In this document: positions 1-64,000 of the stretch, one piece after another | Numbering within the stretch: position 1 is the first letter of the stretch | How the letters are laid out: each line of letters begins with the position of its first letter | Origin: Hormiphora californensis | Lineage: Eukaryota > Animalia > Ctenophora | Length of the DNA: 64,000 nt | Direction: 5' to 3' | Assembly (NCBI GenBank): GCA_020137815.1 | Contig: CM035354.1 | Location: 310,001-374,000, forward strand | Notes under the pieces: model-generated | Told to the model about the DNA's origin: nothing | Seen by the model: only the letters and a program-made list of their open reading frames with translations | Database searches by the model: none | Made by a program: the position numbers and the translations under genes

Positions 1-2089
1 GGTTGTCGTCCTCAGTAATCCACTTCCTCATCCGGGTAGTCCTCGGCCTCCACTCACATAGGGTCGCAGCAGCACCGCAGCATAACAGTAGTATCTCAGT
101 AGCATCAGGGTACTCCTCCAGTACTATCATAGCTCGGTAATCGTATCAATCCCCAAGTATACACGGTCCGGGCATCGATCCTCAATCATCCAGTTAAGAA
201 GTATAATAGTAGAGCAGGGACATCTCAGGAGCTGTAGTAGAGATCCTCTCTGTAACTGGTCCAAGTGGGAACTGCCCTCAATGGAAAATTCAGCTTCCTT
301 AAGTATTCCTTTTCGTCGGAATACTCGGCGGGTATTGGATTACTCGGCGGGTCCCAGCGGGAAACTCGGCGGGCCAAACATGAGGCCGTTAGTATGGTAT
401 CGGGTTACATTCATTTCACGATTACGACATACGTCGAAATACTCGGCGGGTCTCATCGGGGAACTCGGCGGGCCAAACATGAGGCCGTTAGTATGGTATC
501 GGGTTACATTCATTTCACGATTACGACATACGTCGAAATACTCGGCGGGTCTCATCGGGGAACTCGGCGGGCCAAACATGAGGCTGTTAGTATCAGGTTA
601 CATTCATGATTCATCCCACAACAATGCAGTGCTGGCAAGCACTACGGTGTAAATATTATATATGCACACGGTTCCCCGTGTACACTCCCGCACCAAAAAT
701 CAAGAGCGGAGCGATGAAAATAATTTATTAGTCCGGCTCCCTTAGCTCCCAAATTTGTGTTCCTCCCTTTTTTCTCTCGTCCGATGGGTTGTCCGTAAAA
801 GCTTGGAATATCTTCACACGACCCTTCGTGTACACTCCCGCACCAAAAATCAAGAGCGGAGCGATGAAAGTTAAATTATTAGTCCGGCTCCCTTAGCTCC
901 CAAATGTGTGTTCCTCCCTTTTTTCTCTCGTCCGATGGGTTGTCCGTAAAAGCTTGGAATATCTTCACACGACCCTTCGTGTACACTCCCGCACCAAAAA
1001 TCAAGAGCGGAGCGATGAAAGTTAAATTATTAGTCCGGCTCCCTTAGCTCCCAAATGTGTGTTCCTCCCTTTTTTCTCTCGTCCGATGGGTTGTCCGTAA
1101 AAGCTTGGAATATCTTCACACGACCCTTCGTGTACATAATAATGCACTAACCAGGGTAACAAAGTAAACACGCGATATGACTATTGGCAAGAAATGGAAT
1201 AAGTAATACATCACAATGATGGGCTAAAACACTCACAGTTGTCGTTCCTCTTACGGTTGTCGTCCTCAGTAATCCACTTCCTCATCCGGGTAGTCCTCGG
1301 CCTCCACTCACATAGGGTCGCAGCAGCACCGCAGCATAACAGTAGTATCTCAGTAGCATCAGGGTACTCCTCCAGTACTATCATAGCTCGGTAATCGTAT
1401 CAATCCCCAAGTATACACGGTCCGGGCATCGATCCTCAATCATCCAGTTAAGAAGTATAATAGTAGAGCAGGGACATCTCAGGAGCTGTAGTAGAGATCC
1501 TCTCTGTAACTGGTCCAAGTGGGAACTGCCCTCAATGGAAAATTCAGCTTCCTTAAGTATTCCTTTTCGTCGGAATACTCGGCGGGTATTGGATTACTCG
1601 GCGGGTCCCAGCGGGAAACTCGGCGGGCCAAACATGAGGCCGTTAGTATAGGTATCGGGTTACATTCATTTCACGATTACGACATACGTCGAAATACTCG
1701 GCGGGTCTCATCGGGGAACTCGGCGGGCCAAACATGAGGCCGTTAGTATGGTATCGGGTTACATTCATTTCACGATTACGACATACGTCGAAATACTCGG
1801 CGGGTCTCCTCGGGGAACTCGGCGGGCCAAACATGAGGCTGTTAGTATCAGGTTACATTCATGATTCATCCCACAACAATGCAGTGCTGGCAAGCACTAC
1901 GGTGTAAATATTATATATGCACACGGTTCCCCGTGTACACTCCCGCACCAAAAATCAAGAGCGGAGCGATGAAAATAATTTATTAGTCCGGCTCCCTTAG
2001 CTCCCAAATTTGTGTTCCTCCCTTTTTTCTCTCGTCCGATGGGTTGTCCGTAAAAGCTTGGAATATCTTCACACGACCCTTCGTGTACA
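1..2089. repeat. Compound tandem repeat: ~1254-bp unit (1-1254, partial second copy 1255-2089) containing 99-bp and 150/151-bp sub-repeats
   Basis: ggttgtcgtcctcagtaatcc recurs at 1 and 1255. The sub-unit ctcggcgggccaaacatgagg recurs at 365/464/563. The tgtacactcccgc...cccttcgtgtaca sub-unit is present 3x in the first unit and 1x in the second. Confidence 0.95.
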
Positions 2090-2391
2090 GTGATAAAGAT
2101 ACTGATGGGATACATTGTGTTTGATTGTCTTTTTCTCTGTGACAAGCAATTGAGGTGTGTGAGTGGTGAGATCTTTCTTTGAAGTCAAAACTCCTTCTAC
2201 ATTGTTTCCGTTAGATTTCATCTATTGTCTTGTGCACATCTTGCACCTTTTTGCAACTAGGTGCGAAATGTGCCCCATTTAGATCAATTGATAACTAGCT
2301 GTAGTAGTCAGCAACCAGTTACCAGCATTGTCATTCTGCAATCTGCCATTATCCTTTGTTTTACCAGCTAGTTCTAACTTTTAAAAGACTC

Positions 2392-4457
2392 ATGAACCTC
2401 CGAGGATGGATGGCTCTAATTGGGCCTTTTGTTACAAACTTTAGCGCCACTTCCGCATCTTTTATCATGTCACCCTTCTACGCAATACACCTTACAGAGG
2501 AAGGTACGATGCAGGAACCGACCGAAATAAGTAAACAACCAATCAGATCTCGTTATTTAGGTCACGTGACTGGTTATCAGCCAATCAGGGACCAGTATTT
2601 CCTGATTCGGTCGGTTCCTGGTACGATGTATTATATTGGGACTTGCCTTGCTCTCATTTTTGGTCATCTTAATCCCTCTCCGTAAAGGAGGGTTAGAACT
2701 AAGAGCATAACAAATTGGGACTCTCTCTCTAACTAAATAGACTGGTGCCTCCTTTTGATTAACTTACCCTTTTGCCACTTTAACAAAGTTTAAATGGATA
2801 CACCAGGTTACGTAAATTTCTATAATTTCACACTCATCACCCGGCCATTCTCCCTCTTATCTCCCTCTTATCTCCCTCTTATCTCCCTCTTATCTCCCTC
2901 TTATCTCCCTCTTATCTCCCTCTCGATCTCCCTCTTCGATCTCCCTCTTATCTCCCTCTTATCTCCCTCTTATCTCCCTCTTATCTCCCTCTTATCTCCC
3001 TCATATCTCCCTCTTATCTCCCTCTTATCTCCTGCAGGTGTTCCTAGAGTTCTGATAGGTATATTTGGGCTAATGCCCGCTATAGGGTTCTTTAGCAACA
3101 TACCAGTGGATATTGTTAACACTGCTCTAACCAGAAAACTACTGACCCCAAAACAAATTACAGTCATCGCTATATTCTTGGAGTGCCTTATCACTGCTCG
3201 TAAGTAATTTCGTTATTTATTTATATGACTCGACAAGTTTTTATGTTCTTATACCCTCCTTTAAATTTGAACGCGTTGTGTGGTGAGATAGGGTCGAACA
3301 AAGCAATATCCCCGAGTAGAGACCGATTACAATTATGTAAAACATTGTGTGTTTGTGTCACTCAATATAACTGTTCAACTATATTTTCAGTGACAGGAAC
3401 GGCTCACTACTTGTTCCCCTTACTGGGCAAGTATCAGACCATGGGGTTTCTTATGATACTACGGTGGCTCCACGGCTGGGTCTGCTTCCTCGTCTGTAAC
3501 TCTTCCTACTTCTGCTACCAAACGTGGATCCCAGACATCATCAAAGTAGCATCTGCATTTGGGAACTCAGGGTGCTGGGCGGGATGTGCAGTGGGTGCCT
3601 GGGTAGGTGGACAGCTGTTCTACCGGTTTGGTTGGGCGTATACATTTTTCTGTTGGGCGGGTGTTCAGTTTACACTCAATATTGTCGGATGTTGTATCTT
3701 GCCTGGTGGGGATGATCCTGTGTGGAGGCCTAAAAACTCTGACACCGTTGCCATGGTAACAACATGTGACGAGCCAGATAAAGATGGTCTGACTCCGCTG
3801 GCCATGCTCGCCTACCTAGCGATGGGCCTCATGGAGGTTGTATCAGGGTGTATCACGGCCATCCTCAGTACCTACCTCCTTGACAAGTTTGAAATTACCA
3901 TCGCCAACTCGTCCAACTACATCTTTATATATCTCATTGCTATAATGCTGGGATCCCAACTAGCCGGGATCATTCTACAAAGTGGGCTGCTGAGGAGTGC
4001 GGAGGTGCTTGCTTTTGGTGGCTTCCTGGTTGGATTCTCCATCTTCCTTCTCTTCCCACAACCGGCCGATGGGTACCTGTACACTCAGATCCCCTACACC
4101 GCATACCTAGCAACCGTTATCCTGGGTACAGGGGTTGTCATGGCGTCCATGGCAACGCTATTTCTAGTTGAGGACCTCCAGGTGAAGTTGTGCCATCGGA
4201 CCTTTAACTCGACCAACAAGTCTCTAAATGTGACCCTCTGGTTGAATTTTATGATGGCATTTTGTTACTCGGGTAACTTGGTAGCATTGCTGTTTCTTCA
4301 GTACCTATCATTTGAACAATGTGGCGTTATTTTGGGCTCCCTATCTACCGTTACCATAGCAACGGGGATTTCTTTAGAGGCACTACTTAGGTGGAAGGGT
4401 GCCTATACAAACAATAATTACACCCCAATTACAGATAAAAGCTCATCTATGTCCTGA
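2392..4457 (+). CDS. Major facilitator superfamily transporter (possibly SLC18B1-like), 3 exons, ~446 aa
   Basis: Exons 2392-2503, 3038-3199 and 3391-4457 are joined by phase-1 GT-AG introns in one frame. The protein has many hydrophobic helices and MFS-like motifs LRWLHG and GCAVGAWVGGQLFYRFGWAYTF. Subfamily assignment is tentative. Confidence 0.8.
2512..2620 (+). mobile_element. 109-bp hAT-like MITE (CAGGAACCGACCGAA termini), 8-bp TSD gtacgatg
   Basis: TIRs caggaaccgaccgaa / ttcggtcggttcctg; gtacgatg at 2504-2511 and 2621-2628. Further copies at 5116, 15761 and 25537 (partial). Confidence 0.9.
2850..3031. repeat. 12-bp tandem repeat (ctcttatctccc)n in MFS intron 1
   Basis: Directly visible array ending at the cctgcag acceptor. 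Confidence 0.9.
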
Positions 4458-4690
4458 TGAGAACGGGACAATTAATTAACTTTATATATTTTTGCTGTAT
4501 AAACTAAGTTAATTTTGTAGCCTTATTGAGTGGAAATAAACTTTTCTTTCATATTGCTGCCAAGTTGTGTTTTGTATATGTGTATCATAGAACCCCTTCT
4601 TATTCTGCAAGGCTGTCCCTGCCTGTAATTATGGAGGTGAAGGCACTAGTAGTGGCTCAAGGGGCACTTATATAATGGGTCTTGACTCAC

Positions 4691-6061
4691 CCAGTAAAAA
4701 CCAGAGTGTCCACTCAGGTAAGAACTTGATAAAAACCAGGGCCATAAAGGCAGATGTGATGACCAGGTAGGCTTGTTGTAGGATGAGTGGTCCCTTCCAG
4801 AATATACTGATGATCCCCATTACTCCAAAGTTCCATACAATGTATCCACATGTAATGTAGTCCATAGCAACGTTGAATCTTACTATCACCTACACAGACA
4901 GAGGGATATAAGGAAAATAATGGTTATGAAAACCCAATCAAGCAGCGATTATTAACATATTAGGACTTGAATTGTGTATGCAGTAGTCAGTTGACACGTC
5001 CAAGTGATCACTGCCCCAGTTCCCCCCAGTGTTACATTGCAGATACACTTCATACCTACCCTCCGACTCATAATAGCATTTAAGGACTTTCCCATATATA
5101 TCTCTAACTAACAAACATGAACCGACCGATTCAGGAAATACTGGTCTCTGATTGGCTGATAACCAATCACGTGACCTAAATAACGAGATCTGATTGGTTG
5201 TTTACTTGTTTCGGTCGGTTCCTGCTAACAAACCTCTTGCAGGTAGATGAAGCTAAACATGAAGAGAAGAATGAGGGAGGAGAGAAAGAGCCACCCGTAT
5301 ATAATCTTGTAACAGCGGTATTTGTACAGGAGCACTAAGAAACATGTCATGACAACCACCAGGGACACTACAATCAACATGTTTAACACGGCGTCACTGA
5401 CTGGGGAACCTGGAGAGGTGAGGAGCTAGTTTTATATACACAAACCAGACGTGGAGCTATCCCATCCCTCACTGTGTGGGAGAGGTGAGGGGCTAGTATA
5501 GAGATTACAAAGTTAAAAGGAAGAAAGCTCCCGTTGGTGACGAAAGGGGTCATAAGGTGTGTAGCTATACCATCCCTCACTGAAGTCTGCCTGTACTTCA
5601 CGGACCACGGTTAGCGTCCTATCTGAATAACTAACCAGTGGGGGTCTAGAGATAGAGGGAGGGACTCCTAGATCAGAAGTTAAAATAACCAGTGGGGGTC
5701 TAGAGATAGAGAGGGCTGAGGGAGAGCCTCCTACCTAGGTCAGAAGTTAAACTAAGTTAAACTAACCAGTTGAGATATCCTTATTGTTTTCATTGAAGGG
5801 TGTGTAAACCAGGTAGACCTGTTGTTGCGGGCCCTGATCGTACATCGTGACCGTCCTGATAATCGCAATCACCAACATCATACACACTGATACAGGTACA
5901 ATCAACATCATCACATGTTTAGCACCGTACTTTAGTGTCTCGACATCATCTTCCTCTTCGTATTCTGCTTCAATCCTCTCACGGGTTTCAGGGGGTTGTG
6001 GTTGGTTTTCTCGGGCAAGCCGGGCATCAAGGTTGTTTGGGGTAACAACCTCCGCACTCAT
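4691..6061 (-). CDS. PSEN: Presenilin (gamma-secretase subunit) homolog, N-terminal half only (TM1 to start of TM6)
   Basis: Exons 6061-5767, 5409-5234 and 4889-4691 have GT-AG boundaries and a continuous frame: [19 protein letters not shown]...VYTPF...LLYKYRCYK...FSFIYLQEV...[17 protein letters not shown]...QQAYL...[16 protein letters not shown], closely matching presenilin. The exons carrying the catalytic YD and GxGD motifs were not found in the window. Confidence 0.92.
5116..5224 (-). mobile_element. Second copy of the 109-bp hAT-like MITE, TSD ctaacaaa, in presenilin intron 2
   Basis: Same internal sequence in reverse orientation; ctaacaaa at 5108-5115 and 5225-5232. Confidence 0.88.
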
Positions 6062-6426
6062 AGCTAGTTGGGAAATGTTTGTGTGACTGGGAAATGTGTC
6101 AACTGGTTGACCTTTTCAGTGCTAAAGGTGGTACCAGTCAGACGAAACAAGGTGTACAGTTTGGCACTCTGGGAACTTTTCATTGACAAGTTATCAATAT
6201 CAGAATCAGACATGCTTTAGTGTTTACGAGCCTAGAGATTCAGTTTGAATGATAAACCGAACGACTTCAGCACAATTGGATTGTAAAAATTCCATGCCCT
6301 TCGTACGCTTTCGGCTTTTTTGGAAACCGATGAACATAATTCGTACGTTGTCTGAAAAACCAAACTCTGATCCATCCCACTATACCAACCATTCATGCTG
6401 CATAGCCAGTTTTACACGTGTATCGG

Positions 6427-6452
6427 CACTACTTTAAACAAATTAATTTGAG
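6427..6452 (+). other. Spliced-leader-like sequence CACTACTTTAAACAAATTAATTTGAG at the LINE 5' end
   Basis: Matches the 3' part of the cydippid ctenophore SL exon as I recall it (...CAACACTACTTTAAACAAATTAATTTGAG). It lies 57 nt upstream of the ORF1 ATG. Recollection only; needs database confirmation. Confidence 0.72.
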
Positions 6453-6509
6453 GTCTATGACCTCGAATTAGCCAATGTGTTTTAGTATGGCATACTAAGA
6501 GCACGGAAC

Positions 6510-8081
6510 ATGGCCACACTACCCCCACCCAGTCCGAAGTCCCCCATCCCATTCTCCAATATCGCAAGTGAGGGGGTACTGATAAACAATAACGACATCG
6601 ACCTTAAGCTCATCCAAGGATTGTCGGAACTGTCCCTAGCCCAGCTAGACAGACTGGTTGAACACCTCAACGTCGAATTATCCAGAAGAGTACCAGACTG
6701 CACCACAGCTGAGGATCCTAACCGGTATGTGGAGGTAGTCGAGGATTATGTGGGCGAAGATGACCTCAACTTGCTACATGGTGAGGTCATGGATTTGACA
6801 GAGAAAAACACTTGGGTAACGTCCACAGGAATGCCCTATAGTTGGTTCAGTAAACGGGGACAACAGCTCGCTGAACATAAGTTGACCCCAGTCGCCCTTG
6901 AGGAATTCCCCGTTGTAGAGCGGATCATGAACACTATGAACACTATGCAAGGATGGAGACTAAATTCGTGTCTGGTCACAAGATACGACACGGGTGTCGG
7001 TGTGGGTTATCACAACGATTTTGAGGTGACGATGGATAAGTCCTCCCCGATTGTTGTGTTAACTGTCGGAGCGCCGGGTAAAGTGGATTTCTTACCCTAC
7101 AAAGCAGATGGAAGGACCACGCCAGCTCTCACCCTGGAACTGATTGCTGGTTCCGCCTACGTCATGCACCCAGGATGTCAGGAGGTCCTGAAGCACCGGG
7201 CGGTCAAGAACGAGTCTACTGAGAAGCGGTATGCTCTGTCCTTCAGAAGAGCAACCCCACAGCTCCCCTCAACAGATCTGGTACCACCACCACCACCACC
7301 ACCACCTAGCCCACGGAGACTGCCCTCCCCACCATCGAGGGCAACAATAGGAGTCCAGCATTCCCCTCCTCCTCCTAATGGGGATGGTTACCAACCGGAT
7401 CCTCCTCCTCCTCCTCCCCCAGTGGCGAACGTGCCGGTACCCTCCGTTAGACCACCCCTACTTCCTACCCCTTCTGGAGTGGTCCCTTCTTTGAGACATG
7501 CCGTCAACCCTAGGAGCCCCACTACTCTGCTCTTGGGCACGAGCCTGTCCAAATGGGTACCTGAGATCCGGGGGCTTGAGAATATCTCTGTGTCGGGTGC
7601 AAGGATTGTGAAGCCCCATTCGAAATGGAAGGGTACTACAGCGTTTGAAGAGCTGTCCAGGTACCACCAGAGCCACCCTGAGGCACACTTTGAGAAGGTT
7701 GTTATCTGCTATGGTACGAACGATATTAGGTTTGATAAGAACTTCTGTGAGAACAGCGCAACGAAGAACCGACTCCAAGGGGCACTATGCCACCTAGTGA
7801 GGCAGATTAGACGGTTGTATGGGGACCCGGAGATAGTGATTACACATGTCCTTCCCCTGAGAGGAGACTTCTCATATACGGTCTCTAATGTTACCATGTA
7901 CAACAAAATTGTAAATTGTGTGTCCCAACTCATGAATTGCAGTTTTGTGAGTTGGATGGCTGATTTCCTAACGCGTGATTTGTTTTTCAACTCATCACTT
8001 TATTGTAGGGATGGTGTGCATTTGAATAAATATGGTTACTCGGTCTTAACTGACCTGATTTATAACGAAGTTTTACGCTGA
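6510..8081 (+). CDS. LINE ORF1p: leucine-rich helix + AlkB-like 2OG-Fe(II) dioxygenase + Pro-rich linker + SGNH/GDSL esterase
   Basis: AlkB-type motifs: LNSCLVTRY, H168-N-D170, GSAYVM, H229, R240-YALSF-R246. SGNH blocks: LLGTS345, SGA, GTN404D, D501-GV-H504. Confidence 0.88.
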   Translation: MATLPPPSPKSPIPFSNIASEGVLINNNDIDLKLIQGLSELSLAQLDRLVEHLNVELSRRVPDCTTAEDPNRYVEVVEDYVGEDDLNLLHGEVMDLTEKNTWVTSTGMPYSWFSKRGQQLAEHKLTPVALEEFPVVERIMNTMNTMQGWRLNSCLVTRYDTGVGVGYHNDFEVTMDKSSPIVVLTVGAPGKVDFLPYKADGRTTPALTLELIAGSAYVMHPGCQEVLKHRAVKNESTEKRYALSFRRATPQLPSTDLVPPPPPPPPSPRRLPSPPSRATIGVQHSPPPPNGDGYQPDPPPPPPPVANVPVPSVRPPLLPTPSGVVPSLRHAVNPRSPTTLLLGTSLSKWVPEIRGLENISVSGARIVKPHSKWKGTTAFEELSRYHQSHPEAHFEKVVICYGTNDIRFDKNFCENSATKNRLQGALCHLVRQIRRLYGDPEIVITHVLPLRGDFSYTVSNVTMYNKIVNCVSQLMNCSFVSWMADFLTRDLFFNSSLYCRDGVHLNKYGYSVLTDLIYNEVLR

Positions 8082-8199
8082 TTGCTGATTTTGCTGCATT
8101 GATAATATATATGTTTGGGGGGAGAAGTTGTTTTATTACCCCAACCAACAGACCCTCCGTGAACCCTTAGTGCCGAAACCAAAATCCAAAACCCCCACA

Positions 8200-11100
8200 A
8201 TGATAAGTGCTGAACAGTACAGACAAACTATTGGGAGGTTTGCAGGGGGGAGGGGTGGAAAAAGAAAAATGTTTACTAACAAAACCCTTGACCGACAGTA
8301 CAGACAAACATCATCAATATCACCATTTCATTTGATTCTCTACCTAAGTTACAGTATACTAATACTTATTCTTTTAGGCTCGATGTCCAGATGTACTTCC
8401 TCTCTGTCCTGTAGAGAACTATGTATGGAAACAGGCCGAGAAGAAGTCGGTAAGAGTATCAACCAGCATTACATTTGGTATGCTAATTGTGTGTTAACCC
8501 TGGTGATATTCAAAAGTATGGGGAAAATAGGGAACACCTGTTCCAAAATCATAGTTAGGTGTCGACTAGTCGTACTATTAATCTTTCTTTCGAGTCTAGC
8601 AAAAGCACTTATTGTTATCCACCAGCCCAGTATTGTAAATCCTGGGCCTACTGAACCAAAAACAAAAATTAGTGTGGTGTACTGCAACGTTAATGGTCTC
8701 ATAAATATGCAATCAATTAGTGGTGATCAGCCCCAGTTTCAAGTATCTAAACTCTCTGATCTCCGAGCATACTTGTTTACTTATGAGCCAGAAATTGTAG
8801 TATTAAATGAAACGTGGTTGAACAAGCATGTCAATGATGGGGAATTAGTGTCCGATCAGTTCTATACAATATACAGAAAAGATAGAACTAAAAGGGACAT
8901 GGAAATGTATGATAAAAAGGGTGGGGGAGGAGTTATGATTCTATGTAAGAATAACATGGGTATTGAAGTTGATCAGGTAAAGGACAAGGTAAATCTGCCT
9001 ATTGTCACCATACTGCTCAAGTCAAAAAACCTGACCCCGATATGTATCTCAACATTCTACAGGTATGACTACTCGGGGTCAGATTGTCTTGAAGAAACTG
9101 AGCGGTACTACACACGCCTATCTAGAAAATATAAAAACCTAGCAATCATCGGGGATCTCAATCTAAGTTCGGTTAAAGATTGGGATGACCCAGTATCGAG
9201 CAATAGTATACACGAAGGCTTTGCTCACCTTTTTACATCTCTGGGTATGAGTTCGTTAATAAACACACCAACACACAGGGATGGAAATGTATTAGATCTA
9301 ATTCTCACAAATAATAGTTCGTGTTTTTCCAATGTATCGGTAGAAGAAAATTGTTTAGTCAAATCTGACCACTTCACTATTAAATGTGAGGTGCAAATCA
9401 AAAAGATAAGACCCAAGTTTAAGACGGCTAAAAAGTTTTCTTACAAGAAAGCTGATTGGGATGCGATTAATGAGGGACTGATTCGGTATGACTGGACTAA
9501 GGAATTCAAACACCTCAGGGCCGAGCAATCTCTTCAGAAATTTAAATCAAAATTAGATATTACCCTAAGACACCATGTACCATTAGTTAATGTAAAAATA
9601 GGATCTCAACCACCCTGGTACGATGATGAGTTGAGACAGTTAAAAAGGTCAATGGATAATTCTAGAAAAGCTTCTCTGAAGTTTCCAAATGATGTTTCCC
9701 TAAAAAATGTATTTACTTGTATGGAGGCAGAGTACAGAAAAGCGTCAAGGGAGAAAGAAACACACTTTCTAGAACTCTCCTCCATTGATGAGTCTGCCTC
9801 TACAGCTGCAATTTCCAAAAAGTTTTTTAAACATGTGAAATCAAAAACTAGCAGCACTAGAGTCCCTGATATAGTTCATTACGAGAATAACTCTGAAAAA
9901 AGTAGTCAACAAAAATGCAAAATGTTTAATGATTTTTTTTGTAAACAGTTCACACAAGCCAGTACGTATAGCACACCAATTGATTTTGATAGAAACCACG
10001 ATAATGATTTTAACAACGAAACTTTTCACTTTGATGAAGTTGTAGATATATTAAGAAAATTAGATGCATCCAAGGCCACTGGCCCAGATAATATAGACGG
10101 TATAGTTTTGAAAAAATGTCACAAATCATTGGCATATCCACTAGTATTAATTTTTAACAAAGTTTTTGATGAAGGGTCTATTCCAACTGAGTGGAAAAAT
10201 GCAAATGTTGTGCCAGTCCACAAAAAAGGAGATAAGTCTAATGTAGAGAATTATAGACCGATTTCTCTTACGTGTCTAATTATGAAGGTCTTCGAAAAGT
10301 TGGTTAGAGAGCGCCTGTATAGGGCTTGTCTGGAGAAAGTTACACCTCATCAGCATGGGTTCGTACCACTGAAGTCATGTACGACCCAACTGATCGAGTT
10401 TAACTGTGAGCTAGCAATAAATTTAAACCAACACTTGCAAACAGATATTATATATTTTGATTTTCAAAAGGCTTTTGACAGCGTATCACACGATGTCATA
10501 CTTGAAAAACTTAAAGTCCAGTATAACATAAACGGTAAAATGTTGCAATTTCTTAAAGCGTACTTATCTGGACGTCGACAGAGAGTAGCATTAGATGGTG
10601 AATTCTCGGAATGGTCTAATGTTAAGAGTGGAGTCCCTCAAGGATCCATCCTCGGTCCATTCCTTTTTGTTCTATTTATAAATGATATAGTTGAGGCCAT
10701 TGGGGATGAAGGAGAAACCAATATAAAGCTATATGCAGATGATCTAAAAATCTGGAGGACGATTAAGAATGAAAATGATAGTCTCCAGCCTGATATTGAT
10801 AGATTGATTGAGTGGAGTGTGAAAAATAAAATGAAGTTCCACCCTAATAAATGTAAACTTCTTAGATGTACCTTGAAGCATAAGCCTGTTAACCTAAAAT
10901 ATTACTTAGGAAGTAGTGAGATTCAACAATGTACAAATGAAACTGACCTGGGGGTGATCACCAATAGAAAATTATCGCCTCTAGAACACCAAAACATGAT
11001 AATTTCTAAAACGTCTCAGAGGTTAGGCCTAGTCAAGAGAACTAGTGCTCTGGTTGATTCCCCCCTAAAGAGGAGAACACTTTATGTCAGTCTTGTTAGT

Positions 11101-11592
11101 TCGTTGTTTGAACACTGCAGCCAGATATGGCGACCAGTTTCAGCCTATAGTATTGAAAAGTTCGAAAAGCTCCAAAAACGTGCATTAAAATGGATAAATA
11201 ATGAAATGGAGCTCAGCTATGATTGGAAAACGTATGTCAGTAAACTTAAACAAAGAAAGATTCTTCCTATTACCGAAAGGTTCCTTTATAATGACTTAAA
11301 ACTGTTTCATAAGATATTCTACGGATCTTCATCCCTAAAACTTCCAATGTTCCTTCACAAATACATCCCTGACAGACACGACAGGCGTACAACTAGACAA
11401 CAGACAAACCGGGACCAAACAGACATCATTTGCACACATAACCCTAATATTGACGCTTTTAAACATAGTTATTTTTACCGTATCCATGTGGAATGGAATA
11501 ACCTTCCGCATGACCTACGATGCCTAGATTCTCATGATGCCTTTGTAGCCAAGCTCAAAGATTATCTCTGGAATAACATTCCAAATTCGTAA
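8200..11592 (+). CDS. LINE ORF2p: hydrophobic leader + APE endonuclease + reverse transcriptase
   Basis: First ATG at 8200 (frame open from 8128). APE motifs YCNVNGL, LNETWL, GDLN, LDLIL, SDH. RT motifs NYRPISL, QHGF, DFQKAFDSV, GVPQGSILGP, YADD (10732), DLGV. Confidence 0.95.
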   Translation: MISAEQYRQTIGRFAGGRGGKRKMFTNKTLDRQYRQTSSISPFHLILYLSYSILILILLGSMSRCTSSLSCRELCMETGREEVGKSINQHYIWYANCVLTLVIFKSMGKIGNTCSKIIVRCRLVVLLIFLSSLAKALIVIHQPSIVNPGPTEPKTKISVVYCNVNGLINMQSISGDQPQFQVSKLSDLRAYLFTYEPEIVVLNETWLNKHVNDGELVSDQFYTIYRKDRTKRDMEMYDKKGGGGVMILCKNNMGIEVDQVKDKVNLPIVTILLKSKNLTPICISTFYRYDYSGSDCLEETERYYTRLSRKYKNLAIIGDLNLSSVKDWDDPVSSNSIHEGFAHLFTSLGMSSLINTPTHRDGNVLDLILTNNSSCFSNVSVEENCLVKSDHFTIKCEVQIKKIRPKFKTAKKFSYKKADWDAINEGLIRYDWTKEFKHLRAEQSLQKFKSKLDITLRHHVPLVNVKIGSQPPWYDDELRQLKRSMDNSRKASLKFPNDVSLKNVFTCMEAEYRKASREKETHFLELSSIDESASTAAISKKFFKHVKSKTSSTRVPDIVHYENNSEKSSQQKCKMFNDFFCKQFTQASTYSTPIDFDRNHDNDFNNETFHFDEVVDILRKLDASKATGPDNIDGIVLKKCHKSLAYPLVLIFNKVFDEGSIPTEWKNANVVPVHKKGDKSNVENYRPISLTCLIMKVFEKLVRERLYRACLEKVTPHQHGFVPLKSCTTQLIEFNCELAINLNQHLQTDIIYFDFQKAFDSVSHDVILEKLKVQYNINGKMLQFLKAYLSGRRQRVALDGEFSEWSNVKSGVPQGSILGPFLFVLFINDIVEAIGDEGETNIKLYADDLKIWRTIKNENDSLQPDIDRLIEWSVKNKMKFHPNKCKLLRCTLKHKPVNLKYYLGSSEIQQCTNETDLGVITNRKLSPLEHQNMIISKTSQRLGLVKRTSALVDSPLKRRTLYVSLVSSLFEHCSQIWRPVSAYSIEKFEKLQKRALKWINNEMELSYDWKTYVSKLKQRKILPITERFLYNDLKLFHKIFYGSSSLKLPMFLHKYIPDRHDRRTTRQQTNRDQTDIICTHNPNIDAFKHSYFYRIHVEWNNLPHDLRCLDSHDAFVAKLKDYLWNNIPNS

Positions 11593-11937
11593 ATTCGCGG
11601 CTGTGCTATTGACTTCACCTACTTTCTAAACTTTAGATCAATCTCTCCTATCTCATGGACTTCAAATTATTTATTTCTTTGGTGTGGTGTTGAAGAGTTG
11701 AAACTATACAACAAGCAATCGCACAGTCGCGAATCTAATCACATAATTGATTACAAGACATTTACAAACAAGAATTTTGGGGGGTTGGCTAGGGAGGGGG
11801 AAATAATCAATATATTATCTATAGTAGCCATATTAGATTTTGTTTATTCTATTAAAAATATACTGTATTAGTCTGTTTGTCCGTAGTGTGTGAGAACTGT
11901 CTGTGTGTGAATTTTTAGAGTATTTTGAGGTGTAAGC

Positions 11938-12042
11938 GCTCCGTCGATATTGACACTCCGTCAATAGGAGCCAACCGGGATATTGTCTTTATAAATATAT
12001 CGATTTTTATCCTTTTCCAAATCAAATCAAATCAAACCAAAT
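11938..12042 (+). other. LINE 3' recognition stem-loop and pentamer tail
   Basis: Hairpin gctcc-gtcga-tattgac-actcc-gtcaata-ggagc followed by (CAAAT)n; this architecture is typical of CR1/L2 3' ends. Confidence 0.75.
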
Positions 12043-13516
12043 GGTAAAGTTGTAGACGAAAATGCGAAAAAGTGAAATTTCTACGCAACTGCCACCACTT
12101 CATTTTCATTTTTATTTCAGCACTGTATATCAGTGCGCGTATCACTAGTCGCGCGAAGAACTCTACATTTATGTCACCGCGCGTGTCGTTGAGCATTCTG
12201 CTACGCGGCAGGGGAGCATGCAGAGCTGCAAGAAGGGGGTCGGAGGGCCGGGTCGGCAAGTTGCAAAGAAAAAAGGAAACAATACATCCTTTACCACCTT
12301 ATGCAACAGCAACCATTTTTCATGCAACATTCACAATTCTTGTGAGCGAAGACGAATCCGATGTTAACAGGCATGTAATGAATTCGGTTTTTTTTTTCTG
12401 AATGAATTCGGTCGAATATCATCTGAATGAATTCTGTCGAATATCATCTATCGACCATCACCCATCTATCGACTATCCTCTTATAGTCTGTCATATAAGA
12501 AAGGACTGCAGCGGGTCACAAAACAATGGGTGGTGGTGAGTGGCGGAGCGTTGCAAAACTCGACTTTTGTAATTCATACAGAGAGAGAGAGATAGAGAGT
12601 CTGATTGTCTGCCCATTAACAACTCACAGTCCAATTGAAAACAGTCCATTTGAACAGGTTCATTTTCTTTCTCTCTCCCTCACTCTCTTTCTTTCTCTAC
12701 TCACTCACTCTCTCACAGACTCTCTGTATCTCTCACTCACACATACTACTCACTCTCCAGTCTCCATTCCCTACAAATGCACATCTCGTACTCTCATATA
12801 TTGTTTTGCCACAACCCAACTCTCTTCCGACTACCAAACTATCTCCCTATGAGCGTTTTGCACTGCTATCTAAACAGCTACATATTATTTGGCATCATGT
12901 TTGTCACCGTGTGAAATCATCTTTAGGTGACTGGAAGAGATGTCCTCTCCCCGTGTGAAATCATCTTTAGGTGACTCGGAGATTGTGTGTGCCTTGGTGA
13001 CTCGGAGATATTTCAGAATGGAATTTTGGGTGAAACTGCTAATCTAGTATTCGTGCACTATAAGTGAGTGTGTCTAGATTGCTTGCCAAATTTCTGCACC
13101 CACCCTGTATTATTATAATAGTGGCCCTCCCACTCATCAGATATATAATATAGTAGTATCTCGTGTGCATGAGAGATGGAATGAGAGAGAGTGAGAACAT
13201 CGTCCGTCCCCTAGTAGTTCAGTATCGGCTAAGCTCAAAGGTAGCTAATCGATCCTTATAAAATATGCTCCTCTCTGCTGGGGCCGAAACCCCTTTCAAA
13301 CAGGGGGGACCTGGTGCTGTTGCGGGGGGTAAAAAGAGCGGAGTATACGTTCAGTAAGTGGCTATAATATATTTTCACATTGAGAGACAGAAAGGGATCG
13401 GTAGAAAATCGGAAGGAGCTTAGAAAGAGAAAAATAGCTGAGTGGGGAACAGAAAGGACGGAAAGATCTATCGTTTCTCATTTCCCCTGGCGGCTATCCA
13501 GCTTGAGAGAGGGAGG

Positions 13517-13558
<42 letters not shown>

Positions 13559-13752
13559 TGAGAGCGATATATGAGCGTAGATATAGTCGCGAGAGCTAGA
13601 GATAGAGATATCTTTTCGCTCTCGCTGCTACTCTCGGCCTGCGCTGCTCTCAGCGATCGCTCCTCTTGCTCTCTCTCTCTCTCTCTCTTCGCTCTCTCGT
13701 CATCCCTCTCCGTCCGAGTCTCTCCGCATCTCTGTTCTCCTCCTTCTAGTCC

Positions 13753-16000
13753 TCATCGGCCCTCCTCTCCCTCTCCCCTTCGTCTCATCGTCCTCCGCTT
13801 CCAAGTATATACAATTAAGAACCTCAGATCCATGATTTGTGCCAACTCTACATTCCACTCGTCCACCACTGTACGCTTTCTGGACGCACCTTCTCCCGCG
13901 TTCCAATTAACAACAATTAAAGGGAGCCTGTAATTCATGGAGATCTCCTCCACCCACCTAGCTGTAGAATGTATGTAAATGTATTTGCTCTCGTCGATCT
14001 CTTCTCCTCCCTCTTTTGGCACATGTAACAACACCAGTGAGTGATCGAGCTGGCTTTACAAGAAGGTTGAGCTGGGATCGGCTGTCTCTAGATCATCTCT
14101 AGCCTGCGCTCATATACTATATATATCTCGCGCTAGTGATTGTTTGTGTTGTTGGTTAAGCTGACTAGGAAATACAGAGGGGCCTGTCCAATAGGATAAG
14201 GGGGAGGAGGTAACAAGGAGCCAATCAGATGGTCCCCCTTGAATACCTGTGTGTAGACTGACTGACTCGCCCCCCCCCCCCTCCTGACAGCTCCTTTATA
14301 TGCCTCTACCAGAGTCAGCCACTCCCACCCAACTTCCGTAGTCCCGGATCAATGGAATGTGGTGATGGTGGGAACCTAGTTTGTATCCAAACATGGGTAT
14401 CGTAATCACGTGAAAAGAGCACCATATTTGGGCATCATATCACGTGAAAAGACCACCATATTTGGGCATCATATCACGTGTCAAGACCACCATATTTGGG
14501 CATCATATCACGTGTCAAGACCACCATATTTGGGCATCATAATTCACATCACGTGAAAAGACCACCATATTTGGGCATCATATCACGTGTCAAGACCACC
14601 ATATTTGGGCATCATATCACGTGTCAAGACCACCATATTTGGGCATCATATCGCGTGTCAAGACCACCATATTTGGGCATCATAATTCACATCACGTGAA
14701 AAGACCACCATATTTGGGCATCATATCACGTGTCAAGACCACCATATTTGGGCATCATATCACGTGAAAAGAGCACCATATTTGGGCATCATATCACGTG
14801 ACAAGAGCACCATATCACGTGACAAGAGCACCATATTTGGGCATCATATCACGTGAAAAGAGCACCATATTTGGGCATCATATCACGTGATAAGAGCACC
14901 ATATTTGGGCATCATATCACGTGCTGCTGGTTAGTAACCAACAGCGGTCCATCTGTAAATATTTCGTAACCTTGTTAAAGGAGCGAGAGGGAGAAACAGC
15001 AGAGCTCAATATAGATCTCAAGAGCTATACCACCCACCCTCTCTCTCTTGGTGCTGGCATCCTCTTGCAGTAGGTACCACCCCTTTCTCTCTCCCTCCAC
15101 CTTCTCTCTCTCCCTCTCTCCCTCCCTTCGCATTCTCTCACTCCCCCAAGTCAAATTATCTGCGGAGAGCTGTCTACCAAAATGAGAGAGAAAACTACCT
15201 GTCCCACCGGCCTCGTCCCTCCGAGAAGTGGAGCTTTTCAACGGCCAGCTCGTACCAGCTGTTTTTTGGAAACCCTCATATTATTCCATGGTTAGAGGCG
15301 GCTGACCGAATTTGAAATGTAACATATTATATATCGAATCTGCTATATCAAGGTCCCTGTATGTTCCATTTACCGGAATAAGCTGTAAATGATGTTTGGA
15401 ACCCGTTTATCAGACACAGCCCTAAGTAGAAAGAATGCTCCCTATAAATCGCTCAGCCCTAAGTAGAAAGAATGAGCTCCTTTATATTCCGGGAGATGAC
15501 GTGTAAAAAGACAAATTTGAAAAACGTTGATTTTGTTCCCCTGTTTATATTTTCGAAACTAGCCACATCTCCAGGATGAGATGAACTCAAAAAAGTAAAA
15601 ACTCGGATATATTTTTCTAAACAGTGAAGGTACAAAACACACATTGAAAATAAATACATCAACAAATTATTCTTTAGTCATAACGGAGGAGAAAAGAAGT
15701 TGTCCTGCTCAATAGGATTCATGTCTCTCTATCTGGGAGCAAAGAGGGGTTGCTATGTTCCAGGAACCGACCGAAACAAGTAAAAAACCAATCAGAACTC
15801 GTTATTTAGGTCACGTGACTGGTTATTAGCCAATCAGGGACCAGTATTCCCTGGTTCGGTCGGTTCCTGGTTGCTATGTTCTAACCCTCGAGGAGAGAGA
15901 GAGGGTCGAACAAGGCAAATAATCAGGGGTAGGGTGAGTTACTGACCTCCCACCGCTTTCTCGTTCTCTCAATCATACACACACACACAAGCAGTGTTAT
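13753..16000 (-). CDS. Possible multi-exon gene of unknown function in a noisy region
   Basis: Several short AG/GT-bounded segments read as plausible peptides, e.g. WYELAVEKLHFSEGRGRWD (~15200-15260), SHHHHIPLIRDYGSWVGVADS (~14330-14395), IQGGPSDWLLVTSSPLSYWTG (~14185-14245) and ORF 13753-14034. No family recognised. Confidence 0.3.
14405..14922. repeat. 34/35-bp minisatellite (cacgtgtcaagaccaccatatttgggcatcatat)n, ~15 copies
   Basis: Directly visible; period 34 (cacgtg at 14441 and 14475). Confidence 0.95.
15761..15869 (+). mobile_element. Third copy of the 109-bp MITE, flanked by a 12-bp duplication gttgctatgttc
   Basis: TIRs as at 2512; duplication at 15749-15760 and 15870-15881. Confidence 0.88.
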
Positions 16001-16069
16001 AGGGGGGGGGCTGAGTGTTTGGCGGCACCCAAAGAAGTTCATTTTGCTTACTACCAACACGCAGTCAAA

Positions 16070-16129
16070 CATTTCTCTTTCTATCTCTCTCTCACTCACT
16101 CTCTCACTCTCTCTCTCTCTCTCACTCTC

Positions 16130-16171
<42 letters not shown>

Positions 16172-17010
16172 CTCTCTCTCTCACGGTCTCCTCCCTCTCT
16201 CTCTCTCTCCTCTCTCCCGTCCTCTCTCTCTCGCGTGGCTGGGTTCCCCCTCCTTCTCTCTCTCTCGCTCTCTCTCTGCTTCCTTTCTCCTCGTCCTCCT
16301 CTCAGTCGCTCCTCCTCCCTCTCTCTGCTCGCCTTCACTTCCTGCGTCTCGTCGTGGCTGCCCTATCTCCTCGTTCTCTCGTCCGTCTCGTCTTCTCTCT
16401 CTCCTCTGTCCTCGATCCCACTCGGTCTCATCTCTCTGCATCTCCTCTCGTCTCCTCTCTCTCTCTCTCTCGTCGCCTCTCTCTGTCGTTCCTCTCTCTG
16501 TCTCCTCGCGGGTCCGTGCTCTCTTCTCGTTGGTCTCTGCGTCTCTCTCTGCGGTGCTCATCTCTCTCTCTCGTCTCTTCCTCTCTTCTCGCGTCTCTGA
16601 ATTCATTTCTCACGTCTCTCCTCCTTCTCGGTGTCTCTCTGTCTTGCATCCACTCTTCTGCCATCTCTCTCTCTCTGCTCCTCCGTTCTCTTCTTCTCCC
16701 GAGGCTCTCCTCTCTCGGTCATCCGTCTCTCCGGTCCTCAATCTCATCTCTCTGTCCGGTGTCTTGTCGTCTGATGGGTCTCTTGCTCGTCTGCTCGCCG
16801 TCCGTCAAGTCTCTCGTGGTCCTCTTCTCTGCCTCTCCTTACGTCTCTCCTCTCCTCCTCTCTCCTCTCTCTCTCTCGCGTCTCGCTCTCTCTCTCTCTT
16901 CTCTTGCTCTGCGTCGGCTCTCTTCTTTTCGGTCTCACTCTTCTCTCTCTGCCACTCTCCTCTCTCTCTCCTCGTCGTACGGTCTCTCTCCGACTTCCCT
17001 CTCTCACTCT
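16070..17010. repeat. Degenerate (CT)n low-complexity tract
   Basis: CT-rich with scattered interruptions; produces spurious S/L-rich and R/E-rich ORFs. Confidence 0.9.
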
Positions 17011-18000
17011 TGGATGGAATAGGCGGGATTTATAAATGGGACCATAGAGAGATCATTTCTATCTTTTTATCTTTTACTGGACCAGAAAAAAGAGAGTGAG
17101 AGAGAGAACGAACTCTAACAAGAGAGATTTGAGGAATGAAAGAGAGAATATAGGTTCATATCAGGTTTACCATCGCCTTCATCAACGACTAAATTGTGTA
17201 GCCATGGTTTCCCTTAGGAATGCTGATAGTCACCATGGTCACACACTTGATTCTCTTAGGATCTCAAGGCATCTTTCTTTCTGTTCTAGCACATAAAAAG
17301 AAATCAAGTCTAATTTCAGAGTTGAACAACAAAAGGGGAGTCTAAGACTTGTGGGAGGGGAGTTCAGGATATTTCTGGGCTTTTTATAAGTCACACTCAC
17401 TCACACAAACGCACACTCTCACACATAGTCACAAACGCACACTCTCACACAAACTCACGCATGTCACACATGTCACACACAGACTTCTAACAACTTCACA
17501 CAACCTCTCAAACATATGTGAATAAATCTGTAATATATAATATCTGAAAAGCACAAATGTAGTTATTTTTCACACTTTTATAATTTGTCTGCTGGATATA
17601 TATGAGAAGGAGAAGTTCAATCTCACCCTACAGTAAACTACAGAGTCGTCATGATTCTTTCACACACATTTCTTCCGCGTCTTCTGCACTCAAATATATA
17701 CTTTCCGGCTCTGTATATATCTCTTGATTAACATTTCTAAATGAACTGTCTCCGACACATCATAATATAAACTGTGATATATAATAAATCTCTGTCTTTC
17801 ACTATCTGTCCTACCCCCAACGTCTTTCATTATATACCCTTCATAGCTCGGTATAGCGCTGTTACTTCGAGAGCTTTGTCTCACAGTGAATCAGATTTGG
17901 CTGATTGCAGTTGGTCTCGATATCATATATCTCTCTGAATCTCTGTCCACATTGGCTGTCACGTGTCGTACTCGTGTATTATCGAGTGGATAGTCTCTAA

Positions 18001-21000
18001 CTACATACCGAATGCCTCTTGGATAGTCTTTTGGCACTGGTTACACCGTCATGTCCAAGTGTTCGTAGACGAACTTACAATCACAATCAAATTGTACCAC
18101 CCGGGGTTTGTGTCCATNNNNNNNNNNNNNNNNNNNNNNNNNNNNNNNNNNNNNNNNNNNNNNNNNNNNNNNNNNNNNNNNNNNNNNNNNNNNNNNNNNN
18201 NNNNNNNNNNNNNNNNNAGAGAGGAGAGAGTGTGAAATGATGGGAGTTAGGGAAGCTATCACGTCATTATGTGTGTGACATACCATTCTCAATATCATCA
18301 GAACATCCTCCCCAAGACCACCCTGGTTTGTCCATCTCAGGGTCAGCCTGTCCGTGCATCTTCTTGCACCCACACAACAGGAGATCACCATCTGAACACG
18401 CCTGCACCACCCCGTATATTGCCCCCGCGGTCATGATCGCTCTTATGAAGGCCGTCTCAGCGGTATCTACAAAGAGAGATGGGGGGAGAGTTAGGGGTAG
18501 CACACTCAGAACACTAAAATGGATGTGAAAATAACTATCTAGCGCTCCTTCACACGCTGCTAAGGTCCCGGACCGCCCCCTAACATCGTTACCTTTGGTG
18601 ATGATCTTGCCGAATAGATCCATCGATGTACTGTCTGTGTGGCAGTTCCACCTCCGGTCACTGAACTCGTCCTTGCACTGGGCAATACTCTCTTTCAGAC
18701 CATGTCTCAGTGCTTCCTTATAACTGTTAATCTCAATACAATCCTGGAGAGGGAGGGTTGGAAAGGGAGGGTTGTTTAGAAAATCATCGTCATGTTGCTA
18801 ATTACACACACAGGAAAATAATATGATTAGAAAGTCAATGCTGGGAATTTAACTGGTATAGTGGACTGTTAGCATGCAAGTGTCAATTCAGCTGTCAACA
18901 AGCAGATCTCTATTTATCCCACGCTTACCCGCTGCTGTGCTCTAGTTAAACGAAGAAAGGTGGTATCTTCACACTGCTTCTCCTGTTCGTCTCCCAGGTA
19001 CCTAGGATGATTGGCCAGCTGTTTAAGGGTACACCTCGGCAAAATTTTTGTCGAGTGCCCGCTTAGCTCTCCATATGGGGTTGTAGGGCATACCAAGCCG
19101 ACCTCAAATATGCAATTTTAGCCCTTAACTCGAATTCATATTTTTGCTACAGCCCCTCAAAGTTGGACCCTAAAAACCGGTTTTTAAGGTCCCTAAATTT
19201 TATTTTTAGGGCTAGAAAACTGAAAATTTGGGGATTTGTAGAGGATACCAAGGTGTATCAGCCCAAACAGAAATTTTTTGAAATGGAGCTCAATTTTTTG
19301 TCTGAGACGATTTTACTTTTTTTGACTTTGAGGCCATATTTGGACATGTTCCTATGGACCGTTAAGGCTAAAAATTGGATATTTGGTGCTCCTAACAATT
19401 GTCAAAGTAGCCACAAATTTTCAGGAGGTCCGAATTTGAAATGTGGCCTACAGGTTTCTTTTTGTAAAGCACATATTTTAGGAAAACTTAAAATGGCTAT
19501 ATCTCAAAAACGGTAGGTCCTAGCGATCTAATTTTGTGCTAAATCGATTCAGCGGGTCCGATTTTGGGGGGGTCGTCTCTTAGACATTTTGCTCTAAGTC
19601 TAACCGTTTTTTCAGAAATCGTGTTTTAAGGTTTGTACATGTTTAGCAGAAATGCTTCTAGCTAGAGCTAATCTTACCTATTTCTGCTAAACATGTACAA
19701 ACCTTAAAATACGATTTCTGAAAAAACGGTTAGACTTAGAGCAAAATGTCTAAGAGACGACCCCCCCCCCCCCAAAATCGGACCCGCTGAATCGATTTAG
19801 CACAAAATTAGATCGCTAGGACCTACCGTTTTTGAGATATAGCCATTTTAAGTTTTCCTAAAATATGTGCTTTACAAAAAGAAACCTGTAGGCCACATTT
19901 CAAATTCGGACCTCCTGAAAATTTGTGGCTACTTTGACAATTGTTAGGAGCACCAAATATCCAATTTTTAGCCTTAACGGTCCATAGGAACATGTCCAAA
20001 TATGGCCTCAAAGTCAAAAAAAGTAAAATCGTCTCAGACAAAAAATTGAGCTCCATTTCAAAAAATTTCTGTTTGGGCTGATACACCTTGGTATCCTCTA
20101 CAAATCCCCAAATTTTCAGTTTTCTAGCCCTAAAAATAAAATTTAGGGACCTTAAAAACCGGTTTTTAGGGTCCAACTTTGAGGGGCTGTAGCAAAAATA
20201 TGAATTCGAGTTAAGGGCTAAAATTGCATATTTGAGGTCGGCTTGGTATGCCCTACAACCCCATATGGAGAGCTAAGCGGGCACTCGACAAAAATTTTGC
20301 CGAGGTGTACCCTTAACAACCATTTAAACACAATGTGCGGTTTTTGCACGCATGTAGGGGACGCGGGGGCCACGTAGGCTATGGCCCCCGCAACTTTTTC
20401 GGTTGCCCATACAAAATTGGATGTTTGGATCCCCAATCATTGAATTTCACTACCTTACATTGGTTTTCGCTAGGCTTCTCGCTTATCTTGCGAGCATGGG
20501 AACGGCTTCGGTTATCGGGGTAGACCTTTTCTATCCTCCCTAATATCGTATATATCTTGCTCTCTCTTCCTGGCAAACTATTCTTGATTTCTACCACTCT
20601 CGTCTCACTGATGACCCTCTTATCTCACCGATAAATGTCTCTCTCCCACCCTTTCTCTCCCACTCCGGCCTTAACTCTGTCAGGCCAGTGCTCTGACCAC
20701 AGTTCTCGCACGCTCTTGAAGAAATGAGAGTAGGGTCAGGCCAATGCTCTGACAGGCCTTACTGGATGATTGGGTCTGTGGACCGTTAGTAAGTAAACCA
20801 AAAAGTCGCCGTCTTCGACTTTCGTCAATAACGACTCGTTCTTGACGAAAATGGCGACTTTTTGGTATAAAAATCAAAATTTTTTTCCCGGGCTCAGCTG
20901 TCGCTTCGCCCAATCTATAAGAGTTTCCAATACAAAATTTGGGGTATGTCATATCACGTGACTGGTCAGTGGTCACGTGGCCCCCACAACTTCAAAACCT

Positions 21001-21151
21001 CCCCTACATGCATGGGTTTTTGCTGCTGCTCTAGTGCTAATTATCAAGATTAAAACTGTTACAGATGAGATCAAGATGACAGAACTTACCACCAATATCC
21101 CTTAGCAGTCCGCAACAGAACGAAAACAAAACAGACGCTGCAAAGATTCAT
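18001..21151 (-). CDS. WNT: Wnt ligand gene (middle exons lost in assembly gap)
   Basis: Exons 21151-21090 (signal peptide MNLCSVCFVFVLLRTAKGYW-W, phase-2 intron), 19001-18929 (YLGDEQEKQC...LTRAQQR), 18743-18593 (DC...QCKDEFSDRRWNC) and 18466-18284 (ETAFIRAI..AG...ACSDGDL.CGC...WSWGGCSDD). After the gap, 18117-18001 gives GHKPRVVQFDCDCKF..., then a 1-nt frameshift to RCNQCQKT. Confidence 0.93.
18118..18217. other. Assembly gap (100 N)
   Basis: Run of exactly 100 n. Confidence 1.
19027..20312. mobile_element. 1.29-kb fully palindromic non-autonomous DNA transposon, TTAA TSD (Kolobok-like), in Wnt intron 1
   Basis: Termini gggtacacctcgg / ccgaggtgtaccc; ttaa at 19023-19026 and 20313-20316; near-identical arms around a ~25-nt spacer at ~19653-19678. 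RR..YY termini with TTAA fit Kolobok. Confidence 0.85.
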
Positions 21152-21827
21152 AGTTTTCTCTAGATCAGAACAAGATAATAGTGTCAAGTGGGGTATTATT
21201 CCGGGGGTATAGTGGTAGCGGTGTTTACAGGTGCGGCTTGTAACACGACACGGTTAATGATGAGTTGAGACCTCACTAATTAATTAATTAATTAGCTGCA
21301 CCCTGGATTGCTACAATAGGGCTAATTAAATTGTAATTTTGGGCCCTAATTAGGCAAGATACCCCTTCCGTGATTCGTAATGTGTTACAAGAAAATCAAT
21401 TGACATTACTAGCAATACAACGACTATCTTCAAGAGAAGTAACATCGCAACTCGCAAGGGTGAGGGGCATTTCAACGCCTGCACTCCCAGGCAATGTGAT
21501 TTTCAAAATCATTGTTTGTAAAGTCACATTATTTGAACTGACTGCCATCCTTAACATACCAATAGTCGGTAACCTATAGTATAGTGTGTGAAACAAATAC
21601 CAGCCATCGGACAGAGAGAAGACCACTGGATCAAAAAAATACTGACAGAAAAAAACTGATGACTGAACTGGAAGTTCCGAATTGGAACCGAGCCCCCAAT
21701 TCATATTTTCTCAGCCGCGCACATGCTCGCAATTTTGCGGCGTGTTTGTTAAAGAATCGCGCGCTACAGCTCATTCGAAAAACCTTCCAAATAAAGTCGT
21801 AGGGAGATTTTTATGGGTACTTCATTA

Positions 21828-23166
21828 GGCCTGTCAAAACGTGTTTCAACCTAGAACTCACTAGAGGCAAGCCAATTCCGGTTGTAAATCCTAGGTATAG
21901 GTCTCCTGAACATAAAAAACCAAAATGTCAGTCTTAATTATTTGGGGGAAGGTGTGTAATTAGCCCCTAATTGATTGGTAATTGAGCATAAGGGGGAAAA
22001 AAGCTGTATCTACCCTTAGGAAAGGAGTAGAGACAAAATTAAGGGCACCAAAGTGTTCAGCGTCCTCGCATTAGTGGGGGTAGGTGCCGGAATGAAGTCT
22101 CTATCTCATCTGGTTAATTAGATAATTGGATAATTAGGTATGCGCATAGCCGTTTGATGGCCATATGGCTATAGCCATGTTAGGAAAGGAGTAGAGACAA
22201 AACCGAGGGCACTAAAATGATCAGCGTCCTCGAATTAGTGGGGGTAGGTGCTAAAATTAATCCTCTATCTCATCCGGTTAATTGGATAATTGGATAATTA
22301 GTTTTGCGCATAACCGTTTTTAGGCTATATGGCTATAGCCACTTAGGAATGGTTTAGAGACTTTTCATTGGTGCCATTTTGTAGCCAATAGCCATGTTAT
22401 GGGGGGTCGACGTCGGACTTTTAAGCTCTATCTTCAACCGTTTAGCCGTTATTTGGCTTTTAAGGTTCTGAAAATAAGCAAAAATCGGGCTTTTTACCGT
22501 TTTTTGCTAATTTTGAGCACCTTTAAAGCCAAATAACGGCTAAACGGTTGAAGATAGAGATTAAAAGTCCGACGTCGACCCCCCATAACTTGGCTATTGC
22601 CTAAAAAATGGCACCAATGAAAAGTCTCTAAACCATTCCTAAGTGGCTATAGCCATATAGCCTAAAAACGGTTATGCGCAAAACTAATTATCCAATTATC
22701 CAATTAACCGGATGAGATAGAGGATTAATTTTAGCACCTACCCCCACTAATTCGAGGACGCTGATCATTTTAGTGCCCTCGGTTTTGTCTCTACTCCTTT
22801 CCTAACATGGCTATAGCCATATGGCCATCAAACGGCTATGCGCATACCTAATTATCCAATTATCTAATTAACCAGATGGAATAGAGACTTCATTCCGGCA
22901 CCTACCCCCACTAATGCGAGGACGCTGAACACTTTGGTGCCCTTAATTTTGTCTCTACTCCTTTCCTAAGGGTAGATACAGCTTTTTTCCCCTTATGCTC
23001 AATTACCAATCAATTAGGGGCTAATTACACACCTTCCCCCAAATAATTGAGACTGACATTTTGGTTTTTTATGTTCAGGAGACCTATACCTAGGATGTAC
23101 AACCGGAATTGGCTTGCCTCTCGTGACTTCTAGGTTTGGCCAAAAATCGACACGTTTTGACAGGCC
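21828..23166. mobile_element. 1.34-kb palindromic element with GGCC termini, flanked by TA
   Basis: ggcctgtcaaaacgtg ... cacgttttgacaggcc; centre ~22485-22500; each arm has an internal ~160-bp duplication containing attagtgggggtag and aattggataatt. Confidence 0.85.
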
Positions 23167-25116
23167 TATGTATGTACTCGAATGATCTTGGGTACAACAC
23201 GTACCACTTCAAAACTCATTGGCTGTGAGTACTGAGTGGGCCCACTTGGTAACATTGCCATGCTACCTGATCTCTGCCATACCCCCCATTTGGCATTTGA
23301 TTCTCAATGCGCTGAGCTGAGACTGTCTGGCGCCGCGACCCATCTGAGCGCACTGTCAGAATCAAATGGGGTATGGCGCCGCCATATAACAGAGCTGAGA
23401 TGAGGTCGCGGCGCCATATTATATATATATTAGCCTGATGATCTCTGCTTCGCAGATATAATGCGACTCCAGACTAGACTGGGCCTCACTCCTCAGTGCA
23501 GCGACAATGCCCTGCCGCCGTCACTGTCACTTTAACAGTATATAGCCTACTGTGGGTTAAATTTGCCCACACGCATATAATTATAAAACGGTATCTGTAG
23601 GCCATAGTTTTCATTCAATCTGCCTAGCATTTCTTAAGTCTTACTTTTTGACAACTAGCGCACCCATTGGGTGCGCCTCAAGTAAGGGCTTTTTGATAAC
23701 CCACCCGGCTTCGCCGGGTGGTTCTTTTTGCCCCTTTCAACGGTTGCCATGGCAACTGAATTGGTAACTATGGGGAATGGCCTGTTAAAAGTCATTCGAA
23801 ATATTAAGAAACTTCCACTGGAACTTCAGAAAGTGTGAATAACAGCTTTACAGCTTTCGTCATATGAAGTGTTTTATGAAGGAGCAGACTGTCGCTTAGA
23901 TACCGCCTAACGAACGACCATCACTTCGACGTTCATCTCCAAATTATAATAGAGATTATCTCTCTGATGATATGAATAATGAAAACCAACTGTATAAGGC
24001 GATTGATTTATTAGCGATTTGTCAATGTCAAGCGTTACTCATGGTGGTAACATCTCATTGGCTGAAAAACACTCACATGGGAAGGGTTCAAATGTCATAA
24101 ATCGAACACGTGATATGGTTTCACCACCTGTCATCGTCCAATGGTCTGTAGTGCACTACCCATGTGATAGGGGCCAGGATGGGGAATGGGGGATGCACTG
24201 ATCACGTGTACTAAGAGGTGTTGACATCTTGCCCTGTCACGTGATAACTGGTGCTCTATAGTGCATATTTGAGTGAGCTGTATAAAATGCAAGCAAACCC
24301 CATTAAGATCACTGATTATACAAATTATCATTTGTTCATGTGAGAGACAAGTGTTATGGATATCGTTAGATATAAGTTTTAGATTGAAAAGTCAATCCAA
24401 AAGCGAAATATGGGCCTTAGAGTGTCGTGTGGGCAATATTAACCCACAATAGGCGGCTCTTATACCCCTGCGGCTGGAAACTGTTAAGGTGTCACGATGA
24501 ATAAAAGAAACGCAATTTTAATTTGTAATTGGTACCAATGGTAATGGTATCTGAATTCAGCTGAATTGTTAATCTTATCCAACATGAACAGTGTGACTAA
24601 CTGCAACAAACAAATATAATAAAACTGATTGAAAATTAGTCATTTAATAAGATGTCTCTTGATTTCTCTTCAACTTCGCCGCTCTCGTTTGTTTTGAGAC
24701 TGATCAGATGTTTGGGCACGTCGCGCCCTCTTTTTTCGCACGCGATTTTTCGCGAACCCCTCACTGCGGAGGGGCTGCTTCGCAGCCAAATCAGATGTCC
24801 TGACAGGAAGTCAGACGAGATTATGTAACTTTAAGTACAGCTCAATGTATCTGAATCACCTTCTCCTGTAATTATATCCCATCTCATAATATATTGAGAT
24901 GTATATGAGTCATATACATCTCAATTGCAACTGTACCTTACTCACTCGCACGTCAAAAAGTGAATGTAATCTAATAGATAGACTCACAACGTCACAGTCC
25001 ATGACAGAGGCCTCTGAATCATCAGCAGAGATGATATTATCACGGAGCAGAAATATTAGCAAAACTGTAATCTTCATCAGATAAAACTTGAGAGACAAGG
25101 GTTCTTCTCATCATAC

Positions 25117-35870
<10,754 letters not shown>

Positions 35871-38071
35871 GGCAACCTGTTGCCTAGGTGATATAGTTGT
35901 TATAATGTGTGCAATATGATTGTTAGTTGTCAACAAATCTGTACAGGCCGTTGCTATAAATAGTAGCTATAGGCTATACTTAAATAAAACGCACAATCGC
36001 AAAGATCAACAAAAAGAATTAGTAGTACTATACAGCGATCGCGATTGAAACGATATTATATTGATCACAATTACGACTCTTCCCTCTACTATAATCGCTT
36101 GACAAGTATCATGCTCCCCCCTCGTACAAACGAGTATTGAAACCACTGCGAACATATATTTCACTGAGACCTACTATAATTGAAATTCTATAGCATACTA
36201 TTATCTATAGAGGGAGGGGCCTGGTCGCATTGTATATTGGATGGGAAATATTTCACAATGTACAATGCTTGGGGAGGTGCAGAGTTTCGCAACCGGCGCT
36301 GCAAAAGTTATGCAATGGATAAATTGTAAAGGTTAAGCAATATGGATGGCTGCGAGAGACGCAGAGATGGGTGGAGAAGAAAAAGTGTGTTTTTTAGGAG
36401 CTTTCTTGTTGGCCATATTAAAACTGTATACGATCGTTCTCTAATAATAATAATAAGTAATATATGGCCCGGTGGTCACAGAATTCGCGTTAACCGCAAT
36501 TAAATCTCGAAAGTCAAAGTCACTTTCTCCTGCAGTAGGCTTCTACTATTCGGAATTTGTACTACAATAATTTCCTAGAATCATACCTATTCCATGAAAA
36601 GCAGTTTCCGTTATGCTTTATAGTATTTGACATAATATTATGGGGGTAAAATCAATATGACAATTTAAACTGTTTGCTAATTAGTATAAACAGGTAACCC
36701 ATATAAATTATACCCGGATGGCTTTAATTCAAAAGTTCCTTCTTTTGCGTTGCCTGCATAACGTCATCCTATAGTAATGATCTCACTGTCAGGCCTCAGT
36801 TCTCGAAAGAAATGAGAATAGGGTCAGGCAAATGCTCTGACTTGTTGAGTAAGGGGTCCCCCTTACTCAACAAGCTTTGACAATGATCTCATCCTTCAGA
36901 AGACTGTATTAACATGCAATCTGTTACAATGTGGTACAAAGGTCTGGCGGGATAATGTTAATTCGCCGGATAAGTAGGATCGTAAAAACGGTTACTACAT
37001 TATATATAATCTGTGTCGTTACCCATTTCCCCTACTTGGTATAGCCAGAGTTAGTATTTATAAACCCGGGTTTATATGTAGCTGGTCACCCGGCCCGGCC
37101 CGGTTATCAAAAGCCTCCTAAAAAGCTGGGGGGGGGAGCTAAACTTTGTAAAAAATCGATGTTTGATTAAATTTTAAGCCTGAATGTTGTTTATTGAAAC
37201 TTTCCTTGCTCGACCCTGTTTCCGCACACCCGAAAATAAAAGGGTTTTAGCAAAACAAATTGAAATAGGCTCATGTTTGAAAGTATTAGTATAGCCGTCT
37301 GAATGTCACAACTATATTTATACCTTCAATAATTATGCATTAAATATCGCCCAGTCTGCACTCTGCAGTAGAACTAAATTTGCCTCCAAGTTCCAACCTA
37401 GTAATATTAGGTCATCCAATATTGATCTGGACTGGTCTACCGTGAGAGAACGGTATCAGATAGAGCCAAGCTGCCGGTTTTAGCGTCTTCCTTGGACATT
37501 TTAAGGTTGGACTAGGATGGTGGGAGCCTTCGCATGCTTGCTCTTATGTCTCACAGGCAATTAATTGGATCATTACTCTAGCTGCCGCTTTATGCTAACT
37601 TTTAACTCAATTTTGGACCAATATGACCTACTTCCGGATAATTTGGAAAGTTTTTAACCCTATATATTGCTTATTAAATGGCTTGAGATACTCCATAAAC
37701 CTTCCTGAAATTTTTGGATAAAATTTCTAGCATGGGGAAGCGATTTTCGCTAGATTTGGTAAAGCTGGATTTTAATTTTTTTACAAATGTTGAAAAAAGC
37801 CGCCATGAGCCAGGTATCCATTGACCGATCGTAATAAAACTAACATAGGACCTAGAAAATTGTATAAGCTAACATTTAACGTTGGATTCAAGTCATTTAG
37901 ACGTTTAGAACGTACAAAAACGGCCATGAAGTGCGCAAAGCGCAATTTTGGCAAAAATCCAATTTTTGAAGATGAAGATGGAATCTAAACGCTTTAATTA
38001 TGGTTGCATCAGATTCAGGCTTAAAAAGTGATCTAGAAACATTGGTCAAACCGATCATCTGTCCCCAATAG

Positions 38072-41138
<3,067 letters not shown>

Positions 41139-41889
41139 AATAGAGAAAATGCCATGACATATTCAATCATCCGTAGTGTCACAGTTTTTTCTTTCATAAA
41201 GCGGCAGCTAGAGTAGCATTGAAACATATTGCTCGTGAGGCAATACTGCCAGCAGGCAAAGGTTCCCACCATCCTAGTCCAACCTAAAAATGTCCAAGGA
41301 AGACGCTGGAACAGGTCGCTTGGCTCTATCTGGCTCCGTTCTTTCACAAACATACCTGTCCAGATCAATATTGGATGACCTAATATGTAGTATACATGTC
41401 ATTAGCTTGGAGGCAAAGTTGTAAAAAGAAAAGAAGTCTGAATCTGTTTATCAGACTCAAGTACATTACAATCGGTGTCACTCACTCCCTGCAGTGCTAA
41501 TGGAGTCGTGCGATTGTACTGTGCGTGTCACATCCTACACGATTGCAGCAGGTATCACAAATTCCCAGCAGCATCATGTATATTGGTTGCCATGATGATA
41601 CAACAACAGCTAGTGCTACACGTACTACTACACTAGTCCACTGATTTGTGAATTGGGCATGTCCATAGTCCTCCCGTATATTGGAACAAAATTTACAATA
41701 AAATGTAAAAAGTGTTGTTTGGAGCATAGACGTGTAACTGTGCAGGTAACAGCTGATTCAGCTGTGTGTATTTGGATATCAGGTGACTTTATATTATAGC
41801 TCGGTTATAATACATATACCAGCACCCGGCCTGTTACAGCCAAATTGTAGCATTACAACAAATCTAGTCAAGAAACTCTCACTGGATCA

Positions 41890-41939
<50 letters not shown>

Positions 41940-43753
41940 CTCAGCTGGGAGTGGGACAAAGAAACATTCATGCTAGTGTGTAACACCAAACTGTAGACAC
42001 GCGGAGACTGTTAGGCTGCAAAAATGTAAAGAATGGGGATCCTAAATATCCTAAAAAATCAAAAACACTCAAACTTGAGTCAAACTAAACTTCCGGGTTC
42101 AAATTCGTGGAAATGTTGCAACTTCTAAAGGCTCGAATGTTTGAAGGTGTGCAAACCAATATTCTAATATTATACCAGCACAGCTGCATCTGAGCGGTCA
42201 GCTTTTATAATGTTAGTACTATAAACAAACCGAAATGTTTTTCAGAATTAGAGACCGCTTTGAAGTGCAGCTGTAGCACAGAGTTCTTCTTGAGTGTAGC
42301 TGTACATACCGAATATAGTGTAGTACACACATGTACATTCTCTCCAAGAACTATCTATTCAGCCCGCATGCTAGCACGAGATTTACTGTAATTTTACGAG
42401 TCGTACTGTATCAAGATTGTAAGCTCATTATTGGGTGAGATAGACAGTGCCGATGCTGGTGCGCTTTATTGTTGTCACCCCCGTGCGTCAAGAAACAGGT
42501 TTCCTACTATACATGCAAATAAAAACCCGGGGGGGGGGGGGGGACAACTTCAAAAAATCCGACTTTATGGAGAGCTATTCTATCAGTTTGCTTTACCCTA
42601 CACCATGTTTACACAGAATAGAGCATTGTTCAAAGATCTAGATCTAGATAAAGCAGCGTAAAATAAAGACATGTGTAATGATGATAAGTATCGAAAGATA
42701 AAGAGCTCGAAGCAAACCAAAGAAAGAACTCTAGATAACACAAACTGTGAAACACACACAGGCTAATCGCACGTTATTTGTGTATGATAAAGCAAGTTAC
42801 AACGTATTATGTATAAGCTATGAGGTCATCCCTGGTGATCTCATACCCTGTTCTAATATGTTACCAGAATACCAAGGACGCAATACGATCGCACCATATA
42901 CTGACCAAATATATTGGTTAAAGACAAAATTATCACTATATATATACATAGTCGCAACCTATAGCCATGCGTCGTTCTGTCGCTCTCTCTCAGCACTCAC
43001 AGGGTGAATTACACTAGACATGTGTAGTGTGTACCTGTGTGTTGCAACTAGAAAAAAAGAAGACCACACACAGTAGCTTAATATTATGATTGCTGTGTGT
43101 GCCTTGAACAAAACTGTTATTTCAAAAAGCTGCGACAATATTAATAATAGTGTCTCGGTGAAGCCATCCCAGATCAAATACGCTCCCAACGATATAATTA
43201 TACATGGCAAGTAGAGTACATATTATTGCAAAAGTAACATTCCGGGAGATGGCAATTCGAGAAACTAAATTTGAAGTATTTGTAAAGAGCTCTTACCGCA
43301 ATTCAATTCAGTGCAAAATTGCTCTGATTTGTTTAAAAATAACTTCATTTACACAATAATGGAGCTGAGCTATTAAGATGCAATCACAGTCGAACTCGCT
43401 AAATGTTAGCAGTGAAGCACCTCCGCCTACAAAACTACATTCCTTTTGAAACAACCCACCCAGCAGTGGCAAATAAATTGGTTGCTGTGGTAACTGGTCT
43501 TTTCTACCTAGCTCACCCAATTACTAATTACGGGGTGCGCCTCAAGTTTGGGCTGTTGACAACCCATTCCCATCTTCCACAGTTGACACCAATATAAAAT
43601 ATAGTGGTTGCCATGGCAACAGAATCGGTAAAGATGGATACTGAATTGCTAAAATAATCACAAAACGTTTAAAAATCAGCTTTATTTGTTTAGACGTATG
43701 GAATAATTTATGACGGAGCCCTAAATACTAATACCTGCCAACGCACTGAACTA

Positions 43754-45091
43754 CACGGCGTGCCTGGTGAAATTTTAACACGACCTAGCATGCTGCGGGA
43801 AACCACCACTTGTACGTGGTAGCTGAGGGTCTACAGAATGGCGCTACGGTGCGGGAAAAAAATCCATGCCCTAAAATCTTTTTTTTTACTTTTATTTGAT
43901 TTGGGTCAAAATTGGCTATATTAAACGTGGTCCCGAAAAATCCATAATGACTTAGCACACGAAATATGTCACCCCCACCTATTTTTGCACGTAGAATCGA
44001 TTGCCGTTGAAGTCGAATCTCTAAAATGACTGTAAAATGATCAAAAGTTGATTTTTTACCATTTTTTGGAGGTTTTTGGCCCCTAAACCATTGAAAACGT
44101 TGAGATAGGAATTTGAAACTAGTGCCAATCGTTAAAAAGGTAATTTTTCTACAAAGAACCAAGTTTTCGTGTATATCCGATTTATGGTTAGATTTGGGCA
44201 AATTGTTGAAATCTGCCAACTAGGAGAACCGTAACTTGATTTTCTTGTTTTTTGGATTTTGGCATTTTTGACAAACTTCTGATTGAAATGGCCAGTCGGG
44301 ACCATGCTTAAGTTGTTTATGGGACAATTTTCGACTAAAATCCAAGATTTCATACCAATCCAATAACAGATCGTTGATTTATAGAAAATTTGCGTAGGCA
44401 AAACGGTCAAAATAACAACTTTTCTTGCTTATTTTGACCGTTTTGCCTACGCAAATTTTCTATAAATCAACGATCTGTTATTGGATTGGTATGAAATCTT
44501 GGATTTTAGTCGAAAATTGTCCCATAAACAACTTAAGCATGGTCCCGACTGGCCATTTCAATCAGAAGTTTGTCAAAAATGCCAAAATCCAAAAAACAAG
44601 AAAATCAAGTTACGGTTCTCCTAGTTGGCAGATTTCAACAATTTGCCCAAATCTAACCATAAATCGGATATACACGAAAACTTGGTTCTTGGTAGAAAAA
44701 TGACCATTTTAACGATTGGCACTAGTTTCAAATTCCTATCTCAACGTTTTCAATGGTTTAGGGGCCAAAAACCTCCAAAAAATGGTAAAAAATCAACTTT
44801 TGACCATTTTACAGTCATTTTAGAGATTCGACTTCAACGGCAATCGATTCTACGTGCAAAAATAGGTGGGGGTGACATATTTCGTGTGCTAAGTCATTAT
44901 GGATTTTTCGGGACCACGTTTAATATAGCCAATTTTGACCCAAATCAAATAAAAGTAAAAAAAAAGATTTTAGGGCATGGATTTTTTTTCCCGCACCGTA
45001 GCGCCATTCTGTAGACCCTCAGCTACCACGTACAAGTGGTGGTTTCCCGCAGCATGCTAGGTCTTGTTAAAATTTCACCAGGCACGCCGTG
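43754..45091. mobile_element. 1.34-kb palindromic element, CACGG termini, 4-bp TSD acta (Chapaev/CMC-like)
   Basis: cacggcgtgcctggtg / caccaggcacgccgtg; acta at 43750-43753 and 45092-45095; centre ~44415-44428. It sits inside another interspersed repeat related to 23652-23950. Confidence 0.87.
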
Positions 45092-45515
45092 ACTAACGAC
45101 CATTTCGACGCGAAACTCCTCTCAGATTCGCCTCAATCATGTGCTGTTGACAACTCTGCCGGGTGGCCCTCTTTATTCCAACATTTGATACCAATCTGAT
45201 GGTTGCCATGGCAACTGAGTCGGTAACTATGAAGAATGAATTGCTAAAATTTATTCGAAAGTAATCATAAACTACCAAAAGTGCAAAAACAGCTTTATAC
45301 TTGTTTGGGCACATCAAATATATAATGAAGGAGCACTGCTGGAGTTGCTTTCCAACATATTGAATAAACGACCACGACTTCGACATTTCCAAACTATAAT
45401 ATTACAAGAGTTGGGGAGAACGACGTAAATAGGTGGCAATGGTACCAAGCGGCAAGGGTAGTTCCAGGACAGTGGGACCTGGACGAAACTCAATGAAAGT
45501 CATCTAGGAGTCTCT

Positions 45516-46047
45516 ACAAGAATTATTGCATTATGTATTCATAATGCGGTGTTTCCCTGCCACAAATGGTTGTAAAATTGATGAATAAGCTTCAAAACTG
45601 GAATTCCTGATGAATTTTGCATTTATAAAGAGCAATTTTTGGCTGATACGATGTTAGTTGCTTATATGGTATCCTGGGCGGTTGCTATGGTAATCAAAGC
45701 AGTTGCTATGGTAACCAAGACAATTGCTATGATAACCAAGGCAGTTGCTTAGGAGACCCTAGTTGGTTACCAAGTGCTTCAACTTTACTTTGTGTGATAG
45801 TAGTTTCATGCTTGGAAGACTTGCTACCACGTCATGGTACGGCTGTAGGGTACCCAAATTGATTCCAGGTGAAAGTAGGAAATGTTACGAGTGAGTAATT
45901 GCGCACCACAATGTGTATCAATCATTTCCTTTGTTGCATCAACAAAGTATGAGTTGAAAGATTTATGAAGGAGCAGACTTTGTTGCTATGTGTAACGGTG
46001 GACAGACGGACACTTTTAGTTAACCCCCGAAATTGCTGATTTCTAAA
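45516..46047. mobile_element. Uninterrupted copy of the repeat split at 25853-29920
   Basis: Co-linear similarity from acaagaattattgcattatg to ctgatttctaaa. Confidence 0.75.
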
Positions 46048-47737
46048 CGGTCGCGTTGGATGACAAAATCATTTTATCATCTAACGCGACCGTCAAAATC
46101 AAAATTTTAATTTTGGTGTGTGCTAACTGCTAACCCTAAACTTTAGAACCTTAATTCGACGCCAGACACTATTATAATGATGAAAAGTCGCTCATATAAA
46201 CAGTTGTATTGAGTAGCCTGACAGTGTGTCTGCAGTATCACTCTTGGATATCTGCGTTTGGGGTTTGAGCGTCGGGATATAACGAGTGTATCGCAAGATC
46301 ATTTTCCACGTTTGTCACGAGTCTCGGTATACCTAGCTTTACACAGTGGACTTTGTATAGAGTGGAAAAATCCGAGAGGCTTATTATAAAGTTTTACAGC
46401 CATTGGTATCATGTCATATAATGATCGATTTGCGTCTGATTTCGATAATAATGATCGATTGCTGAACGATCAAGCGATCGATTTCATTGCGAACATCAAA
46501 TGCAATAAATGCATCACGTGTTACGTCAAACCTCAAAAGGTAAAATGCAATAAATGAATCAAAACCTTTAAAGGTAAAACTAAATGGCGTTTGACTCAGA
46601 CTGCTGCAATAAAGGCAGTTCCAGCTAGTCACGAAGTAGACACTAGACATGACATTACAAGAACTTTCTGGAAGGAAGTCAAACGGAAGTTAAATGCTCA
46701 CATGCGTGTGCCGTGTGTGTTCTCTCTATAAAACGTTTTGAGTTTTGTTGCAAATGCTACATGATATAGATATTATAAAAATAACAGTGTGCCCAAACGG
46801 CATGTGCTGCAGCCAATTTGTGAGTCACAATTTGTGATTCACAGATTTAATTGCACGATAGAATTTAATCTGACCACACATGCTATAATGTTGGCATATA
46901 TACTCAGTGTATAGATAAATGACAAGGTCTATAATCTATATATAAAATATACAGTGCTCGCCCTATCAAATGACCTGCAGGCCACACAAAAATAGGCCTG
47001 GTTAATGGTGGACTATACATGAATATACATATTGTTTAGCTTTCATATAAACCTATTAGGGCAGCAGATGTGTGTCATATTGATAGTGGTGAGTAGTTGA
47101 TGTGTAGGAAAATAACTGGGCACCAAATACCAATATGTATATTTTATTGACTGGGTAAGTGAGGAACTGCACTACTTAACTTGTGAAAGTGGAGAGCCAA
47201 CTTGTGTGGTGAATGTAATGATACCGAAAACCTGTAAAATATTGACACTACACAATATAATGTGACACTAGCAATATAATGTGACAGCATATATTATATG
47301 CCGTATTATGTGCTATACATAATGTATATTAGTGAGTGGTCAACACAAACGATTATTATATGCCCTGTATAATAGAAGCCGGTTATAGAAGTACGCGTCT
47401 ATATAATTATTGTGTAAGCTTTGAACGTGAGCTGCAACGCTAAATAAATTTACGACTTATCTCGATATGATGGAACAGTAACAAATTGACCTCATCGGGT
47501 TGTTTCATTTGTGTCTTAATGCTTGTAGGTTAAAAATACCAAGAAAGATTTTAAATCGTTACTGAATTACGTGAAACTAAATAAATTGTATAACGAAAAT
47601 ATAAATTGACCAGGAAACAAATTATCCTGAAAAAGTTTTGTCAAGACCCACAAAGTTTTGAAACGAAAACCTAATAGTACCATATCGCATGACACTGGAA
47701 ACGATTTTAACTATAAGAGTCGCTGTGCATGTTAATA

Positions 47738-47895
47738 CAGTCGGACCCCGATTTAGTGGCACCCCGATTTAGGGACATGATTTTTTTCCCCCGATATACG
47801 AAAATTAACATTATTTGAACCCGATTTAGTGGACACCCCGATTTAGTGGACAAGAGCCTTTCCCCAGAGGGTGTCCCTAAATCGGGGTCCGACTG
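47738..47895. mobile_element. Tc1/mariner(pogo)-type MITE, TA TSD
   Basis: ta-cagtcggaccccgatttag ... ctaaatcggggtccgactg-ta with internal ccccgatttagtgg repeats. Confidence 0.88.
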
Positions 47896-50800
47896 TATCA
47901 CTATAATATCCTAGTAAAGCTGCAATTCTGATCAGATCTCATTTACATAATAAAAACTGCAAGCTTTTTTAATGCATCAGACTTGTTTTTTGTGTAAGAT
48001 GTTTTGAATTTTGATGGCATAGATTCTGTACGTTAATTTGTAAAGCTTTACTTCAGTGGACTTCCGGGTCACTTTACGAGTTGGGTGTACTTAAGGAACG
48101 CATTTTGCAGCAAATTTTCCAAATAATAAGCTACTGATATCACATCTGATTTTAATAGTAGCCATATAAATCAATTATATGACCTACGGGTCAAGTGTTG
48201 ATGGGGAGATGATTAATTTCAAAAGTATCTGAATTAAATAGAGATCCCTAAAAAAGTTCATTATTTACACAGTCGTTACTCCCAAAGCGGTGCGTGCTGC
48301 GTTTTTGGCTTTTTAAAAGGAATTGTTGGATTGTGTGCTGCACACCTGAGTAAATTAAGCGCCGTGCCAAAGAAATTGCCAAAATGCTGCGAAAAGTTGC
48401 AAAAACGGTGCCACGCCGCCCTGGGTGTAACGACTATGTAAACGCTGTGTAAACGCTATAATGTAAACGCTGTGTAAATACTGAAAATTTTTAGGGATCT
48501 CCACTAGGTCAAACTTTTTACGATTTTGTGTTGTGTGCGGAACATTTGATTCCCAAAGCATTTCTAGAAATCTCCATAAAGTCGGATTTTTTGAAGTAGT
48601 TATCAAAAACTTGTTCGCATGTGATCATGATATTTATCATTTTTTGACACTCACGCTATAGGTAAATATATTTAATAGGCACACATCTGACTTTAACTAT
48701 TATTTTTGATAAAAGTTTCCTTCTCAAAATTCGAAGTCTCGCTACAATTTCTTGGAAAATTGAGTTGCGACATTATATTTCCTACCTATACCCAACCTAA
48801 AATTAGTCTCAAGCGCACATCGAAGCTGATGCTCAGTTTTGCGACCGCATTTCATCGCACATATTCGATAAACCAACGACTACCAATATGAAGTTTGCAA
48901 CACGTTTATATACATTGACGTTATTTAGGTAAGACATGTTGCCATAGTAGCAATAGAGACATAACTCGGTGATAGATCATCGCTTCGTGATGATCCAATA
49001 CCAAATTACGATTTAATCACATGTCTATGCTATATCCAATTATCTATTAAAGCTCGGACCGATTTTACGTACGTTGTAATATCCATATAACATATGTCTG
49101 TTGCAACATATAAAATTTATCACGATCGACCCCCTCGTGGTGCCCTGATAAGATATCGAGTTTCCAAGTTTAATGTTTGCATGCGAAAAAAATCCATGCA
49201 CAAGTTTGGCATGGAATCGCGGCGGTCGTTAGAAAAAATAATAGCCGGGGGATAGCCGGAGGGCTGCGTGGCTATTGCCATACCCCGACGGCCTCGCGTT
49301 CGTTCTAGGTGTACTGCAGCAGCTCTCTCCCACAGAGAGTACTGAGCTCACCGTCACGTGGTAATCACGTGGCGAGGACACGTGACAACTCTACAGCTCA
49401 ATAATCCACCCTTGTGACACTCACGTGAGTTGCAGCGACCTGCTCATTATTCCATATATAGCGAGCCTGCTCTCTCTCCTTTCTTTCTCTCTAACTCTTC
49501 TATCTCTCTCTCTCCCTCTCTCTTTAATCTCTCTCCCTCTCTCTCTATCCTCTCTCTCTCTGCTCTCTTCGCACGGACGTTCCAGCTGGGAGAGAGAAAA
49601 ATGAGAAAGAAAGGGGGGAGCTCTCTCATCTGTGCCTCGACCGTGGTCCACGGACTCATGAGAACTTGGCGATGGCAATTTGGCAGCCGGCCAACAGCAA
49701 CGGGGGGCTCAGTACAGGGTATATCCATCAGTGTGGGTTTTATATTGACAGCTCTACACACATGATGTACCTGCCAAAACCCCCAACATTCCCAAAAACG
49801 TGGTCGCGGCACTGGGAGACAATAAATTCACACCCATATTATTATATGAAAGCTGGAGCTCTGTGTAGCTGCCAAACCCCCCTGATCTCGACAGAGAATT
49901 GTTTATCATGGGCGAATTTACTAATAACACGCATTTATCATGATGCAGAATGACATGGGAGGATTCCTTACTCTCTCCCTCCCTCTCTTGTGATAATACT
50001 ACCTATAATGATAATATATGTCTCCAAGAATCATAGTAGACACCGAGGGAGTTTTGATGAGAAACATATATTAATATATGATGATAACAATAATATAAGA
50101 GACGCAACCAATGCAACTACAATAATAGCTATTTCGGTTGCCATAGACGATTGCTAGAATATGCTGTCATAGCAAAAGCTTTAACAATTGCAACATTGAA
50201 AATGAGACAATATATATTGCCCTAAGATACAACTTGTATTCCAATAATTTATGAGACGTATTCTACATACCTACCAAGTGGCAAGTACTGATACAGACAC
50301 CCTAACAAAAACAGCAGAAAAGACACTTACATCATGTCTGGAATAATGAATAACTTATACTTTCAACAGTATATTTAATTCATTACTAACAACGTATGTT
50401 GATAAAACTACTAAACAAATTCAGTGTACTGAGTGCTTGTCTATAATAACCGACAGACGCAATCAGAGAACTGCAAATGTTGTCGTGAATTATACTTGAG
50501 TTGCAGCTCAATTGCAACTTATACTCGCAATAGTATTCGCAATAGTATTCGCAATTAGTGCAGGGTCAGTATATTAGTGGCTCGCAATGGCCCATTCTGT
50601 TATTGTAGCTCGTGATAAAGGGTTCAATGCCATGTAGCACTAAAGAGCACAATTCTGACTGCTGGACCGATTAGCGTGTACTGCTACTACACACTGCTCA
50701 GTTCAAAGCGCCATACACAAGAGCTTAATAGTTGAGAATTTGATATTTTGAGCCTACCTAAACTTGGTATATGAGCTGAAACGTGAAGGATCATTTTACC

Positions 50801-51452
50801 AACTGTTGGACGAAAAGGAGAAGGACTGCCACTGCTGGAAATAGAATGTACCTAACTGCTGGAAATAAAACACGTGTGCACTGATAGTTCGTGGTGGTAA
50901 CTGCACTTAGCTCAGTAAACCATCATCAGCTATTTTAGTTGGCCCAATTCCTTCAAAGAAATCCAACTGTTATTTGCAGTAAATAACTATCACATACTTC
51001 ATGACCATTAATTTCAACAATAAAATGTTGTACCTACAACTAAACAAATGCAGGGCGTTGTGATCAACAATATCAATTGGAAAAGTCTTCTTACAAAACG
51101 AACACAATCAACGTTCTGTCCAGTCAACGATTTGACGTCCTAGATCCTTAGGAATGTACGGATTTTGGGCACGTCGTACAATCCTCTGTACGTAGTAGTC
51201 ACACCACCCCCGTAGGTCTCCGACGTCGTTGGCAGCTTCGCTACTATAAGTACAGATTATGTCCAAATGTGCGATAATATCCGTCCGGTGCAGTCCGGAT
51301 TCCTTGATTTATCGAACGTTCTGTTTGCGGTTTGGTTTGGTTCAATTTTGAAAACTTTTCCAAATTCCGATTGGCCAAAAATGTTGGAAGAATCAACAAG
51401 AAAGAAATCAATTAGGTAATTGTTTTTTTATATTTATAATCGGTGGGGTTTA

Positions 51453-53168
51453 GGGCCTTTCTTAACGAGACAAAAACTACAATTGCACCCTGCAATTGCA
51501 CCCTGCAATTGGAGGGTGCAATCCACTTTCTGTCTCGTTAAGAAAGATGTTTGCACCCTGTAGGGGTGTAACAGGAGGACCTATTACACCCTGCAATTGC
51601 ACCCTACAATTGCACCCTACAACTCTCGTTAAGAAAGAAAGTTGTAGGGTGCAATTGCACCCTTCACACGTGACCCAGTCACGTGCGCAATGAACGTGGG
51701 AAGTTGAGGGGTAGTGAAACATGAAACTCGGTTTACGGGGCATTGTTTATCATCACCTATTGGCATTGATACACACAGCCCCTTGCTTTCTCACTGAAAC
51801 CAGGAGTCCTGAGGTACTTCAGACGTGTCTCAAAGATGTCTGAAGACCACCCCACAGATCCCGATGCTGATGGTAGTACCCCACTCCTCGTCTACACCTT
51901 CCGTGAACAGGCACAGCTTGGACTGGTTTGGTACACAAGTATCACCGACTTTGTGTCCACACACTCTCACGAAACCTTCCTGAACAGCTGGGAGGCAGCC
52001 CGAACTGTCAACAGGAAGCTGTCTTTCTACAACAACGTGAAAATCACCTTCGAATCTGAACCATTCCTTTCTCTGGAGAGAAACCTGGCGAAAAGGTTGG
52101 CACAGATCAGGTCAGCCTCCCACCCCCTCAACATCGAGCGAGGTCGCTTCGAAAAGTTTCGTAGGGGTGGATTCTCCATGGAGAGGGAAAGGCTGTGTCC
52201 CTCATGTAACACAAAAAATCTGGAAGTTCTTGAATCCATGAAGGAGCTGCCACACTTCAACCCCATTATCGAAGACGAGACTCACTTCCTTCTAGATTGC
52301 CCCCTGTATGGAGATCTGAGATCCCGCCTGCTCCAAGAATCCTTCCCAAAACTAACGGTAGTTCGTCTCAGAGGCCTTTTCAAACCTTCCCAAAGCAACA
52401 CCACCGGAACTGCAGACCCGTTCCACCGAACTGCCATCTTCGTTGACAAAGCACTGTCGAAACGCCTTGAGTTTATAAAAGTCCAGGGTCGCTAGCGCCT
52501 AAGAAAAACCCCACGGACTCTTCTAGATTTAAGTTTTTTAAATTCTATTTTTTTAAACTATTTATTGTGTTTTTACCAAGCATTCCTATAGTGTGTGTGT
52601 TCGAGAGTTTGTACCCCCTTACCCCGGTTACTTACTTGTCATTTTTAATTTTTCAACTTATTAATCGTTCAAGCCTTTTATCTCTTTCCCCCTTTCCTCC
52701 CCAGTGTGTCTCCGAGTTGCCTCTGTTGGTTTGTTGCCGCTTTTAATTTATGCCTTCATTTATTTATTTTTATCTCCTCTCTCTCCTTTTTTCCTATTTA
52801 TTTTTTACAACCCCTTTGTATCGTGTGTCCTAGAATAGAATTTTACTAAGTATCTTTTAGACATTCCCCTTAGTTTCATCTGACAATACAAGTGGTATTC
52901 CTGATGTATATATGTTTAAATTCCTTGTTTAAATTCCTTGTTTAAATTCCCACACAGCATTACCACATCATCATGGCACGTGACTGGGTCACGTGTGAAG
53001 CATGCAATTGCACCCTGTAAACTTCTTTCTTAACGAAGGTTTGCAGGGTGCAATTGCAGGGTGCAATTGCAGGGTGCAAACTCTCGTTAAGAAAGAAGTT
53101 TGTAGGGTGCAATTGCAGGGTGCAATTGCAGGGTGCAATTGCAGGGTGCAGCTCGTTAAGAAAGGCCC
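51453..53168. mobile_element. PIF/Harbinger-like MITE (GGGCC termini, TWA flanks, ttgcaccctgcaa subterminal repeats) carrying a nested LINE fragment
   Basis: gggcctttcttaacgag / ctcgttaagaaaggccc; tta on the left, taa on the right. Confidence 0.8.
51780..52950 (+). mobile_element. 5'-truncated LINE (ORF2 C-terminus with Zn-finger, 3' UTR, 13-bp repeat tail), 8-bp TSD cacacagc
   Basis: Frame open 51782-52495 with HPLNIERGRF...ERLCPSC...IEDETHFLLDCPLY.DLR; tail (tgtttaaattcct)x3; cacacagc at 51772-51779 and 52951-52958. Confidence 0.85.
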
Positions 53169-53202
53169 TAACATGGAAGAATAAGTTGACAGGATCACAT
53201 TA

Positions 53203-53341
53203 CAGTCGGACCCCGATTTAGTGGCAGGATTTTTTTCCCCCAATATAGGAAACTAACATTATTTGACCCCGATTTAGTGGCACCCCGATTTAGTGGCAGT
53301 ATTTTTTCCCCCGAGGATGCCACTAAATCGGGGTCCGACTG
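53203..53341. mobile_element. Second copy of the cagtcggacccc MITE
   Basis: Same TIRs as 47738-47895. Confidence 0.85.
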
Positions 53342-54708
53342 CATACTATGAAACCCCAAGCTTGGACTATTCTGTTTAAAAACTCTCAGTCAATATCATA
53401 AGTTTGAAGGATTCAAAAGCTTAAATTTTTGTCTTTTTTTCCTGTCGAAGCTGAACGATTGTAATGATCCAAAATAAATACCATGAACAAATTGGATATG
53501 AAATTTAATGACACAAATCAATCTACTGAATACGCGGTTGCACTTCCTATAATATTTGCACTGAATGTGTGACACGTTGAGCAAGGTGATACGGAATATA
53601 TCATTCTACATGTGCAGCAGCGTGTGTATGGTGTCAGGTGTGTAAATATATTCCACTGTTATAATACAGTGGGCCGCTTGTAGTGGAGATACTGTATTGG
53701 AAATACGGTGAGAAGGCGCCTGTATGGCAGCGCCATACCCCATTTGATTCTCAAACAGTGCGCTCAGATGGGTCGCAGCGCCAGACAGGAAGGCGCAGAC
53801 TTTGTGTAACTTGTACTGCAGCAGTAAAGTGCAATTGTTCAATATTTTGCAATCACTCATGCTACTACAGTATTGCAACATAACTGAAAATACAAAGCTT
53901 ATTATAGCTTAGCAGAAAGAATGATTTTACAGTACACGATCAAAGAATGATTTGATAGTTGTACAAGACATGATGAGAAATTTATAGTCGACTATTAAGA
54001 AATTCACTAAATGCTTCATCTTCGCGATTACCCTGCAATTTCATCATCTCAAGTGTATAATGATCATCGACGTGGCAGCTACAATATTGCACTTGCAGTT
54101 CCGAGTTAGTACCCTAGTAAAGGTCGCGCGGGCAATTATGGTGAAAATTGGCCAATCTACAAACATTAATGCGCGAATCCTCAACAATATTGGCCAATCT
54201 TTGCTGGATGCGCAAATATATTGGCCAATCTTCGCTGTTATTCAGAACGCGCAATTGTAAAGCCGCGCTAAAACTGTTAAAGCCGCGCAAAATTATTTAA
54301 AATGCAAGCCTGAAAGTCGCGTTGGATGCACGGCAACGGTTACCACAATGCAAGGAACCTTCTGTGAAACATCTCACCTTCCCTTTCTAACCCTATCGCC
54401 AATTGCTACCCCCTTTCCCGTGCTGTAAACCTTTTGTAAAACATCTTACCTTCCCTTTCTAGCCCTCTCGCCAATTTCTACCCCCTTTCCCGTGCTGTAA
54501 ACCTTTTGTAAAACATCTTACCTTTCCTTTCTAGCCCTATTCTACATCCTTCCTGCAGCTTTCTCTCACCTGTTAATCGTGGTTTCACTCCCCCTTCATG
54601 GACACTTAACTTTATTCTCAATCTGGGCTCTGCTGGATTTCCTTCTACGACCCTCCTGCGGCTTTCTCTCAACTGTGGTGTTTTCACCTATCTTCCCTGT
54701 GATCTTCT

Positions 54709-55503
54709 GGTTTGGTTTGGTTTGGTTTGGTAGTACTACGGTATAGCCACTGAGCAGCAAGCTACTGTCGGCACCGTTATAATAATAATAGGTAATAATA
54801 TGGAAAGACACGGAGGAAGACTCAGATGTTCAGTACCATCGTTTTGCCTAGCCTCCGGATATAGTAAGGGATTTTGAAAAGTGTAAGATTTCATTGTGAG
54901 ATTGAGAAGAGGGTCAGAACTATGGAAGGGATTTTGGCTGGCTCTAGATCCCTATATCCTGGGGAGTAGAACGGGATACCGGCCAGTGGTCACGACCGAC
55001 TGCAGACGACCGTCTGAGCCGACCGACACGGATACGTGTGTAGGAGCACGTGAAGCAATTAAAGAAAGTATATAGTACTTAATAAACCTAGACATGTAAA
55101 CATGTAACTTAACAATCATGCTGAATAAAAGGTTAATAAGAGCCTTCCCCGAAGGGAAAAGATTGCAGTCATAATGTCTGTACCCGGGTCTGTCCCCAAC
55201 CCTCTCGATCTCTTAATTCTCAACCTCCCCGCTCGATCTCAACTCCCTGCTCAATCTCCAGCTTGGGTATGTATTATATATAAAATGTGGTAGATATATA
55301 TAAATGGTAATATGTAGGGATATATAGATATGGGTATTGGGTAGGATATATAGGTATAAAATGGAATGAATAGGAGTATAAAGTATCCTGCCAGAGCCTA
55401 GAAGGGGAGAGGCTCCAATTACACGAGATCCAACACGTGATCGGTGATCCATGATCCATCAACCATCGGGCTGCTGCTATGATATCTAGATGTTCGTGAA
55501 GAG

Positions 55504-55566
<63 letters not shown>

Positions 55567-56328
55567 GGAGAGAGGGAGAGAAAGAGAGAGAAAACTCAAA
55601 AGGGACGAACAGGGGATGAATGGAATTAATGCCGCTAATCAGGGGGATGATCACCGTACCATTGCACGAACAGATAAGGCGGTCTAGACAGGGGGCGGGG
55701 GAAGAGAGCGACCCTACATACAGAGAACCCAACCGAGAACCCAACCGAGAAATGAAAACCGGATACAACAAACAACCCGAGAAAACCCTTAAGCTGGGAA
55801 AAATGCCTAAAGAAGGGTAAAAAACGAAGGAAAAGGGGAAGAAATGACCAGTGAAATGTGAATGAAAATGAAAATATGCAGAAGATACAGAACTGGAATG
55901 AGAAGAATAAGGAATGAAATAGAATAAGGAATGAAAACAAAATATATGAAAATGAGAATATAAAATGACTGTGTATAACCCTAAATAAGATCGGAAAGCA
56001 AAAAGGTACAGACAGATACACAAGGGGGAAATACTGACTATAAACGGACTCACTAAAATAGGTAGACGGGAAATAAAAAGACCCTGACGAGTAACGGACA
56101 CACTAACTACTGGACAATTCAAGCAGACTGGTTCTTATCTGATTGTAGTTGCATCGTCCTGTTGATGTGGAGTCCTCCGATAGTTGATAGTTGAAGTAGA
56201 AATAGGTGTGGGACTCAGTTTTATTTATCAAAATGGAGCAGAAAATCCCCATTTCAAAGAATTACTGTGCAAATTACGAGGAGGGGGACAGGAGCAAAAT
56301 TTTCAAATGTGCAAGGACAGAACTCCAC
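54709..56328 (-). mobile_element. 1.6-kb retroposed insertion with (CCAAA)n tail and 14-bp TSD; no recognisable coding sequence
   Basis: ccctgtgatcttct at 54695-54708 and 56329-56342; (ggttt)n at 54709-54730 next to a stem-loop. Confidence 0.75.
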
Positions 56329-56689
56329 CCCTGTGATCTTCTTCTCCCTCCTACCGCTTTCTCTCATCTGGTCATCGTGGATATCTCCCTTCCTTACTGG
56401 ACCTCCCTTCTACTTATCAGTGGATCTCTATCTCAATTCACACATTACGTTCCACGTTATTGTATGTCACGCTGATACCTTCACGTGATGGAAAAGAGAG
56501 AGTGCATGCCCATTGGGTGTCGCATTCTATCACATGTATAACACCTCAGTATCACGTGGATCGGACCAAGCTCCGATGTGCGATAATTAATGTGCGATAA
56601 TTAATAGCCAGTGCCACACCTGAGAGGGGGATAACGAGAGGGGCATAATGAAATGGGGAACCGGGAATTCATCGATTTTTATCTCTTCT

Positions 56690-57330
56690 TTCCCTCGCTT
56701 TATAACTTGCATATGTGCACTGAGTTTGTGGCCCGCGGTATTCCTTCTCTTTTTCCTCATCTCGGGGCGTGAGCTGCTTGGCCTCTCGTTTTCCTTCTCT
56801 TTTTCCTTTCTCTTGTCCCTGCGCGTTGTCCTTCCGTTTGTGCGCTCCCGGGCCTGCTCGGTTCGCCATTCTCGTTTTTCCTTCTCTTTTCTCTCTTTTC
56901 CTTCTCTCTCCTTCTCTCTCTCGCTCGCGCTCTCTCTCGCGCGCGCGCCCGCGCGCTCGCGCGCTCTCTTCTCTCTCTCGTGGTGTGTGCTCGCTCCTCT
57001 CTCTCTTCTCTCTCTCTCGCTCGTGCGTCTTCTCTCTCCTCTCTCTCTCTCTCGCGCTGCTCTCGCGCTCCGATCGCTCCTCTCTCTCTCGTAGTCTCCG
57101 GCGCTCGCTCCTCATCTACTCCTCTATCTTCTCGCGCGCCTCTCTCTCCTCTCTTTCTCTCCTCTTTTTTTATTCACGGTCCTCTACTCTATGCGCGTCT
57201 TGCTCTCTTCTCTCGCGTCCTCTGTATGCTTCTCTCTCCGCGAGATACTCTCATTTCCTCTCTCTAGTGCTTCGTCTCTCTCTCGCGCTAGATCGCTATC
57301 TCTCTCGCGTCTCTCTCGCTCTCTCTCTCT

Positions 57331-57373
<43 letters not shown>

Positions 57374-57541
57374 CTCTCTATCTGACTCTCTAGCTATATC
57401 TAGCAGCTCTCATCTCTTCTTCTCATATCCAGCGCGCGCGCGCTATCTACGCGCTCTCTCCTCTCTCTCTCTGCTTCTCTCTTCCTCTCTCTCTCTCTCT
57501 CTTTGCTTCTCTCTCTCCGCTATCGTAGAGCGACGATAGCT

Positions 57542-57584
<43 letters not shown>

Positions 57585-57600
57585 TCTCTCTATAGATACT
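56690..57600. repeat. Degenerate (CT)n low-complexity tract
   Basis: As at 16070-17010. Confidence 0.9.
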
Positions 57601-57751
57601 CTCCGAGCCCTCTCTGTCCTTACTTTGATACTTTTTCTATGATTTGTTTGCTAGTAACAACCCCCCTTTTCTTCCGGAGGCCAGAGGGGTCATCTATGTC
57701 CAAAAGTTTTGAGGCTTTTCCTAGCGACAAGCAGCCTGAATAAGTTTTGGC

Positions 57752-59498
57752 CTAAACCTAACAATGCCAGTGGTAGCTTGGGACGATTCTCTATCTATAA
57801 ATCGGGGAACATTTTTCATCATGCCACGTTGTAATGAGGAAGTTCCTATTAGGGGAGCGAAAATGAACCCCCTTCGGTCATTTTTCTAATTAGGTTCTCA
57901 TTTCCTGATGAATTTGCCCTAAACTATTTTTCCAAACTAAAAGTTAATTTCCCTTCTAGAATAATATATATTAGATTAAATGGAGCTGCTAGAACAAACG
58001 GCATCAAAAAATATTCAGTTTTGACTGAGGAAAAACTCAATTTTTTGGTTTTCGGGTCATATCTGACCCCTCTGGTTCGTTTGTTAATTTAAGAATTTCA
58101 AACTCCTGGGAAGTCCTCCGTATGGCTTTTCAGAGCTCAAAAACTGGTTAGTTAGGTGCCCCTAATCATTATACAAGTCCACAGGAACCGTTTCAATGAA
58201 CTGTATTGACCGATTTCCTACGATTAGTCTGGTTTCTAGGGTCATATATGACCCGCTGAGTTCGTTCAACGGACACTACCTATCATGTAAAAAATTCAGT
58301 CCTTTAAAAAAAAAAATAAACGCCGTTATGCTCAAACAATAGCTAAACCCACCCGCAATTAATTCATCACATTATGGGGGTAGAGCTCAATTAAGTCCCT
58401 ATCCTCGACCACTTATTATCGTATAATTAATTGGGTAATTATGTCATTATCTTCATGCGCATACCTCCAGATTTGGGACGAAGTTTTGGGGGCAAATGAG
58501 GGCATTAAAACGTGTAGAATCATCGCATTAGTGGGGGTAGAGCACAAAATTAAGTCCCTATTCCTACTTCTAACTGATATAATTGGATAATTAGGTAATT
58601 GAAGGTTGTGCAACTAGACAACTACCATGCTTCACCGAAGCGCACGGTTCAGGCTGGTCCTGATCATACATCACTTCTGCATCAGGTTGTATCCTAACGG
58701 TGAAGTTCAGATTACTTTAAAGTGAAAAGAGGTGAAATAAAACAGGTCAAAGGTCGCTAAAAATAGGTTTGGGTCAAGTATGAGGGTTATTAGGCTGTAG
58801 GGATGATCCTACCTTGCGCTTCGGTGAAGCATGGTAGTTGCACAACCTTCAATTATCCAACTATCCAATTATATCAATTAGAAGTAGGAATAGGGACTTA
58901 ATTTTGTGCTCTACCCCCACTAATGCGATGATTCTACACGTTTTAGTGCCCTCATTTGCCCCAAAACGTTTCCCAAATCTGGAGGTATGCGCATGATGAT
59001 AATGACATAATTACCTAATTATCTCGATAAGGGGTTGAGATAGGGACTTAACTTAATGCTCTACCCCCACTAATGTGATGATTTACTGCGGGTTTGGCAT
59101 CTTATTTGATCATAAACAGCGTCCAAAGCCTGAATAACACATGTGAGGTGATGTGCAATGAACAACCCAGAGTGTCATATGACCTGAAACCTACCCCTAA
59201 TTAGAGAAATCAGTCAATTCAGATCATGTAACGGTTCCTGTCAACTCGTTTCATCTCTAGGGCACTGACTAACCAGATTTTGTGGCTTGGAAGGCATATG
59301 GAGGACCCCTAGGCCGCTTGAAATTCTTAACTTCCCAAACTACCCAGAGGGTCATATATGACCCATGCTGTATCTGAAAAAGTAATGAACCGATTTGAAA
59401 AACTATTTTTCCCCTAATCTTAGAGTGTCATGCTGGGTATATCTGGGAAAAATTAGAAAATTTCGTTCAGCCAATCACTATGGGCCTCAAAGGGTTAA
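57752..59498. mobile_element. Old, diverged palindromic element (right end GGG-TTAA, piggyBac-like) with well-matched inner arms
   Basis: Inner caactaccatgcttcaccgaagcgca (~58620) and tgcgcttcggtgaagcatggtagttg (~58840); the match decays outward. Shares attagtgggggtag and aattggataatt motifs with 21828-23166. Confidence 0.65.
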
Positions 59499-59844
59499 AC
59501 ATAATACAGGCAATTCTATCCGGTATAATATTTCATTTTGGCCCCCTAGTACATATCTTGAGAAGTACTGTCTAATTATACTCTTTCATATATCCTCTCA
59601 TATTTCTGGGATATGCACATAAGGAATTCTCTCTCTCCCTCTTATCTCGTTCCTATATATGATTTTTTCAATTTTAAACAATTTCAATTTCTCAAGTTCA
59701 TCATGTAAGCATGTACAATGTCAAAGACAGCCGTGGCCATTTTGGCAATTTTGGGTCATTTTGGGGTCGTTCTTGGGAACGCATTTCCACAATAGTAAAA
59801 ATTAGTTTCAATTTAGACAGCCTTTGGGTTGGCTAAATTCTCAG

Positions 59845-60179
59845 TAGGGTCTGACGGTCATCAACGCCGAAATAGGGAACAACATGTTTCTGAATGTGCT
59901 TTTCGAAAATACGAATCCAACGCAACCGGAATTAGCTTTCTATCTTGTCGGGAAGTATCGCCCCCAAAAACCGGCAAAAGGGCTGCGCACGAGCCAATTT
60001 GCCTATAATTACAGGTAAGGATATGCTCGCGCGCATGAAATTGAGGTTTTTGGGGGTATCAGGGGGCGATACTTCCCGACAAGATAGAAAGCTAATTCCG
60101 GTTGCGTTGGATTCGTATTGAAAAGCACATTCAGAAACACGTTGTTCCCTATTTCGGCGTTGATGACCGTCAGACCCTA
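59845..60179. mobile_element. hAT-type palindromic MITE, 8-bp TSD attctcag
   Basis: tagggtctgacgg / ccgtcagacccta; attctcag at 59837-59844 and 60180-60187. Confidence 0.9.
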
Positions 60180-60346
60180 ATTCTCAGCCTGTTTAGTCCA
60201 AATTTTAGTGCTAGGTTAGTGGGGCTTATATGGGTTCAGTGTGAAATGGGGCGTGAAATCACGTGACTTGTACCACGTGGAGGGGGTTTTATGTGGAACT
60301 AATCTCTCTCTAAAACCCTACTCAAAGCACAAACAACCAACACTAA

Positions 60347-60743
60347 GGCCGGGTCCAGACGAGTGGTAGGTAGCTACTATGGCAGGCTGCTATGGCAGGG
60401 TGCTATGGCAGGTGGGAACTGTCCAGACGAGTGGTAGCCTAGCCACCTAGGCCACCTACCACTCGTCTGGACACCCTCTGACACAAATCAATCATAGGGG
60501 GGTATCAAATTTCTCATGCCCCATAGAAGTAAAGTTGCAATGATAGGTTGTCAGAGGCTGTCCAGACGAGTGACACCCTACTATTGCACCCTGCCATAGC
60601 AGGGTGCAATAACAGGGTGTAATAGGCCGAGGTCTAACACCCTGCAATGGTAGATATAAGTGTCCAGACGAGTGGTAGGTGTGGTAGATATCTACTATTG
60701 CACCCTGCCATAGTAGCTACCTACCACTCGTCTGGACCCGGCC
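60347..60743. mobile_element. PIF/Harbinger (Tourist-like) MITE, TAA TSD
   Basis: taa-ggccgggtccagacgagtgg ... ccactcgtctggacccggcc-taa with internal tccagacgagt repeats. Confidence 0.9.
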
Positions 60744-61436
60744 TAATTCTGTAGTTCGTGGACGAAATCGATAGAGCTCTCCAGCTCCAATTTTCACACT
60801 CAAAAGGCCTAATTAGTCGAGATCTAAGAGTTTTAAGGCAATAAGTTCATTCAGGAAATGGAAATGGAAATTTGCGGAAAACTGGGAGAAGAAAAGAGAA
60901 ACTATGTTTTATCGTGTCCCAAAATTTAAAGTCGAAAGATGCCATAGTTTTCACACAATTAATTGGAGATAGAGCACTGAGCAGTCTCAGTCATTTAAAA
61001 TCACACAGTATTATGTGACGTCTGAGTGACTGTCCCACATAATTACAAGCGAGATAACACTGTGGTGAATATTGAGGGTTGGATTTATCCCGCCTTTGGA
61101 CCATGAGCTATTTGTATCAATTTGTATCAATGAGAGACATGAGAGAGGAATTTCAAATAACTTTTTATCTTTTTTTGCCAAATTGCAATTTGCGTGTGAT
61201 TTATGTCTCGGGGTGAAGGCTAGGGGATGTTATACTGGGAATGTAGAGAAAGACTAGATAGAGATTGGATACCAGAATCTCATTATTATAGCCGGATTAC
61301 GGTTGTTTATTCATGAAATTCATATCAATTGTTTTCTAGTTTGAAAATGGGGCAGTTGGTTCCTATTATTCGATTGAACCAATCTATATTCACTACTGTG
61401 CCAATTTCAAAAATGTTTTTAAAAAATATGGAAAAA

Positions 61437-61510
61437 GGGTCGATGCTCTGGTCTCGAACCCGACGCCCTGAGTGTGACAGACAAGCTGCTATCAACTGAG
61501 CCAAATCCGC
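61437..61510 (-). pseudogene. tRNA(Asp-GTC)-derived sequence followed by an oligo-T run
   Basis: A-box TGGCTCAGTTG, anticodon loop ctGTCac and B-box GGTTCGAGACC; acceptor and anticodon stems do not pair. Confidence 0.6.
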
Positions 61511-62829
61511 TCTTTTAATTTTAAATTTTAGTTGGTATATATATCATTTAATTGAATTTTCATATCGGTCATTCAAAAACACCTGAATATTTCTGAGGAA
61601 GTTTTAACTCTCCTCGACCCAATTTGTGTCTGTCGAGAGAGTCGCTGGGGGCGCAGAGACCGTGGACCGTATTTCGCGAGTACCCTCTGACATAGCCCTG
61701 ACCTCGTTTTGGTCCCTAAAAAGGGCGCCATGGGGAGGAAATGGTTCCCGTTATGCTAAAATCAAAATTCCGGGTGTTCTGCAATCCTCTTGGTGTCTAC
61801 TTTTCAGATCATTCTGATCCCTAACATCAGTATAGTATCACTGCACCGATAAGACTGTACCAGATTACCGAAAAGTAACATTTCATAATTGGATCATCTC
61901 AATTCACATTGCTGCATGTTATTGAATCTCATTGGAAGCATGTTGCCAGCAAAGTAACATTATTCAAATAGCATCATCGGCTGATCCCTTACCGGGGGAT
62001 TTGGCGAGCATCGAGTGGCATAGACGTGGGGCGCGAAACCAGTTATCTTGGGTTGTGTGCGCGCGAAACAGCTGTGAAATTCAGCCATGGCCAGCGAAGA
62101 TTGGCCAATCTATTTGCGCATCCAGCGAAGATTGGCCAATATTGTTGAGGATTCGCGCATTAATGTTTGTAGATTGGCCAATTTTCACCATAATTGCCCG
62201 CGCGACCTTTACTAGGGTAGCTTAAGGAATACCCGCGGTCGCAATTGTAGTGGGAAAACGGTAATGGAAAACAGAGATACGGTATGAAGACACGCAACTG
62301 TGGCCAAATGTGGCCACGCATTATGCAAAGTCTGTGTCTTATTACTGTAATTCCATTACGGTAATGCCACTATAACAAGCGGCAGCGATAGCGGCAATTG
62401 TAGAAGATATAACTACGCGTTAAAAGGTTGCTTGTGGTGAGAATAGTTTGTTTAAATTATATGTTCTATATTCTAACCCTCCCTAATTTACATTTGTTTC
62501 GGGGGGGGGGGGGGTGCACGTGAAACACAGTCTAGCTAGTACATTAGTACGGTGTTCAACAAAAAAAAAGCAAAAGCAAACTGTTTCTTTTAAATGCTGT
62601 AAGAAGGGCGCAGGCTTGACCAACCGCAGCGCTAGATCATGCTGAACAAGTGAACTTGACTAGTTTAGTACCCAAGTAAATCTAAGTAAAAAGAATGGCC
62701 CCGATTTACCTGAACCCCGATTTACCGTCTAAAAATATGTTCGAAATAGGGGTCGAAATGAGTGGTGCAATTAGTTAATTGATACTGTCATATCTCTGCG
62801 GATGAGATACAGAAACCATTTGGGGAGAG

Positions 62830-63030
62830 ATGTTGGTCGCGCGCGTTCAACTCTGTACCACATGAAGCAGGGTATTTCGCGAAACTTCGAACTTTACCGC
62901 GAAACTTCAAACCGCGAAACTTCAGTGTGTTTCGCGAGGTTGAGAGTTGAACGTGCGCGACCAACCTCAGTGTGTCTCCCGTCTTTTGGTAGCGTTGGAA
63001 AGGTCTGAAGACCCATCCAACGCAACCAAA
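62830..63030. repeat. Two adjacent hairpins / inverted repeats
   Basis: gttggtcgcgcgcgttcaactct / agagttgaacgtgcgcgaccaac and ttttggtagcgttgga / tccaacgcaaccaaaa. Confidence 0.65.
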
Positions 63031-64000
63031 ATCAAGTCGTTATCTTAGGAGGAACCGGAAACTTGAATTTCGATTTGTGAGACGCAGTGAGTATGTCTAG
63101 TAATCCCAGTGCTGACAATATCGGTAGACCCCCTTTTTCGATTGTTTTTTTCTGACGACAAAACATCTTGAAAAAAATGATAAATCGAAAAAATACGAAA
63201 GACGAAAAGTTTTGGGTATCTTGTCGACCTTTAAATTGCTTGTTGAGTAAGACAACAAAGATGACTAGAATCAGCAAGTAGACAGAGCTTGAATTTTACA
63301 TTCCAACTCTACAGCTGGACCTAAAGATTCGAATCCTGGAGCTCCTTTACAAATGTTCGAGTGTGTGTAAGCACTATTACATAACACATCGACCAGATGC
63401 AGTGCAGTGTGGAGTGGCTATAAATACTTGAGTAATGTAGATGCGTGCAGCATGCCTGTAAAGCACTAAAGTCAAATTTCAAACTGACTTTCATCGCATT
63501 TATTTACAACCTAAATGGGCTACAAATTATGTATTCTCACTGGTGTATGCAGCACACAGTGTATGGTATGTAGTTGGTTGTATGATATAACTATAAGGGG
63601 TTGTTATGATGATTGCTGGTGACCATGGCAACCAATCACTCAGATTGGTTTCATCTCTTTTGGTGCGATGAATGCTAGAGATCTGATAATGCATATATAT
63701 CGCACTCTCATATCATCACACCGCTGATATTGAGAGATCAAGAATTATAATGAAGGGATATTATCGAGAAAGGGATCGTAATTACGATTAATAGAGCTAG
63801 CTGAGAAGATCATTCACGAGAGTTAGTATTGATATTTTTACATGGTACAATCTCCTAGGGTGCGCTAAGTTTCGTGTGCGATTGTGCGAACACAGAGCCG
63901 GGTGCCAAAGTTGGACCATATAAATAAAAAAGCGATGAATGTCAATGGCAGTGTGTACGTAACACTACAAAGAGGTAGAGAGAGAATAAGTAAATTGAAG

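What the first reader, a model, noticed from the sequence alone, without database searches (positions are those of the whole stretch)
6427..6509. The LINE begins with a spliced leader: a trans-spliced, possibly promoter-less retrotransposon
Seen: CACTACTTTAAACAAATTAATTTGAG lies 57 nt before the ORF1 ATG, leaving almost no 5' UTR for an internal promoter. Recalled, not verified here: this is the 3' 26 nt of the cydippid ctenophore SL exon. The 5' part of the leader is missing, as expected if RT stopped just short of the cap. Inference: the element RNA was SL trans-spliced and then reverse-transcribed nearly to its end. The integrated leader ends in ...TTAATTTGAG and could itself act as the next trans-splice acceptor. 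Any read-through host transcript would then be trimmed to a capped, unit-length LINE mRNA, allowing propagation without a promoter. This differs from NeSL/CRE/SLACS elements, which insert into SL RNA genes.
Basis: partly seen in the sequence, partly recalled or inferred. Interest (0 to 1): 0.85.

Follow-up and report, generated by a model that had tools for sequence, protein, structure and literature searches.

The report
Comb-jelly LINEs headed by spliced leader
A young, intact jumping gene (LINE) in a comb jelly starts with the last 26 letters of the leader that these animals splice onto their mRNAs, as do two unrelated LINE families, so these elements were likely copied from leader-spliced RNA; whether they need no promoter of their own is untested.

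Summary
Observation confirmed. 6427-6452 equals the 3' 26 nt of the published Hormiphora spliced leader and heads a 5.6-kb two-ORF LINE. An empty-site allele puts the 5' edge at or within 3 nt of the leader stump; there is no target duplication. This is not an SL RNA gene: that gene (L011, in tandem with 5S rRNA) has a different intron. In two runs the multi-copy ORF1 contig starts inside the leader, and two other LINE families (L007, L010) carry 43 and 35 leader bases. Copying from trans-spliced RNA is likely (0.8). The promoter-less cycle is unproven (0.3): the retained leader ends in GAG, a poor acceptor (recalled), it is predicted to be buried in a 13-pair hairpin with an anti-leader stretch of the 5' UTR, and a source copy with its own outron is not excluded. 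Partial leaders at flatworm LINEs are already in print as a passing suggestion, and this scan noted the same in dinoflagellates, Perkinsus and Euglena. My ten paper searches found no ctenophore case. ORF1 also carries an AlkB-type domain.

The parts
6427..6452 (+). 3' 26 nt of the host spliced leader; 5' end of the element
   Evidence: Exact match to the published leader and to the SL RNA gene exon in L011
6424..6426 (.). 5' junction: 3 nt that are either untemplated or target bases with one substitution; the target lost 8-11 bp
   Evidence: Empty allele joins 6423 to 12033 with 11 other letters in runs X1 and X4
6453..6509 (+). 57-nt 5' UTR after the leader; begins with GT but is unlike the SL RNA intron
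   Evidence: Only 2 nt shared with the L011 intron; best local alignment score 8
6459..6471 (+). Anti-leader stretch; predicted 13-pair hairpin with 6443-6455 across the leader junction
   Evidence: 11 Watson-Crick + 2 G-U pairs; 15 of 20000 shuffles reach it; best of 14 control loci 7 WC pairs
6510..8081 (+). ORF1, 523 aa: AlkB-type 2OG-Fe(II) oxygenase (aa 94-242), proline-rich linker, GDSL/SGNH esterase (aa 358-511)
   Evidence: Pfam E 4.7e-14 and 2.8e-10; 15 of 20 homologs carry both domains
8200..11592 (+). ORF2, 1130 aa: AP-type endonuclease (aa 163-391) and reverse transcriptase (aa 674-893)
   Evidence: Pfam E 1.4e-11 and 5.2e-30; open frame
11593..12017 (+). 3' UTR
   Evidence: Between the ORF2 stop and the tail
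12018..12032 (+). (CAAAT)3 tail; the target continues with two similar units (12033-12042), giving 3' microhomology
   Evidence: Tandem array 12018-12042; empty allele resumes at 12033
5765..6061 (-). First coding exon of a presenilin gene; the LINE sits about 365 bp upstream, back to back (context, not part of the element)
   Evidence: Pfam Presenilin E 1.5e-11; sequence

Best explanation
This is a young, intact two-ORF LINE whose genomic 5' end is the last 26 bases of the host spliced leader, likely because its RNA was SL trans-spliced 57 nt before ORF1 and then reverse-transcribed into the genome, with copying likely ending inside the leader. Shown: leader identity, both insertion edges, loss of 8-11 target bases, 3' microhomology, absence of the SL RNA intron, leader bases at the start of the multi-copy contig in two runs, and leader stumps of 43 and 35 nt on two other LINE families. 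Inferred: (1) the leader is added by the spliceosome; (2) target-primed reverse transcription starts at the (CAAAT)n tail; (3) it is a habit of several ctenophore LINE families, with the leader taken fresh from the host SL RNA in recent rounds; (4) each such copy has lost whatever lay upstream of the splice site. For the source of the RNA I lean to a minority of copies that keep a native upstream leader region (outron) and promoter (about 0.4), over re-splicing at the retained leader (about 0.3) or an internal or leader-borne promoter (about 0.2).
For: The junction falls exactly at the leader's donor site with no SL RNA intron (L011). Empty allele in 2 of 4 runs laid. The ORF1-side contig starts at 6435 in X1 (depth 207.6 against 36.4 on the flank contig) and at 6441 in X4 (298.8 against 68.8; next ORF1 contig 280.9), so the dominant assembly path runs into the leader (depth is only a rough guide). 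X4's flank differs from the window at 4 places at full depth, so its leader-headed contig likely comes from other loci. Of 14 loci with leader+GT in the metagenome collection, 11 have the leader at the contig edge before a non-RT ORF, 1 is the SL RNA array and 2 are LINEs; both LINEs and none of the 11 have foreign bases before the leader (Fisher p 0.013). L007's ORF2 is only 25% identical to the window's and its ORF1 is of another type, yet all three stumps match the SL RNA gene exactly (26, 35, 43 nt). About 30% of Hydra TE long reads carry a leader (passage).
Against: No RNA of this element was seen, so trans-splicing itself is not observed. No second full junction (flank + stump + UTR) of this same family was read: 185 loose ends and 2157 pieces were hidden. 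L007 has only 5 foreign bases before the contig ends. L007 and L010 are single assembled contigs from one data set, of unknown species, and the search demanded GT after the leader. A template jump onto SL-bearing RNA would leave the same DNA.
Confidence: 0.8

Rival explanations
1. Self-renewing, promoter-less cycle (a refinement of the best explanation; the first reader's model): host read-through RNA is re-spliced at the AG that ends the integrated leader, giving a capped unit-length LINE RNA each round.
For: The dominant path at the 5' end is leader, not an outron. Stumps in three divergent families match the current SL RNA gene exactly. This copy lies about 365 bp from a host gene start, where stray transcription is plausible (inference).
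Against: The site is GAG; both presenilin intron acceptors are YAG (2 of 2), flatworm SL acceptors are UUNYAG (passage), and GAG is the rarest acceptor in general (recalled). The AG is predicted paired with probability 1.0 in a read-through RNA. A single outron-bearing source would not break the contig: a side branch at 9586 did not.
Confidence: 0.3
2. The leader stump or the 57-nt UTR holds an internal promoter, so copies are transcribed from within the stump and the leader is inherited with the element instead of being re-spliced.
For: A retroposed leader acting as promoter is proposed for dinoflagellate retrogenes (passage). Trypanosome LINEs have a 77-bp internal promoter (abstract start). 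Some insect LINE promoters fit in under 50 nt (recalled).
Against: An inherited stump should shorten and drift; the three stumps show no mismatch to the SL RNA gene. No promoter test was possible.
Confidence: 0.15
3. Template jump: reverse transcriptase runs off the LINE RNA's 5' end and continues on the SL RNA or a leader-bearing mRNA, held in place by the anti-leader stretch.
For: 6459-6472 can form a 12-pair duplex (-14.1 kcal/mol) across the SL RNA donor site; the element and the SL intron share GT at the joint.
Against: L007 and L010 have exact donor-site joints without any anti-leader (5 and 3 WC pairs). GT after a leader is common in ordinary mRNAs (11 loci).
Confidence: 0.08
4. The LINE inserted into an SL RNA gene or a pre-existing leader copy, as NeSL, CRE and SLACS do.
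For: The published genome holds 718 leader copies (passage).
Against: The empty allele has no leader; upstream and downstream flanks are unlike the SL RNA gene; the endonuclease is AP-type, whereas CRE and NeSL use a restriction-like one (passage).
Confidence: 0.02
5. Assembly artefact or cDNA contamination.
For: No listed contig bridges flank to leader.
Against: Leader-to-UTR contigs in DNA-type runs of two samples; clean target deletion and 3' microhomology; the same arrangement in two other families from an independent collection.
Confidence: 0.03

Closest known systems
Partial leaders at LINE and LTR loci in parasitic flatworms (Calvelo et al. 2025, PMC12582326; section 6 read)
   Same: 597 discarded loci had only partial leader sequence beside mobile elements; the authors suggest integration of trans-spliced retrotransposon RNA.
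   Different: A passing suggestion with no junctions, empty sites or families shown in the text I read; here an intact autonomous copy with both edges and three families.
Dinoflagellate and Perkinsus retrogenes with relict leaders (PMC6050394, passages; Slamovits and Keeling 2008 cited there)
   Same: Trans-spliced RNA copied back into the genome, leader left as a tag.
   Different: Those are cellular genes mobilised in trans and often show tandem relics; here the tagged sequence is the autonomous element, with one stump.
Trans-spliced TE transcripts in Hydra (PMC12220107, passage), Heterodera (PMC6362198, passage) and C. elegans Cer1 (PMC3315495, passages)
   Same: TE RNAs use the host trans-splicing machinery.
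   Different: RNA-level only; in Cer1 the full-length RNA skips the SL site, whereas here the leader is in the integrated full-length DNA.
SL-gene-targeting retrotransposons NeSL, CRE, SLACS (PMC4640811, passages)
   Same: Leader sequence next to a non-LTR element.
   Different: They insert into SL RNA genes; CRE and NeSL use a restriction-like endonuclease. Here the target has no leader and the endonuclease is AP-type.
CR1-group LINEs with esterase ORF1 (group features recalled)
   Same: Two ORFs, esterase in ORF1, APE-RT, short-repeat tail, no target duplication.
   Different: Leader-derived 5' end; an added AlkB-type domain in ORF1, which two paper searches did not find described.

Membership tests
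Ctenophore spliced leader | Identity to the published leader | tested here: met
   26 of 26 nt equal the 3' end of the 44-nt leader
Ctenophore spliced leader | Found at the 5' ends of many unrelated mRNAs | tested here: met
   11 of 14 loci, 8 of them with host Pfam families; 5 listed pieces with differing continuations in run X22, whose RNA status is a guess
SL RNA gene | Leader followed by donor and the SL intron, in a repeat unit | tested here: not met
   L011 shows the real gene (778-bp unit with 5S rRNA); the window shares 2 nt of its intron
Retrocopy of a trans-spliced RNA | Leader joined exactly at its donor site, no intron | tested here: met
   Window, L007, L010
Retrocopy of a trans-spliced RNA | Leader arrives with the insertion (absent from the empty site) | tested here: met
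   Empty allele in X1 and X4
Retrocopy of a trans-spliced RNA | Variable leader truncation with unrelated flanks among copies | tested here: inconclusive
   26, 35 and 43 nt across three families; second full junctions within this family were not read
Retrocopy of a trans-spliced RNA | Element RNA with the full leader | tested here: inconclusive
   One RNA-like contig set laid, no element cover; contigs show presence only
NeSL/CRE/SLACS SL-gene-specific elements | Insertion into an SL RNA gene | tested here: not met
   Empty site and flanks lack SL gene sequence
NeSL/CRE/SLACS SL-gene-specific elements | Restriction-like endonuclease | tested here: not met
   N-terminal AP-type endonuclease
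CR1-group LINE | ORF1 esterase; ORF2 APE + RT | tested here: met
   (link of esterase to the CR1 group is recalled)
CR1-group LINE | Short tandem-repeat tail, no target-site duplication | tested here: met
CR1-group LINE | RT tree placement with reference clades | not tested
   No reference RT set was on hand; clade names for the window (CR1-like) and L007 (L2-like) rest on recalled motifs
Promoter-less, re-splicing element (hypothetical) | Integrated leader works as a trans-splice acceptor | not testable with these tools
   Indirect signs are against: GAG, predicted pairing
Promoter-less, re-splicing element (hypothetical) | No copy with native outron or promoter | not testable with these tools
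   No whole genome held

The most novel reading that the evidence does not exclude
Several ctenophore LINE clades have given up promoters: each copy is born with a leader stump, is transcribed by host read-through, and is re-capped by trans-splicing, while this family carries an anti-leader that pairs with the SL RNA across its donor site to draw the SL particle in, and an AlkB-type ORF1 domain that repairs or demethylates its RNA. Many of the hundreds of genomic leader copies in ctenophores would then be LINE heads.
Probability: 0.3. Interest if true: 0.8.

Novelty: new variant of a known kind. Interest (0 to 1): 0.55.

Why it matters
LINEs must carry their promoter through each RNA round. 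If SL trans-splicing supplies the 5' end, then either rare unspliced RNAs found every new source copy or the element lives without a promoter; both are testable with existing ctenophore long reads. The leader stump marks full-length, recently made copies. It also offers an explanation for part of the 718 and 491 genomic leader copies reported for two ctenophores, which that passage treats simply as leader loci. The anti-leader hairpin and the AlkB-type ORF1 are separate, concrete leads.

Tried and rejected
No whole genome is held, so copies could not be collected. Searches for related loci found none in viral contigs or prokaryote genomes. The RNA-like run X22 gave no cover on the element body or on presenilin; this says nothing about expression. 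A closer look at the 5' junction in reads was not obtained, so junctions of sister copies stay open. No other leader-ending fragment of 10 nt or more and no other copy of the element lie in the window. The AlkB domain had no solved relative by sequence. The sigma-70 scan does not apply to an animal. A second acceptor before ORF2 (T-rich stretch near 8370) was considered and dropped: it lies in a hydrophobic coding stretch of an open frame. Derelle et al. 2010 and a recalled rotifer retroelement paper are not held; the latter may describe leaders on retroelement RNAs and is unchecked. Supplements of PMC8527503 could not be read and may bear on the 718 leader copies. Paper searches; none listed a ctenophore leader-headed LINE, but subscription journals and Repbase are outside the library. 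PMC7986045 and PMC9311404 (passages) added nothing decisive.

Full report
Observation. The 26-mer lies at 6427-6452, 57 nt before the ATG of a 523-aa ORF (6510-8081), followed by an 1130-aa ORF (8200-11592). Pfam gives a 2OG-Fe(II) oxygenase and a GDSL esterase for ORF1, and an AP-type endonuclease and reverse transcriptase for ORF2. The 26-mer is the exact 3' end of the 44-nt leader printed for Hormiphora californensis (PMC8527503, passages). It is unique in the window, absent from 100 shuffles, and parts of it have no match in the viral or prokaryote collections. Two ORF1 homologs are Pleurobrachia bachei gene models, so the host is likely a cydippid ctenophore.

Edges of the insertion. I laid 4 of the 22 runs listed on 5700-12700. 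Runs X1 and X4 each hold a contig that joins 6423 to 12033 with 11 other letters: the empty site. X5 showed no such joint and X22 no cover there. The empty site has no leader, so the leader came with the insertion. There is no target duplication; 8-11 target bases were lost, depending on whether 6424-6426 are read as target with one substitution. The element ends in three CAAAT units and the target continues with two similar units, the microhomology expected for priming (inference). This copy differs from the X1/X4 contigs at 6 places between 8206 and 11809, so it is young. It sits about 365 bp upstream of a presenilin start codon, back to back.

Not an SL RNA gene. A scan of the metagenome collection for leader+GT gave 14 loci. 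L011 is the SL RNA gene: a 778-bp repeat with 5S rRNA. Its intron shares only GT with the window, and its upstream sequence is unlike the window's flank. Eleven loci have the leader at the contig edge before a long ORF; 8 of the 11 have host Pfam families, 3 have none, none is an RT.

A habit, not an accident. The remaining 2 loci are LINEs. L007 has 43 leader bases, a cysteine-rich ORF1 and an APE-RT ORF2 only 25% identical to the window's. L010 has 35 leader bases, 151 unrelated bases before them, an ORF1 32% identical to L007's and the start of an endonuclease. Both LINEs, and none of the 11 mRNAs, have foreign bases ahead of the leader (p 0.013). Within the window's own family, the ORF1-side contig starts inside the leader in X1 (6435; depth 207.6, flank 36.4) and X4 (6441; 298.8, flank 68.8), with no fall in depth toward the 5' end in X4 (next contig 280.9). 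Depth is no copy number, but an assembler follows the dominant path, so most full-length copies likely carry at least 12-18 leader bases. Limits: 185 loose ends and 2157 pieces were not shown; I read no second complete junction of this family; L007 and L010 come from one data set; the GT filter shows only part of all joints.

Mechanism. An exact joint at the donor site, without SL intron, in three families, with stumps of different length and no mismatch to the SL RNA gene, is what trans-splicing followed by incomplete reverse transcription predicts (0.8). Trans-splicing of this RNA was not observed. Where the RNA comes from is open. Both presenilin intron acceptors checked are YAG, flatworm SL acceptors are UUNYAG (passage), and GAG is the rarest acceptor (recalled). 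A side branch at 9586 did not break its contig, so one source copy with its own outron could be hidden. The 57-nt UTR is no argument: the 11 mRNAs have 2-93 nt. I put an outron-bearing source at about 0.4, re-splicing at 0.3, and an internal promoter at 0.15-0.2.

An unexpected hairpin. Bases 6459-6471 pair with 6443-6455 across the leader joint: 11 Watson-Crick and 2 G-U pairs around a 3-nt loop. Fifteen of 20000 UTR shuffles reach this; a looser test gave 12 of 5000 shuffles and 25 of 6000 window stretches; the best of 14 control loci has 7 Watson-Crick pairs, and L007 and L010 lack it. The test was chosen after seeing the fold. In X1 a second sequence follows the window to 6464 and then diverges (the contig start at 6435 fits an exact share); read by eye, its next six letters still pair with the leader, with the G-U at another position. 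In a read-through RNA the stem would bury the AG (predicted probability 1.0); in a precursor with another upstream end the same stretch could pair with the SL RNA across its donor (12 pairs, -14.1 kcal/mol). It may be a guide, a mask for the recreated AG/GT site, or a fold-back relic.

Comparison. Calvelo et al. 2025 discarded 597 flatworm loci with partial leaders beside LTR and LINE elements and proposed this origin in one sentence (section 6). Dinoflagellate retrogenes carry relict leaders (passages). TE RNAs are trans-spliced in Hydra and Heterodera (passages); Cer1's full-length RNA avoids it (passages); trypanosome L1Tc makes unspliced RNA from an internal promoter (listing and abstract start). 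NeSL, CRE and SLACS differ in target (passages, and recall). Earlier notes of this scan report leader-headed LINEs in dinoflagellates, Perkinsus and Euglena (unchecked, not counted as support); none for this genome or sequence. Ten paper searches listed no ctenophore case and two found no AlkB-bearing LINE ORF1, within a library that lacks most subscription papers.

Verdict. Real, well bounded, and a multi-family feature. The tagging route is a variant of known mRNA recycling, applied to autonomous LINEs. Interest 0.55; 0.8 if the cycle holds (probability 0.3).

Noticed in passing
window 6789-7235: AlkB-type oxygenase domain fused to an esterase in ORF1; metal- and 2OG-binding-like H-x-D, H and R residues (motif recalled) are kept in all 9 aligned sequences; 15 of 20 homologs have both domains. 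Not found in two paper searches.
   Followed up: partly
L011 263-1600: Ctenophore SL RNA gene alternating with 5S rRNA in a 778-bp unit; folds well (z -3.4); not in Rfam. Sm site not identified by test.
   Followed up: partly
L010 187-272: The UTR after the leader is a long T-rich tract ending in CAG at 272: a possible second, internal acceptor or an intron opened by the leader's GT.
   Followed up: no
window 8205-8235: Contigs break at the same place in X1, X4 and X5 and depth rises in X1 and X4: possibly a subfamily sharing ORF2 with a different upstream part, or an old truncated copy.
   Followed up: no
window 6424-6426 and 6451-6461: The 11 target letters lost at insertion resemble the leader/UTR joint (five identical letters at the start); chance or transient pairing during second-strand joining.
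   Followed up: no
window 3225-4457: Single-ORF MFS-like gene on the + strand, apparently nested in an intron of the minus-strand presenilin gene.
   Followed up: no
window about 8620-8650: ORF2 has an NPGP motif just before the endonuclease, like the 2A-type peptides of some LINEs (recalled); degenerate here.
   Followed up: no
window about 2510-2620, 5115-5225, 15760-15870: A short repeat of about 105 bp with inverted ends, MITE-like, seen by eye.
   Followed up: no
window 1-2100: A duplicated block of several hundred bases and nested tandem units, seen by eye.
   Followed up: no
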